A DNA stretch of 64,000 bases. Origin: Candidatus Bathyarchaeia archaeon (GTDB lineage Archaea; Thermoproteota; Bathyarchaeia; Bathyarchaeales; Bathycorpusculaceae). The DNA lies in contig JBEKBM010000013.1 of NCBI GenBank assembly GCA_050015395.1, positions 17,970 to 81,969 of the forward strand. Direction: 5' to 3'. Made by a program: the position numbers and the translations under genes. Every line of letters starts with the position of its first letter. The first letter of the stretch is position 1. Below are positions 1 through 64,000 of the stretch, one piece after another. The notes beneath the pieces are model-generated. The model made no database searches. It was not told the DNA's origin and saw nothing but the letters and a program-made list of their open reading frames with translations.

Positions 1-229
1 GGACTTATGCGTTTACTGCGGCGCTTGCGTGTTAAACTGCATGGTTGATGACTGCATAAAAATCGAGCGGAAACGTGAGGACGGCAAAGTTGAACGCTTC
101 AGCAAGCCAAAAGACGTTATACTGCTTGAAGAGAAAGTTAACGGAAAGAAGCGTTTAGATCGTGTGAAGGCAATTTTCCCAACCGCTGATGAGTACCTCG
201 ATAAATACGCCGCTAAGCAGAAAGCATAA
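1..229 (+). CDS. 4Fe-4S ferredoxin-domain protein, 5'-truncated by the window edge
   Basis: The frame from position 2 reads DLCVYCGACVLNCMVDDCI (CxxCxxCxxxC) and continues into ORF 29..229. Confidence 0.75.
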   Translation, partial: DLCVYCGACVLNCMVDDCIKIERKREDGKVERFSKPKDVILLEEKVNGKKRLDRVKAIFPTADEYLDKYAAKQKA

Positions 230-304
230 TGAAACTTATTTTTCAACAGGAATACTGATAAGCAAAAACATTACTTACAAACCAAGAACAAGAAGGCAAC
301 GAAA

Positions 305-1330
305 ATGATTAAAACTTACAAAATAGCCGTGCTTAAAGGCGACGACATAGGACCAGAAGTCACAGAGGCAACCGTAAAAGTTCTCCAAGCAATTCAAGAA
401 AAATCAAACTTTAAACTTAACCTTCTTTATGGCGAAGCAGGATACCACTGCATAGCCAAATATGGCACTAACTTGCCTAAAGAAACGCTAGAGCTGATAA
501 AACAAACCAGCGCTTGCCTGAAAGGACCAATGACTACGCCTGAAGAGCCAAGTGCACCAGTAAGCGTAGCTGTAGCACTCCGCAAAATCTTCAACCTTTA
601 TGCAAATGTGCGTCCATGCCGAAGCTTCCCAAATGTTGAAGCCTTAAAACCAAACATAGACTTAGTGTTCGTACGAGAGAATACTGAAGGTTTGTACTCT
701 GGCGCTGAATCTCTGCTTGCTCCAGGCGTCGGCATAGCTCTAAGAATAATCACAAGGGAAGCATCGCTTAAAATAGCTAATTTCGCGTTCAAGCTTGCTT
801 CTCAGCGCAGAAAGCACCTAACTTACGTGCACAAAGGCAATATCCTAAGAATAACCGACGGCATATTCAAAGACGCCGTTAAAGAAGCCCAGCAAAAGTA
901 CCCTGACGTAACAGTTGACGACTTGCACGTTGACGCGGCAACTATGCAACTAATCAAAAAACCGGAAGCCTACGATGTAATAGTTACAACTAACCTTTTC
1001 GGCGACATACTCTCAGACGAAGCAGCACAAGTAACAGGAAGCTTAGGCTTAGCAGCAGGAGCAAACATCGGCGAAACATACGGCATGTTCGAACCAGTAC
1101 ACGGTTCAGCACCAAAATACACAGGCATGAACAGGGTTAACCCCATAGCCACCATACTGGCGGGTTCCATGATGCTCGATTATCTCGGCGAAAAAGAAGC
1201 CGCAGCCAAAATCGAAAACGCAGTAATAAGCGTGTTCAACGAGGGCAAGGTGAGAACAGCTGATTTAGGCGGCTCCGCATCCACAGACGAAATGGCAAAT
1301 GCCGTAGTAGCAAAACTTAAGGCGGCCTGA
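305..1330 (+). CDS. Isocitrate/3-isopropylmalate dehydrogenase family protein (LeuB/AksF-like)
   Basis: Motifs GDDIGPEV, LYANVRP, VRENTEGLY, HKGNIL, NLFGDILSD, FEPVHGSAP; substrate cannot be resolved. Confidence 0.93.
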   Translation: MIKTYKIAVLKGDDIGPEVTEATVKVLQAIQEKSNFKLNLLYGEAGYHCIAKYGTNLPKETLELIKQTSACLKGPMTTPEEPSAPVSVAVALRKIFNLYANVRPCRSFPNVEALKPNIDLVFVRENTEGLYSGAESLLAPGVGIALRIITREASLKIANFAFKLASQRRKHLTYVHKGNILRITDGIFKDAVKEAQQKYPDVTVDDLHVDAATMQLIKKPEAYDVIVTTNLFGDILSDEAAQVTGSLGLAAGANIGETYGMFEPVHGSAPKYTGMNRVNPIATILAGSMMLDYLGEKEAAAKIENAVISVFNEGKVRTADLGGSASTDEMANAVVAKLKAA

Positions 1331-2471
1331 TTGAGACAGCCGTTGCACTTCGAGTAGATAACTCCATTTTATCTCCAAAACCTTTTTTCACATAAACATT
1401 TTCCAAGAACAATTTGTCACCAATCTTTAATCCACTAAGGGCTTCTGCGTGTTGACGCCAAGCCGAAACCCGAACAGCACCAGACTCGTCTTTTAGCTCA
1501 AAAACCGTCAGCTTCACGGTTTCACCTTTTGCTGTGGTTACTTCTTTGCTTTCAGGAACCGTTGAAACTACACCTTCAACGTTGGCGATTTGGTTCTCAG
1601 TTAGGCTGGCTATTTTCGTCAACTGTGGTGCAGCAACTTGAACATTAACAAAACTGGTGAAGTCAACGTGAACTTCTATGGAGCCGTTTTGGGTTTCTTT
1701 CACTTTAGCGTTACCCAATTGCAAACACGTGTTCGCTTTGAGGTTTTTTTCTAATTCTTGGGCTTTTTCATTCCAAGCAACCACTGTCACTTCTCCAGAA
1801 TCATCCGCTAAAGTGAATCGCATGACTGTTCCATCGCTTTGATCACTTCGGGTGAACTTGGTTAAGCCTAAAACCGCTTTTACAGTGCCAGAAAGATGCA
1901 CATTCCCAGACGTTTTATTTAGAGAACCTATTTTGGTAGCAAACTTATCGATTGCTGGGTATTCGCTGGCTTTTTCTTGAGGCTCCACTTCAATTTGGCT
2001 TTTGCCGCCAAGATGCAACTCAACTTTGCCATAAAGATCTTGCCGCGTGTATCCATGAACAAGCCGAACCGCCTGTCCAACTTTCAACTCGCCCTTCTCA
2101 ACCAAATCAGCCTTATCATTCCACAACACAACACGTATGATGCCGTCGCTATCAGCAACCATTAACGTTGCGAGTTTACCAGGTTTTTCTCCTTCGAAGG
2201 TTCGAGCTGGAAAAACAGCGATTAACCGACCTGCCACTGTAACGTCGTTTAAGCCAGCGAACAAGCGGTTTGTTGATAGGGTTCCATTGTTGTGAATTGT
2301 GTTTTGTTGCACTTCAACGCCATATTTGGCGGCGATTAACCTCAGAAGCGTTTCGTCACCAAGCAGGCCGCCTGTTCTAGATTTTTCAGCCTGCATTTTT
2401 TCGAGAATTTGCTCTTGGCTGATTTCTGGGTTTTTTGCGAGAATTTTGTCGATTATCTCTTGGGTGGTCAT
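1317..2471 (-). CDS. rpa: Replication protein A (multi-OB-fold ssDNA-binding protein)
   Basis: Three OB-fold repeats (DSDGIIRVVLWND, DDSGEVTVVAWNE, DESGAVRVSAWR) and the N-terminal GGLLGDETLLRLIA helix typical of archaeal RPA; start set at MTTQEII. Confidence 0.88.
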   Translation of the reverse strand: MTTQEIIDKILAKNPEISQEQILEKMQAEKSRTGGLLGDETLLRLIAAKYGVEVQQNTIHNNGTLSTNRLFAGLNDVTVAGRLIAVFPARTFEGEKPGKLATLMVADSDGIIRVVLWNDKADLVEKGELKVGQAVRLVHGYTRQDLYGKVELHLGGKSQIEVEPQEKASEYPAIDKFATKIGSLNKTSGNVHLSGTVKAVLGLTKFTRSDQSDGTVMRFTLADDSGEVTVVAWNEKAQELEKNLKANTCLQLGNAKVKETQNGSIEVHVDFTSFVNVQVAAPQLTKIASLTENQIANVEGVVSTVPESKEVTTAKGETVKLTVFELKDESGAVRVSAWRQHAEALSGLKIGDKLFLENVYVKKGFGDKMELSTRSATAVSIRPP

Positions 2472-2593
2472 TTTGCGCCGACACGATAAAGGTATGCTTG
2501 TGCTTTTAATTTTTTGCATTTCTCTGTAAGTGTTGTTATGTTTATTAAAAACGCGGTTTCATCTTTAGTTTGGAGCGCTGGAGGAAAAAACGG

Positions 2594-2854
2594 GTGGATC
2601 TTGCAGTTTTTTACGCGCTTGGCATAGCGTTGGTTGCCGTGGGAATCATCATTATTGTTATAGCGATTATTCTAGCCTCTATGCGCGGCGCTGGAAAGGG
2701 AAAGGTGAAAGGTGCTGGCGTAATTATGATTGGTCCTATTCCGATAATTTTCGGGACAGATAAGAAATCAGTTAAGTCTGTTTTGGCGCTTGCTTTAGCC
2801 CTCACCATAACGCTTGTGATTGCTATGGTAATATATTACTGGTTGTTGAGGTAA
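2594..2854 (+). CDS. DUF131/TIGR00304 small membrane protein
   Basis: GAGVIMIGPIPIIFGTD signature between two TM helices; GTG start after GAGG. Confidence 0.85.
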   Translation: MDLAVFYALGIALVAVGIIIIVIAIILASMRGAGKGKVKGAGVIMIGPIPIIFGTDKKSVKSVLALALALTITLVIAMVIYYWLLR

Positions 2855-2860
2855 ACTGGC

Positions 2861-3157
2861 ATGTTAAGCGAGCAGGAAACTGAGGACGAAGGCATCACTG
2901 TGTCGAGTAGGCTTTTTGGTTTTTTGATTTTAGGAATTGCTTTAGTGTTCGTTGGCATAGTGGTTTTGGTGGTTGTTTCCTTGTTTTTAGGCAGTTCAGG
3001 AAGTGTTGGGGTTGTTATTTTTATCGGTCCATTTCCGATCGTTTTTGGGTCGGGACCAAATGCTGATTGGCTTATTTTGGTTGGTATAATTCTTGCTGTT
3101 TTGAGTATAGTGCTCTTTTGGGTTATGAACAGAAGACAGATTGGGTTTAACAGTTAA
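2861..3157 (+). CDS. DUF131 small membrane protein (tandem paralog)
   Basis: GVVIFIGPFPIVFGS signature with TM helices. Confidence 0.8.
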   Translation: MLSEQETEDEGITVSSRLFGFLILGIALVFVGIVVLVVVSLFLGSSGSVGVVIFIGPFPIVFGSGPNADWLILVGIILAVLSIVLFWVMNRRQIGFNS

Positions 3158-3169
3158 GAAGAAGGGGTT

Positions 3170-3292
3170 TTACTCGTTTACTTGCTCTTCATCCTTACCG
3201 TAATACACATAGAGGAAGATTAGGATTAGAGCAATAAATATTGAGCCCATTGCGACGTATTGTAAGGTTTGGAAGTATGCGCCTACATCCAT
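3170..3292 (-). CDS. 40-aa single-pass membrane microprotein, not in the ORF track
   Basis: Reads MDVGAYFQTLQYVAMGSIFIALILIFLYVYYGKDEEQVNE*, with AGGAG just upstream of the ATG; co-oriented with the SWIM gene. Confidence 0.6.
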   Translation of the reverse strand: MDVGAYFQTLQYVAMGSIFIALILIFLYVYYGKDEEQVNE

Positions 3293-3337
3293 AGAGGTTC
3301 TCCTTGCATTTTACTTATTCTTGTAACATCTTAATAT

Positions 3338-3748
3338 TTAAGGAGTAGCTTTTTTCCACTCATTCATCAACATGTCATAGCTCTCGTCGTTTTCCTCTAT
3401 GGTTTCAAACCAGCCTAGATTCTGCGCGATCTTCTGCGTTAACAGATGATAACACATGTGAACCTTCTTGTCTAACACTCGAAAATAGAAATCGTCGCAG
3501 GTGCAAAATTCAGCTTCCGGCATGATGAGGTAATCGCGCTCTCTGCCGACAACTATCCACACGGTTTTTCCGCTCGGCTTGAAAATGTACTTTTTCACCC
3601 GGTTCTCTTTTAGTGCATCAAGGGCTTTTGTGAATCTTGACCCAAAAAGTTCGTAGAGTTCAGTTAGGTTGCTGCCTGACAGTTTGCCTGCTGATTTTGC
3701 TTCTCTACAAATAGCGTTTAACGTATCTATTTCTGAATTATCGCTCAT
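3338..3748 (-). CDS. SWIM zinc-finger protein
   Basis: FCTCDDF...MCYHLL (CxC...CxH SWIM motif). Confidence 0.85.
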   Translation of the reverse strand: MSDNSEIDTLNAICREAKSAGKLSGSNLTELYELFGSRFTKALDALKENRVKKYIFKPSGKTVWIVVGRERDYLIMPEAEFCTCDDFYFRVLDKKVHMCYHLLTQKIAQNLGWFETIEENDESYDMLMNEWKKATP

Positions 3749-3794
3749 TATACACTCGCAACTGGAAAGATTAGGGGAAATTGGATTTTAGCTT

Positions 3795-4388
3795 TTAGCC
3801 TATGCCGATTGGTTCTCCCTTAGGCTTGGTTTCTGACTCAGCTTTGGGAAGCACCACTTCTAAGACGCCGTTTTTGTAGCTTGAGTTTGCTTCTTTAACT
3901 TTCACTTTTACTGGCAGGGCAACTTCCTTGTAGTACTTGTTCTGAGCAGTATCAACCGAAATCGTCAGCGAGTCTTCCGTGCCGTGAAGTTTTATGTCGC
4001 CTTTTTCTACGCCTGGAAGCTCCACGACCACATGGACTTCACCGTTTGTCTCAACAATGTCAACGAGTGGCTCGCGTTCGTCTTTAACCTGCGGTGCCCC
4101 TTTGAGGCCCTTTTTGATGTTTCCAAACTCTTGAATTTCAGGCTTGCCGTCTGGACCAATCTTCATACTGTAACCATAAACGAAGGGTCCAAGCTCCTTA
4201 ATTGTGCTGCCGTCAGGCAGTTTACGCTCCTTAACGTATTCTTTAGGGACTTTTTCAGTGAAATTTTTCAGCTCTTCATCCATCATTTTTTCCATTTCAC
4301 GGAACATGTCATCTATGTCGCCGAAAAACGGTTCTTTAGCCCGTTTCTTTCTTGACCATTCAGGGTAATCCTCATTATCTGAAGACAT
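3795..4388 (-). CDS. hsp20: Archaeal small heat-shock protein Hsp20
   Basis: GPFVYGYSMKIGPDGKP, EREPLVD, ELPGVEK, YKNGVLEV. Confidence 0.95.
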   Translation of the reverse strand: MSSDNEDYPEWSRKKRAKEPFFGDIDDMFREMEKMMDEELKNFTEKVPKEYVKERKLPDGSTIKELGPFVYGYSMKIGPDGKPEIQEFGNIKKGLKGAPQVKDEREPLVDIVETNGEVHVVVELPGVEKGDIKLHGTEDSLTISVDTAQNKYYKEVALPVKVKVKEANSSYKNGVLEVVLPKAESETKPKGEPIGIG

Positions 4389-4590
4389 TTAACACTCACC
4401 ACACTATCTTGCGTTTTCCACTCCAATAAATTTTATGTTACAAAAAATGCTTATTTTATGTTGCCGATAGGCACTTTTCAAGCGGCTACTCTGTTGAATG
4501 CGGCACAAGCAAATCTTAAGGATGCCTTTAAAAGTTTAAATGATGGAAAACAAACTAAATGGAATCAGCCAGCAAAAAAAGTGGCAATTT

Positions 4591-4720
4591 GCCGGGGTAG
4601 CCTAGCCTGGCTAGGGCGCCAGACTCATAATCTGGAGAACATAAATGGTGGCCAAACGCCCATGTCCAGAAGTCGCGGGCTCGAAGCTAGAAAAAAGCGA
4701 GAATCCCGCTCCCGGCACCA
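4591..4720 (+). tRNA. tRNA-Met(CAT), elongator type, with two introns (4638..4671 at position 45/46; 4686..4703 at position 59/60)
   Basis: Acceptor GCCGGGG/TCCCGGC-A-CCA; anticodon arm CCAGA-CTCATAA-TCTGG; both insertions have bulge-helix-bulge junctions (CTGG/CCAG and CTCG/CGAG central helices); removing them gives a 78-nt cloverleaf. Confidence 0.9.
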
Positions 4721-5064
4721 CTTATTTTTGATGCTTATGCTTTTTGTGTGGAATTTCGTCAACAAATATTAGGGTACCCCTCTGGGTAGTGCTGGAAGAG
4801 TCTGTTTTGGGTTGCTTTTTTGATTTAGAGCTTGAATCAGGCTTAGTCACCACTGATTTCCTTAAAGTTGTATATAAAGCGCCGTGGAAAAGGGAATAGA
4901 GTGATTAAACATGTAGGCAAAATTGCGGAGGGAATTAATTACCGTTTGATCTCTTGCTGGAGTTTGACTGGTTATTTTGAAAGGCTGGCGTTTAGGCTTA
5001 CTTTACTTTTGGAAAATGAAAGAAATTTAAGTGCGTTTAGTAGCTGATAATTAGGTGTAATTTA

Positions 5065-5286
5065 TTGGAGGCAAAGGTTAAGGTTACTAAAGAAGGAATC
5101 CTTGTTCCAGAGCCGCTTTTTAGAGAAATGATAAGCACCTACGTTAAGATGGAGCAGATATTAGCGACTTTAGAGGAGCTTGCAGACGATGAAGCATTGA
5201 AGGCGATTGAAAAAAGCAAGAAGCAGGTTGCTGAAGGCGAATACGTCGAATGCTCCATGAACGACTTGGAGAAAGTCCTGAAGTAA
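5065..5286 (+). CDS. Putative antitoxin (RelB/Phd-like)
   Basis: Small acidic protein with LATLEELADDEALKAIEKS...EG motif, directly followed by a RelE-like start. Confidence 0.65.
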   Translation: MEAKVKVTKEGILVPEPLFREMISTYVKMEQILATLEELADDEALKAIEKSKKQVAEGEYVECSMNDLEKVLK

Positions 5287-5287
5287 C

Positions 5288-5400
5288 ATGCCCTACACCG
5301 CTAGGTTCTCAAAAGCGTTTCTTAGAAAGTACCAAAGATTGCCAACGCAACATAAAGTCAAGAATAACGGGAAGTCTAAGAGAAATTCTTATCAAACATC
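5288..5400 (+). pseudogene. Frameshifted, truncated RelE/ParE toxin
   Basis: MPYTARFSKAFLRKYQRLP, then after a frameshift IKSRITGSLREIL; cut off by the opposing relE gene. Confidence 0.6.
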
Positions 5401-5655
5401 TCATTTGTAGACGTTTTTACGATGCCCCACGGCCAAGAGGAGAATTTTTTCCCCTTCGATTCGGTAAAGAACGCGGTACTTTCCAACTCTTGTTGAAAAT
5501 ACGCCTTTGAATTCTCCATGCAACGGTTTATCTACTTTAGGGTTGTTTTCCCATGAATAGACTTCTTTGATAATTTGAACCTGAGCTTTCTGGTCAAGAG
5601 TCCTGATTTGTTTCGAAAAACGATTAGTCAGCTCAACTGTGAACTTGTGTTTCAA
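5401..5655 (-). CDS. RelE/ParE family toxin
   Basis: FTVELTNRFSKQIRTL...KPLHGEFKGVFSTRVGKYRVLY...AVGHRKNVY. Confidence 0.92.
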   Translation of the reverse strand: MKHKFTVELTNRFSKQIRTLDQKAQVQIIKEVYSWENNPKVDKPLHGEFKGVFSTRVGKYRVLYRIEGEKILLLAVGHRKNVYK

Positions 5656-5839
5656 GGTGCAAATCCCGCACTAGCTCATCTAGCGTCATGGTTTTTCCCT
5701 GTTTAGCTTCGCGCAAAGAAGCCCGTAGGTCTTTTACCAATTTTTTGTCCTGCATGACTTCCAGCGTCTCGAGCAGTTCTTCCATCAGGCTTGCTGCTCT
5801 CGTGAGCAGTTCTTTTTCTTCGGTTGTTAAGAGAGTCAT
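5633..5839 (-). CDS. Cognate antitoxin
   Basis: LLETLEVMQD...REAKQGKTMTLDEL; overlaps the relE start. Confidence 0.8.
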   Translation of the reverse strand: MTLLTTEEKELLTRAASLMEELLETLEVMQDKKLVKDLRASLREAKQGKTMTLDELVRDLHLETQVHS

Positions 5840-6552
5840 AATTGTATGCGCCGTTGCTAAAATATGAGCGATGAGGTTCTTATCTTTTGCTTTCCCTTAA
5901 GGAAAAATTGTGAAAAGTTTTAAACGTCTTAATCTGGAGCCTTAGGCGGGTTTGTGTTTGCTCGTACAACCTACCCCTCGGTCTACTATATGCTTCTAAT
6001 ATGCCCCAAATATGATTCAACATAGAACTGCATAGAACTGATGTCCCGCACTTTCAACATAGAAACGTGTTTTTTCATGTACTTTTTGGCGCAATTAACA
6101 TGGACTTTACTGTTAGATATGGCTCTAAATAGGCTCAGTGCTCTGATTTGAGCAGAAAGCACTAAAAGAAAAAACAAGAGCTAAATTCGCACAGTTTTGT
6201 GAAATCATATTAAGCACTTGCTACAGAACTTTCACGTGGGCTGAAATCAATGAAAGATTACGATAATTTTTTCCTTCCAAGCAGTGACTTAGCAAATCCT
6301 AACCTTTCAACATGGTGTTAACAATCCTCAGATACATAGTCTAACGATTGATAACAACAAATTGCAAATTGTTAGTTTCGACTAACTTCGATGTTGAAAT
6401 GCTAAATCGCCCAATTACTGAGCGAAATAGCTAAACAAACTAAAAAATCACTCCCGTACCTGTTTACTCTTGTTTTTGACCGTAAACCCCAAAGCTCCCC
6501 AGTCTATCTTCCTACGGCTAACCTACGCATGGGTACTTGTAGAAAAGGGGCT

Positions 6553-6897
6553 CTACCAAACTTTATCTCCTTCGGTTTCTTGGCTCAGAAGGTGAGCAAT
6601 CTGTCCCGCATTAAAATTAAAATAAAAAATTTTATCGTCTGTTATTCCTTTTAAGTAAGGCTGAAGTTCTTGCATTATAATTGGTCTAAGTACAAATTCG
6701 GTAAATTCATGAACGTAAAATTCAATGGTTTCCACTCTCTTCTCAATAGCAAATAAATAATGTCCGCCGTCGGGAGGAGAGCAAATGCCATCCTTCATGC
6801 TATCTAATAGTGTCAAGTGGTTTTCCCTAATCAATTTTTTAAATGCTTCGCTGTCACGCATGAAAAATTGAATTTCGGATGTATCTCCAGTCATCAA
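6553..6897 (-). CDS. Hypothetical protein
   Basis: 114-aa ORF in the AT-rich island; no recognised motif. Confidence 0.5.
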   Translation of the reverse strand: MMTGDTSEIQFFMRDSEAFKKLIRENHLTLLDSMKDGICSPPDGGHYLFAIEKRVETIEFYVHEFTEFVLRPIIMQELQPYLKGITDDKIFYFNFNAGQIAHLLSQETEGDKVW

Positions 6898-6947
6898 ACC
6901 ATTTAGCTATTTCTGCCGTTTAGTCTTTAAATTTTTGCATTTTTGAT

Positions 6948-7511
6948 TTATTCATAGAGTTTTTCTAATAGCTTTTCTTTGGTGAACATTTCTGAATGTA
7001 GGCGGTAAATCCGTTGTAAAGGAAGTTTCGCATTTTTAGTTCTTATCTTAATTAATGCCTTGAGAATTATTTTTTCATCTTCACTTTTTTTCTGAAAGTC
7101 ATCCAACCCCAATGCTCTTTTGTACCGAACTCTCACCGTATTTTCGTCTCCTATTTGTGCGATGAAAGAATAAAAAGCGAAAATAGCGGCGAAACCAGAT
7201 AATACCAATGCTACGCTATCAACTGCTCCTAAAGTGCGAAGAATCAAACCATTTACCACAAGTATTATGACAACAGCAACAACAATCAGAGCCATCGAAG
7301 CAAACGTAAGACGTAACCCACCCCTGAACACATCACCATCCTTAAACAATTCTTCCGAATTTTTGTCAACTGAATAAATTAATGAGTTAATATCTACTTC
7401 TTCAGGTTTGGGTTTTGCCTCTTCGTTTTTCTTAGCTGCGATTGTGTCGTTTATAGCTACCAAATTATTGGAGATTTTCTCTAATGATTTCACTACGTCT
7501 TTTTCAGACAT
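6948..7511 (-). CDS. Hypothetical protein (N-terminal coiled coil, 2 TM)
   Basis: 187-aa ORF with two hydrophobic helices; shares its upstream leader with 8227..8643. Confidence 0.7.
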   Translation of the reverse strand: MSEKDVVKSLEKISNNLVAINDTIAAKKNEEAKPKPEEVDINSLIYSVDKNSEELFKDGDVFRGGLRLTFASMALIVVAVVIILVVNGLILRTLGAVDSVALVLSGFAAIFAFYSFIAQIGDENTVRVRYKRALGLDDFQKKSEDEKIILKALIKIRTKNAKLPLQRIYRLHSEMFTKEKLLEKLYE

Positions 7512-7548
7512 TTTTACCTATTTGCTGTATTAATTTGAACAGTTTTAA
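7509..7548 (-). promoter_or_regulatory. 40-bp promoter/leader/start module, copy 1
   Basis: catttttacctatttgctgtattaatttgaacagttttaa matches 8641..8680 at 39/40; on the minus strand it carries TTAAAA, AGGT and the ATG. Confidence 0.75.
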
Positions 7549-7644
7549 GCATTTTGTATCCCTTAAAATACCTTTTTCAATTAACAGTATTATTCATGCA
7601 AAAAGTCTTTTAACGTAATAGACCCCAATTGAAAATGATACTGT

Positions 7645-8178
7645 ATGCCAAACTCGAGATGGGATAGTGATTTCTGGAAAGCAATTGCAGCATTATCGGC
7701 AATACTTGTAATTATTGTCTCTTTGCTCACTATACTTCAATGGTTTGGTCGAGTAGATGTCTATACTCTTCTCATTCTTCCAATTATTAAATTCTTTAAT
7801 CTTTCAGTTCCCGTGTATTCTATTCCCTTAGCATTTCTTGTAGTTGTCGGGGGTTTTCTTATGATTTTATATATTGACGACAAATTACATCCAAGACCTA
7901 CAAGCAATAATATAAGCAATCCCTTGGCTGGAGCAGACATCTTGGATACTGAGTGTTATAGATACGTGGCACATTTGGGTAAAACCCCTCAAACAGCGGA
8001 TTTCCTCAAAGAGAAGTATCAAGAATTTCGTGACCGATACGGGCTTAGTGGTGGCTATTCATCGGAAGAGTTACTGAAAGAATTGGAGGAAAGAGATTTG
8101 CTTGTTTTTCAAAATGGGAAATGGGAAGTTACACAAAAAGCATTGGCTTACATTGCTAAGTATCATGGTGGAAAATAG
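7645..8178 (+). CDS. Membrane-anchored protein with a C-terminal winged-helix-like segment
   Basis: Two N-terminal TM helices; C-terminal ELLKELEERDLLVFQNGKWEVTQKAL resembles a wHTH recognition helix plus wing. Confidence 0.65.
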   Translation: MPNSRWDSDFWKAIAALSAILVIIVSLLTILQWFGRVDVYTLLILPIIKFFNLSVPVYSIPLAFLVVVGGFLMILYIDDKLHPRPTSNNISNPLAGADILDTECYRYVAHLGKTPQTADFLKEKYQEFRDRYGLSGGYSSEELLKELEERDLLVFQNGKWEVTQKALAYIAKYHGGK

Positions 8179-8226
8179 CCGTTCAACAATTGGGAAAGTG
8201 TTTCCAGTAATCTAGTTTTTGTGTCC

Positions 8227-8643
8227 TTATGTGGCTTTTGGTTCGCCTTTTTTTATTTCGATAAATTTTTCTTGTATGTCCTTAATTCTTTTGTTTCGGA
8301 AGAAACTAAAAACAAACCAACTTAGTAAACTTGTGCCGATTGTAACACCAATTGAGTAAATAATTATACTTAGTAAAACTCCAGAAGAAACTAAGCCAGA
8401 TAAACTAACACTTAACGTAAGTATGACTGCAATTATAGCCACTTGTATGCTGATAATTACGGAGATAATAGAGGAAAAAACATCACTTCCAAGCTGTACC
8501 TTCAGCATTGCTAATTGAAATTTTTTATCTTCTTTTTTGTCGGTTTCTTTTGATTCACCAATAAGTAAATCAATTTTTTTATTTAAGTCGTCTATGTTTT
8601 TCTTTATTTCTTTAACTTCTTTTTCTAACTCTTTAACAGTCAT
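8227..8643 (-). CDS. Hypothetical protein (N-terminal coiled coil, 2 TM)
   Basis: Heptad-rich N-terminus followed by two TM helices. Confidence 0.7.
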   Translation of the reverse strand: MTVKELEKEVKEIKKNIDDLNKKIDLLIGESKETDKKEDKKFQLAMLKVQLGSDVFSSIISVIISIQVAIIAVILTLSVSLSGLVSSGVLLSIIIYSIGVTIGTSLLSWFVFSFFRNKRIKDIQEKFIEIKKGEPKAT

Positions 8644-8680
8644 TTTTACCTGTTTGCTGTATTAATTTGAACAGTTTTAA
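8641..8680 (-). promoter_or_regulatory. 40-bp promoter/leader/start module, copy 2
   Basis: catttttacctgtttgctgtattaatttgaacagttttaa; one mismatch to 7509..7548. Confidence 0.75.
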
Positions 8681-8742
8681 CCTTTGTTATTGCCCTTATG
8701 CGCTTTTGGTTATCTTAATTAAGATAATAGCCACCTAAAGAA

Positions 8743-8991
8743 GTGATAAATATGGAAGCAATCAAAGAGTACAGTTTCACAATAGTCCTCCTTTACATTA
8801 TAATCGCTGTTATACTGTTTTTTCTTGATGTAGTATGGCATGTTATTTTTTCGGGGATAGCTTATTTTTCGCTACCGGTTTTTTGGATTGACTTGGCAAT
8901 TGAAATTTCGGTTTACACCGTGCTATACGTCGCAATAGTGATAATTTTATCAGTTTTATCACAAAAAAGGCACAAGAAAAGAAGGCTTTAA
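8743..8991 (+). CDS. Small 2-TM membrane protein
   Basis: Two hydrophobic helices and a basic tail. Confidence 0.6.
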   Translation: MINMEAIKEYSFTIVLLYIIIAVILFFLDVVWHVIFSGIAYFSLPVFWIDLAIEISVYTVLYVAIVIILSVLSQKRHKKRRL

Positions 8992-9083
8992 TATGCAAAC
9001 TTGTTCGTTTAGAAATGGTGATTTAAACGGCTGCAGATGACCCTGTGAAAGCTACCCGTCGTGTAAAAGGGTCGTGATTTTTT

Positions 9084-9851
9084 ATGATTGACCAAAATGC
9101 GGTTCTTTTATTTATTACAGTAGCACTGGCTAGCGCGGTTGAAGCGACTGAGGCCCTGACCATTATTCTGGCATCAGGCATTACTAGGGGCTGGCGTTCC
9201 ACATTTGAAGGCGCATTACTTGCCCTAGCTTGTTTGGCTGTAATTGTGGGGGTAGCTGGTACTGCACTAATTTATTATGTCCCACTTTATGCTTTGCGAA
9301 TCGTAGTTGGAACACTGCTGCTTATCTTTGGGTTGCAGTGGCTCACAAAAGCTATACTGCGCCAAACAGGGTTTAAGGCGCCGCATGATGAACGCGACAT
9401 ATACGACAAACAGGTAGCGACTCTTTCTAAGGAGAAAGGAATTCTTCGGGGCCAACGAGATTCCTTAGCTTTTGCAATCAGCTTCAAAGGCGTGCTTTTG
9501 GAAGGTATGGAAGTCATCATGATTGTTATCAGCTTTGGTTTAGCTAACGGAAGCCAGGGTCAACTGGGAACTGCCGCGCTCGCTGCTCTTGCCGCGGTAG
9601 CAGTTATGACGGCAATAGGCGCTGTGGTCGCGAAGCCTCTGACTAAAGTACCCGAGAATTATATGAAGCTGGGTGTAGGTAACCTGCTAACCGTTTTTGG
9701 CCTCTTCTGGATGGGCGAAGGCGTCGGCGTCCAGTGGCCTCTGGGAGATATATTCCTGTTAGTACTCCTAGCGATAATCTTCCTGGCAACATTGGGATTG
9801 ACTGCTTATTTCAAACGAGTCCACGAAAGCCTGACGGAGGTTGAGCAATAA
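9084..9851 (+). CDS. COG4280-like membrane protein, putative divalent-metal permease (FTR1/GDT1-like ExxE motifs)
   Basis: Duplicated VEATEA and LEGMEV motifs, TRGWRS, FGLQWL.KAILR, VPENYMK. Confidence 0.78.
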   Translation: MIDQNAVLLFITVALASAVEATEALTIILASGITRGWRSTFEGALLALACLAVIVGVAGTALIYYVPLYALRIVVGTLLLIFGLQWLTKAILRQTGFKAPHDERDIYDKQVATLSKEKGILRGQRDSLAFAISFKGVLLEGMEVIMIVISFGLANGSQGQLGTAALAALAAVAVMTAIGAVVAKPLTKVPENYMKLGVGNLLTVFGLFWMGEGVGVQWPLGDIFLLVLLAIIFLATLGLTAYFKRVHESLTEVEQ

Positions 9852-10099
9852 TGCCCTCCGGTAAAACGCTAAACGCAGTCTGGAAAGGAGTTAAAAGCTT
9901 TTTCAAATTCTGGAAAGACTTTCTAGTTGGTGATTCTCCAGTATTAGCATTGGGCGTAATAATCATCCTATGCGTCGCTTATCTGCTGCGAGGCTCAGCC
10001 GTCTTAGCCCCAGCATCCACCATTATTCTAGTACTGGTTTTGATAACATTTGCTGTCTGGCAAAAAACCAAGGCACGACGCCGGCACGCCCACAATTAA
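9851..10099 (+). CDS. Small membrane partner of the COG4280-like protein
   Basis: FFKFWKDFLVGD followed by 2 TM; 1-nt overlap with the upstream gene. Confidence 0.7.
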   Translation: MPSGKTLNAVWKGVKSFFKFWKDFLVGDSPVLALGVIIILCVAYLLRGSAVLAPASTIILVLVLITFAVWQKTKARRRHAHN

Positions 10100-10202
10100 C
10101 ACGGACAAAAGTGGCAAAACAAGAGCATAAAAATCCGCAAGGTAATTTCACAACAAACATGCGCACATCAATTAAAAATGGTCTTTTGTCAAATCTTATT
10201 AA

Positions 10203-10394
10203 GCGTTCTGGGAAATGATAGACGAAGACACAAGATTTATGGTTGCTTCTCACATCTCAAACACAAGAACCTTCGAGGACACAGTAGCCATATTCAAAAA
10301 AGGTGTTCAACAAAGCAAAGTTAAGCCAAGAGCAGTTTTCGTTGACGGATGCAATGCCTATGAATCAGCATTCAACAAAGTATTCTACTCTGCC
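10203..10394 (+). mobile_element. IS6-family (DDE_Tnp_IS240-like) transposase internal fragment
   Basis: FWEMIDEDTRFMVASHISNTR...KPRAVFVDGCNAYESAFNKVF; both termini missing. Confidence 0.75.
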
Positions 10395-11342
10395 TTACGC
10401 TCTAACTTGAAGTTCTTTATTTATTGAGCCAAGCTCTTTTTTCTTGCTTACCATTATGTCACGGAGGTCTTTGTTACCAGAATAATGCTTTCCTTCTTGC
10501 CCAATAATTTCTTGATCAACTAGTTGGTCTAGAACTCGCTTGAGTACCCGTTCATTCATTGAGCGATGGTAGTATTTGATAAAGTCATGCCGTACTGATT
10601 CAAAACTGCGAAATATTTGTTCTTCAGTTTCAATTTCAGGCAAATAGATGCAGTTATCAACTCGAATAACTGGTTCAAGTATACTTAATTTAAATACATC
10701 TCTCAATGTCGTGTAGCGTTCTTTTAAAATGGTTGAAACCAACATATCCCTAAACTTGCGTCTATTTCCTTTAGCCTCTTTTCTAGCTGTGACTGCCAAG
10801 TTGCCCTCTGAATAATCGTTCCCCTTCCTACTAACTATCTTCAATCCTTCAAGTAGTCCCAAATATAACCGTGTTTTTTTCCTTCTTGCAGCACTACGGT
10901 ATAAGTCCATTTCTACGTCTTCGATGCATTCATACTCCCAAAGTGAGGATAAGATTTCATCTATTGGGTCAAAGAAGTGGTTAAATCTTAAACCTTTTAC
11001 AAGTTTATCTGAGGATGCATAAACAACTATTTCTTCTGCTCGTCTCTTCCATAATTCAAAAAACGAGTCTATGTTTTTTATACATTCGTCTCTTGATGTT
11101 GTGCGTTCTTTAATTATCCTTCCGTCTTTATCAGAGGTTATAACGCCTAGACGGTCGATTTCAAGAACATGCAAAGTCTTTGTTTCTGGCGGTTTCTCAT
11201 TCTTAATAATTAAGGGATAATCCGAACGTAGATTTGAGATGTATAAATCCTCTTGTTCATCATGTAAGGGAGTATCTACCAAAATTAAGTGTCCGTAGTT
11301 CAAAGAAGCATAGAACTCTATTGCCCGTTCGGGATCAGTCAT
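10395..11342 (-). CDS. Hypothetical protein with two winged-helix-like segments, coupled to a C39 peptidase
   Basis: Start MTDPER overlaps the upstream stop (ATGA); segments YLGLLEGLKIVSRKGNDYSEG and LKRVLDQLVDQEIIGQEGKHYSG. Confidence 0.75.
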   Translation of the reverse strand: MTDPERAIEFYASLNYGHLILVDTPLHDEQEDLYISNLRSDYPLIIKNEKPPETKTLHVLEIDRLGVITSDKDGRIIKERTTSRDECIKNIDSFFELWKRRAEEIVVYASSDKLVKGLRFNHFFDPIDEILSSLWEYECIEDVEMDLYRSAARRKKTRLYLGLLEGLKIVSRKGNDYSEGNLAVTARKEAKGNRRKFRDMLVSTILKERYTTLRDVFKLSILEPVIRVDNCIYLPEIETEEQIFRSFESVRHDFIKYYHRSMNERVLKRVLDQLVDQEIIGQEGKHYSGNKDLRDIMVSKKKELGSINKELQVRA

Positions 11343-11923
11343 TTTTTTAACCCTCCTTCTTCGAGGAACCCATGAATATAAGTCTGCCCCTTGCCTAATA
11401 AAACTTGCACCCATTTCTTTTGCCATTCCCATTGCCTTGTAAATACGCCAGCTTCAAGACTTTGGATGGCTGTTGCTTCGTTCTCTTCTTCAGGGTCATC
11501 AAAATAGACCGTATGCGTATCTGGGTCGTAGTCTACAATGACAACGGCATGTAACACAGTGTAAGGTCTTTCAGGATGATACCTTTCCACTGGATTTAGG
11601 TATGCTATTACTGGAAGGTGTTTTTCATTTACTTCTTTTTCAATTTCTGTGAATCTTGAACCTTCATGATAGAGAAAACTTAAGGTGGGTCTCGCTTTGA
11701 GTAGGTGTTCATTCATATTCTCTACAGCTCTAGGAGGTGTACCATCTCGGTCTCTTGTTTTTGTTATTTTTGCTATTTTGCTAATAGAAAAAACTCTCAA
11801 CCCTTTTACCTTGTGCATTTTGCACACACAATCCAGACACATCTTTACTGAGGTTGGAACGCAGTATAGCGGTCTTGGTTGGTGATGGTGTTTTACGTCA
11901 AGTCTGACCAGAGGCAATCCCAA
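11339..11923 (-). CDS. C39-like (papain-fold) cysteine peptidase
   Basis: LDVKHHHQ...YCVPTSVKM (Q and catalytic C), HAVVIVDYD (H), VYFDDP (D); TTG start near 11917-11923 is estimated. Confidence 0.82.
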   Translation of the reverse strand: MGLPLVRLDVKHHHQPRPLYCVPTSVKMCLDCVCKMHKVKGLRVFSISKIAKITKTRDRDGTPPRAVENMNEHLLKARPTLSFLYHEGSRFTEIEKEVNEKHLPVIAYLNPVERYHPERPYTVLHAVVIVDYDPDTHTVYFDDPEEENEATAIQSLEAGVFTRQWEWQKKWVQVLLGKGQTYIHGFLEEGGLKK

Positions 11924-12112
11924 CTCTTGTATATCAAAGTAGGAAGCTAGTAGTTCAGACTTTGTATATAAAACCATGCAAAAACTATTCATATAGGACA
12001 ACGTTTCGTTCATGACAAAACCTCTTCAGGATGTTGGGTCAAATAACTTAACAGTATCAATTGAGCGCAAAATTTATATCGATAGGTGAATCGTTGTACT
12101 ATTTGATGAACG

Positions 12113-12322
12113 ATGGAGACAGTTACAGTTTCAAAAAAGTACCAGGTTGTGATTCCAGAAAAGTTGCGCAAGAGTGCAGGAATTAAACCAGGCGACAAAA
12201 TGGTTGCAATAACCAAACATGGAATCATCCAGTACATTCCCGTACGCCCACTAAAAGAAACTGAAGGATTTATCCCTGGACTTGACACCGAAAACCTCCG
12301 CGATGAGTCTGACAGAAATTGA
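12113..12322 (+). CDS. vapB: AbrB/MazE-type antitoxin (VapB)
   Basis: VTVSKKYQVVIPEKLRKSAGIKPGD. Confidence 0.9.
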   Translation: METVTVSKKYQVVIPEKLRKSAGIKPGDKMVAITKHGIIQYIPVRPLKETEGFIPGLDTENLRDESDRN

Positions 12323-12690
12323 TTAGTGTAGACAGCTCTGGTTGGATTGAACGGTTTACCAAGGGACCTAAGGCGCCACAGTACAACCAGGTAATTGAGT
12401 CAAGTCAGCCTAAGGAGATAGTCACTTCGGTTGTTGTACTTTATGAGGTTTACAAGAAGATAAAAAAGCTGAAGGGAGAGGAAGAAGCGCTACTGGCAGT
12501 TGCCGCCCTTAGTCAGACGACGATTGTGCCCATTGACCCAACACTATCACTTGAGGCTGCAGATTTCAGTCTCGAAAATAATCTGCACTTCTCAGACGCT
12601 CTCGTTTACGCTACTGCGCGTCACTGGAAAGCTAAACTTTACACTAGCGATAACGATTTGCGACCACTAAAGGCGGTATGCTTTATCTAG
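12319..12690 (+). CDS. vapC: VapC PIN-domain toxin
   Basis: VDSSGWIE, LYEV, LHFSDALVYATA, LYTSD. Confidence 0.92.
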   Translation: MISVDSSGWIERFTKGPKAPQYNQVIESSQPKEIVTSVVVLYEVYKKIKKLKGEEEALLAVAALSQTTIVPIDPTLSLEAADFSLENNLHFSDALVYATARHWKAKLYTSDNDLRPLKAVCFI

Positions 12691-13018
12691 AATATGACTT
12701 GGCTTAATTCAAAATGTTCAGGTGATTTGGGAGGGCACGATACGAGTATTAAAAAGACGGGTAAATGGAAAAGAAAACAGTCAAAAAATAGTAAGAAAAG
12801 CTAAAGGGCGAACATGGGCTTACAGGACAATAAAAGGAACCTTTGGCTATTACAGCGGGCACCCAATGACGGGCTTTCTCAAAAGAAGCACTCGAAAAAG
12901 AAATGACACCCATAATGGCAAGTTCATCTCACACTTGCAAGAAAAAAGAAGCCAAGTAAATTTTGAAAAAATCAACACATGCGCAAAAACCGAGAACTTA
13001 CTCCTACTACTGTATCGA

Positions 13019-13065
13019 CAAACTGTATATGCAAACTGTATATGTTTTTACCCCCTATAGGGGGT
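13019..13065. repeat. 13-bp tandem repeat plus perfect 16-bp palindrome
   Basis: caaactgtatatg twice (13019..13044), then accccctatagggggt (13050..13065). Confidence 0.8.
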
Positions 13066-13287
13066 CTTGCGCACACACAGACAAATCAAAGGGCAAAAAC
13101 CAATCCAAATCTCTGGTTCCTTCTTGCTTTTTTAATTTTTTCTTCAAGATAAGCGATTTTTGCTTGTTCAGACAATCCCATCACTCTCAGTATTAAATAT
13201 GCCAATTTGCGTTTGTTTTTGCATTTTTTAGATTGTATAATTGACATTGACATTTTTATCATTAGAAAAAAGAAAAATAGTTAATTC

Positions 13288-13611
13288 CTAAAATTCAGGT
13301 AAGCTGTCAAGGTTGTCTTTGGTTCTGGCGTCTTCATCCGTTCGGATGTATTTTGGTCCAGTTATAACACGAACTATTTGTCCTTTAGTCCATTGGTTGG
13401 GATTCGATGCATCTTTGAAAATCGTCATATATGTAATCCCATTATCAATATTTTGAACAACAGTAAGTCTTGGTACTATTTGAACTGCAGTATCTATTGA
13501 GTCTCCTAAATCTTTATGAACCTCAACTGAGACAATATGAGTTTTAGGCTCATTGTATCTTACTCTTGAAATTAAATAGTCAGCCCATTTTGTCTTTACC
13601 ATATTTTTCAC
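13288..13611 (-). CDS. DUF3892 family protein
   Basis: WADYLISRVRYN...KYIRTDEDARTKDNLDSLPEF, the typical DUF3892 C-terminus. Confidence 0.85.
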   Translation of the reverse strand: MKNMVKTKWADYLISRVRYNEPKTHIVSVEVHKDLGDSIDTAVQIVPRLTVVQNIDNGITYMTIFKDASNPNQWTKGQIVRVITGPKYIRTDEDARTKDNLDSLPEF

Positions 13612-13971
13612 CTCTTTGTTAATTATTAGAATCCTCTTTTACAGAAGTTGTATATCTAATTACTTGTGCATTATTCACTAGAGATTTTTGAAAGCAAAAC
13701 ACACTAGACGCAGACTTCACAGAACCTCTTTTTCATGTATACACGAAAAACACCGACAGAGGCTATGTAGTTTATCACGCCTTTTGTGGTCGTCCTTATG
13801 TGCTTGAGACGCTATAAAATAAAGCTCAAATTAAGCTCCGTTAGAAAAAAATGCGCTACACACATACTAAAAGTCAGAGGGTGTCTCTATTTTCAAAAGA
13901 AAGCGGTAATTTTTCAGTACCGGACTATTTTTTTCCAATGAAGACTAAACATTTTAACCTCTTTCTATTCA

Positions 13972-15657
13972 ATGGTAAGGTGGGTCTCCTTGCCGAATAA
14001 AAATAAGCCTTGGTTCAATAAGTGGCCTTCAGACGTGCCAAAAACCATAAAGTACCCTGCCATATCACTGCAAGGGACTCTGCAGAAAACCGCTAAAAAT
14101 TATCCAGCGAACGTTGCCCTAGCTTATGATGGGAAAGAAACTACTTATGCGCAGTTGGATTCGCTGTCCAACCAGTTTGCCCATGCTCTTGCTAAATTAG
14201 GCGTGGAAAAAGGCGATAGAGTAGCACTTTTTTTGCCGAACGTTCCTCAGTTCATAATCGCTTATTTCGGAATCCTCAAAGCAGGCGCGATTGTAACGGC
14301 GATAAGCCCGTTGCATCGGGAGCGTGAAGTTGAGTATCAACTGTGCGATTCAGAGGCTGAAACCATAATCGCTTTGAATTCTCTTTATGCCGTTGTGGGT
14401 AATGTTTGGGCTAAAACTAAGCTGAAAAACGTTATAGTTACAAGCTTAGATGAAGCATCAGAAACAGCTATTATCCCAAGCAAACCGAACCTGTTTGATT
14501 TTCAGAAGCTTCTAAAAGAAGCCCCAGAAACCCCTCCCAAGGTCAAAATAAATCCAGAGAGGGATTTAGCGGCATTGCAGTACACGGGCGGCACCACAGG
14601 AACAGCCAAAGGAGCAATGCTAACACACGCCAACTTGGTTTCGAACGCGCTCGCTTTTGCCGCTTGGATAAAAGGTGCAACAGCAAAAGAAACCTTTCTA
14701 ACAGCGTTGCCTCTGTTCCACATTTACGGCATGACAACCAGCATGACTGTGCCCATCAGTTTAGCGGCAAAAATGGTTCTGATGCCAAGGTTTGAGCCAG
14801 CAAAAGCCTTAGAAGCCATCCAGAAGCATGGGGTTACGGTTTTTTGCGGTGTCCCAACCATGTACTCTGCCTTGTTATCTAACCCGGAGCTTGGCAAATA
14901 CGACTTAACCTCGATTCGCGTGTGCATTTCTGGCGCTTCATCTTTGCCGCCGCAAATCCAAAAGAAATTCATGCAGATCACAGGCGGATTCCTAGCTGAA
15001 GGCTACGGGTTAACCGAGGCATCGCCAGTTACCCACTGCAACCCCGTCGACAGCACAATGAGAACAGTGAAAGTTGGTTCAATCGGATTGCCCCTGCCAG
15101 ACACTGAAGCGCGAATAGTCGATTTAGTTACAGGCGAAAAAACGCTGACGCAAGGCGAGGCAGGCGAGCTGGCGGTGAAGGGACCGCAGGTCATGAAGGG
15201 TTACTGGCGCAGGCCTGAGGAAACCGCTTTGGTTCTGCGTGACGGATGGCTTCTCACAGGCGACATCGCACGCATAGATGAGGATGGCTACTTTTACATT
15301 ACTGACCGCAAAAAAGACCTCATAAAATACAAGGACTACAGCGTTTACCCACGAGAACTCGAAGACGTCCTCTACGAGCATCCAGCCGTGAAGTTGTGCG
15401 CGGTCATCGGCAAACCAGATACTGCGGCAGGCGAAATTCCTAAGGCTTTCATAGTGCTCAAAGAAGGCACCGCTGCATCGGCAGAGGAAATCACGTCTTT
15501 CGTTAACGGTAAAGTTGCATCATACAAGTCAATCCGAGAAGTTGAGTTCAGGAAAGAATTGCCTATCAGTTCAGCGGGCAAAGTTTTAAGGCGCCTGCTT
15601 CAAGAAGAAAAAGGAAAGCGGCTTGGGGCAGAAATTAGAAAATTGGGCAATTTTTAA
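13972..15657 (+). CDS. fadD: Long-chain-fatty-acid--CoA ligase
   Basis: YTGGTTGTAKG AMP-binding motif, EGYGLTEASP, TGDIA, DRKKDLI, GKVLRR. Confidence 0.95.
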   Translation: MVRWVSLPNKNKPWFNKWPSDVPKTIKYPAISLQGTLQKTAKNYPANVALAYDGKETTYAQLDSLSNQFAHALAKLGVEKGDRVALFLPNVPQFIIAYFGILKAGAIVTAISPLHREREVEYQLCDSEAETIIALNSLYAVVGNVWAKTKLKNVIVTSLDEASETAIIPSKPNLFDFQKLLKEAPETPPKVKINPERDLAALQYTGGTTGTAKGAMLTHANLVSNALAFAAWIKGATAKETFLTALPLFHIYGMTTSMTVPISLAAKMVLMPRFEPAKALEAIQKHGVTVFCGVPTMYSALLSNPELGKYDLTSIRVCISGASSLPPQIQKKFMQITGGFLAEGYGLTEASPVTHCNPVDSTMRTVKVGSIGLPLPDTEARIVDLVTGEKTLTQGEAGELAVKGPQVMKGYWRRPEETALVLRDGWLLTGDIARIDEDGYFYITDRKKDLIKYKDYSVYPRELEDVLYEHPAVKLCAVIGKPDTAAGEIPKAFIVLKEGTAASAEEITSFVNGKVASYKSIREVEFRKELPISSAGKVLRRLLQEEKGKRLGAEIRKLGNF

Positions 15658-15696
15658 ATTTAAGGGATTACTATTGTAATCTGTCAGTGAATTATT

Positions 15697-15945
15697 ATGT
15701 CTGTGGTAGAAATCGACGAGAGAGGCAGAATGACTATCCCCAAAAAGATAGGCATCAAAAAATCCAGAGCAATAGTCATACCTGCAGGCTCCTTTTTTAT
15801 TACCATACCCCTTTCAAAAGCGCCAGAAAAAGAAGCAGAAAAATGGTTACCTACCAGTAAAGAAAGAAAAGAATTAAAAATTGAAGCTGAGAAACTTGCC
15901 AAAGAAGACGCCGTAAACAGGGCAAAAAGGCGACACCAGATTTGA
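15697..15945 (+). CDS. vapB: AbrB-type antitoxin (VapB)
   Basis: VVEIDERGRMTIPKKI. Confidence 0.85.
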   Translation: MSVVEIDERGRMTIPKKIGIKKSRAIVIPAGSFFITIPLSKAPEKEAEKWLPTSKERKELKIEAEKLAKEDAVNRAKRRHQI

Positions 15946-16358
15946 TGATTGAAACAGACATGTTATATGCCTATGTAAAGAAAGAGGACTGGTTAAAAGA
16001 GACCGCAAACAATATCATATCAAGGATAATAAAAGGAGAATTTGGGCAAGTCTACGTTTCAAGAGAAAGCCTTCATGAAATATATTATGTTTCAAAAGAA
16101 GAAGGCGTCTCAAACGATGAATTAATCAACAGAGGCGCCACTTTGACAGCCATCCAAAACCTTACTTTTCTCGAAACCACCTATGAAATCGACCTGTTAG
16201 CATTAGTATTAATACGACAGTACGGATTCACCTCTATTTTTGATGCTTATTATGCAGCTACAGCACTCAACCAAGTAGAGGATCACACAATAATCTCAAC
16301 AGACAAAGCTTTCGACTGCATCCCGGGGTTAATAAGAATAGATCCACGGCAAATTTGA
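15942..16358 (+). CDS. vapC: VapC PIN-domain toxin
   Basis: IETDMLYA, LHEI, FDAYYAATAL, IISTDKAFD. Confidence 0.9.
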   Translation: MMIETDMLYAYVKKEDWLKETANNIISRIIKGEFGQVYVSRESLHEIYYVSKEEGVSNDELINRGATLTAIQNLTFLETTYEIDLLALVLIRQYGFTSIFDAYYAATALNQVEDHTIISTDKAFDCIPGLIRIDPRQI

Positions 16359-16595
16359 TCGAAAAAACACACTCGCCGTCTACCTCCTATTAGCATATAT
16401 GCTTTGTAGAAACGTGTAAGAGAAAAAACATGTTTATCAAACAGCGAAGGCTTCAGCCTTTGCGCGTAAAAATCCACGTGACCGGCATTGTTTAAGCCGT
16501 CGGTTTTCGCCCATTCATCTACCATATAGCCACAAATAACGGTTTGCCAGGATACCTCCGCAACAGGCGCGATGCCGGAGTAGAAATTCTCTTGA

Positions 16596-16735
16596 AAGGC
16601 ACCGCTACATCAGCAGAGGAAATCGTCTCTTTCGTTAACGGTAAAGTTGCATTATACAAGGCAATTTGAGAAGTGGAATTCAGAAAAGACTTGCCTCTCA
16701 GTTCTGCAGGAAAAGTCCTAAGAAGAATGCTTTAA
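16596..16735 (+). pseudogene. Degenerate second copy of the fadD 3' end
   Basis: Colinear with 15464..15600, about 114/137 nt identical by hand; contains an in-frame TGA (CGA>TGA). Confidence 0.88.
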
Positions 16736-16769
16736 AAAAAAAGAAAAAAGGGTTGTTGGCTCGCTTAAG

Positions 16770-17624
16770 TTATGGACCAGCGTTTGCCCACGTGATTGAG
16801 AAGCTTGTTCCATCCGAAGACGGCGCTAATGATGGTAAAGCTTTGGTTACGCCTTTGCTGGTTACCATTGTTATCCGTTGAACCGCTGAACCGAAAGAAC
16901 CGAGTGGCCCATTGACTCCACTTACCGTAGCATAGCAAGTTCCCGTAACAGCCGTATTGTCCAAACCATAGTTTACTGTGCCGAAGTTTGCCAGTGGCAA
17001 TAATCCTCGAGATGACGAAGGCGCCTCCGCAATACACTCCGCCGAAGATCTCGCAGCGTTATCAACGGTTCCTGTCGTGGTATAAGATTTGCCTGTAGTT
17101 ACGTCAGTAATGGTGGCGGTGAATGTGCTGATGCTTTGCCTGCTGACAAAGCCCCTGCCAGAACCGCTTGAGCTGCCTGTGTATGTTACACTTGCTGATA
17201 TTGTGTTGCCCGGCTTAATTGATAGCGAAGTAATTTGGTACATCGGACTTGGATAGAACTCAAACCAAGCGTAGTATGATACAGTCGTACCTATAATTTG
17301 AGCCATTGTGCCCACCTGCTCGACAGTGCTCGAACTGAAACCGTCAATACCCACCCAGAATGCCGAGTAATACGTAGTAGTTCCGCTAGCCCCAGAACTG
17401 ACTGCAGGAACCTTCCATGAACCGTAAGCAGAAGTCACCGAACCACTTGAGCCCGTCACCGCATACCCGCTCCAGTTAGTACTTAACCAACTGCTACCAC
17501 TTGAACGCGCTACAACCATGCCTGGCGCCATTATTGGACTCGTGAGAGCAAATGCTTGGCTGAAAACGGCTAAAAGCATAAGCAAACCAACGAAAAGTAC
17601 AGACAATTTATTTACTGCTTTCAT
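16770..17624 (-). CDS. Secreted glutamic peptidase, family G1 (eqolisin)
   Basis: Signal peptide, STNWSGY, WVGIDG, EQVGT, YYAWFEFYP, SAECIAEAP. Confidence 0.9.
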   Translation of the reverse strand: MKAVNKLSVLFVGLLMLLAVFSQAFALTSPIMAPGMVVARSSGSSWLSTNWSGYAVTGSSGSVTSAYGSWKVPAVSSGASGTTTYYSAFWVGIDGFSSSTVEQVGTMAQIIGTTVSYYAWFEFYPSPMYQITSLSIKPGNTISASVTYTGSSSGSGRGFVSRQSISTFTATITDVTTGKSYTTTGTVDNAARSSAECIAEAPSSSRGLLPLANFGTVNYGLDNTAVTGTCYATVSGVNGPLGSFGSAVQRITMVTSKGVTKALPSLAPSSDGTSFSITWANAGP

Positions 17625-17896
17625 GCAAAACGACCTTTTGAGGATTAAATTCTCTGGAATGTAATCCGTTAATATGGTTAACTCAGCGTAGAATTAAAAG
17701 ATTTTCTATTTATGGCGCAATCGCTAAATTGACGCTTTAGCGAGCTTGCGCAGTCATTTTACCCCATTTTATCAGTTATTAAACTTGGCAATTAGCTTCT
17801 TCTCCGCTTATATTCAATTAAGTAAATGATTGATTTTTGAAAACCTTCTTATGCCAATGTTACAACTGTTTTGCATAAAAAGGGAGGGGAAACGCG

Positions 17897-19141
17897 GTTA
17901 ACGTCTCGTCTACAAAACGCGAGATTATTATTTTAGCCGTCTTGCTTTTTGTTTCCTTCCTAGTTAGGGTTCTCTTGTTTCCACTGCAAGGGTACCCGGT
18001 TGACACGGGAGATTTTATTTCCTGGATTAACACCGCTACTCAACATGGCATAAGACCTTTCTACAATGTTGCAGGATTTATCGATTATCCGCCCTTCAAC
18101 ATTTACATTTTCTGGGCATTCGGCTCCTTCGCAAAGGCAGTTGGCATTAGCACAGCAAATATCGTTAAGTTGGCTCCTAACCTTTTCGATTTAGCAACTG
18201 CACTGCTAATTTACGTTTTTGTCAGAAAACAAGCAAGTTTCAAATCCGCTCTGCTGGCGACGTCGCTCTATACTTTTAACCCGGCTGTAATTTATAACAC
18301 GGCAGTATGGGGCCAATTTGACGCAGTTTACACCTTCTTCCTTATACTTTCGCTTATGCTTGCGCTTAAATCTAAACCTAAACTTGCCGCGGCAGCCTTC
18401 GCAATAGGGCTTTTAACTAAGCCGCAGGGAATAGTTTTAGCTCCTCTGGTTGCTTTCTTGATTTATAAGAAAAACGGCTTGAAAAATCTGCTATTTTCTA
18501 CGCTCGTGTTTGCTGGGACGGTTTTCTTGGTTATTCTTCCTTTCCAATGGAGTAATCCAGTGACTTTCTTGAGTCACATCTACTTTGGAGCCTATGGTGA
18601 ATACGCCGTAACTTCGGTAAACGCTTTTAACCTGTGGGGTTTGTATGGCTTATGGATACCTGACGGAACCCTCTATATCGTGGGTTGGGCATTATTTGGG
18701 GCTTTCGCCGTTTTCACTTTGTACTTTTTGTATAAACGGTTTCATGCTTCAGATGAGTTTCTGGCAATTTTCGGGGCATTCATGCTCTTCTTTGCGTTTT
18801 TCATGCTTCCAACCAGGATTCACGAGCGGTACCTGTTTCCAGCCATAAGCGTTTTGGCACTGATGTTTCCGTTCCTCAAAAGGACCCGCCCTCTATATGC
18901 TGTTTTGACAGCAACTCTTCTAATCAATCAAGCCTACGTTCTCTATTGGCTTAATGCCTATTATCCTAATGCTGGTCCCAATTTAACTGGAGACCCCGTG
19001 GTTCTAGCAGTAAGCGCTATTAATTTATTAATGTTCCTTTATGCTTCAATATTAATATGGAATGAACTGAGAGGACACGGAGGGCTCAAAACTGAACCCG
19101 CCACGTTAAGCCAAAGTCAAGAGAGAGGTGAACCAAAATGA
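17897..19141 (+). CDS. GT-C fold membrane glycosyltransferase (GT87/PIG-M-like)
   Basis: DYPPF, FNPAVIYNTAVWGQFDA, TKPQG, VNAFNLWGL, IHERYLFP. First TTG is at 17942, but the frame is open back to a GTT at 17897 after GGGAGGGG. Confidence 0.85.
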   Translation, partial: VNVSSTKREIIILAVLLFVSFLVRVLLFPLQGYPVDTGDFISWINTATQHGIRPFYNVAGFIDYPPFNIYIFWAFGSFAKAVGISTANIVKLAPNLFDLATALLIYVFVRKQASFKSALLATSLYTFNPAVIYNTAVWGQFDAVYTFFLILSLMLALKSKPKLAAAAFAIGLLTKPQGIVLAPLVAFLIYKKNGLKNLLFSTLVFAGTVFLVILPFQWSNPVTFLSHIYFGAYGEYAVTSVNAFNLWGLYGLWIPDGTLYIVGWALFGAFAVFTLYFLYKRFHASDEFLAIFGAFMLFFAFFMLPTRIHERYLFPAISVLALMFPFLKRTRPLYAVLTATLLINQAYVLYWLNAYYPNAGPNLTGDPVVLAVSAINLLMFLYASILIWNELRGHGGLKTEPATLSQSQERGEPK

Positions 19142-20901
19142 ACTTTGGATCGCAAATCAACAAAAAAGACTTGATAACTATTGTTTTACTTTCAATAGTT
19201 TTCTTCTCCATAGCCGCATGGAATTTTGGCTTAACCCAAACGCCCACGACCACAGCTACGCTTACGGCTGGACAAAGCTTCTATGTTGACCTTGGCGCTT
19301 CAACCAATGTTAAATCAATGGTTGTTCTGCTAGATGTTGGCGCATTTAACTTCACCGTATCTACAGGTTCACCAGGTAACTGGACAGAAGTAACCAATGT
19401 TGCTTGGCCCTATTCAAATTCAGTGTGGTCGGAGAATTATTACGTTTGGGATGAAATACCTGTTGGACAAACTACACAGTATTTGAAAGTTGACGTTGGC
19501 CCAGCAGGCTTTGAAACGGTAATAGCGCAAATAGCAGTTATAGATCAAAATAACCAGCAAGTCGATATTCAATCAATAACAAATGTTGGCGCTGGGATCC
19601 CAGACCTGCATAATCTTATCGATGAGCAAAACCTGGTTCAGTACCCCTCGACTTACATGCAGAACACCTATTTTGACGAAATATATTTTGTCAGAACAGC
19701 AGAGCAATACTTGCATTTGCAATTGCCATACGAGTGGACGCATCCGCCGCTTGGGAAACTAATCCAAGCCTCAGGCATCCTAATTTTCGGTTTCAACCCG
19801 TTCGGATGGCGAATAATGGGCGTCATCTTCGCCACACTTATGATTCCGCTCATTTACCTGTTAGGCAAAAAGCTGTTCGGCACATGGATTGGCGGTTTCA
19901 CATCAGCGTTTTTGTTAACCTTTGACTTCATGCATTTCACCATGGCGCGAATGGGTACAGCCGACACTTACGTAGTCTTCTTTTCGCTGGCTTCGCAACT
20001 TTTCTTTTTGATTTACCTAAAAAATGTTCTCGATAAAGGCTGGAAAACCAGCATTGTACCCTTATTTTTAGCTATTTTCTTTTTCTCGTTAGGTTTTTCC
20101 ACAAAGTGGCTTGTTCTATTCGGTTTTCTAGGGCAATTGGCTATTCTTGCGTCAATTCGGCTTAGTGAAGTTAAAAAGTTGAAAGGCAATTTAACGGCAA
20201 AGTTTTATGTTTTACTTGACCGCCCGTATTCTGAAATTGTTGGTTTCCTGTTACTTGGGATTTTAATTTACTTTATAATTTACATTCCAGACATGCTTGC
20301 TGGCAGGTCATTTCTTGGTGTTTTAAACCTGCAAGATCAAATGTACATTTACCAATCAACCTTGAAGGCAACACATCCTTTTGCGTCTCCATGGTACAGT
20401 TGGCCTTTGATGTTTGACCCCTTCAATGCTGGAACGCATGTTCCACTTTGGCTTGAAGTAGCATATTTACCCAACGGCACTGAATCAACTATTGTTTTGC
20501 TGGGTAATCCGGCTGTTTGGTGGCTTGGCTTTGCCGCCATAATCGGATTGACAGTTTTCACCGTGCCAAAGATTCTTAAGAAACGGTTTAGCTTTAGCCT
20601 GAAAAAGAACTTGCCCGCCATATTTATCATTGTAATTTTCTTTTTCCAGTGGCTACCCTACATTTTTATTTCCCGAATAACCTTCATCTATCATTTCTAC
20701 GTGAACGTGCCATTCCTCTGTTTAGGCTCAGCCTTTATAGTAAACAAGTATTGGAACTACAAATGGGGAAAAATGTTAGCAATAGCTTACTTTGCGCTTG
20801 TTGTGGCATTATTCGTTCTTTTCTACCCAGTTATTTCAGGCATACCCACATCAACCTCATTTATTAACAGTTTGCATTGGTTCAAAAGCTGGGTGTTCTA
20901 A
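19138..20901 (+). CDS. Dolichyl-phosphate-mannose--protein O-mannosyltransferase (PMT/GT39) family
   Basis: YFDEIYF, THPPLGKL, PFGWR, HPFASPWYSWP, LGNPAVWW, RITFIYHF. Confidence 0.88.
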   Translation: MNFGSQINKKDLITIVLLSIVFFSIAAWNFGLTQTPTTTATLTAGQSFYVDLGASTNVKSMVVLLDVGAFNFTVSTGSPGNWTEVTNVAWPYSNSVWSENYYVWDEIPVGQTTQYLKVDVGPAGFETVIAQIAVIDQNNQQVDIQSITNVGAGIPDLHNLIDEQNLVQYPSTYMQNTYFDEIYFVRTAEQYLHLQLPYEWTHPPLGKLIQASGILIFGFNPFGWRIMGVIFATLMIPLIYLLGKKLFGTWIGGFTSAFLLTFDFMHFTMARMGTADTYVVFFSLASQLFFLIYLKNVLDKGWKTSIVPLFLAIFFFSLGFSTKWLVLFGFLGQLAILASIRLSEVKKLKGNLTAKFYVLLDRPYSEIVGFLLLGILIYFIIYIPDMLAGRSFLGVLNLQDQMYIYQSTLKATHPFASPWYSWPLMFDPFNAGTHVPLWLEVAYLPNGTESTIVLLGNPAVWWLGFAAIIGLTVFTVPKILKKRFSFSLKKNLPAIFIIVIFFFQWLPYIFISRITFIYHFYVNVPFLCLGSAFIVNKYWNYKWGKMLAIAYFALVVALFVLFYPVISGIPTSTSFINSLHWFKSWVF

Positions 20902-20903
20902 AA

Positions 20904-21650
20904 ATGGAGAAAGAAACCGCTCCGAACAACAAAGCGATGGTTTCACTCGTTCTTCCAGCTTACAATGAAGCAGACAAACTGGAAGGCGCCGTAACGAAAA
21001 TAAGCCAAGCCCTAAAAGAAACGGGGTATCGCTATGAGATTATTATTGCTGAAGACGGCAGCACCGACGGCACCGCCGAACAAGCTGAAGAGCTAGCGCA
21101 AAAATTCCCGTACGTTAAGCACATTCACCGTGAAAAGCGTCTAGGAAGGGGAACCGCACTTAACAATGCGTTTAGGCAGTGCAGCGGCGAAGTTTTGGTT
21201 TATATGGATTTGGACTTAGCTACAGACCTCAAATCTCTTAAGCCTCTTGTTGAAGCCATCACTGTTGAAGGCTACGACTTATCAACTGGTTCAAGGATGC
21301 TGCCTGAAAGTAAGGTTGAACGGACCTTTAGCAGAAGTATTAGCTCAAAAAGTTACAACTTTCTCGTTCGGCACATGCTCGGCTCCAAAGTCAGGGATCA
21401 CCAGTGTGGTTTCAAAGCCTTCAAGAGAGAACCGCTTATGCAGTTACTTGGCGAGGTAGAGGCGACTCATTGGTTTTGGGATACAGAGATAATTGTAAGA
21501 GCATATCGTCATGGCTATAGGGTAAAAGAGATTCCAGTAGAATGGAAAAGCGGTAAGGACACAAAGGTTAACCTCTTTAAAGATTCATCAAGCATGTTTT
21601 GGCAGATAATGAAGCTGTGGTGGAAGCTCAAAATAAAGCGTAAGGGCTAA
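20904..21650 (+). CDS. GT2 dolichol-phosphate glycosyltransferase (DPM1/ALG5-like)
   Basis: LPAYNEA, EDGSTDGT, YMDLDLA, RDHQCGFKAF, WFWDTE. Confidence 0.9.
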   Translation: MEKETAPNNKAMVSLVLPAYNEADKLEGAVTKISQALKETGYRYEIIIAEDGSTDGTAEQAEELAQKFPYVKHIHREKRLGRGTALNNAFRQCSGEVLVYMDLDLATDLKSLKPLVEAITVEGYDLSTGSRMLPESKVERTFSRSISSKSYNFLVRHMLGSKVRDHQCGFKAFKREPLMQLLGEVEATHWFWDTEIIVRAYRHGYRVKEIPVEWKSGKDTKVNLFKDSSSMFWQIMKLWWKLKIKRKG

Positions 21651-22141
21651 CTGTGTCGTCCAGCTAAAAGAACAAACGCTCTAGCAACCAGCGATAAACC
21701 GGCAATTAGAATTATTCCAGCCCAAAAGACAAACCACTCGCTCATTATTGTCATGTTAACAAGGTAGGTAATTACTAAGTAGCTTGTTCCAAGCCCGAAA
21801 ACAATGTTTTCAATAGTTTCAGCTTTTCTTGGAAGGGGCGAATGCAGCACAATCCTGAGCGCTAATATTCCGATTTCTAAAATGCCTATGCCCAGAAAAA
21901 ACTGGAAAACAGCAATGTAGAGCACTGTGTAAGCAGCTGGATATGCAGGCGCAGGCAAAGAAATACTAGTGCCTGGAACTTGAGTGAGAACAAAAGAGCC
22001 GATAAAATTAACAAAGCTATTCCAAATGTTGTTGGGAAGATTGATGAAGTAAATCACGGCAAGCAGAATAAAAATAAATCCTATAAATACAGCAGTAATC
22101 AAGGCTTCTTTTTTCTTATCAGTTAACGCCTGCAGGTTCAA
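21647..22141 (-). CDS. Hypothetical membrane protein
   Basis: 164 aa with four hydrophobic segments. Confidence 0.7.
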   Translation of the reverse strand: MNLQALTDKKKEALITAVFIGFIFILLAVIYFINLPNNIWNSFVNFIGSFVLTQVPGTSISLPAPAYPAAYTVLYIAVFQFFLGIGILEIGILALRIVLHSPLPRKAETIENIVFGLGTSYLVITYLVNMTIMSEWFVFWAGIILIAGLSLVARAFVLLAGRHS

Positions 22142-22268
22142 TGTTAATTAAGCCCCTTTTGGCTCCATGCGAGTATGGAGCTTGAGCACATATATCTTTC
22201 TCTTTAAGCAAATAAGTGCATGTTTTAAATACTGTGAGATGATAACAGGTAAAGCTAGGAGAATTCGC

Positions 22269-22664
22269 ATGCCATATTGTCCGAAATGCGGCAATAAAGT
22301 TGATGAGACAATGGCTTTCTGCCCAAACTGTGGGACAGCACTAAAAAGGACAACACCAAGTCAAGCACCACCCGAGAGCGAGGAACAGGAAAAGCAGGAG
22401 AAACCTGAGAATCCAGCGAACGTCGAAATTCAAGAGAAAAACCAATATGGCTTCGTCAACTTTCTAATCGGCGGTTTAATAATGACTGTAGTAGGCGCTT
22501 TCGCTATACTATATTTAACTAATCCCGTCTTTGCCTCAGGTCAAACCTTAGCTATTATGTTAATTATAATTGGCATAATTATCATAATTGGCGCTATTTA
22601 CGTGACTACTCCAGTGGAAAAATATTTCCGACATCTCATTAGCCACCCTAAAAACAGCCTTTGA
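22269..22664 (+). CDS. Zinc-ribbon membrane protein
   Basis: MPYCPKCG...FCPNCG followed by 2 TM. Confidence 0.85.
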   Translation: MPYCPKCGNKVDETMAFCPNCGTALKRTTPSQAPPESEEQEKQEKPENPANVEIQEKNQYGFVNFLIGGLIMTVVGAFAILYLTNPVFASGQTLAIMLIIIGIIIIIGAIYVTTPVEKYFRHLISHPKNSL

Positions 22665-22983
22665 CACTCTTCCCGACTAAAGTCGGTAGCTTTCTTGCTA
22701 ACGCCTCTTGTAAAGCCTATGCTTTAAAAGCGTTAAAACATTTTATCTTCCGAACACTAGGGAATATTTTTCCCCGCTGCCTTTATTAAATCACCGATAT
22801 CATATAGCTTGCCCCATTCACAGCGTTTAAGTTCACAAGCATTTTCACGCCTTTGCCAGTTGCAACCTCAAAAAAGTTGAAAGCATAGCGCTCGCTAGCT
22901 ACAATTTTTATGAATTTGCTTATATGCTTCTCTTTTGAATAAATAAAACAGCCAAAACGTTTGCTATTTAGAGTTGAAAGATT

Positions 22984-23907
22984 ATGACCGAAATAGTTCG
23001 CATGACAGCTGAAAAGATAAGAAGACTTGAAGTTCAAGGTGCAAGAAACGTGGCAATAGCCGCCGTAAAAGCCATCCAAACGTTAGCAGAGCAGACAAAA
23101 GCTAAAAACAAAACAGCGTTCTTAAGCGAGCTCAAAGAAGCGCAAGCCGTGCTTTTTGCGTCAAGAGAAACTGAGCCCTTAATGAGAAATGCCATCCGCT
23201 GGATAATTACTCAGACCGAAGACAGCAACACCGAAAAGGTTGATGTTCTAAGCGAGATGGTTGCTTCAAATGTAGCTTTATTCTTGCAAAATCTTGAAGC
23301 TTCAAGAGAACTAACGGCAGAAATAGCGGCCAGACGAATCCGTGATGGCATGTTGATTTTTACGCATTGCCACTCGTCAACAGTGACACGTATGATTGCC
23401 AAAGCCAAAGCCGACGGCAAAGAATTCAGCGTAATCTGCACCGAAACCAGACCAGCGTTTCAGGGAAGAATCACCGCTAAGGAAATGGTTGAGCTTGGCG
23501 TTCAAACTTTATTTATTGTTGATTCAGCCGCACGGTCATATATGGGAGACGTTGACCTTGTAGTTGTGGGAGCAGACGCCATTACCTCAGAGGGCAATGT
23601 GGTTAACAAGGTGGGTACTAGCAGCATAGCGGTGTTAGCTAACGAGGCTAGAAAGCCATTCTATGTTGTTTCGGAACTATTAAAGTTCGACCCAGAAACG
23701 GTTAACGGTGCATATGAACGCATTGAGCAGCGAAACCCAAGCGAAGTCTGGAAGGAAGCGCCCGAGAAACTGTCTGTGCGGAACCCAGCTTTTGACGTTA
23801 CCCCAAGCCGCTACATTCATGGGTTAATCTGTGAAGAAGGCGTAATCGCTCCTCAATCAATAGTGGAAGCGGTGTATCGAAGGTACCCGTGGGTTCTCAA
23901 ACAATAA
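22984..23907 (+). CDS. Ribose-1,5-bisphosphate isomerase (eIF2B alpha/beta/delta-like)
   Basis: VQGARNVA, THCHSSTV, ETRPAFQG, GADAI, NKVGT, NPAFDVTP; close to RuBisCO and AMP phosphorylase. Confidence 0.9.
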   Translation: MTEIVRMTAEKIRRLEVQGARNVAIAAVKAIQTLAEQTKAKNKTAFLSELKEAQAVLFASRETEPLMRNAIRWIITQTEDSNTEKVDVLSEMVASNVALFLQNLEASRELTAEIAARRIRDGMLIFTHCHSSTVTRMIAKAKADGKEFSVICTETRPAFQGRITAKEMVELGVQTLFIVDSAARSYMGDVDLVVVGADAITSEGNVVNKVGTSSIAVLANEARKPFYVVSELLKFDPETVNGAYERIEQRNPSEVWKEAPEKLSVRNPAFDVTPSRYIHGLICEEGVIAPQSIVEAVYRRYPWVLKQ

Positions 23908-24063
23908 GAAAATAAATCATCGGTGATTAAGCAATCTACTTAGAGGAAATACATAGCGACCTCGATGGAATTTTGTACAAAAAGTTCGATAAAACTGTAG
24001 AAGAGACATACGAGCACTAGTATGAGTTAAAAAGAAATACTAGTTAATAACTAACAGATTTCT

Positions 24064-24924
24064 ATGCGACTGCTCTTCAAAGAAGCAATACAGACCTGTT
24101 TTAACCCACCAGAAGACCGATTAAAGAAGCTAAACGCATGGGTTGAAAACTCAAACTCAGCAAGAAACCCAGCAAACCCAGACTTAGAAGCTTACTCAAA
24201 CCAGTACGACAAAGCAGAAGAACTCATCACATTCTACACATTCGCACCCTTAGTGTTAAGCTTAAACAGGGTAGGTTTAGTCAACAGAATTCTGTCTTTA
24301 GCTAAAGTGAGCGCATATGAAGAAAATGTCGTAGATGTAGCATTGGAAAGGCAATACAACCCACCTAAAGGCTACTTGAAATGGATAAAAGAAGATGTGA
24401 AAAATCATCCTGTAAAATACATTAGAGACCAAGCGAATGCGCATGAGCCAAATCAGCGTTTAGAATCAAACACTCACGTTGATGCATTCATAGAAACTGA
24501 CAAGTTGCTTATCTTCTTTGAAATCAAGTTCACCTCAGACATCGCATACGACACTACTTTTAACCCTTGTAGAAATCAGTTGGCAAGACTCATCGATGTC
24601 GGATTAGAAGTCAATGAACACAATGGCAAAGAAGTACTAGTTATTCTATCGACTCCACGCAGATTCTTCGATAAGAAAAGCAGACTCTACTACTACAAAA
24701 TTAAGGAATACACTGACCCAGCAAAGATAAAGGAAGATATTGAGTGGAGAAGTCTCTCAACTATTAGAGATAACGTCTTAGCTGTAAGGTGGATTGCTCT
24801 GGAAGACTTGATTGATGTTTTTTACCAAAACTTTAAGCATGAGGATAAGAAAGAAGCCTTAGAGTTCTTCAAAGAGAGAAACCTAATTTCAGACTCATCA
24901 AATGTGGCGAAAAAGGTGGCGTAG
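24064..24924 (+). CDS. Putative PD-(D/E)XK restriction-endonuclease-like protein
   Basis: ESNTHVDAFIETDKLLIFFEIKFTSD...RNQLARLID (D...ExK followed by QxxR). Confidence 0.7.
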   Translation: MRLLFKEAIQTCFNPPEDRLKKLNAWVENSNSARNPANPDLEAYSNQYDKAEELITFYTFAPLVLSLNRVGLVNRILSLAKVSAYEENVVDVALERQYNPPKGYLKWIKEDVKNHPVKYIRDQANAHEPNQRLESNTHVDAFIETDKLLIFFEIKFTSDIAYDTTFNPCRNQLARLIDVGLEVNEHNGKEVLVILSTPRRFFDKKSRLYYYKIKEYTDPAKIKEDIEWRSLSTIRDNVLAVRWIALEDLIDVFYQNFKHEDKKEALEFFKERNLISDSSNVAKKVA

Positions 24925-24929
24925 GAACA

Positions 24930-25619
24930 ATGACGACGTTAGACTACAAGAAACTACTTAATGGAGTGAAAACATTTGAAAAAGAGAATCCTTCTAACAC
25001 TCCTTCAGAACAAATCTACATGAACTCGATAACCCCAAATTACATAGATTGGACTAATCTTCAAAATGATAGTGCCAAAAAAGTATTCAAATTTCTAAAT
25101 GTCTGGGGCTGTCGAATGAAGTGTAAACCCCAAGATTTGATAGCACGCTATCAAGAAGTCGCTCCTTTGTTCAGTAAACTCTCCAATCTAAAGCTTGAAG
25201 ATGTGAACCTTGACCAGCTTATCAAATGCAATTCCGAGACATTGACATTGCAAAGAAGTATGCACTCAGTTTTCGACTCGTTAAGTAACATAAAGGGGTA
25301 TGGTCCTGTACCAGCGTCTAAGACACTCCATATAGCGTGTCCTTCTCTGCTAGTAATGTGGGACAACTCTATCTGTTTTGAAGTCTATGAGAAACTCAAC
25401 ATGAAACTCAATGGATACTCTTACGCTTACATTTTCATGCCTAGAATGAAGCAAAAACTCGAAGAGGCTATCGATAGCTGTATGAAAGCTAAAGGATTGT
25501 CGCGCATAGATGCCATACAATGGTTGCTCTCAGAAATCGAGAAGACCCATAAAACATCAAGGAGCTTAGCAAAAGCATTAGATGAATACAACTGGTTGAA
25601 GGGAAAACATATTCTTTGA
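24930..25619 (+). CDS. Putative HhH-GPD-like (DNA glycosylase-fold) protein
   Basis: FLNVWGCR, IKGYGPVPASKTLHIACPSLLVMWDNSI, SLAKALDEYNW. Confidence 0.65.
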   Translation: MTTLDYKKLLNGVKTFEKENPSNTPSEQIYMNSITPNYIDWTNLQNDSAKKVFKFLNVWGCRMKCKPQDLIARYQEVAPLFSKLSNLKLEDVNLDQLIKCNSETLTLQRSMHSVFDSLSNIKGYGPVPASKTLHIACPSLLVMWDNSICFEVYEKLNMKLNGYSYAYIFMPRMKQKLEEAIDSCMKAKGLSRIDAIQWLLSEIEKTHKTSRSLAKALDEYNWLKGKHIL

Positions 25620-25693
25620 AATGTGGTTAAAAAGCGTCTAAAAGCTACTCAGAATGGTTAGAGTATTGAACGAGCGTAGTACTAAGGAGACTT

Positions 25694-26035
25694 TCAATGC
25701 TTTCCGTGGCAGTCATTGCAGAGAATTCTGTTCCTTGTTTTGCCATTAAAATCGATATACATCGCACCTTTGTCTCCCAGATGTGGGTCATGGTGTAAAG
25801 CATACTTATTGGCTGGAAGACCCTCTAACTTTTTCTTGCATTCAGCACATTTGAACTTCTGTTTTTCCATTAAGAACTTCTTGTAGCGGTAGTAGGGTGT
25901 CATAGTGTAGAGTAGATTGAGGTTGTCCTCACCCATTTTCAGCTTTAACATCACGCCCTTCTTTTCAAATTTCAATTCATCAGTATCTTCGTCATAAGTG
26001 ATTGCTAGATCGTTAACAGTTGTTCTGGTTTTCAT
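25694..26035 (-). CDS. Small HNH endonuclease-like zinc-binding protein
   Basis: CAEC...LHHD...NRILCNDCHGKH. Confidence 0.7.
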   Translation of the reverse strand: MKTRTTVNDLAITYDEDTDELKFEKKGVMLKLKMGEDNLNLLYTMTPYYRYKKFLMEKQKFKCAECKKKLEGLPANKYALHHDPHLGDKGAMYIDFNGKTRNRILCNDCHGKH

Positions 26036-26043
26036 TCTCTCAC

Positions 26044-26613
26044 CTATACCTCAACGACAAAGTACTTCAGACGATTGACGATGCCTTTCCATTTGATTGG
26101 ATATTTACCCTCGAAGCATATCTTCTTATCTTTGACATCTCCTGTTGTTCCAATAATCACATTTCCGATTAACTTCTCTTTACGAAAGCTTTTGTATATC
26201 CCTGACTCACCTTCGTCTGAGTAAAACGGATTGTCTTCTGCAAACATTACAAAGTATGACCTGTCGAAACCTGATTGCACTAACTGTTCAAGGAATTTAA
26301 TATCTTCACATGCTCTAAACATCTGAATTGGAACTTGACCATTAAGAGGATACTTTAGTTCGATACAATGCTTCTCTTTCATCTCAGGGTCGAAGACCAC
26401 AATGTCCATTTCTGTCTTCTTGAATGATTCGTCGTCTTTGTTATCAAGATTGAAGTAGCTTACGTTTCTTTCAAGCTGTATTTTGTAGGAAGTACCTAGC
26501 CTTTGTCTGAGAAGGATTGCGAGTTCATACTGAACACTAGCTTCATTGTAGATTTCAATAGAACCTGAAGCTATCTGCTCAGCGAATTGCTCGATTATAG
26601 GTAATAGATTCAT
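26044..26613 (-). CDS. Putative PD-(D/E)XK nuclease
   Basis: NEASVQYELA, QLERNV, EMDIVV...CIELKYP, EDIKFLEQL. Confidence 0.72.
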   Translation of the reverse strand: MNLLPIIEQFAEQIASGSIEIYNEASVQYELAILLRQRLGTSYKIQLERNVSYFNLDNKDDESFKKTEMDIVVFDPEMKEKHCIELKYPLNGQVPIQMFRACEDIKFLEQLVQSGFDRSYFVMFAEDNPFYSDEGESGIYKSFRKEKLIGNVIIGTTGDVKDKKICFEGKYPIKWKGIVNRLKYFVVEV

Positions 26614-26777
26614 GACTTGTATTAGCTTATCGAATTAGGTATAACACTTTCGAAAAGAAAGAAAGGTCTTTGTGTTCCATCTCAATGAAGACAGTTATTT
26701 CTTCAAGTGTTCATCCATTTTTTAAGTAGGGTTCTAGAACAGTCTCAAGGACATATTTTATAGCTATAGTGAACTAC

Positions 26778-28001
26778 TCAGATTTTCCAGTGCTCCAACG
26801 ACACTTTCAGTTCCTTATGTGTCTTAGCGTACTCTTCCAACGTTAGTCCTTTTAATGTGGCGTCGAGGGCTTGTCTCATTGCTTTTGCGCCTGCTACTGT
26901 GCCGTCTGGGTGCCCGTGTATGCCGCCTCCTGCTTGAAGAACGACATCGTTGCCGAAAGTTTCAAGCAAAGCAGGAACCAATCTCGGGTAAAGTCCACCC
27001 GAAGCAACTGGCAAAACAGGCTTTATGTCGCCAAGCTGGCTTTTGCAGGCGTCGATGTTTTCGAACACTTCAGCTTTGGTTTCGCTCATTTTCCCAACTA
27101 CGGTGCCGACGTGGAGTTGGTCGACGCCGATTACTCTTGCAACTGTTGCTATGGGACGCATGGCTATGCCGTGTTTTGGGTTTTTGGTGAAAGCAGCGTG
27201 CCCTGCCCTGTGTGCGTGTATGACGAGTTTGCTGTTTTGGTTGCGCAGGGTTTGAAGTGCTGACCAGCCAGTGGTTAAGATGTCTACCATGACGTATTCT
27301 CCGCCTTGAGCGATGACGGCTTCTGCGCGTTTTAGCATGGTGTCGGTTTCAGCGGTGATGTTAACCATGTAAACTTTGCATTCACCCGTTTCCTGTTGCG
27401 CTTTGTCGCGGCTCTCCAGAGTCTGCGAAAGGCGGTCTTCGAAGGGGTTGAATTTTTGGCTGCTTAGGTTTTCGTCATCTTTAACGATGTCGCAGCCTCC
27501 GCTCCAAGCCTCGTAAGCTACTTTAGCGTGGTCTTTAGTTTTTAATCCGAGTTTAGGCTTGATTATTGTGCCGACAAGCGGGCGCTCTGGAACTTTTAGG
27601 AGGTTGCGAATTCCAGCTATGCCATACATTGGGCCTTTAAAACTGTTGATTAAACTTGTGGGCATTTGAATGTCTATGAGGCGCAGGTTTTTGAGTGCTT
27701 TAAGCCCGAAAACGTTTCCAGCAACGCTGCTTAGAATGTTAGGCATGTTGGCTGGCTCAAAGAGTTCAATCGGGTAAGCGATTTTCACTACGTTGCCTTC
27801 TATGCTAAAAACGTGGGCTGCCAGCCGAGTCACGTATGGCTGCTCTGTTGTGAGTTCTGTCCATGTGCCAACAGAGCTTTCCGCGGCAACGCCGCCTGCG
27901 GCTTCTTTAAGGCTGATGCCCTCGGGCTCCAAGTAAAAGGTGCATATTAAATCGGTTTCTTTCGGCTTGTAAGTTGAATTCACAAAGTCAAGGTACTTCA
28001 A
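26778..28001 (-). CDS. rbcL: Form III ribulose-1,5-bisphosphate carboxylase
   Basis: AAESSVGTW, GTIIKPKLGL, DIVKDDENL (carbamylated K motif), HAHRAGH, VGKM loop 6, SGG, GGGIHGHP. Confidence 0.96.
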   Translation of the reverse strand: MKYLDFVNSTYKPKETDLICTFYLEPEGISLKEAAGGVAAESSVGTWTELTTEQPYVTRLAAHVFSIEGNVVKIAYPIELFEPANMPNILSSVAGNVFGLKALKNLRLIDIQMPTSLINSFKGPMYGIAGIRNLLKVPERPLVGTIIKPKLGLKTKDHAKVAYEAWSGGCDIVKDDENLSSQKFNPFEDRLSQTLESRDKAQQETGECKVYMVNITAETDTMLKRAEAVIAQGGEYVMVDILTTGWSALQTLRNQNSKLVIHAHRAGHAAFTKNPKHGIAMRPIATVARVIGVDQLHVGTVVGKMSETKAEVFENIDACKSQLGDIKPVLPVASGGLYPRLVPALLETFGNDVVLQAGGGIHGHPDGTVAGAKAMRQALDATLKGLTLEEYAKTHKELKVSLEHWKI

Positions 28002-28088
28002 AGTGTTCCTCTCAGGTTTAGTGAGAACTGGTTTTTCCTTAAAATCTTTAACTATTCCTAAATCTAATAATAGTTGACGTGGTCCAAA

Positions 28089-29633
28089 ATGGAGTTAATA
28101 GTTGAAGTCTTAAACATCACCACAGGCGGAAGCAGAATCGCCATTCTTAGTGAAGAAAGCGCCAACCTATTGGACGTGCATAGTTCAGACAGAATAAGAA
28201 TAACATGTGGCAACCAAGAAATGATTGCTATTGCAAATATAGCGGCGAATTTTCCCCAAAACCGCATTGGACTCTACGAGGAAAGTGCTCAAGCACTCGG
28301 GGTAAAGGAAGATGAAACTGTCAATGTGCAGTTGGCTCCGCTTCCTGAATCACTGTTTAACGTTAGGGCTAAACTGCATGGGGAACGTTTGCGAGAGAAA
28401 GACATCGTGACCATTGTAAAGGATGTTGTTGAGAGGCACTTGAGCACGGCTGAAATAGCCGCTTTCTTAACGGCGCTTAGCATTCACGGTTTAAGCATGA
28501 GCGAGAATGAGGCACTATCAAGGGCAATGGTAGCAACGGGAAAAACACTTAGCTTCGGCGAAGGACCAATACTAGATAAGCATAGCGTAGGCGGCATACC
28601 AGGCGACAAAACTTCAATGCTGGTCGTGCCAATTGTGGCGGCTGCAGGATTCACTATTCCCAAAACGTCTTCGCGGGCGATTACTTCGCCGGCTGGAACC
28701 GCAGACCGAGTGGAAACCCTCTGCCCCGTAAACCTATCCATCAACGAGATAAAGGAAGTTGTAGCGAAAACCAACGGGTGCTTAGTTTGGGGCGGCTCCT
28801 TGGAGCTTGCGCCAGCCGATGACCTTTTCATTCAAGTTGAATACCCCTTAGGAATTGACCCTATGCTTTTACCTTCCATTCTTAGCAAGAAAAAAGCCGT
28901 CGGAGCCACACACGTCGCCGTCGACATTCCAACAGGCATGGGCGCTAAAATAAAGACCAGAACCGAAGCGTACACTTTAGCTTCTGATTTTGTGGATTTG
29001 GGGAAACGTTTAGGCTTAAACATTCAATGTGCTTTAACTTTTGGAGATCAACCTTTAGGCTGCAGCATTGGACCTGCCCTTGAAGCTCGTGAAGCATTAA
29101 CGACTCTGATGGGCGGTGGCCCGCCTGACTTGAGAGATAAAGCTGTTAGTCTTGCAGGCATGCTTTTCGAGATGGTCGGAGTTGAAAACGGGTCAGCCAA
29201 AGCGGAGGATATGCTTGATTCTGGCAAAGCTGAAAAGAAGATGCGAGAGATCATTGCTGCTCAAGGTGGAAACCCAGCGGTTAAACCTGACGAGTTACCT
29301 GTCGGGGCTGAAATGGCTGAAGTGCGGTCACAACACACTGGCAAAGTCATATGGCTCAGTACAGAGGACATTGTGAGGATTGCACGTGAAGCTGGAGCAC
29401 CCAAAGAGAAGGGCGCCGGCATTGTGCTATATGCAAAACTTGGTGAAACTGTTCATAAAGACAGCGTCTTGTTTGAAGTGTATGCTGAGCGAAGCAGTAA
29501 GTTGGCTTCGGCGCTGGAGCTTGCTGGGCAATTGTCGCCTGTTGTGTTAACTAAGAAGCCTGCGGAAAAGATGATTTTGGATCAGGTGCCTGAGAAGCTT
29601 TCGCACGAGAAATCGTTCATGCTAGACCGATAG
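28089..29633 (+). CDS. deoA: AMP phosphorylase
   Basis: DKHSVGGIPGDKTS, PKTSSRAITSPAGTAD, LAPADD, SILSKK, IGPALEAR. Confidence 0.95.
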   Translation: MELIVEVLNITTGGSRIAILSEESANLLDVHSSDRIRITCGNQEMIAIANIAANFPQNRIGLYEESAQALGVKEDETVNVQLAPLPESLFNVRAKLHGERLREKDIVTIVKDVVERHLSTAEIAAFLTALSIHGLSMSENEALSRAMVATGKTLSFGEGPILDKHSVGGIPGDKTSMLVVPIVAAAGFTIPKTSSRAITSPAGTADRVETLCPVNLSINEIKEVVAKTNGCLVWGGSLELAPADDLFIQVEYPLGIDPMLLPSILSKKKAVGATHVAVDIPTGMGAKIKTRTEAYTLASDFVDLGKRLGLNIQCALTFGDQPLGCSIGPALEAREALTTLMGGGPPDLRDKAVSLAGMLFEMVGVENGSAKAEDMLDSGKAEKKMREIIAAQGGNPAVKPDELPVGAEMAEVRSQHTGKVIWLSTEDIVRIAREAGAPKEKGAGIVLYAKLGETVHKDSVLFEVYAERSSKLASALELAGQLSPVVLTKKPAEKMILDQVPEKLSHEKSFMLDR

Positions 29634-29677
29634 AAAACCATAAAAGTACCCCAAAACAACCCCAGATTTTACTGCTC

Positions 29678-29730
29678 CAGTGACGTATAACCATGAACAT
29701 GCGTGACTAGTAACCATGTAGATGCGTGAC
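29678..29730 (+). repeat. 53-bp element with 23-bp periodicity, copy 1
   Basis: gtgacgtataaccatgaacatgc / gtgactagtaaccatgtagatgc / gtgac; inverted copy at 39052..39104. Confidence 0.85.
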
Positions 29731-29907
29731 GCGTAAAACAAACCCAAAACAAGCCCTATTCAACAAAAGCAACCATAAACAAACGCTAAAGACACAAAAA
29801 AAATTAATTAACCTTACACAACCAACCATTTCCTAACCCCTCAAAAGCCCTTGTCCGTTGTACCTATCCTACGCCACCTTTATTTCAAAATAAAAAGAAA
29901 AATGTTT

Positions 29908-30272
29908 TTACCGTGTGATTGCTCCGCCTATCAAACCGCCGACAGCTGCAATTATACCTGCAAATATCGCTAGGATTATCGCTACTACGCCTATTGCTAA
30001 ACCATGTAAGCCGCCAAATAATGCGCCTGAAAGTCCACCGGTGAGTCCTCCAGTGATTGCGAGCTTTAAGAAGGCTAGGATTGCTATTATGATGCCGCCG
30101 AATATGCCTGCGAGAAAACCAGCGATTAATCCTTTGCCAACGCCTCGAGCTACGAGTCCAGCGATAAGCCGCCGATGAACCCGCCTACCAGGTGACCGAC
30201 TCCGGGAAAAAGAAAAGCAATAACCACCGTTACCAAGAATCCTACGAAGGCTCCTAACCACATGCTTCCCAA
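29908..30272 (-). pseudogene. DUF5518-like Gly-rich membrane protein with a 1-nt frameshift near 30168
   Basis: One frame gives MWLGAFVGFLVTVVIAFLFPGVGHLVGGFIGG, another continues LIAGLVARGVGKGLIAGFLAGIFGG; may be a sequencing error. Confidence 0.7.
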
Positions 30273-30522
30273 ATTTATCAGCACCATACGAGTTAATGCT
30301 AGCCTGAATGCCTATAAGTTTTAGCTAAAGAATATACTATGGCTGTTTAGATAATGCTTTGTTGTTCTATAGCGCGGCATTATAACACAATGATGGCTTA
30401 TGTTAGTGACTCACAACATTTTTTTAATCCCCTAACATACGTTAATTTTAAATGAGTGTTATTGTTAGTATTCCTTAAAAAATTGAAAAAGGGCAGTAAC
30501 GGTAGAGTTTCTGGGATTAACC

Positions 30523-31203
30523 ATGGGTTGTTCCATATTTGTATACTTGAAAAAAATATTCAGTTTATCATTAATCCTAAATTCTTTTATAACTCTAGCT
30601 GCCATTGTTGGAATCCTGTATGGTTTTTACCATGCTTGGCCCTGGTGGAAGCCTTACACGCCATACCTAATTAGCGGCAACCTCTTTTTAATGGCGGCAA
30701 TAGCTGCACTCATTAATATTTTCCCCAGCGCATGCATAGGACGAACCCTACACACTGGACGATTCTTGTTTCACCATTACGTTTACGGCTTTTTTGTTTT
30801 AATATTCTCTGCCATCTACGTAGTGGCATTTACATCCGTTTCTTTAGTAACTCTTTTTCTGGTGAACACTGGAAACATAGCGGTTAACGCTGGGCGATTT
30901 TTTGTCTTAACTGGGTTAACCTTATTCTTAGACGATCTTCCAGACGTTTCAAAAAGAGTTAAGTCTACTTTAAACAAGTTAAAGTCGCAAGCTTATCGGG
31001 TAAGAAAAGCCTTCCATGTGCTCCAGTTGATTACGGGTGTCGTTACGCTCTACATTTTTCTTGCCATTTTACTCTTTTCAATTGATCATTTAGAAGTAAA
31101 CATTGCCAACTTTCTCACTATGGGCACTTTGATAGTAACTAGCTTCACTTCTTTTGCTTGCGTAAAAAGAAAGTCATGGCTCAAAATCACACTTTCAAAA
31201 TGA
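30523..31203 (+). CDS. Hypothetical membrane protein
   Basis: About six TM helices; FHHYVYG and LFLDDLPD motifs. Confidence 0.75.
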   Translation: MGCSIFVYLKKIFSLSLILNSFITLAAIVGILYGFYHAWPWWKPYTPYLISGNLFLMAAIAALINIFPSACIGRTLHTGRFLFHHYVYGFFVLIFSAIYVVAFTSVSLVTLFLVNTGNIAVNAGRFFVLTGLTLFLDDLPDVSKRVKSTLNKLKSQAYRVRKAFHVLQLITGVVTLYIFLAILLFSIDHLEVNIANFLTMGTLIVTSFTSFACVKRKSWLKITLSK

Positions 31204-31210
31204 GCCAACA

Positions 31211-31927
31211 TTAGCTTTTTTGTCTAAGGATCTCTTTTCCCATAGCTTCAATTTGCTGACGGGAGAAGTTGTTTGGGCTTCTGTGCGTGGATATGTGGCT
31301 GGGCAGTTGAGGAAGTTTAAGGATTAAAACGGTGGGATCGTTTAAGTGGAGAGCTGCATGGTTGTTTGTAAAAACTACGATGCCTTCAACCCAAACACCT
31401 AGCGACCTAAAAGCCTGCGAAGAATCGATTATGCGTTTTATTTTGGCGGCATTCCTTTTGACTTGCCGACTTGGGCTGCCCTTAAAGTTACGCTTTCCAC
31501 CTCTTTGCCAAATATCACCATTGCAGGTTATGTCGCCGCTCCAGTTCTTGGCCTCCAAAACAAAGATGCCACTGGGCGCAAGAACGACATGGTCTATGTC
31601 GCCGCCGCCGTTATGCAGGTATAGGTCGTTTATGAGGAAATAGTCATCGCTAAGCTTGCTGCTTAGAAGTTTCGCTACCTGTTTTTCGCCTGCCCAACCA
31701 GCATTGTAAATTCGGTACTTGCGCAGGTAAAAGTAAAACGCGGCTAACGGCACCAGCGAAACCAACAGTCCAGCCTCCTCAAAAATGCTCAAGCTCAGAG
31801 TGAAGAGCAATCTTAAGCTTAAAGCGAAAAAGATTAAGAAAAATAAGGCTATGCAGAGAAGCGCTTTTGCCAGGTTTTTTCTGACTTGGTTCTTCAGGTA
31901 GCTGCTTGACCCTTTCATCTTTCTCAT
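31211..31927 (-). CDS. NERD domain nuclease-like protein with TM anchor
   Basis: GWAGEKQV, GDIDHVVLAPSGIFVLEAKNW, SPSRQ. Confidence 0.9.
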   Translation of the reverse strand: MRKMKGSSSYLKNQVRKNLAKALLCIALFFLIFFALSLRLLFTLSLSIFEEAGLLVSLVPLAAFYFYLRKYRIYNAGWAGEKQVAKLLSSKLSDDYFLINDLYLHNGGGDIDHVVLAPSGIFVLEAKNWSGDITCNGDIWQRGGKRNFKGSPSRQVKRNAAKIKRIIDSSQAFRSLGVWVEGIVVFTNNHAALHLNDPTVLILKLPQLPSHISTHRSPNNFSRQQIEAMGKEILRQKS

Positions 31928-32130
31928 GCATTAACCGCTCTAGGCAGGTTTCATTCGTTTTGAAGCTATATTACTCTATGGCAAAGTAACTCATAATTAT
32001 CTAGAATATTCAAGCACAAATTTCAGCCTATTCCGCACTTTCGGGCATTTGCAGATTAAAAAACAAAAAGAATTGATTCTTTAAATAAAGGGAGTAAAGT
32101 CTCAAAGAGACTAAACCTGCTTCAGCAAAG

Positions 32131-33555
32131 TTATTTCTTGTTTATGAGGTATTCATGCATTGCTTTTGCTGCGCGTTTGCCTGCGCCCATTGCGCTGATG
32201 ACTGTTGCTGCGCCAGTGGCGACGTCTCCGCCTGCGTAAACTCCGTCTAAGCTGGTTTTGCCTACTTCGTTAACGCATATTGTTCCATGTCTCGGGTCGC
32301 TTTGTAAGCCATCTGTTGTTCGTTGTATGATTGGGTTTGGTGTTTGACCGATTGCAACAATTACAGTGTCAACGTCCATCATAAACTCGGAGCCTGGAAC
32401 TTCTTTTACTCCACGCCTGCCTTTCGCGTCAGGTTCAGTGAGTTCCATTGCGATGCATTTCATGGCTTTAACCCAGCCTTTATCGTCACCGTAAAACTCG
32501 ACTGGTGCACCAAGAAACTTGCAGACCAAGCCTTCTTCTTCCGCGTTCTCGACTTCTTCATGTCTTGCAGGCAACTCAGCACGTGAACGCCTATAGAGTA
32601 AGCATACTTCAGAGCCAAGACGCATACTGCTTCTGGCACAGTCCATGGCAACGTTTCCGCCGCCGATTACGATTACGTGTTTGCCTATGCGTATTGGAGT
32701 ATCATAGTCTGGGAATTGGAATGCTTTCATTAGGTTAACGCGTATAAGGAACTCGTTAGCTGAGTAGATTCCGCCAAGGTTTTCTCCTGGGCAACCACTG
32801 AACTGTGGCAAGCCTGCGCCGCTACCGATGAATACTGCGTCATAACCATTCTTCATGAGCTCTGGAATAGTGTGAATCCTTCCAACCAAGTTGCCAAGGC
32901 GCAAGTCGACACCCAGTTTCTGAATGTAAGCAACCTCATTTTGCACGATTGCCTTTGGCAAACGGAACTCTGGAATACCATACGACAGCACTCCACCACC
33001 AACATGCAACGCTTCAAACATTGTAACATCGTGACCAAGCTTAACAAGGTCAGCAGCAGCCGTCAATCCAGCTGGACCAGCACCGACAATAGCTACTTTC
33101 TTTCCTGTTGGTGCAGTTTTCTGCGGAATTTGAGAACCGTTGTCACGTTCCCAATCTGCAAGAAAACGCTCAAGTCGTCCGATGCTGATTGGATCACCCA
33201 TCTTGCCGACTACGCATTTGGCTTGGCATTGCACTTCTTGAGGACAAACCCTTCCGCAAACAGCTGGCAACGCATTCTTCGCCTTTATCAATGCTATGCC
33301 TTCACCGTATTTCTTTTCTTTAAGCAGTTTTATGAATACTGGAATAGGAACTTCCACTGGGCAACCAGTAATACATTGAGGTTTTGGACACTGCAGACAT
33401 CGGCTTGCTTCTTCTTGTGCTTCTGCCTCAGTGTAACCTAAAGCAACTTCACTGAAGTTTTTAGCGCGTACTTTAGGCTCTTGCTTAGCCATTTCAACGG
33501 CTTTCTTGTTTAATTTTGGTTTAGGCTTAACTTCCGCCACACTTACAACCTCCAC
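32131..33555 (-). CDS. NfnB/SudA (GltD-like) large subunit of NADH-dependent ferredoxin:NADP+ oxidoreductase
   Basis: EASRCLQC, CPV, CGRVCPQE, GAGPAG, GGGNVAMD, GGDVATGAATV. Confidence 0.92.
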   Translation of the reverse strand: MEVVSVAEVKPKPKLNKKAVEMAKQEPKVRAKNFSEVALGYTEAEAQEEASRCLQCPKPQCITGCPVEVPIPVFIKLLKEKKYGEGIALIKAKNALPAVCGRVCPQEVQCQAKCVVGKMGDPISIGRLERFLADWERDNGSQIPQKTAPTGKKVAIVGAGPAGLTAAADLVKLGHDVTMFEALHVGGGVLSYGIPEFRLPKAIVQNEVAYIQKLGVDLRLGNLVGRIHTIPELMKNGYDAVFIGSGAGLPQFSGCPGENLGGIYSANEFLIRVNLMKAFQFPDYDTPIRIGKHVIVIGGGNVAMDCARSSMRLGSEVCLLYRRSRAELPARHEEVENAEEEGLVCKFLGAPVEFYGDDKGWVKAMKCIAMELTEPDAKGRRGVKEVPGSEFMMDVDTVIVAIGQTPNPIIQRTTDGLQSDPRHGTICVNEVGKTSLDGVYAGGDVATGAATVISAMGAGKRAAKAMHEYLINKK

Positions 33556-34366
33556 GCATTTCCCACAACACTGAACTTAACCTTTCTTCAGGCAACATCG
33601 TACGCTGACGCAAAATCAACTGGTCAAAATCAACCTGGTGACCATCAAATTCTGGTCCATCAATACAGCCAAATCGCATTTTGCCGCCAACTGTTACACG
33701 GCATACACCGCACATGCCCATGCCATCAATCATTATAGGCGTTAAAGTTACAACTGTTGGTATGCCATAAGGCTTGGTGATTTCGCTAACATCTTTCATT
33801 AGGATTACTGGACCCATAACTACACAACGGTCAAACTTTTCCGTCTTTAACAAATCTTTGAGAAAATCTAAGCCTGTATAGCCTTTTGAACCGTCATCCG
33901 TTGCAATGTAAACCTTATCGCTCATGGCTTTAGCTTCATCCTCCATCATTATGAACTCCTTTGTCCTAGCGCCAAGAATTGTGGTTACGTTGTTGCCTGC
34001 TGCTTTCATGGCTTTAACCTGCAACAGCAACGGCGCAATCATCACGCTTCCGCCAACACAAAGGACTTTACCGTAATTTTTAATTTCAGAAGGATTGCCC
34101 AGTGGACCAGTAACGTTGTCGATGCATTCGCCTTGGTTTAGTAAGCCAAGTGCTTTTGTGGTTTTGCCGACTTCATGGAAAGCAAACGATACCGTTCCTT
34201 TCGCTGTGTCGTATTCGCATATTGTCAGGGGTATTCGTTCGCCTGCTTTGCCGTTTATGACTATTACGAATTGTCCAACTTGCGATTTAGCTGCAATATC
34301 TGGAGCTTCAACTTCGAACAATTTTATTTTTGGAACTAGCTCTTTTTTAGTTACTATTTTGTACGT
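33527..34366 (-). CDS. NfnA/SudB (PyrK-like) small subunit
   Basis: GERIPLTI, GPLGNP, DDGS, IMIDGMGMCGVCRV, CIDGPEFD. The conserved N-terminus YKIVTKKEL lies upstream of the first TTG (34321) and begins at an ACG codon (34366). Confidence 0.9.
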   Translation of the reverse strand, partial: TYKIVTKKELVPKIKLFEVEAPDIAAKSQVGQFVIVINGKAGERIPLTICEYDTAKGTVSFAFHEVGKTTKALGLLNQGECIDNVTGPLGNPSEIKNYGKVLCVGGSVMIAPLLLQVKAMKAAGNNVTTILGARTKEFIMMEDEAKAMSDKVYIATDDGSKGYTGLDFLKDLLKTEKFDRCVVMGPVILMKDVSEITKPYGIPTVVTLTPIMIDGMGMCGVCRVTVGGKMRFGCIDGPEFDGHQVDFDQLILRQRTMLPEERLSSVLWEMRGGCKCGGS

Positions 34367-35580
34367 TTTGCTTTCGCCTCCACAGTTATTTCACGTTTGG
34401 GTAACGCTGAAATCTTTTTGTAAAAAGCATCCAGTTTCACATTGAAGTCGCCAGCACATCTGGGTGACTCCTCATAAAGCTCGAATCGGTCAAGCAGATT
34501 GTTCTTTTTCAACACGTTCAATAATACGCCCAAGTTACGCTCTGCGGTGTCTCTGCCTTCTTGAAGCTTGCAATCTTGTGCTGAGCAGATCACGCCCATT
34601 ACACCGTCGAAACCGCAGTTTAACGCATTGACAACGTGTACTGGGTCTAAAGATTTGAAGCATGGAACTTCAAGAGCTAACACGTTTTTGCCTGCAAACG
34701 CGCTGTTAGGGTTGTCTAAAGCTGAGAATTCTGACCATTGGCAGACAAATGCGAGAACTGCTGGACCTTGGTTTTTAGCTTTCAACTGTGCAACCGAATT
34801 TCCATAACGGTTTACCACGTTTTCAAACTCGAAGCCTTTCACCTGGATAGCGTGATGCGGACAAACCAGTTGGCATGCACCACAGCCAACACATTTTTCC
34901 TCGTTTACTTTTGGAGTAGCAAACGATTCAAACTCAAGCGCTTTATACGGGCAGATGAAGATGCATTTGTCACAGCCCACGCATTCTTGAACATCATAAA
35001 CTGCTTTGCGGGAGAACTTTACTATTCTAACGGTATTCTCATCGTAGCCTAATTGTTTGAGGACGTTTCTGGCTAAAACGAGTCTTCGAGTGTTTATTTT
35101 TGTGCCTTCTTTATAGCGGCAGAATGGATCTTCACATTGAACAGAAACAATGTTTTTTACGCCTGAATTCAGCGTATCAAAAATAAAGTCAGTTGGAACT
35201 CTGCCTGAACATGGCAAACGCAACGCAATATAATTTTCAACCTTTAATCCCTGCTCTTTAAGGATGTCTTGAACTTCCCCTGTTGAAGGCGAGTTTCCTC
35301 GACACATTAAAACAAGCGTGTCAGCGCCATTCTTGGCTTTTGCACTTGCCTGTTTAACATAGTTTGAGAGATTATCGTAAGTGTAATATTGCATTTTAAT
35401 GGCTGAAGACGGGCAAGCACTATAGCATATACCGCAAACTTGGCAGTCTTGACTGTTAACTTCAACTTTTCCAGTTGAGTCGCGTTTTATTGCTTCATAA
35501 GGGCATATTGAGTGGCAAACGCAACATCGGCTGCATAAGTCTTGGTCGATTTCTACTACAGCGAGACATTTTTCACTCAT
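34354..35580 (-). CDS. Fusion of two [2x4Fe-4S ferredoxin + MvhD/FlpD-like] modules
   Basis: Four CxxCxxCxxxC motifs; RLPCSGRV...QCEDPFCRYKEG and FVCQWS...EVPCFKSLD...GFDGV...C...CKLQEG. Confidence 0.85.
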   Translation of the reverse strand: MSEKCLAVVEIDQDLCSRCCVCHSICPYEAIKRDSTGKVEVNSQDCQVCGICYSACPSSAIKMQYYTYDNLSNYVKQASAKAKNGADTLVLMCRGNSPSTGEVQDILKEQGLKVENYIALRLPCSGRVPTDFIFDTLNSGVKNIVSVQCEDPFCRYKEGTKINTRRLVLARNVLKQLGYDENTVRIVKFSRKAVYDVQECVGCDKCIFICPYKALEFESFATPKVNEEKCVGCGACQLVCPHHAIQVKGFEFENVVNRYGNSVAQLKAKNQGPAVLAFVCQWSEFSALDNPNSAFAGKNVLALEVPCFKSLDPVHVVNALNCGFDGVMGVICSAQDCKLQEGRDTAERNLGVLLNVLKKNNLLDRFELYEESPRCAGDFNVKLDAFYKKISALPKREITVEAKAKRTK

Positions 35581-35695
35581 TCTGAAACCTCTTTTCATAC
35601 ACCGCTGCTACTTTAAACTGTAAGCATGTTAACATGCTAGCTTAAAGCGTATTAAAGGCATGAAAAGCGTTTTAGAATGATATAATCCTTTCTCT

Positions 35696-36637
35696 CTACG
35701 TTCTATAATATGGTTGTCTGATGAAGCTATAAGCTTCAAGGGCTGCAGTGATGCCTTGACCGACAGCTGTCCCAACCTGCTTAATCGGCTGATCTGTAAC
35801 GTCGCCTGCAGCGAATACTCCTGATAGATTTGTGTGTTGGCACATGTTAACTTTGATGTATCCATGCTCATCTGTTTCTATTCCGGCAGCTTTGGCTAGT
35901 TGGCTGTTTGGTGCTTCGCCGACTTGCACGAAAACCGCGTCAACTGCTAGTTCGCTTGTTTTTTCTGTCGTGTTATCGATTAAGGTGACTGCTTTGACTT
36001 GTTTGTCCCCTTTGATTTCTTGAACTTCAGTGTTCCATAGTATGGTTACGTTATTCTTTGATGCTATGTCAGTCACTAAAGATTCTTCCGCTCTGAAAGC
36101 TTTTTTCCTGTGAGTTACGATGACTTGCGAAGCTATGCCTGAAAGGTAAAGCGTAGTGATGCAGGCTGAATTTCCGCCGCCAATAACAAGTACTCGCTTG
36201 CCTTTGAAAAATGGTCCATCACACACGCCACAGTAACTTACACCTTTGCCGCGGAATTCTCTTTCACCTTTGACGCCGACTTCTTTATAGTGTGAACCTG
36301 TGGAAAATATTACTGCCTTAGCTTCATAAGACGCTTTTGAAGTTTTAACAATTTTCTTTTCACCCATAAGCTCTAATTCAATAACAGGCTCCAAATCGTG
36401 AATGATTGCGCCAACCTTTCTGCAATGAGAAGTCATTTTTTCAGCAAGTTCCCCACCGCTAATCTCCGCAAATCCTGGATAATTCACCACTGTTGAGGCA
36501 TCAGAGATTGTTCCACCAGCCAGCTTTTCTTCTAAAATTAGAGTTTTTAGTCCGCTTCGAACAGTGTAAATTCCAGCTGCCAATCCAGCGGAACCAGCAC
36601 CGATTATTATTACGTCCCAATTCTCCATAATGCTCAT
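35696..36637 (-). CDS. trxB: Thioredoxin reductase
   Basis: GAGSAG, GVSYCGVCDG, GGGNSA, GVFAAGDVT. Confidence 0.93.
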   Translation of the reverse strand: MSIMENWDVIIIGAGSAGLAAGIYTVRSGLKTLILEEKLAGGTISDASTVVNYPGFAEISGGELAEKMTSHCRKVGAIIHDLEPVIELELMGEKKIVKTSKASYEAKAVIFSTGSHYKEVGVKGEREFRGKGVSYCGVCDGPFFKGKRVLVIGGGNSACITTLYLSGIASQVIVTHRKKAFRAEESLVTDIASKNNVTILWNTEVQEIKGDKQVKAVTLIDNTTEKTSELAVDAVFVQVGEAPNSQLAKAAGIETDEHGYIKVNMCQHTNLSGVFAAGDVTDQPIKQVGTAVGQGITAALEAYSFIRQPYYRT

Positions 36638-36757
36638 CTTCTATGTGAATAGTGGATTTTGGCAGTTTATGAATTGTTCGGATTGTTTTTGGTTAATTCC
36701 AATAGGCTGATAAGGGCGAATCAATTTAATTCTAATAGACATTTTTGAGGGCTAGTT

Positions 36758-38518
36758 ATGGCAAAATACAGGTGCACAGTTTGCAATTACATTTATGACG
36801 AAGCAAAAGAAAAAAAGAAGTTTAGTGATTTGCCTAAAGAATGGGTTTGCCCAGTTTGCGGGGCTCCTAAATCGGCTTTTGTGTTGTTAGCTGAGCAAGT
36901 GGAAGAGAAAAAGGCAGAGCACACAGTTTCAGAAGTTCTAATAAACCAAATCGCTGAGTGGGGTGTCCAATACGTTTTTGGTATTCCAGGCACTTCAACG
37001 TTAGGTGTTGTGGATGCTATACGTAAGAGCAACGGTAAAGTCAAGTACATTCAGGTTCGGCATGAGCAGACCGCAGCGTTCATGGCTTCAGCCTATGGAA
37101 AACTCACTGGACACGTTGCGGCTTGTCTGGGGATTTCTGGTCCAGGCGCAACTAATTTAGCTACTGGCTTGTATGATGCGAAGTTAGATCATGCGCCAGT
37201 TTTAGCGTTGACCGGTTTGGTAGCTAGGCAACTGATAGGCCCAGGCTCAACTCAAGAGATTGATCAGGCCGCCTTTTTTGAGCCAATTTGCGTTTTTAAC
37301 AAGATTTTGATGTCTGAAGACCAAACTACTACGCTGGCTACGTTGGCGATTAAGCATGCACTTTTGGATCAGGGTGTTTCGCATATTGGGATTCCTAATG
37401 ACGTGCAGAAGCTGCCTTATGAAGCGGAGGTTTTGCCGTTTGACGGCAGAATGCCTAATCTTGCCTATGGACAGGAAGAATGGGTGATTGAAAAGGCAGC
37501 AAAGGTTGTTGACCAAGCGGTTAGACCCGTGATTCTTGCGGGTTTTGGCGCTCGAGGTCAAGGCAATAAGCTGTTAAAGTTGGCATCGAAGATTTCTGCG
37601 CCGATTATGGCAACTTTCAGGGCTAAAGGCGTTGTTGATGAGCATGAATCTTTGTATGTTGGTTGTCATGGTGGTATTGGTTCGACTGCTGCAGGAGAGC
37701 TTATGCAAAAAGCGGATTTGCTCATAGCTATCGGTTCTTCGTTTTCTGATCTATCGCAGATTCCACAGAAGAAGACTGTGCAGATTGATATTAATCCGCT
37801 CATGATTGCACGCAGGTATCCTGTTGAGGCAGGGTTGCTTGGCAACAGTGCAGTACTTATTCCCAAGTTGACCGAGAAAGTTCAGGAGAAACAGAACGTT
37901 GACTATTTGGCTGAGATTGTAAGGTTAAAGCAGGAATGGCTAAACCAGCTGGAAAAAGAAGCCGACCCTAATATGAAGCCGATTAGACCCCAATACATAA
38001 TCAAAGTTTTGAACGAGAAAATCGCCGATGACGCAGTGATTTCTTTGGACGTTGGTGAAAACTGCTGGTGGTTTGGCAGGGACTTTATGATGCGCAAGTC
38101 TCAGAAGATGGTGATGAGCGGCACTTTGGCTACGATGGGGTTTGGTTTGCCAGGCGCTATGGCTGCAGCGTTGGCTTATCCAGACAGGCAGATTGTTTGT
38201 TTGACTGGTGATGGCGGCTTAACGATGGTTATGGGCGATTTTTTAACCGCTTTGAAGTATAAGTTGCCGGTTAAAGTTTTTGTCATGAATAATAAACAGT
38301 TGGGGATGATTATGCAGGAGCAGAAGGTTGAGGGTTTCGAGAGCTGGCAAACTGATTTGTACGATTTTAGTTTTGCTGATTTTGCTGAGCATTCAGGCGG
38401 CATGGGCATTAAGGTTACTGAACCAAACGAGCTTGAAGCAGCCGTTGACAAAGCGCTTTCATCTTCTAAGCCAGCGATAGTGGATATCGATACTGATCCA
38501 AGGAGATTTTTAGTGTAA
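36758..38518 (+). CDS. Rubredoxin fused to a pyruvate-oxidase-like thiamine-diphosphate enzyme
   Basis: N-terminal CTVCNYIYD...[10 protein letters not shown], then [17 protein letters not shown]...NN TPP motif. Confidence 0.9.
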
Positions 38519-38519
38519 G

Positions 38520-38945
38520 GTGAAAATTATGACAGCAAATCAAGGAATAACATTCGCGTATATTGTGTCGCTGGTTGGAGGCTTAATTATACTAATAGCC
38601 AGCATACTGAACGTGGTCTGGTATAGTTCAGGCGCTCCAAACTTTGGCGGATACGGCAGTTTCATGCGTGGAATGATGGATGGCTACCACAATTTCATGG
38701 GCAGCTACGGCGGCTCTTATGGTTTTCTAGCTGGAATCTCACTGGTAGGCGTGATCTGCGGCGTCATCGTGTTGATGGGCGCTATCATGCTAAGAGTCCA
38801 ACCACGAGATCACATGATCTGGGCAATAGTCATCATCGTGTTCTCAGCCATCAGCTTTGTAGGCATGGGCGGTTTCTTCATAGGAGCAATACTCGGCATT
38901 ATCGGCGGAGCATTCGATTTAAGCATCAGACAAATAAAACCTTGA
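38520..38945 (+). CDS. Membrane protein (DUF6114-like)
   Basis: LVGGLIIL...GGFFIGAILGIIGG. Confidence 0.7.
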   Translation: MKIMTANQGITFAYIVSLVGGLIILIASILNVVWYSSGAPNFGGYGSFMRGMMDGYHNFMGSYGGSYGFLAGISLVGVICGVIVLMGAIMLRVQPRDHMIWAIVIIVFSAISFVGMGGFFIGAILGIIGGAFDLSIRQIKP

Positions 38946-39051
38946 CTAAGCCTTGCGTGTACACCGCCCACCAATAATTTTCTTAAAGTTATTCAACGTC
39001 TGGTTTAAGTTGCTTTTCATGAACAGAGCTTAGTTTGGGCTCTTCTTACCT

Positions 39052-39104
39052 GTCACTCAAGTACATTGTTACTAGTCACGCATATCCATAGTTATACGTC
39101 ACTG
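39052..39104 (-). repeat. 53-bp element with 23-bp periodicity, copy 2 (inverted)
   Basis: Reverse complement cagtgacgtataactatggatatgcgtgactagtaacaatgtacttgagtgac; 46/53 identical to 29678..29730 by hand. Confidence 0.85.
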
Positions 39105-39191
39105 CAACGCCAAACATGCCCAAAATAGCTCCAGCGCCCTCTTTGGATACTTGGACTCGATACGAGTGATAATAAGATTGAGTGATTTTGT

Positions 39192-39292
39192 TGGTAGCGG
39201 GGACTAGATTTGAACTAGTGATCTCTGGGTGTCTCACTACGCTTAGCGCAGTTATGAGCCCAGCGGGTTAATCCTGGCTACCCCACCCCGCT
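39192..39292 (-). tRNA. Initiator tRNA-Met(CAT) with a canonical 37/38 intron (39231..39252)
   Basis: A1-U72 acceptor AGCGGGG/CCCCGCT-A-CCA, three G-C pairs in the anticodon stem, 22-nt intron with BHB (CTCA/TGAG). Confidence 0.95.
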
Positions 39293-39417
39293 AAATCTTT
39301 GTTCGATAATTTCTATTTTAGCAACCTATTACTCTATTCGTCAAATATTAATAGTTTCTTTTTCATTGTCGGCAAAAGGATTTTAGATGCGACTTATACT
39401 TCTTTGGCGAAGGATGT

Positions 39418-40095
39418 TTGCTGATGAATAAGGCGTATTTGCGTAAGCTTTCAAATCCGACTCTTGAGAACCCATTTTTCGTTCAAGGATTGCCTGGCTT
39501 TGGGAATGTTGGCAGAATTGCGGCGCATCTTCTTATAAAGTTCTGTGATGCTAAGCCTTTTGCGGAGTTGTATTCGCCTTCTTTTCCTGATTATGTTTCA
39601 ATAAATGCTAAGGGTATATGCCATTTGCCGCGGTATGAGTTTTATTATGCTCCTATGGTGAAAAACAATTTGGTTATAATGACGGGTGAAATTCAGCCTT
39701 CGTTTGATGATGTGGTTGCTCACTATGAGGTTTGTGAAGAAGTGATTGATTTTGTTGAAACGTTAGGTTGCCATTTCATCGTAACCATGGGCGGGATACC
39801 CATAGCTGAGGATAAAGCTCAGGTTTACATTGCCGCTACTTCACCGAGGTTGGCAACTGAGTTTATGGAAAAAGGCGCGGTTATTTACAGCAAAGGCAGA
39901 ATCGTTGGTGGAACAGGACTTACCTTGGCGATGGCGAAGGAAAGGAAACTGGAAGGGGTTAGCTTGCTTGGAACAACGACGGGTTTCAGAGCAGACCGTG
40001 AAGCCGGATTTCTTGTTTTCAAGTTTTTGATGAAGGCTTTAGGAAAAGAGATAAAAGAAGGTTTAGTAGAAAACAATGCACCAGAAGAACAGTAA
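39418..40095 (+). CDS. PAC2 family (proteasome assembly chaperone-like) protein
   Basis: GLPGFGNVGRIAA, LYSPSFP, TGEIQP, IVGGTGL. Confidence 0.88.
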   Translation: MLMNKAYLRKLSNPTLENPFFVQGLPGFGNVGRIAAHLLIKFCDAKPFAELYSPSFPDYVSINAKGICHLPRYEFYYAPMVKNNLVIMTGEIQPSFDDVVAHYEVCEEVIDFVETLGCHFIVTMGGIPIAEDKAQVYIAATSPRLATEFMEKGAVIYSKGRIVGGTGLTLAMAKERKLEGVSLLGTTTGFRADREAGFLVFKFLMKALGKEIKEGLVENNAPEEQ

Positions 40096-40107
40096 GTTGG
40101 GTGTCGC

Positions 40108-40344
40108 ATGACTGAAAATGAAGAAAACGTGAATGTTACCGGTATATACTCGAAATTCTGGAGAATCACACTAGTAGTTTTATCGATGCTTCTAGTCTTC
40201 GTTGGTCCAACTTACGTTCCATACGCCATGGTGAAAGTCCTTAAAATAGACTATTTTGCCTCAATAGGCGCAGGCATCATCCTATTTATAGTAGGCATAG
40301 TATTTATGCTGTTCCTTATCAGAAAGAAGCTAATAATAATGTAA
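40108..40344 (+). CDS. Small 2-TM membrane protein
   Basis: Two hydrophobic helices around FVGPTY. Confidence 0.65.
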   Translation: MTENEENVNVTGIYSKFWRITLVVLSMLLVFVGPTYVPYAMVKVLKIDYFASIGAGIILFIVGIVFMLFLIRKKLIIM

Positions 40345-40518
40345 GTTTGCCTCAGATACCCCAGGGTGCATCATCAATCAGCATTTTGGATTCTTCATCG
40401 GCAACTTCTAGAGACATAACCTGTTTTATTTAACTATTCTTTGAACTTTCGGAAAGAAACTTGACTATAAATATACTTCCTGAATACATAAGTCATATTA
40501 AATATTAACATAGAAATA

Positions 40519-41112
40519 GTGTCTATGCAGGACAGCAACCGAAGAAGCCTTGATGCGCCAAAAGAGAAAAGTGAAGAAGCAAAAAGAACAACGATTATCC
40601 TTGAAAAGAGCGAACGAGAATTCATTGAATCATTAATTAAGGATGGGAAAGAGCCTGGAATCAAACCGCTCATCTCCAAAATGCTTGACATTTACAGAAG
40701 CATGATGATTTATGATTGGCGGTTCCCCGGCGAATACTACTGTGGAATAAGCCGCATAGCGCTTGTAAACGTTGAATTATTCAACATACTAACACAGCAG
40801 ATTCCTAAGGAAAAGTGGCTTGAGATTGGTGAAAAAATGGGTGATGCCCTAAAGGTTTCTATTCAATCAACACTAGGAATTGAAGCAAGTGAACAGAAAA
40901 ATTGGGAAAAGATATTTGAACGGCTGAAAGTGCAGGGATTCGGAGATTTCTATTTGAAAGACAAGTTTTTGCTTTTGAAAACTCCATTTATTAACGATTG
41001 CGAAATTTGGAAGGGCATCATGGAAGGGCTCTTAAGTGTAGAGTTAGAAACACGAAATTCGGCGCCGCCGCTGGTTTTTGAAATTAAAAAACGGAAGCCG
41101 TCTTCAGTTTAA
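40519..41112 (+). CDS. Hypothetical protein, possible ribbon-helix-helix regulator with ligand-binding domain
   Basis: N-terminal RTTIILEKSEREFIESLI resembles RHH; the C-terminal region loosely resembles V4R-type domains (inference). Confidence 0.6.
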   Translation: MSMQDSNRRSLDAPKEKSEEAKRTTIILEKSEREFIESLIKDGKEPGIKPLISKMLDIYRSMMIYDWRFPGEYYCGISRIALVNVELFNILTQQIPKEKWLEIGEKMGDALKVSIQSTLGIEASEQKNWEKIFERLKVQGFGDFYLKDKFLLLKTPFINDCEIWKGIMEGLLSVELETRNSAPPLVFEIKKRKPSSV

Positions 41113-41363
41113 TGCCTTTTTAGCGTTCCGACAGTTAAATATTAGGAAAACAGTTTATTAGGAAGTCAGGTGTTCAGGTGTCTTTCAGTGGTATATGATG
41201 AGGGATTGCGTTCATACAAGGCGATTGCGTTCATTAAAAGCAATCCAAACTGTTCAAGTCTAAAAACGAAAAGCTACTTGGTATTAGGCGCATTCCTTCA
41301 AAAAACCGTTTTATCAAAACAAAAAACCCTTAGAAGTTTCTCTAAAAATTTAGGTGAAAAATT

Positions 41364-42365
41364 ATGGATAAAGTAAAATTTGCTATACCAGCAGGCTCCC
41401 TATCAAAGGCAACCTTTGAAATATTCCAGCGTTCAGGCTATAAAGTCCAAGGTCAAGAACGCACCTACCGACCAACCATAAACGACCCAAAAATTGAGTT
41501 AAAAATCCTCAGACCCCAAGAAATCCCATTCTTTGTCAGCGAAGGCTTACAAGACATAGGCATCACCGGCGAAGATTGGATACGCGAAACACGCACCGAC
41601 GTGGAAGTGCTGCAGAACCTTGAGTACGGAAAAATCCGCTTAATCGTAGCTGTGCCAGAAGCTTTGAGTGAAATCGGCGGCATGTCTGAAATAATGGAGG
41701 ATGTTTGGAGCAAAGGCAAAAACTTCCGCGTGTCAACCGAGTACCTAAACATCGCTTCTGAGTACATAAAAAGCAATCTATCGTACAAGAAACGCTTCGG
41801 AGAATCAGACCCGATGATGGTGACGCCTTGGTGGAGAAAGGGCGACAACCCGAGAGCGAAAATCTTCCTTTCGTTTGGTGCAACGGAAGCTAAACCGCCA
41901 GAAAACTCTGACTGCATTATTGACGTTACAGAAACAGGTACCACGCTTGAAGCAAACAACCTCAAGATTGTTGAAACAGTTATGCAGTCGACAGCCGTGC
42001 TAATCGCAAACAAGAAAGCCTTAGAAGACCCAGAAAAGAAAGAGAAAATCTATGACATAGTTAGCTTGCTTAAGGGCGTGGTTGATGGTTCCAAAAGGAT
42101 ACACATTTTCGTTAACGTTCGCAAAGCTAACCTGCAAAAACTGCTTGACAGTTTACCCGCACTCAAAAATCCAACCATAGCGCCCCTAGCTGATAAGGAA
42201 TGGTGCTCAGTCAACACCGTCATCGAGAAAGACTGCTTAATTGAGCTCTTGCCAAAAATCCGTAAACTTGCCCAAGGCCTAGTAGTGTATGAGCCACGGC
42301 AGGTGCTGGCTTTAGACGAGATTAGTAAGAGAGAGGAGAACCCGTGCAAAGGCAAGCCCAAGTGA
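41364..42365 (+). CDS. hisG: ATP phosphoribosyltransferase (long form)
   Basis: AIPAGSL, LRPQEIP, DIGITGED, GATEAKP, DVTETGTTLEANNL, C-terminal regulatory domain. Confidence 0.95.
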   Translation: MDKVKFAIPAGSLSKATFEIFQRSGYKVQGQERTYRPTINDPKIELKILRPQEIPFFVSEGLQDIGITGEDWIRETRTDVEVLQNLEYGKIRLIVAVPEALSEIGGMSEIMEDVWSKGKNFRVSTEYLNIASEYIKSNLSYKKRFGESDPMMVTPWWRKGDNPRAKIFLSFGATEAKPPENSDCIIDVTETGTTLEANNLKIVETVMQSTAVLIANKKALEDPEKKEKIYDIVSLLKGVVDGSKRIHIFVNVRKANLQKLLDSLPALKNPTIAPLADKEWCSVNTVIEKDCLIELLPKIRKLAQGLVVYEPRQVLALDEISKREENPCKGKPK

Positions 42366-43645
42366 GAGTCTGGAAATCAGAAGCGCTGCCAGCAGACTGG
42401 TTTAAACGGCAGAAAGCGGACGAAAAGGCAGTTCAAGAAGTTGAAAACAGCGTTAAAGCTATCGTAAAGCAAGTCAAAGATAACGGCAATGGTGCGCTGG
42501 TTGAGTTTGCCCTAAAATTTGACAAAGCCGAACTAACCCTGCGAACCCTTAAAGTCAAGACGGAAGAAATCAAGGAAGCTTACAAGAAAGCTAGCCTCGA
42601 ACAAGTTTCAGCTCTAAAATTCATGAAAGAAAAAGTCAATGCCTTCCAAAAGCAACTGCTCACCCAAACTGAAATCAAGACCTCGAGCGATGGCATATGG
42701 GTTCAGACTGTTCTGCGTCCAATTGAAAGTGTCGGTTGCTACGTTCCAGGAGGACAAGCCGCTTACCCAAGCACGCTTATCATGACTGCGGTTCCAGCCA
42801 AAGTAGCAGGCGTCCCAAGGATTGTCGTTTGTTCACCACCAGACACAAAAGGCAAAGTTAACCCGCTCGTTCTTGTCGCCGCCGATATCTGCGGAGTCGA
42901 TGAGGTTTACAAGGTTGGCGGAGCCCAAGCCATAGCCGCTTTAGCTTACGGAACAAAAACCATAAAGCCTGTACGAAAAATCGTCGGTCCAGGCAGCAAA
43001 TACGTGACAGCGGCGAAGGTTCTAGTTTCAACGGATGTGGCGATTGACATGCCGGCTGGCCCAAGCGAAGTGCTCGTTTTGGCTGATGCGTCGGCTGATG
43101 CGCGGTTCATTGCTTTTGATATGGTTTCGCAGGCCGAGCATGGTGGAGACAGCGTTGCTGGACTCATAACAACTTCTGAAAAGGTTGCTTTGCAAGTTCA
43201 AGAGAATCTGGCAACGGTTGCCGCTTCAGCAGGAAGGGGCGAAAAAGTCTCAGAGGCACTAGCCAAATACGGCTTCATAATAGTCTGCAAAAGCATGGAA
43301 GAGGCGGTCAGTTTAGTTAATCAGTTTGCTCCTGAACACTTAGAAGTCATGACCGCTAAGCCCAAGGAGATTGCAGAGAAACTAACCGCTGGTCTCATAC
43401 TCATAGGTCCATACAGCCCAGTTGCCCTAAGCGATTACGGCAGTGGAACCAACCACGTACTACCAACAGGCGGCTTCGCGCAGTCATTTTCAGGCTTATC
43501 CGCTTTGGACTTTATGCGGCGAGTAAGCATAGTCGAAAGCTCAAGAACAGGTCTAGAAAGAGTAAAAGACAGCATTAAGGTTATGGCAGAAGCAGAAAAT
43601 CTTCCAAATCACTACAGAGCAATTCAGGCAAGGTTTGAAAAATGA
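42344..43645 (+). CDS. hisD: Histidinol dehydrogenase
   Basis: YVPGG, GGAQAIAALAYG, DMPAGPSE, QAEH, APEHL, GTNHVLPT. Confidence 0.96.
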   Translation: MQRQAQVRVWKSEALPADWFKRQKADEKAVQEVENSVKAIVKQVKDNGNGALVEFALKFDKAELTLRTLKVKTEEIKEAYKKASLEQVSALKFMKEKVNAFQKQLLTQTEIKTSSDGIWVQTVLRPIESVGCYVPGGQAAYPSTLIMTAVPAKVAGVPRIVVCSPPDTKGKVNPLVLVAADICGVDEVYKVGGAQAIAALAYGTKTIKPVRKIVGPGSKYVTAAKVLVSTDVAIDMPAGPSEVLVLADASADARFIAFDMVSQAEHGGDSVAGLITTSEKVALQVQENLATVAASAGRGEKVSEALAKYGFIIVCKSMEEAVSLVNQFAPEHLEVMTAKPKEIAEKLTAGLILIGPYSPVALSDYGSGTNHVLPTGGFAQSFSGLSALDFMRRVSIVESSRTGLERVKDSIKVMAEAENLPNHYRAIQARFEK

Positions 43646-44766
43646 GTGCATCATACAGGAAATGGCTTAAAGATAAACTCGTGAAGCTTCAAGCAATAGA
43701 CTGCTACTCTGCTGGAGCTTCACCCGAAACAGTAGCGAAGCAAATAGGCGTCCCTACAAAACAAATAATCAAGCTAAATTTCAACGAGAACCTGTTCATT
43801 CCAAGAGCGAAGCAAGCTAAACTTGTTAAAGAGTTGGCTGATGAGATTGATTTGCGACTGTACCCTGAGGATGAAGAGGCAAAGCTGCGGGAAAAGCTTA
43901 CTACGTACATTAAGGCTCCAAAAGACCGCCTCGTTGTTGGTAACGCAAGCGACGAATTAATCGACCGAATCGTTAGGCTTTTTGTTGAGAAAGATGAAAG
44001 TGCGGTTTCGTTTGCGCCAACATTCGCTATTCCAAGACTTTGCGTTAAACGGCAAGAAGGCGAATACTTTACGGTGCCGCTTCTAAGCAACTTGCAGCTT
44101 GATGTTAAAGGGATGCTGTCCAAGTTTTCGGATAAAACCAGGTTACTGTACCTTTGTTCGCCCAATAATCCGACTTCGACCCAGTTTAAAGTAGAAGACG
44201 TTGAAACCTTAGCCAAAGCTTTTCCTGGAATCGTCATCTTAGACGAGGCGTACGGTGAATTTGCTGACTACTCACTGGTGCCACGAATAGGTGAATTTGA
44301 GAACATGATTATTCTCAGAACGTTCTCCAAAGCCTTCGGTTTAGCTGCGCTGAGGCTAGGCTACGCCGTGGCAAATCCCGAGTTAGCAAAGATTTTGACC
44401 GAGAAAACTCCGTTGCCCTATCCTGTGAGTGGTTTCACGTTGAGGATGGGTTGCAAGATGCTGGATAATGTTGACTTGATGAAGGAATCCGTGAGGGAAC
44501 TGAAACGCGAACGGGGAAAACTGATAAAGGCACTAAACGAAATAGATGGCGTGCAAGCATTCGATTCACAAGCAAACTTCCTGCTAGTCAACACACAAAA
44601 ACCCTGCGACCAAGTTAACGAGAAGCTACTAAAACGGGGCATAATGCTCAAGAAATGGGGCAAAATCCTCCAATACGAAAACTGCTTCCGCGTTACAGTT
44701 GGTTTGCCAGAAATGAATGCTAAACTAATTGAAGCGTTAAAGCAAATTCAAGGTGAAATGAAGTGA
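43642..44766 (+). CDS. hisC: Histidinol-phosphate aminotransferase
   Basis: KLNFNEN, SPNNPT, DEAY, RTFSKAFGLAALRLGY. Confidence 0.95.
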   Translation: MSASYRKWLKDKLVKLQAIDCYSAGASPETVAKQIGVPTKQIIKLNFNENLFIPRAKQAKLVKELADEIDLRLYPEDEEAKLREKLTTYIKAPKDRLVVGNASDELIDRIVRLFVEKDESAVSFAPTFAIPRLCVKRQEGEYFTVPLLSNLQLDVKGMLSKFSDKTRLLYLCSPNNPTSTQFKVEDVETLAKAFPGIVILDEAYGEFADYSLVPRIGEFENMIILRTFSKAFGLAALRLGYAVANPELAKILTEKTPLPYPVSGFTLRMGCKMLDNVDLMKESVRELKRERGKLIKALNEIDGVQAFDSQANFLLVNTQKPCDQVNEKLLKRGIMLKKWGKILQYENCFRVTVGLPEMNAKLIEALKQIQGEMK

Positions 44767-45338
44767 GAGCTGAAGAAGTTTACCGAAAAACCAAAGAAAC
44801 AGAAGTTCAAGTAAAAGTGAACCTTGACGGCGAAGGAAAAGTCAACGTAGCCACGGGCGTGCCCTTCCTTGACCACATGATAACTTCACTTGCCACCCAC
44901 AGCCTAATCGACATAACCGCGTCAGTGAAAGGCGATTTGGTGCACCACTCAGTTGAAGATTTAGCCATAGGCTTAGGTGAAGCATTAAACAAAGCCTTAG
45001 GCACACGAGAATGCATCGCACGTTTCGGCAATGCCGCTGCGCCGATGGATTGCTCTTTAGCGTTTGCAGCCGTGGACTTGGTGAAACGTCCCTACTTCAA
45101 AATTGACCTTAAACTCAGAGGCAAAAAAGTAGAGAACATGCCAACCGAAGACATCAATCACTTCTTTGAATCCTTCGCCACTTCACTGCAGGCAAACGTC
45201 CACGTGTTCGTCGAATATGGCAGCAATGACCACCACAAGGCAGAAGCGGCAGTTAAAGCCCTCGCCCTATCGCTTAGACAGGCGGTAGCCTTAGACCCAA
45301 GAAGAAAAGGTGTGCCAAGCTCAAAAGGAGTCATCTAA
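44763..45338 (+). CDS. hisB: Imidazoleglycerol-phosphate dehydratase
   Basis: RKTKET, FLDHM, HHSVED, NDHHKAEA, PSSKG. Confidence 0.96.
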   Translation: MRAEEVYRKTKETEVQVKVNLDGEGKVNVATGVPFLDHMITSLATHSLIDITASVKGDLVHHSVEDLAIGLGEALNKALGTRECIARFGNAAAPMDCSLAFAAVDLVKRPYFKIDLKLRGKKVENMPTEDINHFFESFATSLQANVHVFVEYGSNDHHKAEAAVKALALSLRQAVALDPRRKGVPSSKGVI

Positions 45339-45943
45339 TGCCAAAAGTAGTAATATTCGACTATGGCGTAGGAAACCTGCTCAGCCTAAAATGCGCCCTA
45401 GAAAAAGCAGGCTTAGATACATCAATTGGCACTTCGGCGCAACAATTAGCCAAGGCAGATGCCATTGCTTTGCCTGGTGTTGGGAACTTTAGCGCTGCAG
45501 TCACAAAACTGGACGCGGCCAAAGAGACGCTCATAAACAAGGTTGAAGATGGTACACCGCTGCTCGGTATATGCTTAGGCTTGCAGCTTTTCTTTGAGGA
45601 AAGCGAAGAAGGACCAGGAAACGGCTTAGCACTCTTCAAGGGCAAAACAGTCCGCCTGCCCAACACTGTTAAGGTGCCGCACATGGGATGGAACACACTA
45701 AACATCGTTAAACAAAACGAGCTTTTCGACGGCGTAAAGGAGGACTCTTACGTTTACTTTGTCCACTCGCTCTACCCTGTCCCAGTTGACAAAACGATAG
45801 TGTGCACACAAACCGAATACGGCACAACCTTCACTTCAGCAATAGCCAGCAAAAACGTTTACGGCACACAGTTCCACCCAGAAAAATCAGGCGACATAGG
45901 ATTAAAAATTCTGAAAAACTTTGCTAAAGCAGTGGTAAGGTGA
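45338..45943 (+). CDS. hisH: Imidazole glycerol phosphate synthase, glutaminase subunit
   Basis: DYGVGNL, LPGVG, GICLGLQ, PHMGWN, QFHPEKS. Confidence 0.96.
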   Translation: MPKVVIFDYGVGNLLSLKCALEKAGLDTSIGTSAQQLAKADAIALPGVGNFSAAVTKLDAAKETLINKVEDGTPLLGICLGLQLFFEESEEGPGNGLALFKGKTVRLPNTVKVPHMGWNTLNIVKQNELFDGVKEDSYVYFVHSLYPVPVDKTIVCTQTEYGTTFTSAIASKNVYGTQFHPEKSGDIGLKILKNFAKAVVR

Positions 45944-45949
45944 CTTTGG

Positions 45950-46672
45950 ATGCAGTTAATTCCAGCCATAGACCTCATGAATGGCAAAATCGTCAGGTTA
46001 TCCCGCGGCGACCCAAAGACTGCTAAGGTTTATGACCAGTTTGGAGGACCCGTAGAAACCGCAAAGCGGTGGCGCGATGAAGGCGCTGGCAAATTGCATA
46101 TTATCGATTTGGATGCGACTTTCGGCACAGGAAACAATCATGATGCCATCTCGGAAATTGCAGCGAACATAGCTTTGCCAATTCAGGTCGGTGGCGGAAT
46201 CCGCAGCTTCGAGACAGCGGCGATTCTGTTCAAGACTGGGATTAGTCAAGTTATTCTTGGCGCCTTAGCATTCAGTGACCAGTCAGCGATTGGTAAGATT
46301 CAGAAAAGGTTCGGCGCTGAATCAGTTATCGTTGCCTTAGACAATAAGGATGGGCGGATTATGGTTGAGGGCTGGAAAACGGCAACCGCGTTAAACGTAA
46401 AAGAGGCGCTGGAAAAATTCACCAAGCTTGGCGTAAAAACGTTCCTTATAACTTCAATCGCTCAAGATGGAATGCTCAGCGGTCCAGACCTAAAAACACT
46501 CAGCGAAGCCGTCCAGTTCCAAAATGCCAAAATCATTGCGGCTGGCGGAATTGGCAGCATAAATGACCTAATTGCTCTAAAGCATATTGGAGTGGATGGG
46601 GCAGTGATTGGAAAAGCCCTTTATGAAGGCAGATTCACTCTAAAAGAAGCCATAAACAAGATAGGAGCTTAA
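45950..46672 (+). CDS. hisA: ProFAR isomerase
   Basis: IPAIDL, QVGGGIR, DGMLSGPD, GKALYEG. Confidence 0.96.
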   Translation: MQLIPAIDLMNGKIVRLSRGDPKTAKVYDQFGGPVETAKRWRDEGAGKLHIIDLDATFGTGNNHDAISEIAANIALPIQVGGGIRSFETAAILFKTGISQVILGALAFSDQSAIGKIQKRFGAESVIVALDNKDGRIMVEGWKTATALNVKEALEKFTKLGVKTFLITSIAQDGMLSGPDLKTLSEAVQFQNAKIIAAGGIGSINDLIALKHIGVDGAVIGKALYEGRFTLKEAINKIGA

Positions 46673-46675
46673 AAT

Positions 46676-47479
46676 ATGCCGTTAGCTAAACGTATCGTTC
46701 CATGCCTCGATGTGGACCATGGAAAAGTTGTCAAATGCATAAACTTTCTCAATCCAAAGCGGGCAGGCGACCCAGTTGAAATGGCTAAGCGCTATTCCGA
46801 TGAAGGAGCTGATGAACTGGTTTTTCTCGACATAACTGCATCTTCAGAGAAACGGGACATTTTGCGTGGAGTTGTTGAAGGGGTAGCGAGGGCAATCAGT
46901 ATCCCATTTACTGTCGGCGGCGGCATCCGCAACGTAGCAGACGCAAGGCTGGTTTTATGCAGCGGCGCCGATAAGGTTTCGGTTAACACCGCGGCAGTTG
47001 AAAACCCCAAAGTCATTACCGAGCTAGCTGACGTTTTCGGCCAGCAATGCGTCGTCACTGCTATTGACGCAAAAAGAAACCATAAGTCAAGCGAAGGCAA
47101 AATTATGGTTGACGCAGGCGAAGGCAGAGTGTGGTTTGAAGTTTATACTTACGGGGGAAGAAAACCAACCGGAATCGACGCTATACAATGGGCACTGCAA
47201 GCAGAGAAGCTTGGCGCAGGAGAGTTTTTAGTTACCTCCATGGATAAGGATGGCACAGAAGACGGCTACGACATTGAGTTGACGCGCGCGATTTCTGAGC
47301 GGGTTAATGTTCCACTTATCGCAAGCGGCGGCGCTGGAATCCCAAAACATTTCCTTGACGTTTTCACCGATGGAAAAGCGGATGCAGCGTTGGCAGCTTC
47401 AGTTTTCCACTACAACAAGTACCCTGTCCCAGTTATCAAAGACTTCTTGCGTAAAGCGGGGGTGACTATTAGACAATGA
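46676..47479 (+). CDS. hisF: Imidazole glycerol phosphate synthase, cyclase subunit
   Basis: [37 protein letters not shown]. Confidence 0.97.
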
Positions 47480-47808
47480 CGACAGCAGATTTACTTGAAA
47501 AATTAGACTTCAAAAAAGGCAACGGGCTCATCCCAGTCGTTGTTCAAGATGCAAAAACAAAAGAAACACTCATGCTAGCCTACGCGAACAGGCAAGCAGT
47601 AGAAAACACGCTCAAAACGGGTAAGGCAACTTATTGGAGCCGCTCCAGAAACGAGTTATGGGTTAAAGGCGAAACCTCAGGGAACACCCAAAAAATCGTG
47701 TCCGTATCAACCGATTGTGACTATGACGCACTCCTATATGTGGTAGAGCAGAAAGGCGTCGTATGCCACACTGGAGCACCCACTTGCTTCTACAATAAAA
47801 TGATATAA
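47476..47808 (+). CDS. hisI: Phosphoribosyl-AMP cyclohydrolase
   Basis: [25 protein letters not shown]...CF. Confidence 0.95.
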
Positions 47809-47881
47809 AATTTCTTTTTGAAAATAAATTTATTTTTCTTTTGCTGAAAAGGTTAAGTTTGCGAAGTCTTTAATTATAAGC

Positions 47882-48226
47882 ATGGAAAGGCAAGTTGAAA
47901 AGCTACCTGAAGTTCTAAGGAAAAAAGGGCTAGAACAAAAGATAGCTGAAGTTTGCAGGAAAAACGATGCTGTTTTTTTGGCAGTGTTTGGATCTTTTGT
48001 TAGAGGTGAACAGAATAGAAAAAGTGATGTTGATATTGCAATTGAGTTTGACCAGAGCAAAAGAAAGACCCTCTTGGATTTGCTTCGTTTGGAAGATGAA
48101 TTAAGTATAGTTTTCAAGAGAAAGGTGGATCTTGGGGTTTTCAGCAGCTTAAATCCTTGCATAGTCGAAGACGTGAAGAGAGAGATGCGCGTCATTTATG
48201 AAAAAAAGGTAAACCGTAACGGTTAA
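47882..48226 (+). CDS. Minimal nucleotidyltransferase (MNT antitoxin); HEPN partner absent
   Basis: VFGSFVRGE...SDVDIAIEF...RKVDL. Confidence 0.88.
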   Translation: MERQVEKLPEVLRKKGLEQKIAEVCRKNDAVFLAVFGSFVRGEQNRKSDVDIAIEFDQSKRKTLLDLLRLEDELSIVFKRKVDLGVFSSLNPCIVEDVKREMRVIYEKKVNRNG

Positions 48227-48317
48227 TTTTGCTGGTAAGTGTTTCATAGCAAGCTCTTGTGGCTAATGCTTTTAAACAAAAAAGCCCATCTGTTCTTTAG
48301 GGGTTAAGTGAGAGATT

Positions 48318-49373
48318 ATGTCTTTACATGAAGCTATGCTTTATGAAAAGCTGGATGAGAACAAAGTAAACTGTTGCTTATGTGCCCGTCGTTGTCTGAT
48401 AAGCGATGGAGCATCAGGCTTCTGTTTAGTAAGGAAAAATCAAGGTGGCGTACTTTACACGCTTAATTATGGGAAAGCCGTGTCAGCTGGCGTTGACCCC
48501 ATAAGCAAAAAGCCGCTGTCGCATTTTAACCCAGGAGCTTTAGTGATGTCCGTCGCGGCGGCTGGCTGCAATTTCCGCTGCCAATTCTGCGATAACTGGA
48601 TGATAAGCCAAGACCGTGAAGTTGCTGGCAGACCTTTTCCGCCAGAGGAGATTGTGAAGTCAGCTCTAAACAGTAATTGCCAAGGAATAAGCTACACTTA
48701 TACTGAGCCCACCATTTTCATGGAGTACGCTTACGATACGGCAAAGCTTGCGCATGAAGCAGGATTGTTTAACACTTTTGTCACTAATGGGTACATGACT
48801 CCTGAAGCCGTTAAGACTATTGCGCCTTTCTTGGATGCGGCAACTGTTGATTTTAAAGGCGGCGGCGACCCAGACTTCTACAAATCAGTTTCCGCAGTGC
48901 CGCACGTTGAAGCAATTTATGAAGCGCTAAAAGAACTCAAACTAAACGGTGTCCACCTAGAAATTACTGATCTAGTTGTTCCCAAAATTGGTGATTCAAT
49001 GGATAAAATAAAGCAAATGACTGCGTGGATCAGAGACTATCTAGGTAAGGATACACCGTTTCACCTGCTGCGTTTTCACCCAGATTATAAAATGACTACT
49101 ATACCAGCCACCACAGTCGAGGACATGGAGAGAGCGTACATGACTGCTAAACACGAAGGATTAAATTACGTTTACCTCGGCAATGTTCCTGGTCATCCGT
49201 TAGAAAACACTTACTGCCCAAACTGCAATGAAGCAATAATCAAAAGATACAGTTTCGACATAACCCAATGGAAACTGACCAGTGACATGCGGTGCCCTGT
49301 ATGTGGACAACAAATTCCGATAAAAGGCAAAGTATACCAGTCCAACTTGCGTTTTCCATACTCACTGTTTTAG
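48318..49373 (+). CDS. amrS: AmmeMemoRadiSam system radical SAM enzyme
   Basis: CCLCARRC, GCNFRCQFCDNW, YTYTEP, TNGY, GLNYVYLGN, CPNC. Confidence 0.9.
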   Translation: MSLHEAMLYEKLDENKVNCCLCARRCLISDGASGFCLVRKNQGGVLYTLNYGKAVSAGVDPISKKPLSHFNPGALVMSVAAAGCNFRCQFCDNWMISQDREVAGRPFPPEEIVKSALNSNCQGISYTYTEPTIFMEYAYDTAKLAHEAGLFNTFVTNGYMTPEAVKTIAPFLDAATVDFKGGGDPDFYKSVSAVPHVEAIYEALKELKLNGVHLEITDLVVPKIGDSMDKIKQMTAWIRDYLGKDTPFHLLRFHPDYKMTTIPATTVEDMERAYMTAKHEGLNYVYLGNVPGHPLENTYCPNCNEAIIKRYSFDITQWKLTSDMRCPVCGQQIPIKGKVYQSNLRFPYSLF

Positions 49374-49477
49374 CACCCATATTACCGCAAGGTAATTCCC
49401 GCTTAGGGCACGGTACTACAAAATTAAGCCTTTATTAAGCAAAACGGAAACTGTGCAGTTGTAAAAGTGCCTAATCA

Positions 49478-50323
49478 ATGACTAAGTATTATGCGTTGGC
49501 ATTAACTACCAGTTACTGGAAACCTAGCGACAACTATACCGACAAGGTAATCAGCGCTTTAGAAGGCAAAATCAGGAACGGAGATTTCGTTGTCGTTTCG
49601 GAAAAAGCAATTTCAACAGCAAAAGGCAACATAATAGATGAAAGCACTGTTAAACCAAGCTTGAATGCAAGGGTTATTGCGTGTTTTTGGATGCGAATTG
49701 TTTGGGGATATTGCCTTGGCGTATTATGCCATTTTGGACAACGATTGTTGCGCAGGTTAAGAGAGTACCCGTTGGAGTCTGGCAGTCGACATAAGCAAGT
49801 AGCGTTGCAATATGCGGGTTTTTTGCAGGCGCTGATGTTTGGGTCTGAAGGAGGAATCGACGGCTCCAACTTACCCTACTCATATGTAAGCTTGCCGTTG
49901 AACAATGCAGATGAAGTGGCACAGGAAATTCGGGAGAAGATATTTGTTAGTTTGAAAAGAAATGTTTGTGTAATAATTGCTGACACTGATAAAACTTACA
50001 AGTTCAGGAATTTCTTTTTTACTCCAAGACCAAAACCAATGAAAGGCATACATTCCTTCGGAGGATACACCACGTACATCATAGGCAGAATGCTTAAACT
50101 CAAAAAAAGTTCAACCCCATTAACGGTTGCAGGCTGCAATCCTCAAGCTAGCGAAGCATTAAAAATCACCAACATAGCCGACAAAGCCAGAGGACCCGGT
50201 TCAGGCGCTACGGTTTGGGATATGGCGGCGAGGTTTCAAGTGGAAGTTAACGGCGTAAGCTGGGAAATGCTGTCTAAAATCAGGCATAAACCATTAGTCA
50301 TCGTTAGAAGAAATATACGTTAA
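49478..50323 (+). CDS. Coenzyme F420:gamma-glutamyl ligase-like (CofE-related) protein
   Basis: GDFVVVSEKAIS, GGIDGSN, VIIADTD, KPLVIVR. Confidence 0.75.
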   Translation: MTKYYALALTTSYWKPSDNYTDKVISALEGKIRNGDFVVVSEKAISTAKGNIIDESTVKPSLNARVIACFWMRIVWGYCLGVLCHFGQRLLRRLREYPLESGSRHKQVALQYAGFLQALMFGSEGGIDGSNLPYSYVSLPLNNADEVAQEIREKIFVSLKRNVCVIIADTDKTYKFRNFFFTPRPKPMKGIHSFGGYTTYIIGRMLKLKKSSTPLTVAGCNPQASEALKITNIADKARGPGSGATVWDMAARFQVEVNGVSWEMLSKIRHKPLVIVRRNIR

Positions 50324-50432
50324 GGTTAATACAGAAGAAACAAATAATCATTTAATTAAAAAAGAACTTTTTTGAAGGGTAACACATAAAAATAAGACTT
50401 CGAAGGCACATAGCTGAACAGGTGAATTAGGT

Positions 50433-51935
50433 ATGGAAGAAGCATTAAAGAAAATGGACGCGTTCTTTAATCCTCGTTCAGTTGCAATAATCGGAGCCAC
50501 GAAGAAAGTTGATAAAGCAGGGCACGTAATTTTCAAAAATTTTTCAACAAACAAGATGCGTGGAGTTTTCAAGGGTGAACTCTACCCTGTTAATCCAAAT
50601 GAAGATTCAATTTTAGGCTTCAAATGTTATCCATCTATAACTCACATTCCTGATGAAGTGGATTTAATTGTAGTTATTGTTCCAGCGAACGTTGTGCCAA
50701 GCATTATGGAGGAAGCGGTCACTAAAAAAGTCAAAGCCGCCATCATAATTAGCGCAGGCTTCAGAGAAGTTGGAAACACTGAACTAGAAGAGCAAGTGGT
50801 GGCTGCAGGTAAAAAAGGAGGAATACGCATTTTAGGACCCAACTGCCTAGGGGTTTACTATTCAAAAACAGGTATTGATACTCTGTTTCTTCCCGAAACA
50901 AAAGTTCTCACAACCGGAGAGGAAATTGTAGCAACGCCAAGGCCAATGCCAGGCAACATAGCCATGGTCACTCAGAGCGGAGCCTTTGGTGCAGCTGCTT
51001 TAGACTATTTGACTGGGCGCCAGATGGGCGTTAGCAAATTCGTAAGTTTCGGTAACAAATGTGACGTAAACGAGTCAGACATACTTCAGTACTTGCTTCA
51101 TGATAAAGAAACCAAAGTCATGCTTGTCTATTTAGAAGACATTAAAGATGGAAGAGAATTCCTAAAAATAGTCAAAAAAGTAACAGTCAAAAAACCCGTC
51201 GTAGTCATAAAGTCTGGCAAAAGCGCTGCGGGTGCAAGAGCCGCTGCCTCACACACAGGCGCCATTGCAGGGTCAGATAAAATTTACGATGCTGCCTTTG
51301 AGCAGGGGGGAGTCATAAGGGCAAGAGACATGGAGGAATTTTTTGATCTTGGAAAAGCATTAGCTATGCAGCCGCCGGCTTTGGATAAAAATGTTGGCAT
51401 ACTTACTGATGCAGGTGGACCCGGCGTTATGACCGTTGATGAATGTGAACTTTTAGGTCTAACAGTAGACCGCTTTTCTGAGGAGACAGAGCGGAAATTC
51501 CAAGAACTCAAAGACAAAAATGTCATTTTGAAGATTGCTGCTACGTCAAACCCAGTTGACCTCACTGGTTCAGTGACTGATGACATGTTCGAGATTTCCG
51601 CTGACATAATGTTTCAAGACCCGCAAATCTATGGCATAATTCTGCTTGGGCTACATCACATGCCAGGATTAAAAGAGAAATACATTGACGGCATTGTGAA
51701 AATCGCATCCAAATATAGCAAGCCCATAGTGATGTGCGACATTGGCGAAACAGAAATGGCACTCTATACACGTTCAAGGTTTGACAGACTCTGTGTGCCT
51801 TCTTTTACTTCGCCTGAGGATGCCGCGCGAGCCATGAAAGCCCTGGTAACCTACGGCTCATACCTGATAAAAAACAATTGCGTAGAGGAATACATTGCAC
51901 AAATTAAGAAAGCAACATGCAACCCTACACGTTGA
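50433..51935 (+). CDS. acdA: ADP-forming acetate/acyl--CoA ligase alpha subunit
   Basis: FFNPRSVAIIGA, GPNCLG, TQSGA, AAASHTGA (phospho-His), NPVDLTG. Confidence 0.92.
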   Translation: MEEALKKMDAFFNPRSVAIIGATKKVDKAGHVIFKNFSTNKMRGVFKGELYPVNPNEDSILGFKCYPSITHIPDEVDLIVVIVPANVVPSIMEEAVTKKVKAAIIISAGFREVGNTELEEQVVAAGKKGGIRILGPNCLGVYYSKTGIDTLFLPETKVLTTGEEIVATPRPMPGNIAMVTQSGAFGAAALDYLTGRQMGVSKFVSFGNKCDVNESDILQYLLHDKETKVMLVYLEDIKDGREFLKIVKKVTVKKPVVVIKSGKSAAGARAAASHTGAIAGSDKIYDAAFEQGGVIRARDMEEFFDLGKALAMQPPALDKNVGILTDAGGPGVMTVDECELLGLTVDRFSEETERKFQELKDKNVILKIAATSNPVDLTGSVTDDMFEISADIMFQDPQIYGIILLGLHHMPGLKEKYIDGIVKIASKYSKPIVMCDIGETEMALYTRSRFDRLCVPSFTSPEDAARAMKALVTYGSYLIKNNCVEEYIAQIKKATCNPTR

Positions 51936-52311
51936 AGGTGACAGTTACTTCGCTGCCGTCTGTTATTTTGAGGCGTTCACGTAAATACCATGGAGCAATA
52001 ACCTCTACAATGTCGCTTGGATAATTGGGAATCTGTGGAATAATAATTGCACATTCTAAACTGTCAATGTGTGCTTTGATTAGTTTGCCGGTGCAGTAAC
52101 CTTTTGCGGGGTAAACCTCTAGCTGTTTAGCGTTTTCAAGCAGTTTTTTTTGCTTCACGCTCTCTTTTGTAAGGCGGATATTTAATGTTCCAGAGTAAGG
52201 AGTAAAACCAAGCTTTTCTTGTATCTGCCGTTTAACCCATGGTAAATCAATAAACTTTCGTCCTTCACCGGTACCAGAAAAAACTGTGCCCTTGAATACT
52301 ATTTCACTCAA
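51925..52311 (-). CDS. ribK: CTP-dependent riboflavin kinase
   Basis: GTVFSGTGEGRKF, LGFTPYSGTLN, EVIAPWYLRERL. Confidence 0.9.
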   Translation of the reverse strand: MSEIVFKGTVFSGTGEGRKFIDLPWVKRQIQEKLGFTPYSGTLNIRLTKESVKQKKLLENAKQLEVYPAKGYCTGKLIKAHIDSLECAIIIPQIPNYPSDIVEVIAPWYLRERLKITDGSEVTVTFNV

Positions 52312-52332
52312 AAAGCAGCCTTCGAGGCAGGC

Positions 52333-52704
52333 TTATTGTTTTTGTTCTTTTAGCCATTGGGCAACTTTTCTAAGAATAGGATCAGATGATATGTCAACTA
52401 CTGGCACAATCATTTTTTCTTTAGTTTCAATAACCTGCGCATATTTTGGCATCAACGCGTAACCAACGAAGGTCCAGTAAACTTTGCCGTCCTCCAACAG
52501 GGCTTTAGCCACCACGGCTGTTGAAGCAGGTAACGGAAAATACAAGAAGACAACACCCTCAACCCAGTATAACCCAGCTAGTTTGCCGCCTGCAATCACA
52601 GAGGTAAATCTTGCCATGTCTTCAGGCGTGCTAAAAAAAGTTTTTTCCATTATAACAATTTGCTTGAAGGGACAATATGTGACGGCGACTTCAGTTTTGC
52701 TCAT
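52333..52704 (-). CDS. Conserved hypothetical protein (TACK-type)
   Basis: LYWVEGVVF...MPKY...VPVVD; co-oriented with ribK. Confidence 0.7.
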   Translation of the reverse strand: MSKTEVAVTYCPFKQIVIMEKTFFSTPEDMARFTSVIAGGKLAGLYWVEGVVFLYFPLPASTAVVAKALLEDGKVYWTFVGYALMPKYAQVIETKEKMIVPVVDISSDPILRKVAQWLKEQKQ

Positions 52705-52857
52705 TGACCTTTCACTTCGACTGGTTAGCTAGTGTGTTGGCGGTTCCCTTTTAATCTTGCCATAAGATTGTGTTCTATCTAAAAATTGAGAAAAAGTTAT
52801 AGAGTAGACGAACATTAAGCCTTCTCTAACAATATAATCTTGGATGGTTACCGTTCC

Positions 52858-53937
52858 ATGCCTGAAATACGTGTAGCACTTGTAGGCGTTGGCAACAGCG
52901 CATCAGCCCTGATTCAGGGAACCCAATACTATAAAGACGCTAAAGAAAACACCACTGTACCTGGGCTAATGCACGTAAACTATGGCGGTTACCACATTAG
53001 GGATATACGGTTTGTTGCCGCTTTTGAAGTTAATAAGGATAAGATTGGCAAAGACCTCTCTGAAGCCATATTCACCAAGCCGAACTGCTGCGTAAAATTC
53101 GCTGACGTGCCAAATCTAGGAGTGAAAGTTTCTCCAGCACCAATCTTGGACGGCGTAGCGCCCCATATGCGAGAAACCTTTAACGTTTACGACGACAGCA
53201 AAACGGATAAGGCAAGTGTCGTTAAAATTCTCAAAGAAGCAAAAGCTCACGTGCTCGTATGTTATTTGCCTGTGGGAAGCCATGATGCAGCGCGTTTCTA
53301 CGCTCAAGCAGCCATCGATGCAGGATGCGCCTTTGTGAACTGCATGCCCGAATTCATAGGGTCCAATCCTGAAGAAAGCATAAAGTTTGAGAAGGCTGGT
53401 TTGCCCGTGCTTGGCGACGACATTAAAAGTCAAGTTGGCGCTACTATATTGCACCGGAACCTTGTGCGCCTCTGCTTGGACCGCGGCGTCATCATTGATG
53501 AAACTTACCAGCTGAATCTTGGCGGAGACACGGACTTCCAGAACATGACCGTCGAAAATCGCCTCAAATCAAAACGCATCAGCAAAACCGAAGCCGTCAC
53601 AAGCCTTGTCCCATACACGTTGCCAACAAGGATTGGTCCCTCAGATTACGTGCCTTTCTTGAAGAACAAGAAAATCTGTTACATCTCACTCAAAGGACGC
53701 AAGTTCGGCGACCGCCCCATAAACATCAGCGTCAAACTTGAAGTGGAAGATTCCCCAAACAGTGCAGGTGTAGTTATTGATTTGATTCGTGCAGCAAAAA
53801 TAGCGTTGGACCGCAAAATAGCGGGCGCCCTGTTAAGTATGCCATCTTATGCGTTTAAGCATCCGCCGATTCAGGTACCGGACTCGCAGGCTATGCAATG
53901 GACGGAAGATTGGATAGCGGGCAAACGGGAACGCTAA
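52858..53937 (+). CDS. ino1: myo-inositol-1-phosphate synthase
   Basis: GVGNSAS, YLPVGS, GDDIKSQVGATI, YQLNLGG, DSPNSAG. Confidence 0.95.
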   Translation: MPEIRVALVGVGNSASALIQGTQYYKDAKENTTVPGLMHVNYGGYHIRDIRFVAAFEVNKDKIGKDLSEAIFTKPNCCVKFADVPNLGVKVSPAPILDGVAPHMRETFNVYDDSKTDKASVVKILKEAKAHVLVCYLPVGSHDAARFYAQAAIDAGCAFVNCMPEFIGSNPEESIKFEKAGLPVLGDDIKSQVGATILHRNLVRLCLDRGVIIDETYQLNLGGDTDFQNMTVENRLKSKRISKTEAVTSLVPYTLPTRIGPSDYVPFLKNKKICYISLKGRKFGDRPINISVKLEVEDSPNSAGVVIDLIRAAKIALDRKIAGALLSMPSYAFKHPPIQVPDSQAMQWTEDWIAGKRER

Positions 53938-54019
53938 ACTCCCCTTTCTCTTTTGTGAAAGCTTTTTTAAGCTTGAAAGCTAAACTGGATACCTATCAGT
54001 ATTCAGAAGGTTAAAGTGC

Positions 54020-54436
54020 ATGGTAAAAGTTGAATCATATGAAGTGCCTGAAGGCCTCTATTATTCTAAAGATTTTGAATGGATAAAAATTGAAGGAGAC
54101 AAAATTCGAATGGGAATAACTGACTACGCGCAGAAGTCGCTAAGAGAAATCGTTTACGCTGAACTGCCCAGTGTTGGAACAGTTGTGAAGCAAGGTGAGC
54201 CGTATGGAACATTGGAGTCTGTTAAGGCGGTATCAGACTTGATTGCAGCCGTAAGCGGGACAATCGAGGAAGTAAACGATGAAGTCCAATCGAAACCTGA
54301 AACATTAAACGAGGACCCATACGTGAAAGGCTGGTTAATCGTTGTTAAAGCTTCAAACTTACAGGCTGAACTCGCTAACCTTATGGACTTCAACAAAGCT
54401 GTTGAGTGGCATAAAGCTCAAGCCCAATCCAAATAG
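54020..54436 (+). CDS. gcvH: Glycine cleavage system H protein (lipoyl carrier)
   Basis: GITDYAQ, ESVKAVSD (lipoyl-Lys), NEDPYVKGW. Confidence 0.94.
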   Translation: MVKVESYEVPEGLYYSKDFEWIKIEGDKIRMGITDYAQKSLREIVYAELPSVGTVVKQGEPYGTLESVKAVSDLIAAVSGTIEEVNDEVQSKPETLNEDPYVKGWLIVVKASNLQAELANLMDFNKAVEWHKAQAQSK

Positions 54437-54453
54437 GTAGAAGGCAGAGTTGG

Positions 54454-55800
54454 ATGGCTAGGCGTATTATTGTTATTGGGGCTAACGCGGCAGGCGTTGA
54501 AGCAGCCTCTGCTGCACGCAAAAAAGACCGAACAGCCGAAATCACGTTGGTTACTCAGGAGAAGAATGCTGGTTACTCACGCTGTGGATTGCCGTTTGTT
54601 ATTGGCGGGCAAATTCCAAGTTTTCACGATTTGATTGTTTACCCACCAGCATATTTTCAAATGTTAAAGTTGAATTTGCGTAACGAAACAAAAGCCACTG
54701 CGATTAACACTAAAGAGAAAACTGTCACAGTTGTTGACAAGGCAGGAGCCACCGAGGTTCTGCCATACGACAGCTTGGTGATTGCTACTGGCGCTGACTC
54801 TTTTACACCTCCGATTAAGGGCAGAGAAAAACCTGGAGTCCTAAGCCTCCGCGGTATAGAAGACGGCGAGAAGATTGATGCTGCAGTTAAAGCTGGTGCG
54901 AAATCAGCTGTTATTATGGGTGCTGGCTTAATCGGGTTGGAAGTGGGCGTCGGCTTGATAGAGAAAGGTTTGAAAGTTACCGTGGTGGAAATGTTGCCGC
55001 AGATTCTGCCGCAGTTGCTTGACGCGGACATGGCGAAACTTGTCCAAGAGCATCTGGAGGAGAAGGGCATGCGCATACTAATCAGCAAAGGCGTTGAAGA
55101 ATTCCTCGGAGACGGCAAAGTCACAGCAATCATGGCTGGCGGAGAAAAAATCGAGGCTGACTTGTTCATTAGCGCTTTTGGAGTACGAGCTAACACTAAA
55201 CTCGCGGTTGACGCCGGCATACCGTTAGGTGAGACACGTGCTATAAAGACGAATTCGCGCATGGAAACTGACGTGAGAGACGTTTACGCCGTTGGCGATT
55301 GCGCTGAAGCACCAAACATCATCACTCATCGACCCATGTGCGCTCAACTTGGCACTATCGCGGTTAGGCAGGGCAAAGTTGCGGGAGCAAACGCTGGAGG
55401 CGATTACTCGCAGTTCACAGGCGTTTTAGCTTCGGCTGTCACTCGGCTGTTTGAGATTGAAGCAGGCAACACAGGATTGACTGAAACCTCTGCAGTGCGC
55501 AACCGCATCGAAGTCGTAACTGGAGCCATAACTAGCAAGACCAAGGCAGATTACTTCCCAGGCGCCAAACCCATCAAAATCAAACTCGTCGTCGAGAAAG
55601 AATCCCAACGCATCATAGGCGGCCAAGTCGTAGGCGGAGAAGAAGTTACCCAACGCATAAACTGCCTCAGCTTCGCCATCCAGAAAGGCATGACCGTACG
55701 GGAACTATCCAAAGCAGACACCGCTTACGCGCCACCGCTCTGCGAAACTTGGGAACCCATGGTTCTAGCCGCAGAAATGGTCCTCATGAAACTGCGTTAA
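54454..55800 (+). CDS. FAD-dependent NADH oxidase / CoA-disulfide reductase family protein
   Basis: GANAAG, YSRCGLP (single redox Cys), GAGLIG, YAVGDC, AYAPP. Confidence 0.9.
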   Translation: MARRIIVIGANAAGVEAASAARKKDRTAEITLVTQEKNAGYSRCGLPFVIGGQIPSFHDLIVYPPAYFQMLKLNLRNETKATAINTKEKTVTVVDKAGATEVLPYDSLVIATGADSFTPPIKGREKPGVLSLRGIEDGEKIDAAVKAGAKSAVIMGAGLIGLEVGVGLIEKGLKVTVVEMLPQILPQLLDADMAKLVQEHLEEKGMRILISKGVEEFLGDGKVTAIMAGGEKIEADLFISAFGVRANTKLAVDAGIPLGETRAIKTNSRMETDVRDVYAVGDCAEAPNIITHRPMCAQLGTIAVRQGKVAGANAGGDYSQFTGVLASAVTRLFEIEAGNTGLTETSAVRNRIEVVTGAITSKTKADYFPGAKPIKIKLVVEKESQRIIGGQVVGGEEVTQRINCLSFAIQKGMTVRELSKADTAYAPPLCETWEPMVLAAEMVLMKLR

Positions 55801-55890
55801 ACATGCTTATTTCTTTTCTTTATCCCTTTTCACTACATATTTTTTACGCCGAAATTATTTTGAAAAAAACGAATTGATCATTAATTTCCG

Positions 55891-57030
55891 TTAGTAAACA
55901 TTAAGACTATTTTCATCACTATATTTATCAAATAACTTTAGTAGTCTTTTAAAGATATTTTCTGCTGCTTCAGGGGTTTTTGAAATTGGCTCGTTTAAAA
56001 TAGATATAATCAAATCCTTTAATTCTGAATAACCGTGCATGGAATAGTGAGGGTATACTAGTTTAAGATTGTCGCTTACCTTTCTCTTAAGTTGTGGATC
56101 CTCTAGAACTTGTTTATACCATAACTCTTCAGCATATGTCCATGTTACAGATAACATGCTTGAAAGTTTGATAGGGTCCCGTAAACTTTCCCATTGTTTT
56201 AGGGAGTAAGGGACTGGAGATACTTCGCTGAAATATATTGAAACTCGATCAACTTCATCCGTTAAAAGCGGTGTAATATTTTCGCTTTTTGCAACCTTTT
56301 CTAATTGAATGTCCTCGGCTAGTTGCGCTGCCATCACTTGTTCAAACGACAAAGCTTTTCGTGTGGTAAGCTTATCAGTAATTCCTAGTTTTGCTCTATG
56401 AGTTAAAAAAGCATGACAGGTTTCATGGTCTATAACGGTTGAAAAGACTTTTTTTTCGACCTCTTTAAGAGCTGGGATTCTGCTGAACAGGAAAACAAGT
56501 TCACCCTTTGGATTGTGGAAATGCTCAAAACCACGATTATTTTCGGTGAACGTAATCAAAACTACTTGAATGCTTAAATCGGGCAGCTTTTCAACGCCTA
56601 ACTTTGGAAGCAGAATGCCTATTTTGTTTTTAATGATTTGTTCATATTCTTCGCCCATGTGATTTATTAAGCGAGAGCCAAACAAATTCCGAAATTCAAA
56701 GAAGCCTATTGCGCACGAAGGACACAGTGAGAGACGCTCAAAAGGAAGAACGACGTGGGAATGTTCATTACAAACAGAACATACCTGCCTCCCAACGTCG
56801 CCATGATCAAATTGGTTGATGTGATTACGCAATTCCTCTTTTGATCTAAATTTCCTGCCGCAATCACAGATGAAATCGATTATAGCACTTGCCTTCTGAT
56901 TTAACATACGGTCAGTTTTAGCCATTTGCGTGTGCTGTCCCTTATGCTGTAGAACATGTTCCAAGTACAACTTACTAGGAATGCTTCTATGGCAACGTGG
57001 ACAAGTTAATTTTCGGTCATTTTTTGTCAT
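55891..57030 (-). CDS. C2H2/C4 zinc-finger protein with HExxH metallopeptidase domain
   Basis: CPRC...HVLQH, CDCGRKF...HINQFDH, CSVC...CPSC, then IDHETCHAFL...LAEDIQLE. Confidence 0.72.
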   Translation of the reverse strand: MTKNDRKLTCPRCHRSIPSKLYLEHVLQHKGQHTQMAKTDRMLNQKASAIIDFICDCGRKFRSKEELRNHINQFDHGDVGRQVCSVCNEHSHVVLPFERLSLCPSCAIGFFEFRNLFGSRLINHMGEEYEQIIKNKIGILLPKLGVEKLPDLSIQVVLITFTENNRGFEHFHNPKGELVFLFSRIPALKEVEKKVFSTVIDHETCHAFLTHRAKLGITDKLTTRKALSFEQVMAAQLAEDIQLEKVAKSENITPLLTDEVDRVSIYFSEVSPVPYSLKQWESLRDPIKLSSMLSVTWTYAEELWYKQVLEDPQLKRKVSDNLKLVYPHYSMHGYSELKDLIISILNEPISKTPEAAENIFKRLLKLFDKYSDENSLNVY

Positions 57031-57177
57031 GTTACCAAACAGGCAAGTGATGTATATGAGAAGAAGTATTAAATTTTTTTTTATTTCTCATATGCAAACC
57101 GTTAACTTTAGTTTCAAACAAGTAAGCGAACAATGAAAGTCTTTTAAGCAAAATCAACCATACTTACAGTTCGGTCT

Positions 57178-58516
57178 ATGTTTAGATGAGGGAATTACTA
57201 CGCCCTTAAAATTTCATAATAATGCTATTTGTTTAAGTGGTCTTGCTGGAACTAAAGTAAAATGTGACGTTATAGGGAAATATTATCCATTCTGGTGGGG
57301 CATTACTTCGGGTGGTCCAAGAGCAAATAACAGATTTCCAACATCAATTATTGAACTGAATGCAGCTTCTGGCGAAGTGTATATTGAAGATACAAAAGAA
57401 ACCGTGTTAGGATCTGCAGGACATGCATTGGAACTTAAAACAAAAACACAGAATACCGCTAACCTAAAAGTAATCTTAATAGAAAATAATCCTGAATGCT
57501 ATCATAATTTACGGGAGGTCATAAAACGCAGATGGCCTACGATAAACTTGAAGGAGGCAGAAGGCGCTGTCGAGTCAAATACAAGCGGAATCTATTTAAT
57601 TAATAAGAATCTTGAAGAGGCATTAACCGATATCGATAGTCTCTACTTGGGCAATTCGTTATATTTCTTTGATCCTTTGAGAAGTGTCGAATATAAAACT
57701 ATTAGCGAAGTTGCAAGTAAGAGAATGCGTACTCCCTTTAAAACAGGAACGGAATTTTTTATTTTTAGTTTTACTTCCGATTGGTTTTTGGGGCGAGATG
57801 ATATCCCACCGTTGCCTACTACCACTGATAAAGATTTATGGTCTATTCAAGAGACCAGAACTGTGCAACAGGCGGACGAACTTTTTGGAAGTAACCAGTG
57901 GCGCAAAAGCATACTTGTCGGTAGTGTCTCAATAAAGGAGAGCGAAAGGCTCTTCATTCGATTGTATAAAAATAGGCTACATAGATGGTTTAGGTACATT
58001 CTTCCTCTCCCTTTCAATCCTAAGAACCAGCAGTTATTCCATCTTATATTATGCTCTAATTACGAAGCTGGTGTCAGAAGAACAAGAGATGCATACTCAT
58101 CGATAACTGGCAATCCTAAATATTCACCTAGTAACGAAGAGGCCTTACTGAAGTTCAGAAAGTTGCACCCTACACTATTCTTAGGTATAATCGGAAATAG
58201 ACGCCCTCTAGAATGGCGAATTCTTTGGAAAATAATAAAACAGCATGAAGGGAGTCTTTGTGATTATAGATGTAACGACTTAATCAGAGAAGAGACCGAT
58301 AAGGAGTTAAGAGTAAAAGCTCTCCATTGGCTGTTAGCTAACGATTACCTTAAACTTGTCAAGATAGACAATGCATGGGAGCATCAAATGCGAAGATACC
58401 GAATTAAATGGAGCACCGTAAAATCTAACTTAGAGATTGAACCGCCACCAAAATTGCGTCCAATATCTCCACAACAGCTAAAATTAACCAAGCTACAAAC
58501 TGTGGAAGAAGATTAA
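57178..58516 (+). CDS. TcmP-like (three-Cys-motif partner, methyltransferase fold, C-terminal wHTH) protein with an anomalous start
   Basis: The frame is open upstream of GTG 57377: TKVKCDVIGKYYPFW...IIELNAASGE...GSA...ILIENN...YFFDPL...LFGSNQW...FHLILCSN. The ATG at 57178 is 1 nt out of frame. Confidence 0.75.
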
Positions 58517-58518
58517 AA

Positions 58519-59337
58519 ATGCGAGAACATAGTCATAAAGACCATAAGGTTACCTCAGGCACTAAGGAATGGGCAGATTCTAACTTCAATTGCATAATTG
58601 GCTGTTATAATGACTGCAGATATTGCTATGCAAAAATTATGGCTAGACGATTCGGTAGGAGTACGCCGTCTTCTTGGAAGGACATGAAAATAAGAAAAGA
58701 TGTCTTAACCAAGAGGATACATAAACTGCCAGGTCGCATAATGTTTCCAAGCACTCATGATATTATTGAAGCTTCACCTTTCAAAGAAGCATGCTTTACA
58801 GCGTTAGAGAATATTCTTTATAGCCAAAATACTGTTTTAATAACTACAAAACCACGTCTTGAGGTCATACGAGAAATTGACGAGAAATTTTCAAATTTTA
58901 AAAATCAAATTCAGTTCAGATTCACGATAACATCTTCTTGCGATGAACTTTTACACTTTTGGGAACCGAACGCATCACTTTTCAGAGAAAGGATAACTTG
59001 TCTTGAATTCGCTTTCTATAGAGGGTTTAAAACTAGCGTCTCAATCGAACCATTCTTAGACTATGACCCCATACCACTCATTAAATCGGTTGCCCCTCTT
59101 ACTACTGAATCAGTTTGGTTGGGAAGAATGAACTACATCGCTTGCCACAATCTTTCTGAACAAGAGGCGCCTTATTACAAGCAGGTTCGTAGGAATTATG
59201 AAACGAAACACTTACTTGAAATATGCAATAGCCTAAGAGATTTTCCAAAAATACGATTTAAAGACAGCATTAGAAACCAAATTGGCTGTAAAAATGGTAC
59301 AAGCTTTGAGAGTATAGTCAAATGGCAAAAAAGTTGA
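58519..59337 (+). CDS. DUF5131 (Gp37/Gp68)-like radical SAM protein
   Basis: EWADSNFNCIIGCYNDCRYCYAK (CxxxCxxC), IMFPSTHD, LITTKP, VSIEPFL. Confidence 0.8.
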   Translation: MREHSHKDHKVTSGTKEWADSNFNCIIGCYNDCRYCYAKIMARRFGRSTPSSWKDMKIRKDVLTKRIHKLPGRIMFPSTHDIIEASPFKEACFTALENILYSQNTVLITTKPRLEVIREIDEKFSNFKNQIQFRFTITSSCDELLHFWEPNASLFRERITCLEFAFYRGFKTSVSIEPFLDYDPIPLIKSVAPLTTESVWLGRMNYIACHNLSEQEAPYYKQVRRNYETKHLLEICNSLRDFPKIRFKDSIRNQIGCKNGTSFESIVKWQKS

Positions 59338-59867
59338 CATATTTTAGCTCGGTTGCAGTTTCAGGGCAATCTTGTTCGGGTAAATCAACTTTGTGTAACC
59401 TTCTGGCTAACCAACTTTGTTGGACCCATGTTGATATTGGTGCAGAATTTAGAAAACTGGTAATTAACAATCGACTAGAAATAGAACAGTTTGGTCATAT
59501 TCCTGAGGATCAATTGCACAAAATCGATGAGCAGATAGCTGGACGTATATTAACAGAGCCTTACCGAGTCTGGGACGGTCGATTAGCTTGTTATCTATCG
59601 CAACAACTCAAAAGCGTCTTAAGGGTTTATTGCACGGCACCCATTGAAATAAGATCCCAACGCTTAGCAAAGCGGGAGAAAATGTCGATCCAAACGGCAT
59701 GGGCAAAAATTGAAAAGCGGGATGCTGAAGAACAAGAAGTGTTCGAAAGAATGTATGCACTTTCAGATCCTTACAATCCAAAATGGATAGACTTAAGGGT
59801 TGAGACCTTGGGTTCTCCAGAAGCCCTTATTCTACCAATATTGAATCGCTTAATGCTATCTTATTAG
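59322..59867 (+). CDS. Cytidylate-kinase-like nucleoside monophosphate kinase
   Basis: VSGQSCSGKST P-loop, GAEFR, ID, DGRLA, APIEIRSQRLAKRE, RD...RMY. Confidence 0.82.
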   Translation: MAKKLTYFSSVAVSGQSCSGKSTLCNLLANQLCWTHVDIGAEFRKLVINNRLEIEQFGHIPEDQLHKIDEQIAGRILTEPYRVWDGRLACYLSQQLKSVLRVYCTAPIEIRSQRLAKREKMSIQTAWAKIEKRDAEEQEVFERMYALSDPYNPKWIDLRVETLGSPEALILPILNRLMLSY

Positions 59868-60172
59868 CGTCCATATTGTTAATTCGGCTTTGCCTTATTC
59901 ATAGCAGCAAATGATTAATCTCATGCAACATACTTCAAATTGAGTGATCACTTGTCAAACTCTAAAGTAGTCAGATAAACAGTTATCTTTGATCAGTTTT
60001 TCTGTCGCTAATCACACTTTTAGTTGTAACCTTGCTACTTAGCGGTGGTACAGCAGTCTTCAATTGGTTAAAAATCGCGCTATGGCTACTTTCAATCGTT
60101 GGCTTACTATCGTTCGCAAGCTTAATATTGGGTTTTAAACGAAATAAGATCATCGTAAGGGGTGAAAAAAAA

Positions 60173-61006
60173 TTGTATCCTTCGTTTCAAAGGACTTTGT
60201 GCCAAGATTTTGTGTTACAAGCAGAGGAAACATGGAATATGATGAAACTTGGGCATGATACCAAGATAGATGTTGCTGAGGAATCAATAACTGACTGGAA
60301 TTTGTTGAAACTCCAAGTTAATCATCCTCATGAAATAAGAACTCAGAAATTTACAAAACCTGTTGAAGGAAGAGAAGGTGCTGACTGGGAATGGTGGTTA
60401 GGCGAAGATGACCTCTGGTTAGGACTTAGAGTGCAAGCAAAGAGAATAGATTCGGATCAGTTGAGATACCAATACTTGAACCACAAAACAAGATACGGTA
60501 ACCAAGCCGATCTTCTCATTGATTATGCTGGAAAGAGCCAACCCCCAAGAATACCAGTTTATGTTTTTTACAATTACTGGGATTCGGATAAATTTGATCC
60601 ACATTGGCTTTGCCCAGCGCACCCCAAGAAGTTAGAAATGCTTGGATGCGGAGTAGTAGAAGCAACCTTAGTCAGATCTATCCTTGCACGAGGGCACGAC
60701 GACATTCAAACACTTTCTTCAGTTATGTACCCGTGGAGTTGCTTGGTATGCTGTCAAGGGTTTAGCCGAGGAGATTATAGACTTCCTTTCGCAGCCTTCA
60801 GATTTTTGTCCTCCGCCTTCAAAATTGAGAGAAAAGACGCCGAGAAAGATTTATACGAGGAAAAACGATTCGTTTCAAAAAGTCCTCCAGAATATGTATA
60901 CCGAATTTTGGAGGGCGAAAAACTTTCATCGGAAGAATGGGAAAAAATTGGCCTAAAAACCATAAGTGTAATTCGTCGCAAAAATGTCATTCATCCATTT
61001 CCTTAA
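60173..61006 (+). CDS. DUF6615-like putative PD-(D/E)XK nuclease
   Basis: EESITD, FTKPVEGREGADWEWW, LRVQAKR, Q.DLL, PVYVFYN; TTG start after GGTGA. Confidence 0.75.
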   Translation: MYPSFQRTLCQDFVLQAEETWNMMKLGHDTKIDVAEESITDWNLLKLQVNHPHEIRTQKFTKPVEGREGADWEWWLGEDDLWLGLRVQAKRIDSDQLRYQYLNHKTRYGNQADLLIDYAGKSQPPRIPVYVFYNYWDSDKFDPHWLCPAHPKKLEMLGCGVVEATLVRSILARGHDDIQTLSSVMYPWSCLVCCQGFSRGDYRLPFAAFRFLSSAFKIERKDAEKDLYEEKRFVSKSPPEYVYRILEGEKLSSEEWEKIGLKTISVIRRKNVIHPFP

Positions 61007-61104
61007 TAAGCGATCACTTCGCTCCTTTCTCAGTTTATTTATGACGGGGGCAAATTCAGATTCGCCTGATTACTTTTTCAAATTAAATCAGCTTGCCTCT
61101 ACTA

Positions 61105-61213
61105 GGAACAATCGCGGTTGGCAAGACAAAGTTGCAGGAACAAACGTTGGTAGCGACTACGCGCAGTTTACAGGCATCTTAGCCTAAGCAGTAACTCGAC
61201 TGTTCGAGATTGA
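61105..61213 (+). pseudogene. Degenerate copy of an internal 3'-part segment of the NADH oxidase gene
   Basis: Colinear with 55351..55460, about 88/110 by hand, with a 1-nt deletion and a TAA stop. Confidence 0.85.
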
Positions 61214-61251
61214 TTTCCTTTTCGTTTTCTTTAACTTAAAAATACGCTTTT

Positions 61252-61455
61252 TTATTTGCTTACTCGTTGCCGTATAGCGTCATATTGTTCTAGCGTGAAC
61301 AGTTGCTCTTTACAGTTAGGACATCTGAGCGCTTTAACACCATGAAGCATGACCCCTTGATACTCATATTCAACTGTTACTTCTTCGCATTTCTTGTTGC
61401 ATTTTGGGCAGACAGAGATAGCTTTAGCCTTCCCTTGGTGATGACTATAAAGCAA
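61252..61455 (-). CDS. YgiT/MqsA-type zinc-finger protein
   Basis: CPKC...GVKALRCPNCKEQLF; start uncertain. Confidence 0.7.
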   Translation of the reverse strand: MLYSHHQGKAKAISVCPKCNKKCEEVTVEYEYQGVMLHGVKALRCPNCKEQLFTLEQYDAIRQRVSK

Positions 61456-61484
61456 TAGCCTTTTTCTGTCTTTCTTTTTGTTTG

Positions 61485-61943
61485 TTATTCTATTTGAGAT
61501 GTTCCTGGCTGGGTGAATGGCTCCGTCATGCCGACGAGGAGTTTGCCGAAAGTGTTGATGTGGTTTTCTTCTTCAGCAAGAATTTCCTCCAGCATTCGCC
61601 TTGTGGTGTAGTCGCCTTCTTCCGCCGCAACCTGAATTGCCTGCTTGTAGAGGTTGATGGCTTCTTCTTCGTCCTGCTCGTCTTGTTTGAGCATTTCGAT
61701 GAGGCTGCCTCCGACGAAAATCGGGTCAGGTTTAGTTGTGGCTACGCCGTTTAGGTAGTCTAGACGTTCTGCGAGGCGCTCGGCATGCTTCATTTCCGCG
61801 ATGGCTGTCTTGCGGAAAACGTCTTCCACGATGGCGCCGTCCGTGCCAGTAACCTGGACGTGTTGCCACATGTATTGTATGCTGACTTGGAGTTCGCGGG
61901 CTATGCCTTTGTTTAAAAATTCTAAAAGTTTTTGAGAAACCAA
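61485..61943 (-). CDS. Ferritin-like / bacterioferritin-like di-iron protein
   Basis: RELQVSIQY, EMKHAERL, EEEAI..Y, EEENH. Confidence 0.9.
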   Translation of the reverse strand: MVSQKLLEFLNKGIARELQVSIQYMWQHVQVTGTDGAIVEDVFRKTAIAEMKHAERLAERLDYLNGVATTKPDPIFVGGSLIEMLKQDEQDEEEAINLYKQAIQVAAEEGDYTTRRMLEEILAEEENHINTFGKLLVGMTEPFTQPGTSQIE

Positions 61944-62148
61944 GATTATTCACCTACAAAAAATTAGGTCGGTTTAATATATAAATAAGCCCTAACCCAA
62001 AGCAAGGAACCACCATTCAAAAGTTTTCAACTAACCAAGAAATCACACACCTAGAACCAAGAGGCAAAGGAACAAAATTCTAATATCAACCAAATGCAAT
62101 TCCTTAATCCAAACAGCTTAAATCAAGCTTCAGAATACCAAAATGTGC

Positions 62149-62223
62149 GGGCCGGTCGTCTAGCTTGGTTAGGACGTTGGCTTTACGAGCCAAAGGTCGC
62201 CGGTTCAAGTCCGGCTCGGCCCA
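62149..62223 (+). tRNA. tRNA-Val(TAC), no intron, CCA not encoded
   Basis: GGGCCGG/TCGGCCC-A acceptor, TTGGC-TTTACGA-GCCAA anticodon arm, GCCGG-TTCAAGT-CCGGC T arm. Confidence 0.95.
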
Positions 62224-62456
62224 TATTAGGCTCATCCCCGAAACGGTCTGAGCCCCATAGTTATCCAAACGCGTGCAAAAAGCACATATTCGCCCCGTGG
62301 GGTTCAAGTCCCAGCGGAATCGCACTTAGGGCAAAATTCGAGTAAACACCATTTTTCACCAATTTCGGAGCAGCCATGCGCTTATACTTTAACGGCAGTA
62401 TAGTAAGTAAAATATAGTTCGCAATGTCACTCATTATTTTCAAGTAGTAATGGTTC

Positions 62457-62633
62457 ATGCTTGATTTATCCAGACCTTGTGATGCCTGCGGGAAACCTCT
62501 TGGTGGAGCCTTTAACACCTGTCCAAAATGCAGAATTTACTTCTGCTACATATGTTGGATTGAGTTAATGTATAGCCAAGGTAAGCTACCTTTAGAGTGC
62601 CCTATGTTGTGGTGGAAACTGTTTCTTCTGTAG
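62457..62633 (+). CDS. 58-aa Cys-rich RING-like zinc-finger microprotein, possibly frameshifted at the C-terminus
   Basis: MLDLSRPCDACGKPLGGAFNTCPKCRIYFCYICWIELMYSQGKLPLECPML...; below the ORF-track cutoff. Confidence 0.6.
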   Translation: MLDLSRPCDACGKPLGGAFNTCPKCRIYFCYICWIELMYSQGKLPLECPMLWWKLFLL

Positions 62634-62808
62634 CTTCTTAAAACAAAAAGCGTATTAAATTAATCAGAGTGTCAATAGTACTACTTACTCGAATATGCTT
62701 AAAGCGTGCCTTATTGGTTGCTATTGGGTTTTTTTGGTCTTAAGTTGCTACAATTTGCACAAAAACTCGCATTGTAAGGTACTCTGTTGTTGCACTTTGG
62801 ACATATCG

Positions 62809-63210
62809 TCATCCCTGTTTCTGCGGGATTAGGCTGCTGTTGAACTTTTGCCCTCTGAGGTCAGTTGCACAATAAGGACAGAAATTGTTTTCTGAAGAGA
62901 TAGTTTTGTTGCAGACGGGACAGCTTTTCGCTATACCTGACGACGCTTTTGTTGAACTTGTTGCTTGTCTGTAGCTTTTGCTATCCATACACAACTTCTT
63001 ATAAAATCTCTGTTCTCGCTCACATTGAAGCCGACATAACCAAGAAACTGGAAAAGCAAACAACAACATAGCTGTTAATATTAAATCAGGGGGTTGACTA
63101 AACCAAGTCAAGGCTAACAGTACCAATATCCCCGTAGATACGTACGATAAACCTAGCCAGGCTTTGACTAAACAATATATTGCCTTTATACACCTAATTA
63201 CCGAATTCAT
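62809..63210 (-). CDS. 2-TM protein with C-terminal zinc ribbon
   Basis: CPVC...FCPYC at the C-terminus. Confidence 0.7.
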   Translation of the reverse strand: MNSVIRCIKAIYCLVKAWLGLSYVSTGILVLLALTWFSQPPDLILTAMLLFAFPVSWLCRLQCEREQRFYKKLCMDSKSYRQATSSTKASSGIAKSCPVCNKTISSENNFCPYCATDLRGQKFNSSLIPQKQG

Positions 63211-63273
63211 CGTCTATGTCTCCTGTGGAGGTAGCCCTCGTTTTTTCGTGACCAAACGACAATTGCTTACGCC

Positions 63274-63480
63274 TCAGGGTTTATGAATGAATATTAATAC
63301 ACCCAAAATAATTGATCCAATTCCCAAAATAATAAACATTATTGGTGCAAGTCCACTATTCATTGAATACACGTTATCAACTAATCCCCATATAGCTGAT
63401 GAACTAATAAGTATTCCAATTAGAATAATTGCAAGTCCACCAAGTAAATTATCCCTGTGTTCTTCCTTTACATTTGACAT
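63274..63480 (-). CDS. Small 2-TM membrane protein
   Basis: Two hydrophobic helices. Confidence 0.55.
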   Translation of the reverse strand: MSNVKEEHRDNLLGGLAIILIGILISSSAIWGLVDNVYSMNSGLAPIMFIILGIGSIILGVLIFIHKP

Positions 63481-63643
63481 TCTGGTAGGAACTTCTTTCC
63501 ATCATATTATGTAAACTAAATTAGATTACATTTATAATTGACATTCAGGTAGAAATTCTTTCCCATTGCAATCTTCTGGTTCCTTATCGTCACGTATCTG
63601 TAATATTCTTGGGTGTCTTAGTCCTGTAGCTCCGCGCGTGCCC

Positions 63644-63818
63644 ATGCTGGCTTACAACATGAGAAGGGCTATCACTATGCTTGGTGTGGGAGCGCTCATA
63701 TCGTTGGTTAGGGCGTGAAAAAGAGTAAGAGAACGATAACAAAGCGCTAAGTGAGCGGTCTTACGCAAAGAAACAACAAACTTGATTCCACTCCAATTTC
63801 ATTTTTTCACACGGTCTG
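63644..63818 (+). mobile_element. IS1182-like element, right-end remnant
   Basis: Encodes MLAYNMRRAITMLGVGALISLVRA* (transposase C-terminus pattern), followed by TTTTCACACGGTCTG, which resembles an IS1182-type terminal repeat. Confidence 0.7.
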
Positions 63819-63910
63819 GACAAGCCAGCGCGCTCATAAGCCGCGTGTTATCATAAATTTAATTAACGATAGCTCATACATGTACTTCAAAATTGCATGA
63901 GCCCTCAAAG

Positions 63911-64000
63911 ATGAAAGCAAACTCAAAGATAACTATCTCTAAACGCGTTATCGTTCTTCTCCTTGTAGCTTTGCTTGCGCTGTCCGCATTTAACACTTAC
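63911..64000 (+). CDS. Secreted or membrane protein, 3'-truncated by the window edge
   Basis: MKANSKITISKRVIVLLLVALLALSAFNTY, signal-peptide-like. Confidence 0.55.
   Translation, partial: MKANSKITISKRVIVLLLVALLALSAFNTY

Follow-up and report, generated by a model that had tools for sequence, protein, structure and literature searches.

A mobile TcmP–radical SAM gene pair with an optional CMP-kinase-like gene in a low-GC island of a Bathyarchaeia archaeon

A low-GC island of a peat archaeon (Candidatus Bathyarchaeia) houses a two-gene module composed of a long TcmP protein (TcmP-L) and a radical SAM enzyme that resembles spore photoproduct lyase (SPL); a CMP-kinase-like gene is a coupled, optional third member. 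The module is mobile; both archaea and bacteria carry it in variable islands. The window analyzed here is a stretch of 64,000 nucleotides, and all coordinates refer to it. Nucleic-acid chemistry, which the initial annotation favored, is the best reading of the cassette's folds, fusions and viral contexts; that the module modifies DNA in particular has about an even chance of being right.

The island

The island is a 5.66-kb insertion (55801–61456) in the T-rich spacer between convergent genes for a CoA-disulfide reductase (CoADR) and a bacterioferritin-like protein. Its GC profile (0.34–0.42 over 56000–61500 vs. 0.43–0.52 in the flanks) bears out the AT-rich island described earlier, although the insertion extends beyond the 55891–61006 first assigned to it and takes in a CoADR fragment and a zinc-ribbon gene. 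The nearest two genomes of the genus (G403 and G404) have no such island, and there the CoADR stop codon abuts the ferritin-like gene. Single contigs span the island with 0 differences in 4/4 peat/wetland runs, and in three of these (X9, X18 and X23) loose ends at 55800 and 61485–61490 reveal island-less relatives. The module itself is present in one of 401 genomes of the phylum and in none of the 10 other genomes of the genus.

Near the right edge lie a degenerate piece of the CoADR gene with an internal stop (61097–61213, forward strand; an approximately 80% copy of 55343–55460) and, at the edge itself, a small zinc-ribbon gene (67 aa; 61252–61455, reverse strand) that scores 26.4 bits against DUF7479 (cut-off 27). 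The zinc-ribbon protein also has weak matches to YgiT/MqsA fingers.

The conserved unit

Which of the inserted genes belong together? Three were described as tightly coupled, and they are: TcmP-L (57200–58516), the radical SAM gene (58519–59337) and the kinase gene (59322–59867) follow one another on the forward strand with a 2-nt gap (58516/58519) and then a 16-nt overlap (59337/59322). This translationally coupled cassette recurs elsewhere. In 67 of the 68 loci, other than our own, with 300 nt or more of room, TcmP-L is immediately followed by the radical SAM gene; the remaining locus carries a canonical DUF5131 gene upstream. The kinase is present in nine of 47 loci with room and missing in 38; where present, it is always the next co-oriented gene (−25 to +50 nt), and its distribution over the tree of the pair requires at least 3–5 gains or losses.

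The initial annotation had proposed a five-gene modification-restriction-sensor system and called for a check on the conservation of the set of four to five genes. That check upholds the TcmP/radical SAM pair and the optional kinase and removes the other two members: searches with phmmer and family profiles find the DUF6615 and zinc-finger/HExxH genes in none of the 78 other TcmP-L loci, so the five-gene system lacks comparative support. In favor of a DNA-modifying module, restriction-modification or defense genes neighbor at least 14 cellular loci. The conserved cognate nuclease of a restriction-modification-type system is missing, however: the kinase is the only widely recurring neighbor family, and every other one is confined to sets of contigs that are related or nearly identical (no more than four loci).

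The SPL-like radical SAM enzyme

The radical SAM protein (272 aa) belongs to a family with 1687 representatives at E ≤ 1e-3. It combines a CxxxCxxC motif (C29-x3-C33-x2-C36, invariant in 39 family members) with a partial TIM-barrel fold in the model (pLDDT 92.5), the two hallmarks of the superfamily; against PF04055 (cut-off 29.5 bits), it reaches 16.7 bits and its homologue P0121 reaches 42.1. SPL is its only sequence relative in the PDB (E 1e-4) and also the top fold match of the model; other radical SAM fold matches are SkfB, SuiB and RlmN, with viperins at ranks 11–19.

In its overall design, the module is similar to the TcmP/three-Cys-motif pair, which joins TIGR04474 to PF07505 (DUF5131, “phage Gp37/Gp68”) and is represented by the PADLOC candidates PDC-M41 and PDC-M30. 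In both, a partner with a (predicted) methyltransferase fold and a small SPL-like Fe-S/SAM enzyme are adjacent and mobile; TcmP-L passes the TIGR04474 cut-off, and at one locus (L071) it is paired with a canonical DUF5131 (59.7 bits). Unlike in that pair, the protein next to TcmP-L in the window falls below the PF07505 cut-off (23.5 vs. 28.9 bits, over profile positions 5–85 only) and is instead a relative, an SPL-like radical SAM enzyme that hhalign aligns with one DUF5131 at a probability of 82.8%; against TIGR04470 (radical SAM mobile pair protein B), it scores 30.6 bits, with the cut-off at 410. The unusual cysteine spacing that had been pointed out holds, with Cx3Cx2C here vs. Cx3Cx4C in the one canonical DUF5131 compared. 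Further differences are the length of TcmP-L, which exceeds TcmP by about 170 aa and includes a probable winged helix, and the coupled CMP-kinase-like gene found in about one locus in five. PADLOC models match the cassette family only weakly (PDC-M41A, 16–20 bits; PDC-M41B and PDC-M30B, 17–28 bits; PDC-M30A, no match), as compared to about 60 bits for a canonical DUF5131.

What does the enzyme act upon? Its relatives point to DNA. Among 36 long representatives of the family scanned for fusions, 13 contain DNA-linked domains: ParB_N or HTH_ParB in seven, clamp-loader AAA+ in four, N6_N4 DNA methylase in two and a DnaG zinc ribbon in one, with ParB_N and AAA+ combined in one protein. In 17 viral loci that encode the same family, the neighbors within 3 kb include a DNA methylase in four, a ParB_N protein in three and a PAPS-reductase gene in one, with terminase, portal and replication genes close by as well. 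It is because of these fusions to DNA methylase, ParB, clamp-loader and primase domains, and of the viral DNA methylase and ParB neighbors, that a DNA-modifying module is the preferred reading. Neither TcmP-L nor the kinase lies beside the radical SAM gene in any of the 17 viral loci; thus, their partnership is not obligatory for the enzyme, a point against the DNA-modifying reading.

As SPL is the closest solved relative, the pair could instead recognize a DNA lesion (alkyl, crosslink or photoproduct-type) and reverse it by SPL-like radical chemistry. The CxxxCxxC motif and the core strands do align with those of SPL (PDB 4fhg and others), but the position of the SPL hydrogen donor, Cys140 (PDB 4fh* series), is taken by Ser78 in the window protein and by Thr or Ser throughout the family, and the protein has about 70 residues fewer and, unlike SPL, has a methyltransferase-fold partner and an island distribution. 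So sporadic an occurrence is not that of a housekeeping repair gene, and the neighbors are methylases, ParB, restriction and defense genes; a role in repair is unlikely.

The CMP-kinase-like gene

The third gene of the cassette encodes a P-loop kinase of 181 aa, and the coupling of a cytidylate-kinase-like gene to the pair, already reported from the sequence, is confirmed by its overlap with the radical SAM gene. The protein matches Cytidylate_kin2 (51 bits) but remains below the cut-off of TIGR02173, the archaeal (d)CMP kinase (67.8 vs. 102.1 bits); the true cmk of the genome, on another contig, scores 106.7 bits. Its Walker GKST, DxGxExRK and WDGR motifs are kept in eight cassette kinases. 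Since an NMP-kinase-like partner is suggestive of free nucleotides more than of polymer DNA, it counts against a DNA-modifying module.

Could the cassette, then, be a relative of prokaryotic viperin systems (PADLOC pVip, pVip-kinase, VakA), in which a radical SAM enzyme is likewise coupled to an NMP-kinase-like gene? The radical SAM enzyme would make an antiviral or antimetabolite analogue of a cytidine nucleotide, the kinase would feed or mature it, and TcmP-L would methylate or regulate. The translational coupling, the preserved P-loop and CMK-type NMP-site motifs, the presence of viperins among the fold matches and the match of cassette kinases to the pVip-kinase model (1e-5 to 1.9e-10, lowest in orthologues) are all in line with this scheme. 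Against it, most loci with room have no kinase; SPL ranks above viperin by sequence and by fold; the pVip model has no match to the window protein at E ≤ 0.1 and matches two homologues at 9e-5 and 5e-3; the fusions and viral neighbors are DNA-binding or DNA-methylating proteins; and the predicted architecture of TcmP-L is that of a nucleic-acid-binding protein. The cassette's radical SAM protein is thus no viperin, and viperin-like chemistry is an improbable reading.

The long TcmP protein

TcmP-L proteins are about 430 aa long. The window copy has 606 homologues, of which the best 120 are 53–74% identical; searches of viral, phage and plasmid collections found no TcmP-L, which counts against the DNA-modifying reading. 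The window copy scores 69.7 bits against TIGR04474 (cut-off 53) in a six-frame match from 57251 that includes the N-terminus, whereas the ORF called from GTG 57377 gives only 49.8 bits. The conserved frame (438 codons) opens at 57200 with an ACG in place of the ATG of its closest homologues; from the stop at 57134 to GTG 57377, there is no ATG, GTG or TTG. Lacking a canonical start codon, the window protein may be translated poorly or have no activity in this organism, a further point against the reading. The initial annotation regarded motif I as degenerate: the IELNAASG it quoted is present at 57350, upstream of the first ATG/GTG/TTG of the frame (GTG 57377), but an E-x-N/D-A-A-T/S-G-E loop is kept family-wide, and there is no local degeneration.

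As modeled (pLDDT 81.7), TcmP-L has an RlmJ-like class I methyltransferase fold: RlmJ, the 23S rRNA m6A2030 methyltransferase (DUF519), is the best structural match (Z 15.2, rmsd 3.4 Å, 211 residues aligned). The C-terminal domain, which resembles the SelB winged helix (E 0.038), is probably a winged helix as well. Unlike in RlmJ, motif IV reads D-P-L-R rather than DPPY, a departure from (D/N)PP(Y/F/W) that counts against the proposed DNA-modifying mechanism; TcmP-L also has the extra C-terminal domain and the neighboring radical SAM gene. At the sequence level, TcmP-L and RlmJ share no similarity (hhalign probability 0.1%). Only strand order in the model therefore places the candidate pocket residues: K21, E95 (where strand 2 ends), D158-P159 (following strand 4) and W195 (following strand 5).

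The best structural relatives of TcmP-L, RlmJ and then TYW4 and Trm1, are RNA methyltransferases, and RlmN is among the fold matches of its partner; might the two proteins modify rRNA, tRNA or invader RNA? The sporadic distribution is unlike that of core RNA-modification enzymes, and the fusion partners and viral neighbors of the radical SAM family (DNA methylases, ParB, clamp loader, primase) are DNA-specific, making an RNA target quite improbable.

Passenger genes

The remaining genes of the island, for the DUF6615, zinc-finger/HExxH and zinc-ribbon proteins, were inserted together with the module yet are outside it. A co-oriented nuclease-like gene had been noted downstream of the cassette; a DUF6615 gene is indeed there in that orientation (60173–61006, forward strand; PF20320, 46.2 bits with a cut-off of 23.8; atlas feature score 0.93 to DUF6615 clusters), although its start is most likely TTG 60173, giving 277 aa, and not that of the longest ORF at 60032. 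Its 75 homologues are mostly 246–300 aa long. Residues E36, D71-W-E73 and Q88-A-K90 are conserved among 24 sequences, and this E...D-x-E...Q-x-K pattern is, as a motif pattern only, compatible with a PD-(D/E)xK nuclease; the protein has no sequence relative in the PDB. DUF6615 is found in two of 401 genomes of the phylum.

On the other side, the divergent HExxH gene with C2H2-like fingers is as described (379 aa; 55891–57030, reverse strand), separated from TcmP-L by a shared intergenic region of 169 nt. The protein belongs to no Pfam, NCBIfam or PHROG family and has 25 homologues; 22 sequences all share H201, E202, H205, E238 and D239, there is a resemblance to C2H2 fingers at the N-terminus (7mc1, E 3.7e-4), and 2–4 of the 22 members have sub-threshold M48, DUF5700, M13 or SprT matches.

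That DUF6615 is the nuclease and the zinc-finger HExxH protein the sensor or regulator of a five-gene modification-restriction system would fit their arrival in a single insertion, the nuclease-compatible motif and the divergent intergenic region, but is very improbable given that both genes are absent from the other TcmP-L loci, that only the kinase recurs widely and that, at the one other DUF6615 locus examined, which is in a genome of the same family, none of the ORFs of 80 aa or more is like TcmP, radical SAM or kinase (judged by length and eye).

A model for the module

If the module modifies DNA, how might its parts cooperate? TcmP-L would bind DNA via its C-terminal winged helix, and its pocket, akin to those of RlmJ and DNA m6A methylases, would hold SAM and a flipped base; the active site of RlmJ is of the DNA-m6A-methylase type (PMC3814359). 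The [4Fe-4S]/SAM site of the radical SAM partner would then start radical chemistry on the flipped base or on its methylated product, yielding a non-standard DNA modification. The kinase, where present, would handle a cytidine-type mononucleotide connected with this reaction, either for supply or for salvage of modified (d)CMP. Relatives of the radical SAM enzyme encoded next to DNA methylases and ParB proteins would serve phages.

A precedent for such chemistry comes from the thymidine-hypermodification genes of phage M6, compared here by description: a base in DNA is remodeled by gp53, a radical SAM enzyme of the SPL-like kind, whose gene is flanked by the genes of gp51 and of the P-loop kinase gp54 (PMC8989533). 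An SPL-like radical SAM enzyme and a P-loop kinase thus share a cluster in both cases. The kinase here is CMP-kinase-like, unlike gp54, a 5-hmdU DNA kinase; the M6 cluster further differs in its aGPT-Pplase and PLP enzyme, absent here, and in its phage rather than cellular context.

A narrower version of the DNA-modifying reading can be put forward only tentatively: TcmP-L and the SPL-like enzyme could form a self-contained pair that makes an undescribed, radical-derived DNA base modification, probably on cytosine or an N-methylated base, with a base-flipping subunit of the amino-methyltransferase type for targeting.

ParB proteins have a CTP-binding fold. If the undescribed modification exists, the coupled CMP-kinase-like gene and the ParB fusions would point to the involvement of cytidine nucleotides; phages would pair the radical SAM enzyme with Dam-type, N4/N6-type or ParB proteins to escape restriction, and in cells it would serve self-marking or defense.

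A Coupled Gene Pair and Its Optional Kinase

The island is built around two genes, one for TcmP-L, a long TcmP-type protein (57200-58516, plus strand), and one for a radical SAM protein resembling spore photoproduct lyase (SPL; 58519-59337, plus strand). The tight coupling of these two genes with a CMP-kinase-like gene (59322-59867, plus strand), pointed out in the initial annotation, is plain: a 2-nt gap (58516/58519) is followed by a 16-nt overlap (59322/59337). Is this arrangement found elsewhere? Comparison with 78 other TcmP-L loci (one locus from a Bathyarchaeota MAG and 77 from metagenomes) places a radical SAM gene directly 3′ of TcmP-L in 67 of the 68 loci that have at least 300 nt of room. 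In the exception, L071 (6251-8320), a canonical DUF5131 gene (59.7 bits) lies directly upstream of TcmP-L instead, showing that partners are swapped within the superfamily. The kinase gene is more sporadic: of the 47 loci in which 560 nt or more are available, 9 have it as the next gene, in the same orientation, at -25 to +50 nt. Mapped on a tree of the TcmP and radical SAM proteins (58 rows, excluding split or partial genes such as L002), its presence requires 5 changes, at least three of them forced by well-supported branches; the cassette kinases form a single BLAST cluster, and the gene is best read from these comparisons as an old accessory, often lost. In two near-identical loci, L013 and L017, the kinase is split into two ORFs (within 4048-6320). 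Downstream of the split kinase, both loci encode an HNH endonuclease and another radical SAM protein, this one DUF5131-like.

The insertion sites of the pair are many and differ: some of its neighbors are housekeeping genes, and others, at 14 or more loci, are genes of restriction-modification or defense type. The latter include N6_N4 and HsdM methylases, an MmeI/Eco57I-type enzyme, HsdR, Mrr, GmrSD, NERD, HNH, TIR, AEP-TOTE, HerA, and PIN; apart from the kinase, no neighbor family is shared more widely than by sets of related or almost identical contigs (four loci at most). One pair locus carries a bacterial Pol III alpha gene and others carry archaeal-type aIF-2B or form III-like RuBisCO genes, which would place the module in both domains; a search of genome contigs with a single radical SAM protein found one relative, and this taxonomic range is read from the neighboring genes only.

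Acquisition of the Island

The composition of the region is as described in the initial annotation: within ~56000-61500, GC content drops to 0.34-0.42, as compared to 0.43-0.52 on both sides. In the closest same-genus relative, G403 (a complete genome), and in another genome of the genus, G404, the CoA-disulfide-reductase gene (CoADR) ends ~5-14 nt from the bacterioferritin-like gene, and neither has a counterpart of 55801-61456 at this junction; the insertion thus delimited contains all five genes. No integrase was found within it. Its right end carries a copy of a CoADR fragment (61097-61213), interrupted by a stop and ~80% identical to an internal piece of CoADR (55343-55460), which suggests either that the island came from a relative in which it adjoined a CoADR gene or that a paralog was overwritten. 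Also inside is a gene for a 67-residue CxxC...CxxC zinc-ribbon protein (61252-61455, minus strand; DUF7479, 26.4 bits) with weak similarity to the YgiT/MqsA finger. Elsewhere in the window, a tRNA-Met gene (39192-39292, minus strand) is called at 101 nt, room enough for an intron.

The stretch is present in at least 24 peat and wetland sequencing runs of 2017-2020, which possibly include the source samples, with 100% of the sampled words found; the population of the window is abundant in them, and no RNA dataset was among the runs that contain the stretch. In all 4 runs examined, a single contig spans the whole island with zero differences; three of them (X9, X18, and X23) also have loose ends at 55800 and 61485-61490, indicating that island-less relatives live in the same samples. 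The distribution is sporadic: TcmP-L is found in 1 of 401 sampled genomes of the phylum, that of the window itself, and in none of the 10 other genomes of the genus.

An Unusual Start and a Conserved Loop

The TcmP-type frame is open from 57137 and ends at 58516 on the plus strand, and the IELNAASG motif, at 57350, lies upstream of its first ATG, GTG, or TTG codon (GTG at 57377). Including the N-terminus raises the TIGR04474 score from 49.8 bits for the called ORF to 69.7 bits (cut-off 53). The closest homologs begin with MPLKFHNN, and at the same point the window reads ACG-CCC-TTA (57200), so that an ACG (57200-57202) occupies the conserved start. The N-terminal 59 residues retain every family-invariant residue in the alignment, and the identical island contigs from all four runs show that the ACG is no error of a single assembly; translation may begin at a non-canonical codon, or the gene may recently have lost its start. 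The motif itself, initially taken for a degenerate motif I, belongs to an E-x-N/D-A-A-T/S-G-E loop common to the whole family, and has not degenerated locally.

Some relatives may be disrupted. In-frame TGA codons replace the invariant Gly291 in L072 (2183-2185) and the invariant Trp377 in L076 (1139-1141). TGA may be read as sense here (codes 25 and 4), but in L076 this would fuse the TcmP and radical SAM frames, making simple nonsense mutations at least as likely. In L002, the one relative that the search of genome contigs found, a single surplus T within a T-run breaks the gene in two (~9400-9420), which may be a homopolymer error of long reads instead of decay.

A Candidate DNA-Modifying Module

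What could the pair do? In the model favored here, TcmP-L would target DNA and hold out a flipped base that may be methylated; its radical SAM partner would then carry out radical chemistry on this base to produce a non-standard DNA modification; and the kinase, where present, would act on a mononucleotide of the cytidine type that is connected with the reaction. What was observed are the conservation, folds, fusions, and contexts; each step of the model is an inference, and its chances of being right and of being wrong look about even.

The kinase bears on an alternative. It matches Cytidylate_kin2 (51 bits) and, below the cut-off of 102.1, the archaeal CMP kinase profile (67.8 bits), and keeps the Walker GKST and the CMK-type DxGxExRK and WDGR motifs; a separate true cmk is encoded elsewhere in the genome. 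A coupled kinase with similarity to pVip kinases would suit a module that makes a viperin-like nucleotide product; this is an unlikely reading.

The radical SAM protein scores 23.5 bits against DUF5131 (cut-off 28.9) and is a sister of that family (hhalign probability 82.8%); DUF5131 and SPL share one RadicalSAM.org megacluster (PMC9477430). The canonical CxxxCxxC signature noted initially is invariant in the family (C29-x3-C33-x2-C36), which counts 1687 representatives at E<=1e-3. SPL is both the top fold match of the structure model (pLDDT 92.5) and the sole solved sequence relative (E 1e-4). Could the pair repair lesions, as the SPL-like fold might invite one to think? The SPL residue Cys140 aligns to Ser78, so that the chemistry is not that of SPL; lesion repair seems improbable.

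The DNA-modifying model finds its company in fusions and viral contexts. Of 36 long radical SAM family representatives scanned, 13 are fused to DNA-linked domains: ParB_N/HTH_ParB in 7, clamp-loader-type AAA+ in 4, N6_N4 DNA methylase in 2, and a DnaG zinc ribbon in 1, with one protein combining ParB_N and AAA+ and one of the 13 also carrying DUF1848. The methylase fusions are, by analogy, single-chain counterparts of the TcmP-L and radical SAM pair; among 150 radical SAM representatives, none is fused to TcmP-L or to the kinase. A full-length family member is present in 16 of the 17 best viral loci (240-320 bits, family profile), surrounded by terminase, portal, and replication genes; within 3 kb, four of the 17 encode a DNA methylase (C5, two Dam-type, and N6), three encode a ParB_N protein, and one encodes a PAPS reductase, while neither TcmP-L nor the kinase occurs near any of them. 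On one viral contig, L121 (4591-8784), genes for 7-deazaguanine DNA modification adjoin the radical SAM gene. Neighborhoods of this kind, with terminase, portal, replication, and methylase genes, are where phages keep their DNA-modification genes. Phage records gave no match to the radical SAM protein at E<=1e-5, plasmid records gave one weak Paenibacillus match, and a Foldseek comparison of the model with viral structures returned generic radical SAM matches alone. TcmP-L, for its part, has no match in IMG/VR viral contigs, phage records, or plasmid records.

TcmP-L has 606 homologs, the best 120 of which are 53-74% identical and ~430 residues long. Its structure model (pLDDT 81.7) folds as a class I methyltransferase, with RlmJ as the nearest match (Z 15.2, rmsd 3.4 Å over 211 aligned residues); TYW4 and LCMT score lower by about one Z unit, and generic methyltransferases reach 12-13. 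Residues 339-426 show a weak likeness to the SelB winged helices (E 0.038). The family invariants, K21 in helix 1, E95 at the end of strand 2, D158-P159 after strand 4, and W195 after strand 5, would occupy SAM- and target-base-binding positions of class I methyltransferases. In RlmJ, these roles fall to K18, E118, D164 of the DPPY motif, and W195 (PMC3814359); the proposed correspondence follows strand order only, and the residue equivalences are not derivable from sequence, since hhalign detects no similarity between the TcmP-L profile and E. coli RlmJ (probability 0.1%). With such relatives in mind, modification of RNA in place of DNA was weighed and is judged very unlikely.

The remaining two genes appear to be passengers. 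The co-oriented DUF6615 gene is indeed present (46.2 bits, over the cut-off), with its start most likely at TTG 60173 (60173-61006, plus strand), which matches the starts of homologs, mostly 246-300 residues long; the family has a conserved E...DxE...QxK pattern, and no solved sequence relative was found. The phylum sample holds a single further DUF6615 gene, in L089 (genome G312; 78-3215), flanked by genes for 397- and 282-residue proteins of unknown function. Judged by length and by eye, no ORF of 80 residues or more around it resembles TcmP, the radical SAM enzyme, or the kinase. The divergent gene (55891-57030, minus strand) encodes a 379-residue protein with both features initially described, C2H2-like fingers and an HExxH motif, invariant as HExxH...ED among 25 homologs; family scans assigned it to no family, and an Atlas search gave no usable match. 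That all five genes form one modification, restriction, and sensor system, as the initial annotation proposed, is hardly credible: phmmer and family profiles place DUF6615 and the HExxH protein in none of the 78 other TcmP-L loci, leaving the pair and, in some loci, the kinase as the conserved set.

Relation to Known Systems and Significance

The module is a variant of the TcmP/three-Cys radical-SAM pair, which is widespread and already catalogued; the corresponding PADLOC candidate models, PDC-M41 and PDC-M30, match weakly here (16-28 bits), in contrast to ~60 bits for canonical DUF5131. A literature search turned up no functional work on either TcmP or DUF5131: DUF5131 appears in classification work, TcmP or "three-Cys-motif partner" in table mentions, and Gp37Gp68, PF07505, and TIGR04474 in annotations. 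PDC-M30 and PDC-M41 surface in surveys, and the main text of the preprint on PADLOC candidates names neither of them, nor TcmP or DUF5131 (10.1101/2024.01.29.577857). The closest mechanistic precedent is gp53 of phage M6, an SPL-like radical SAM isomerase whose substrate is a DNA base; its gene is flanked by those of gp51 and of gp54, a P-loop kinase (PMC8989533).

Three handles on the chemistry of the pair are now at hand: (i) a canonical radical SAM motif in an SPL-like fold; (ii) natural fusions and phage neighborhoods that tie the radical SAM enzyme to DNA methylases and ParB proteins; and (iii) a CMP-kinase-like partner dedicated to the pair in some of the loci. Should the product prove to be a new DNA modification, radical SAM chemistry would have just one earlier route to a modified DNA base, that of phage M6 (PMC8989533), and the finding would account for the presence of the module in archaea, bacteria, and viruses.
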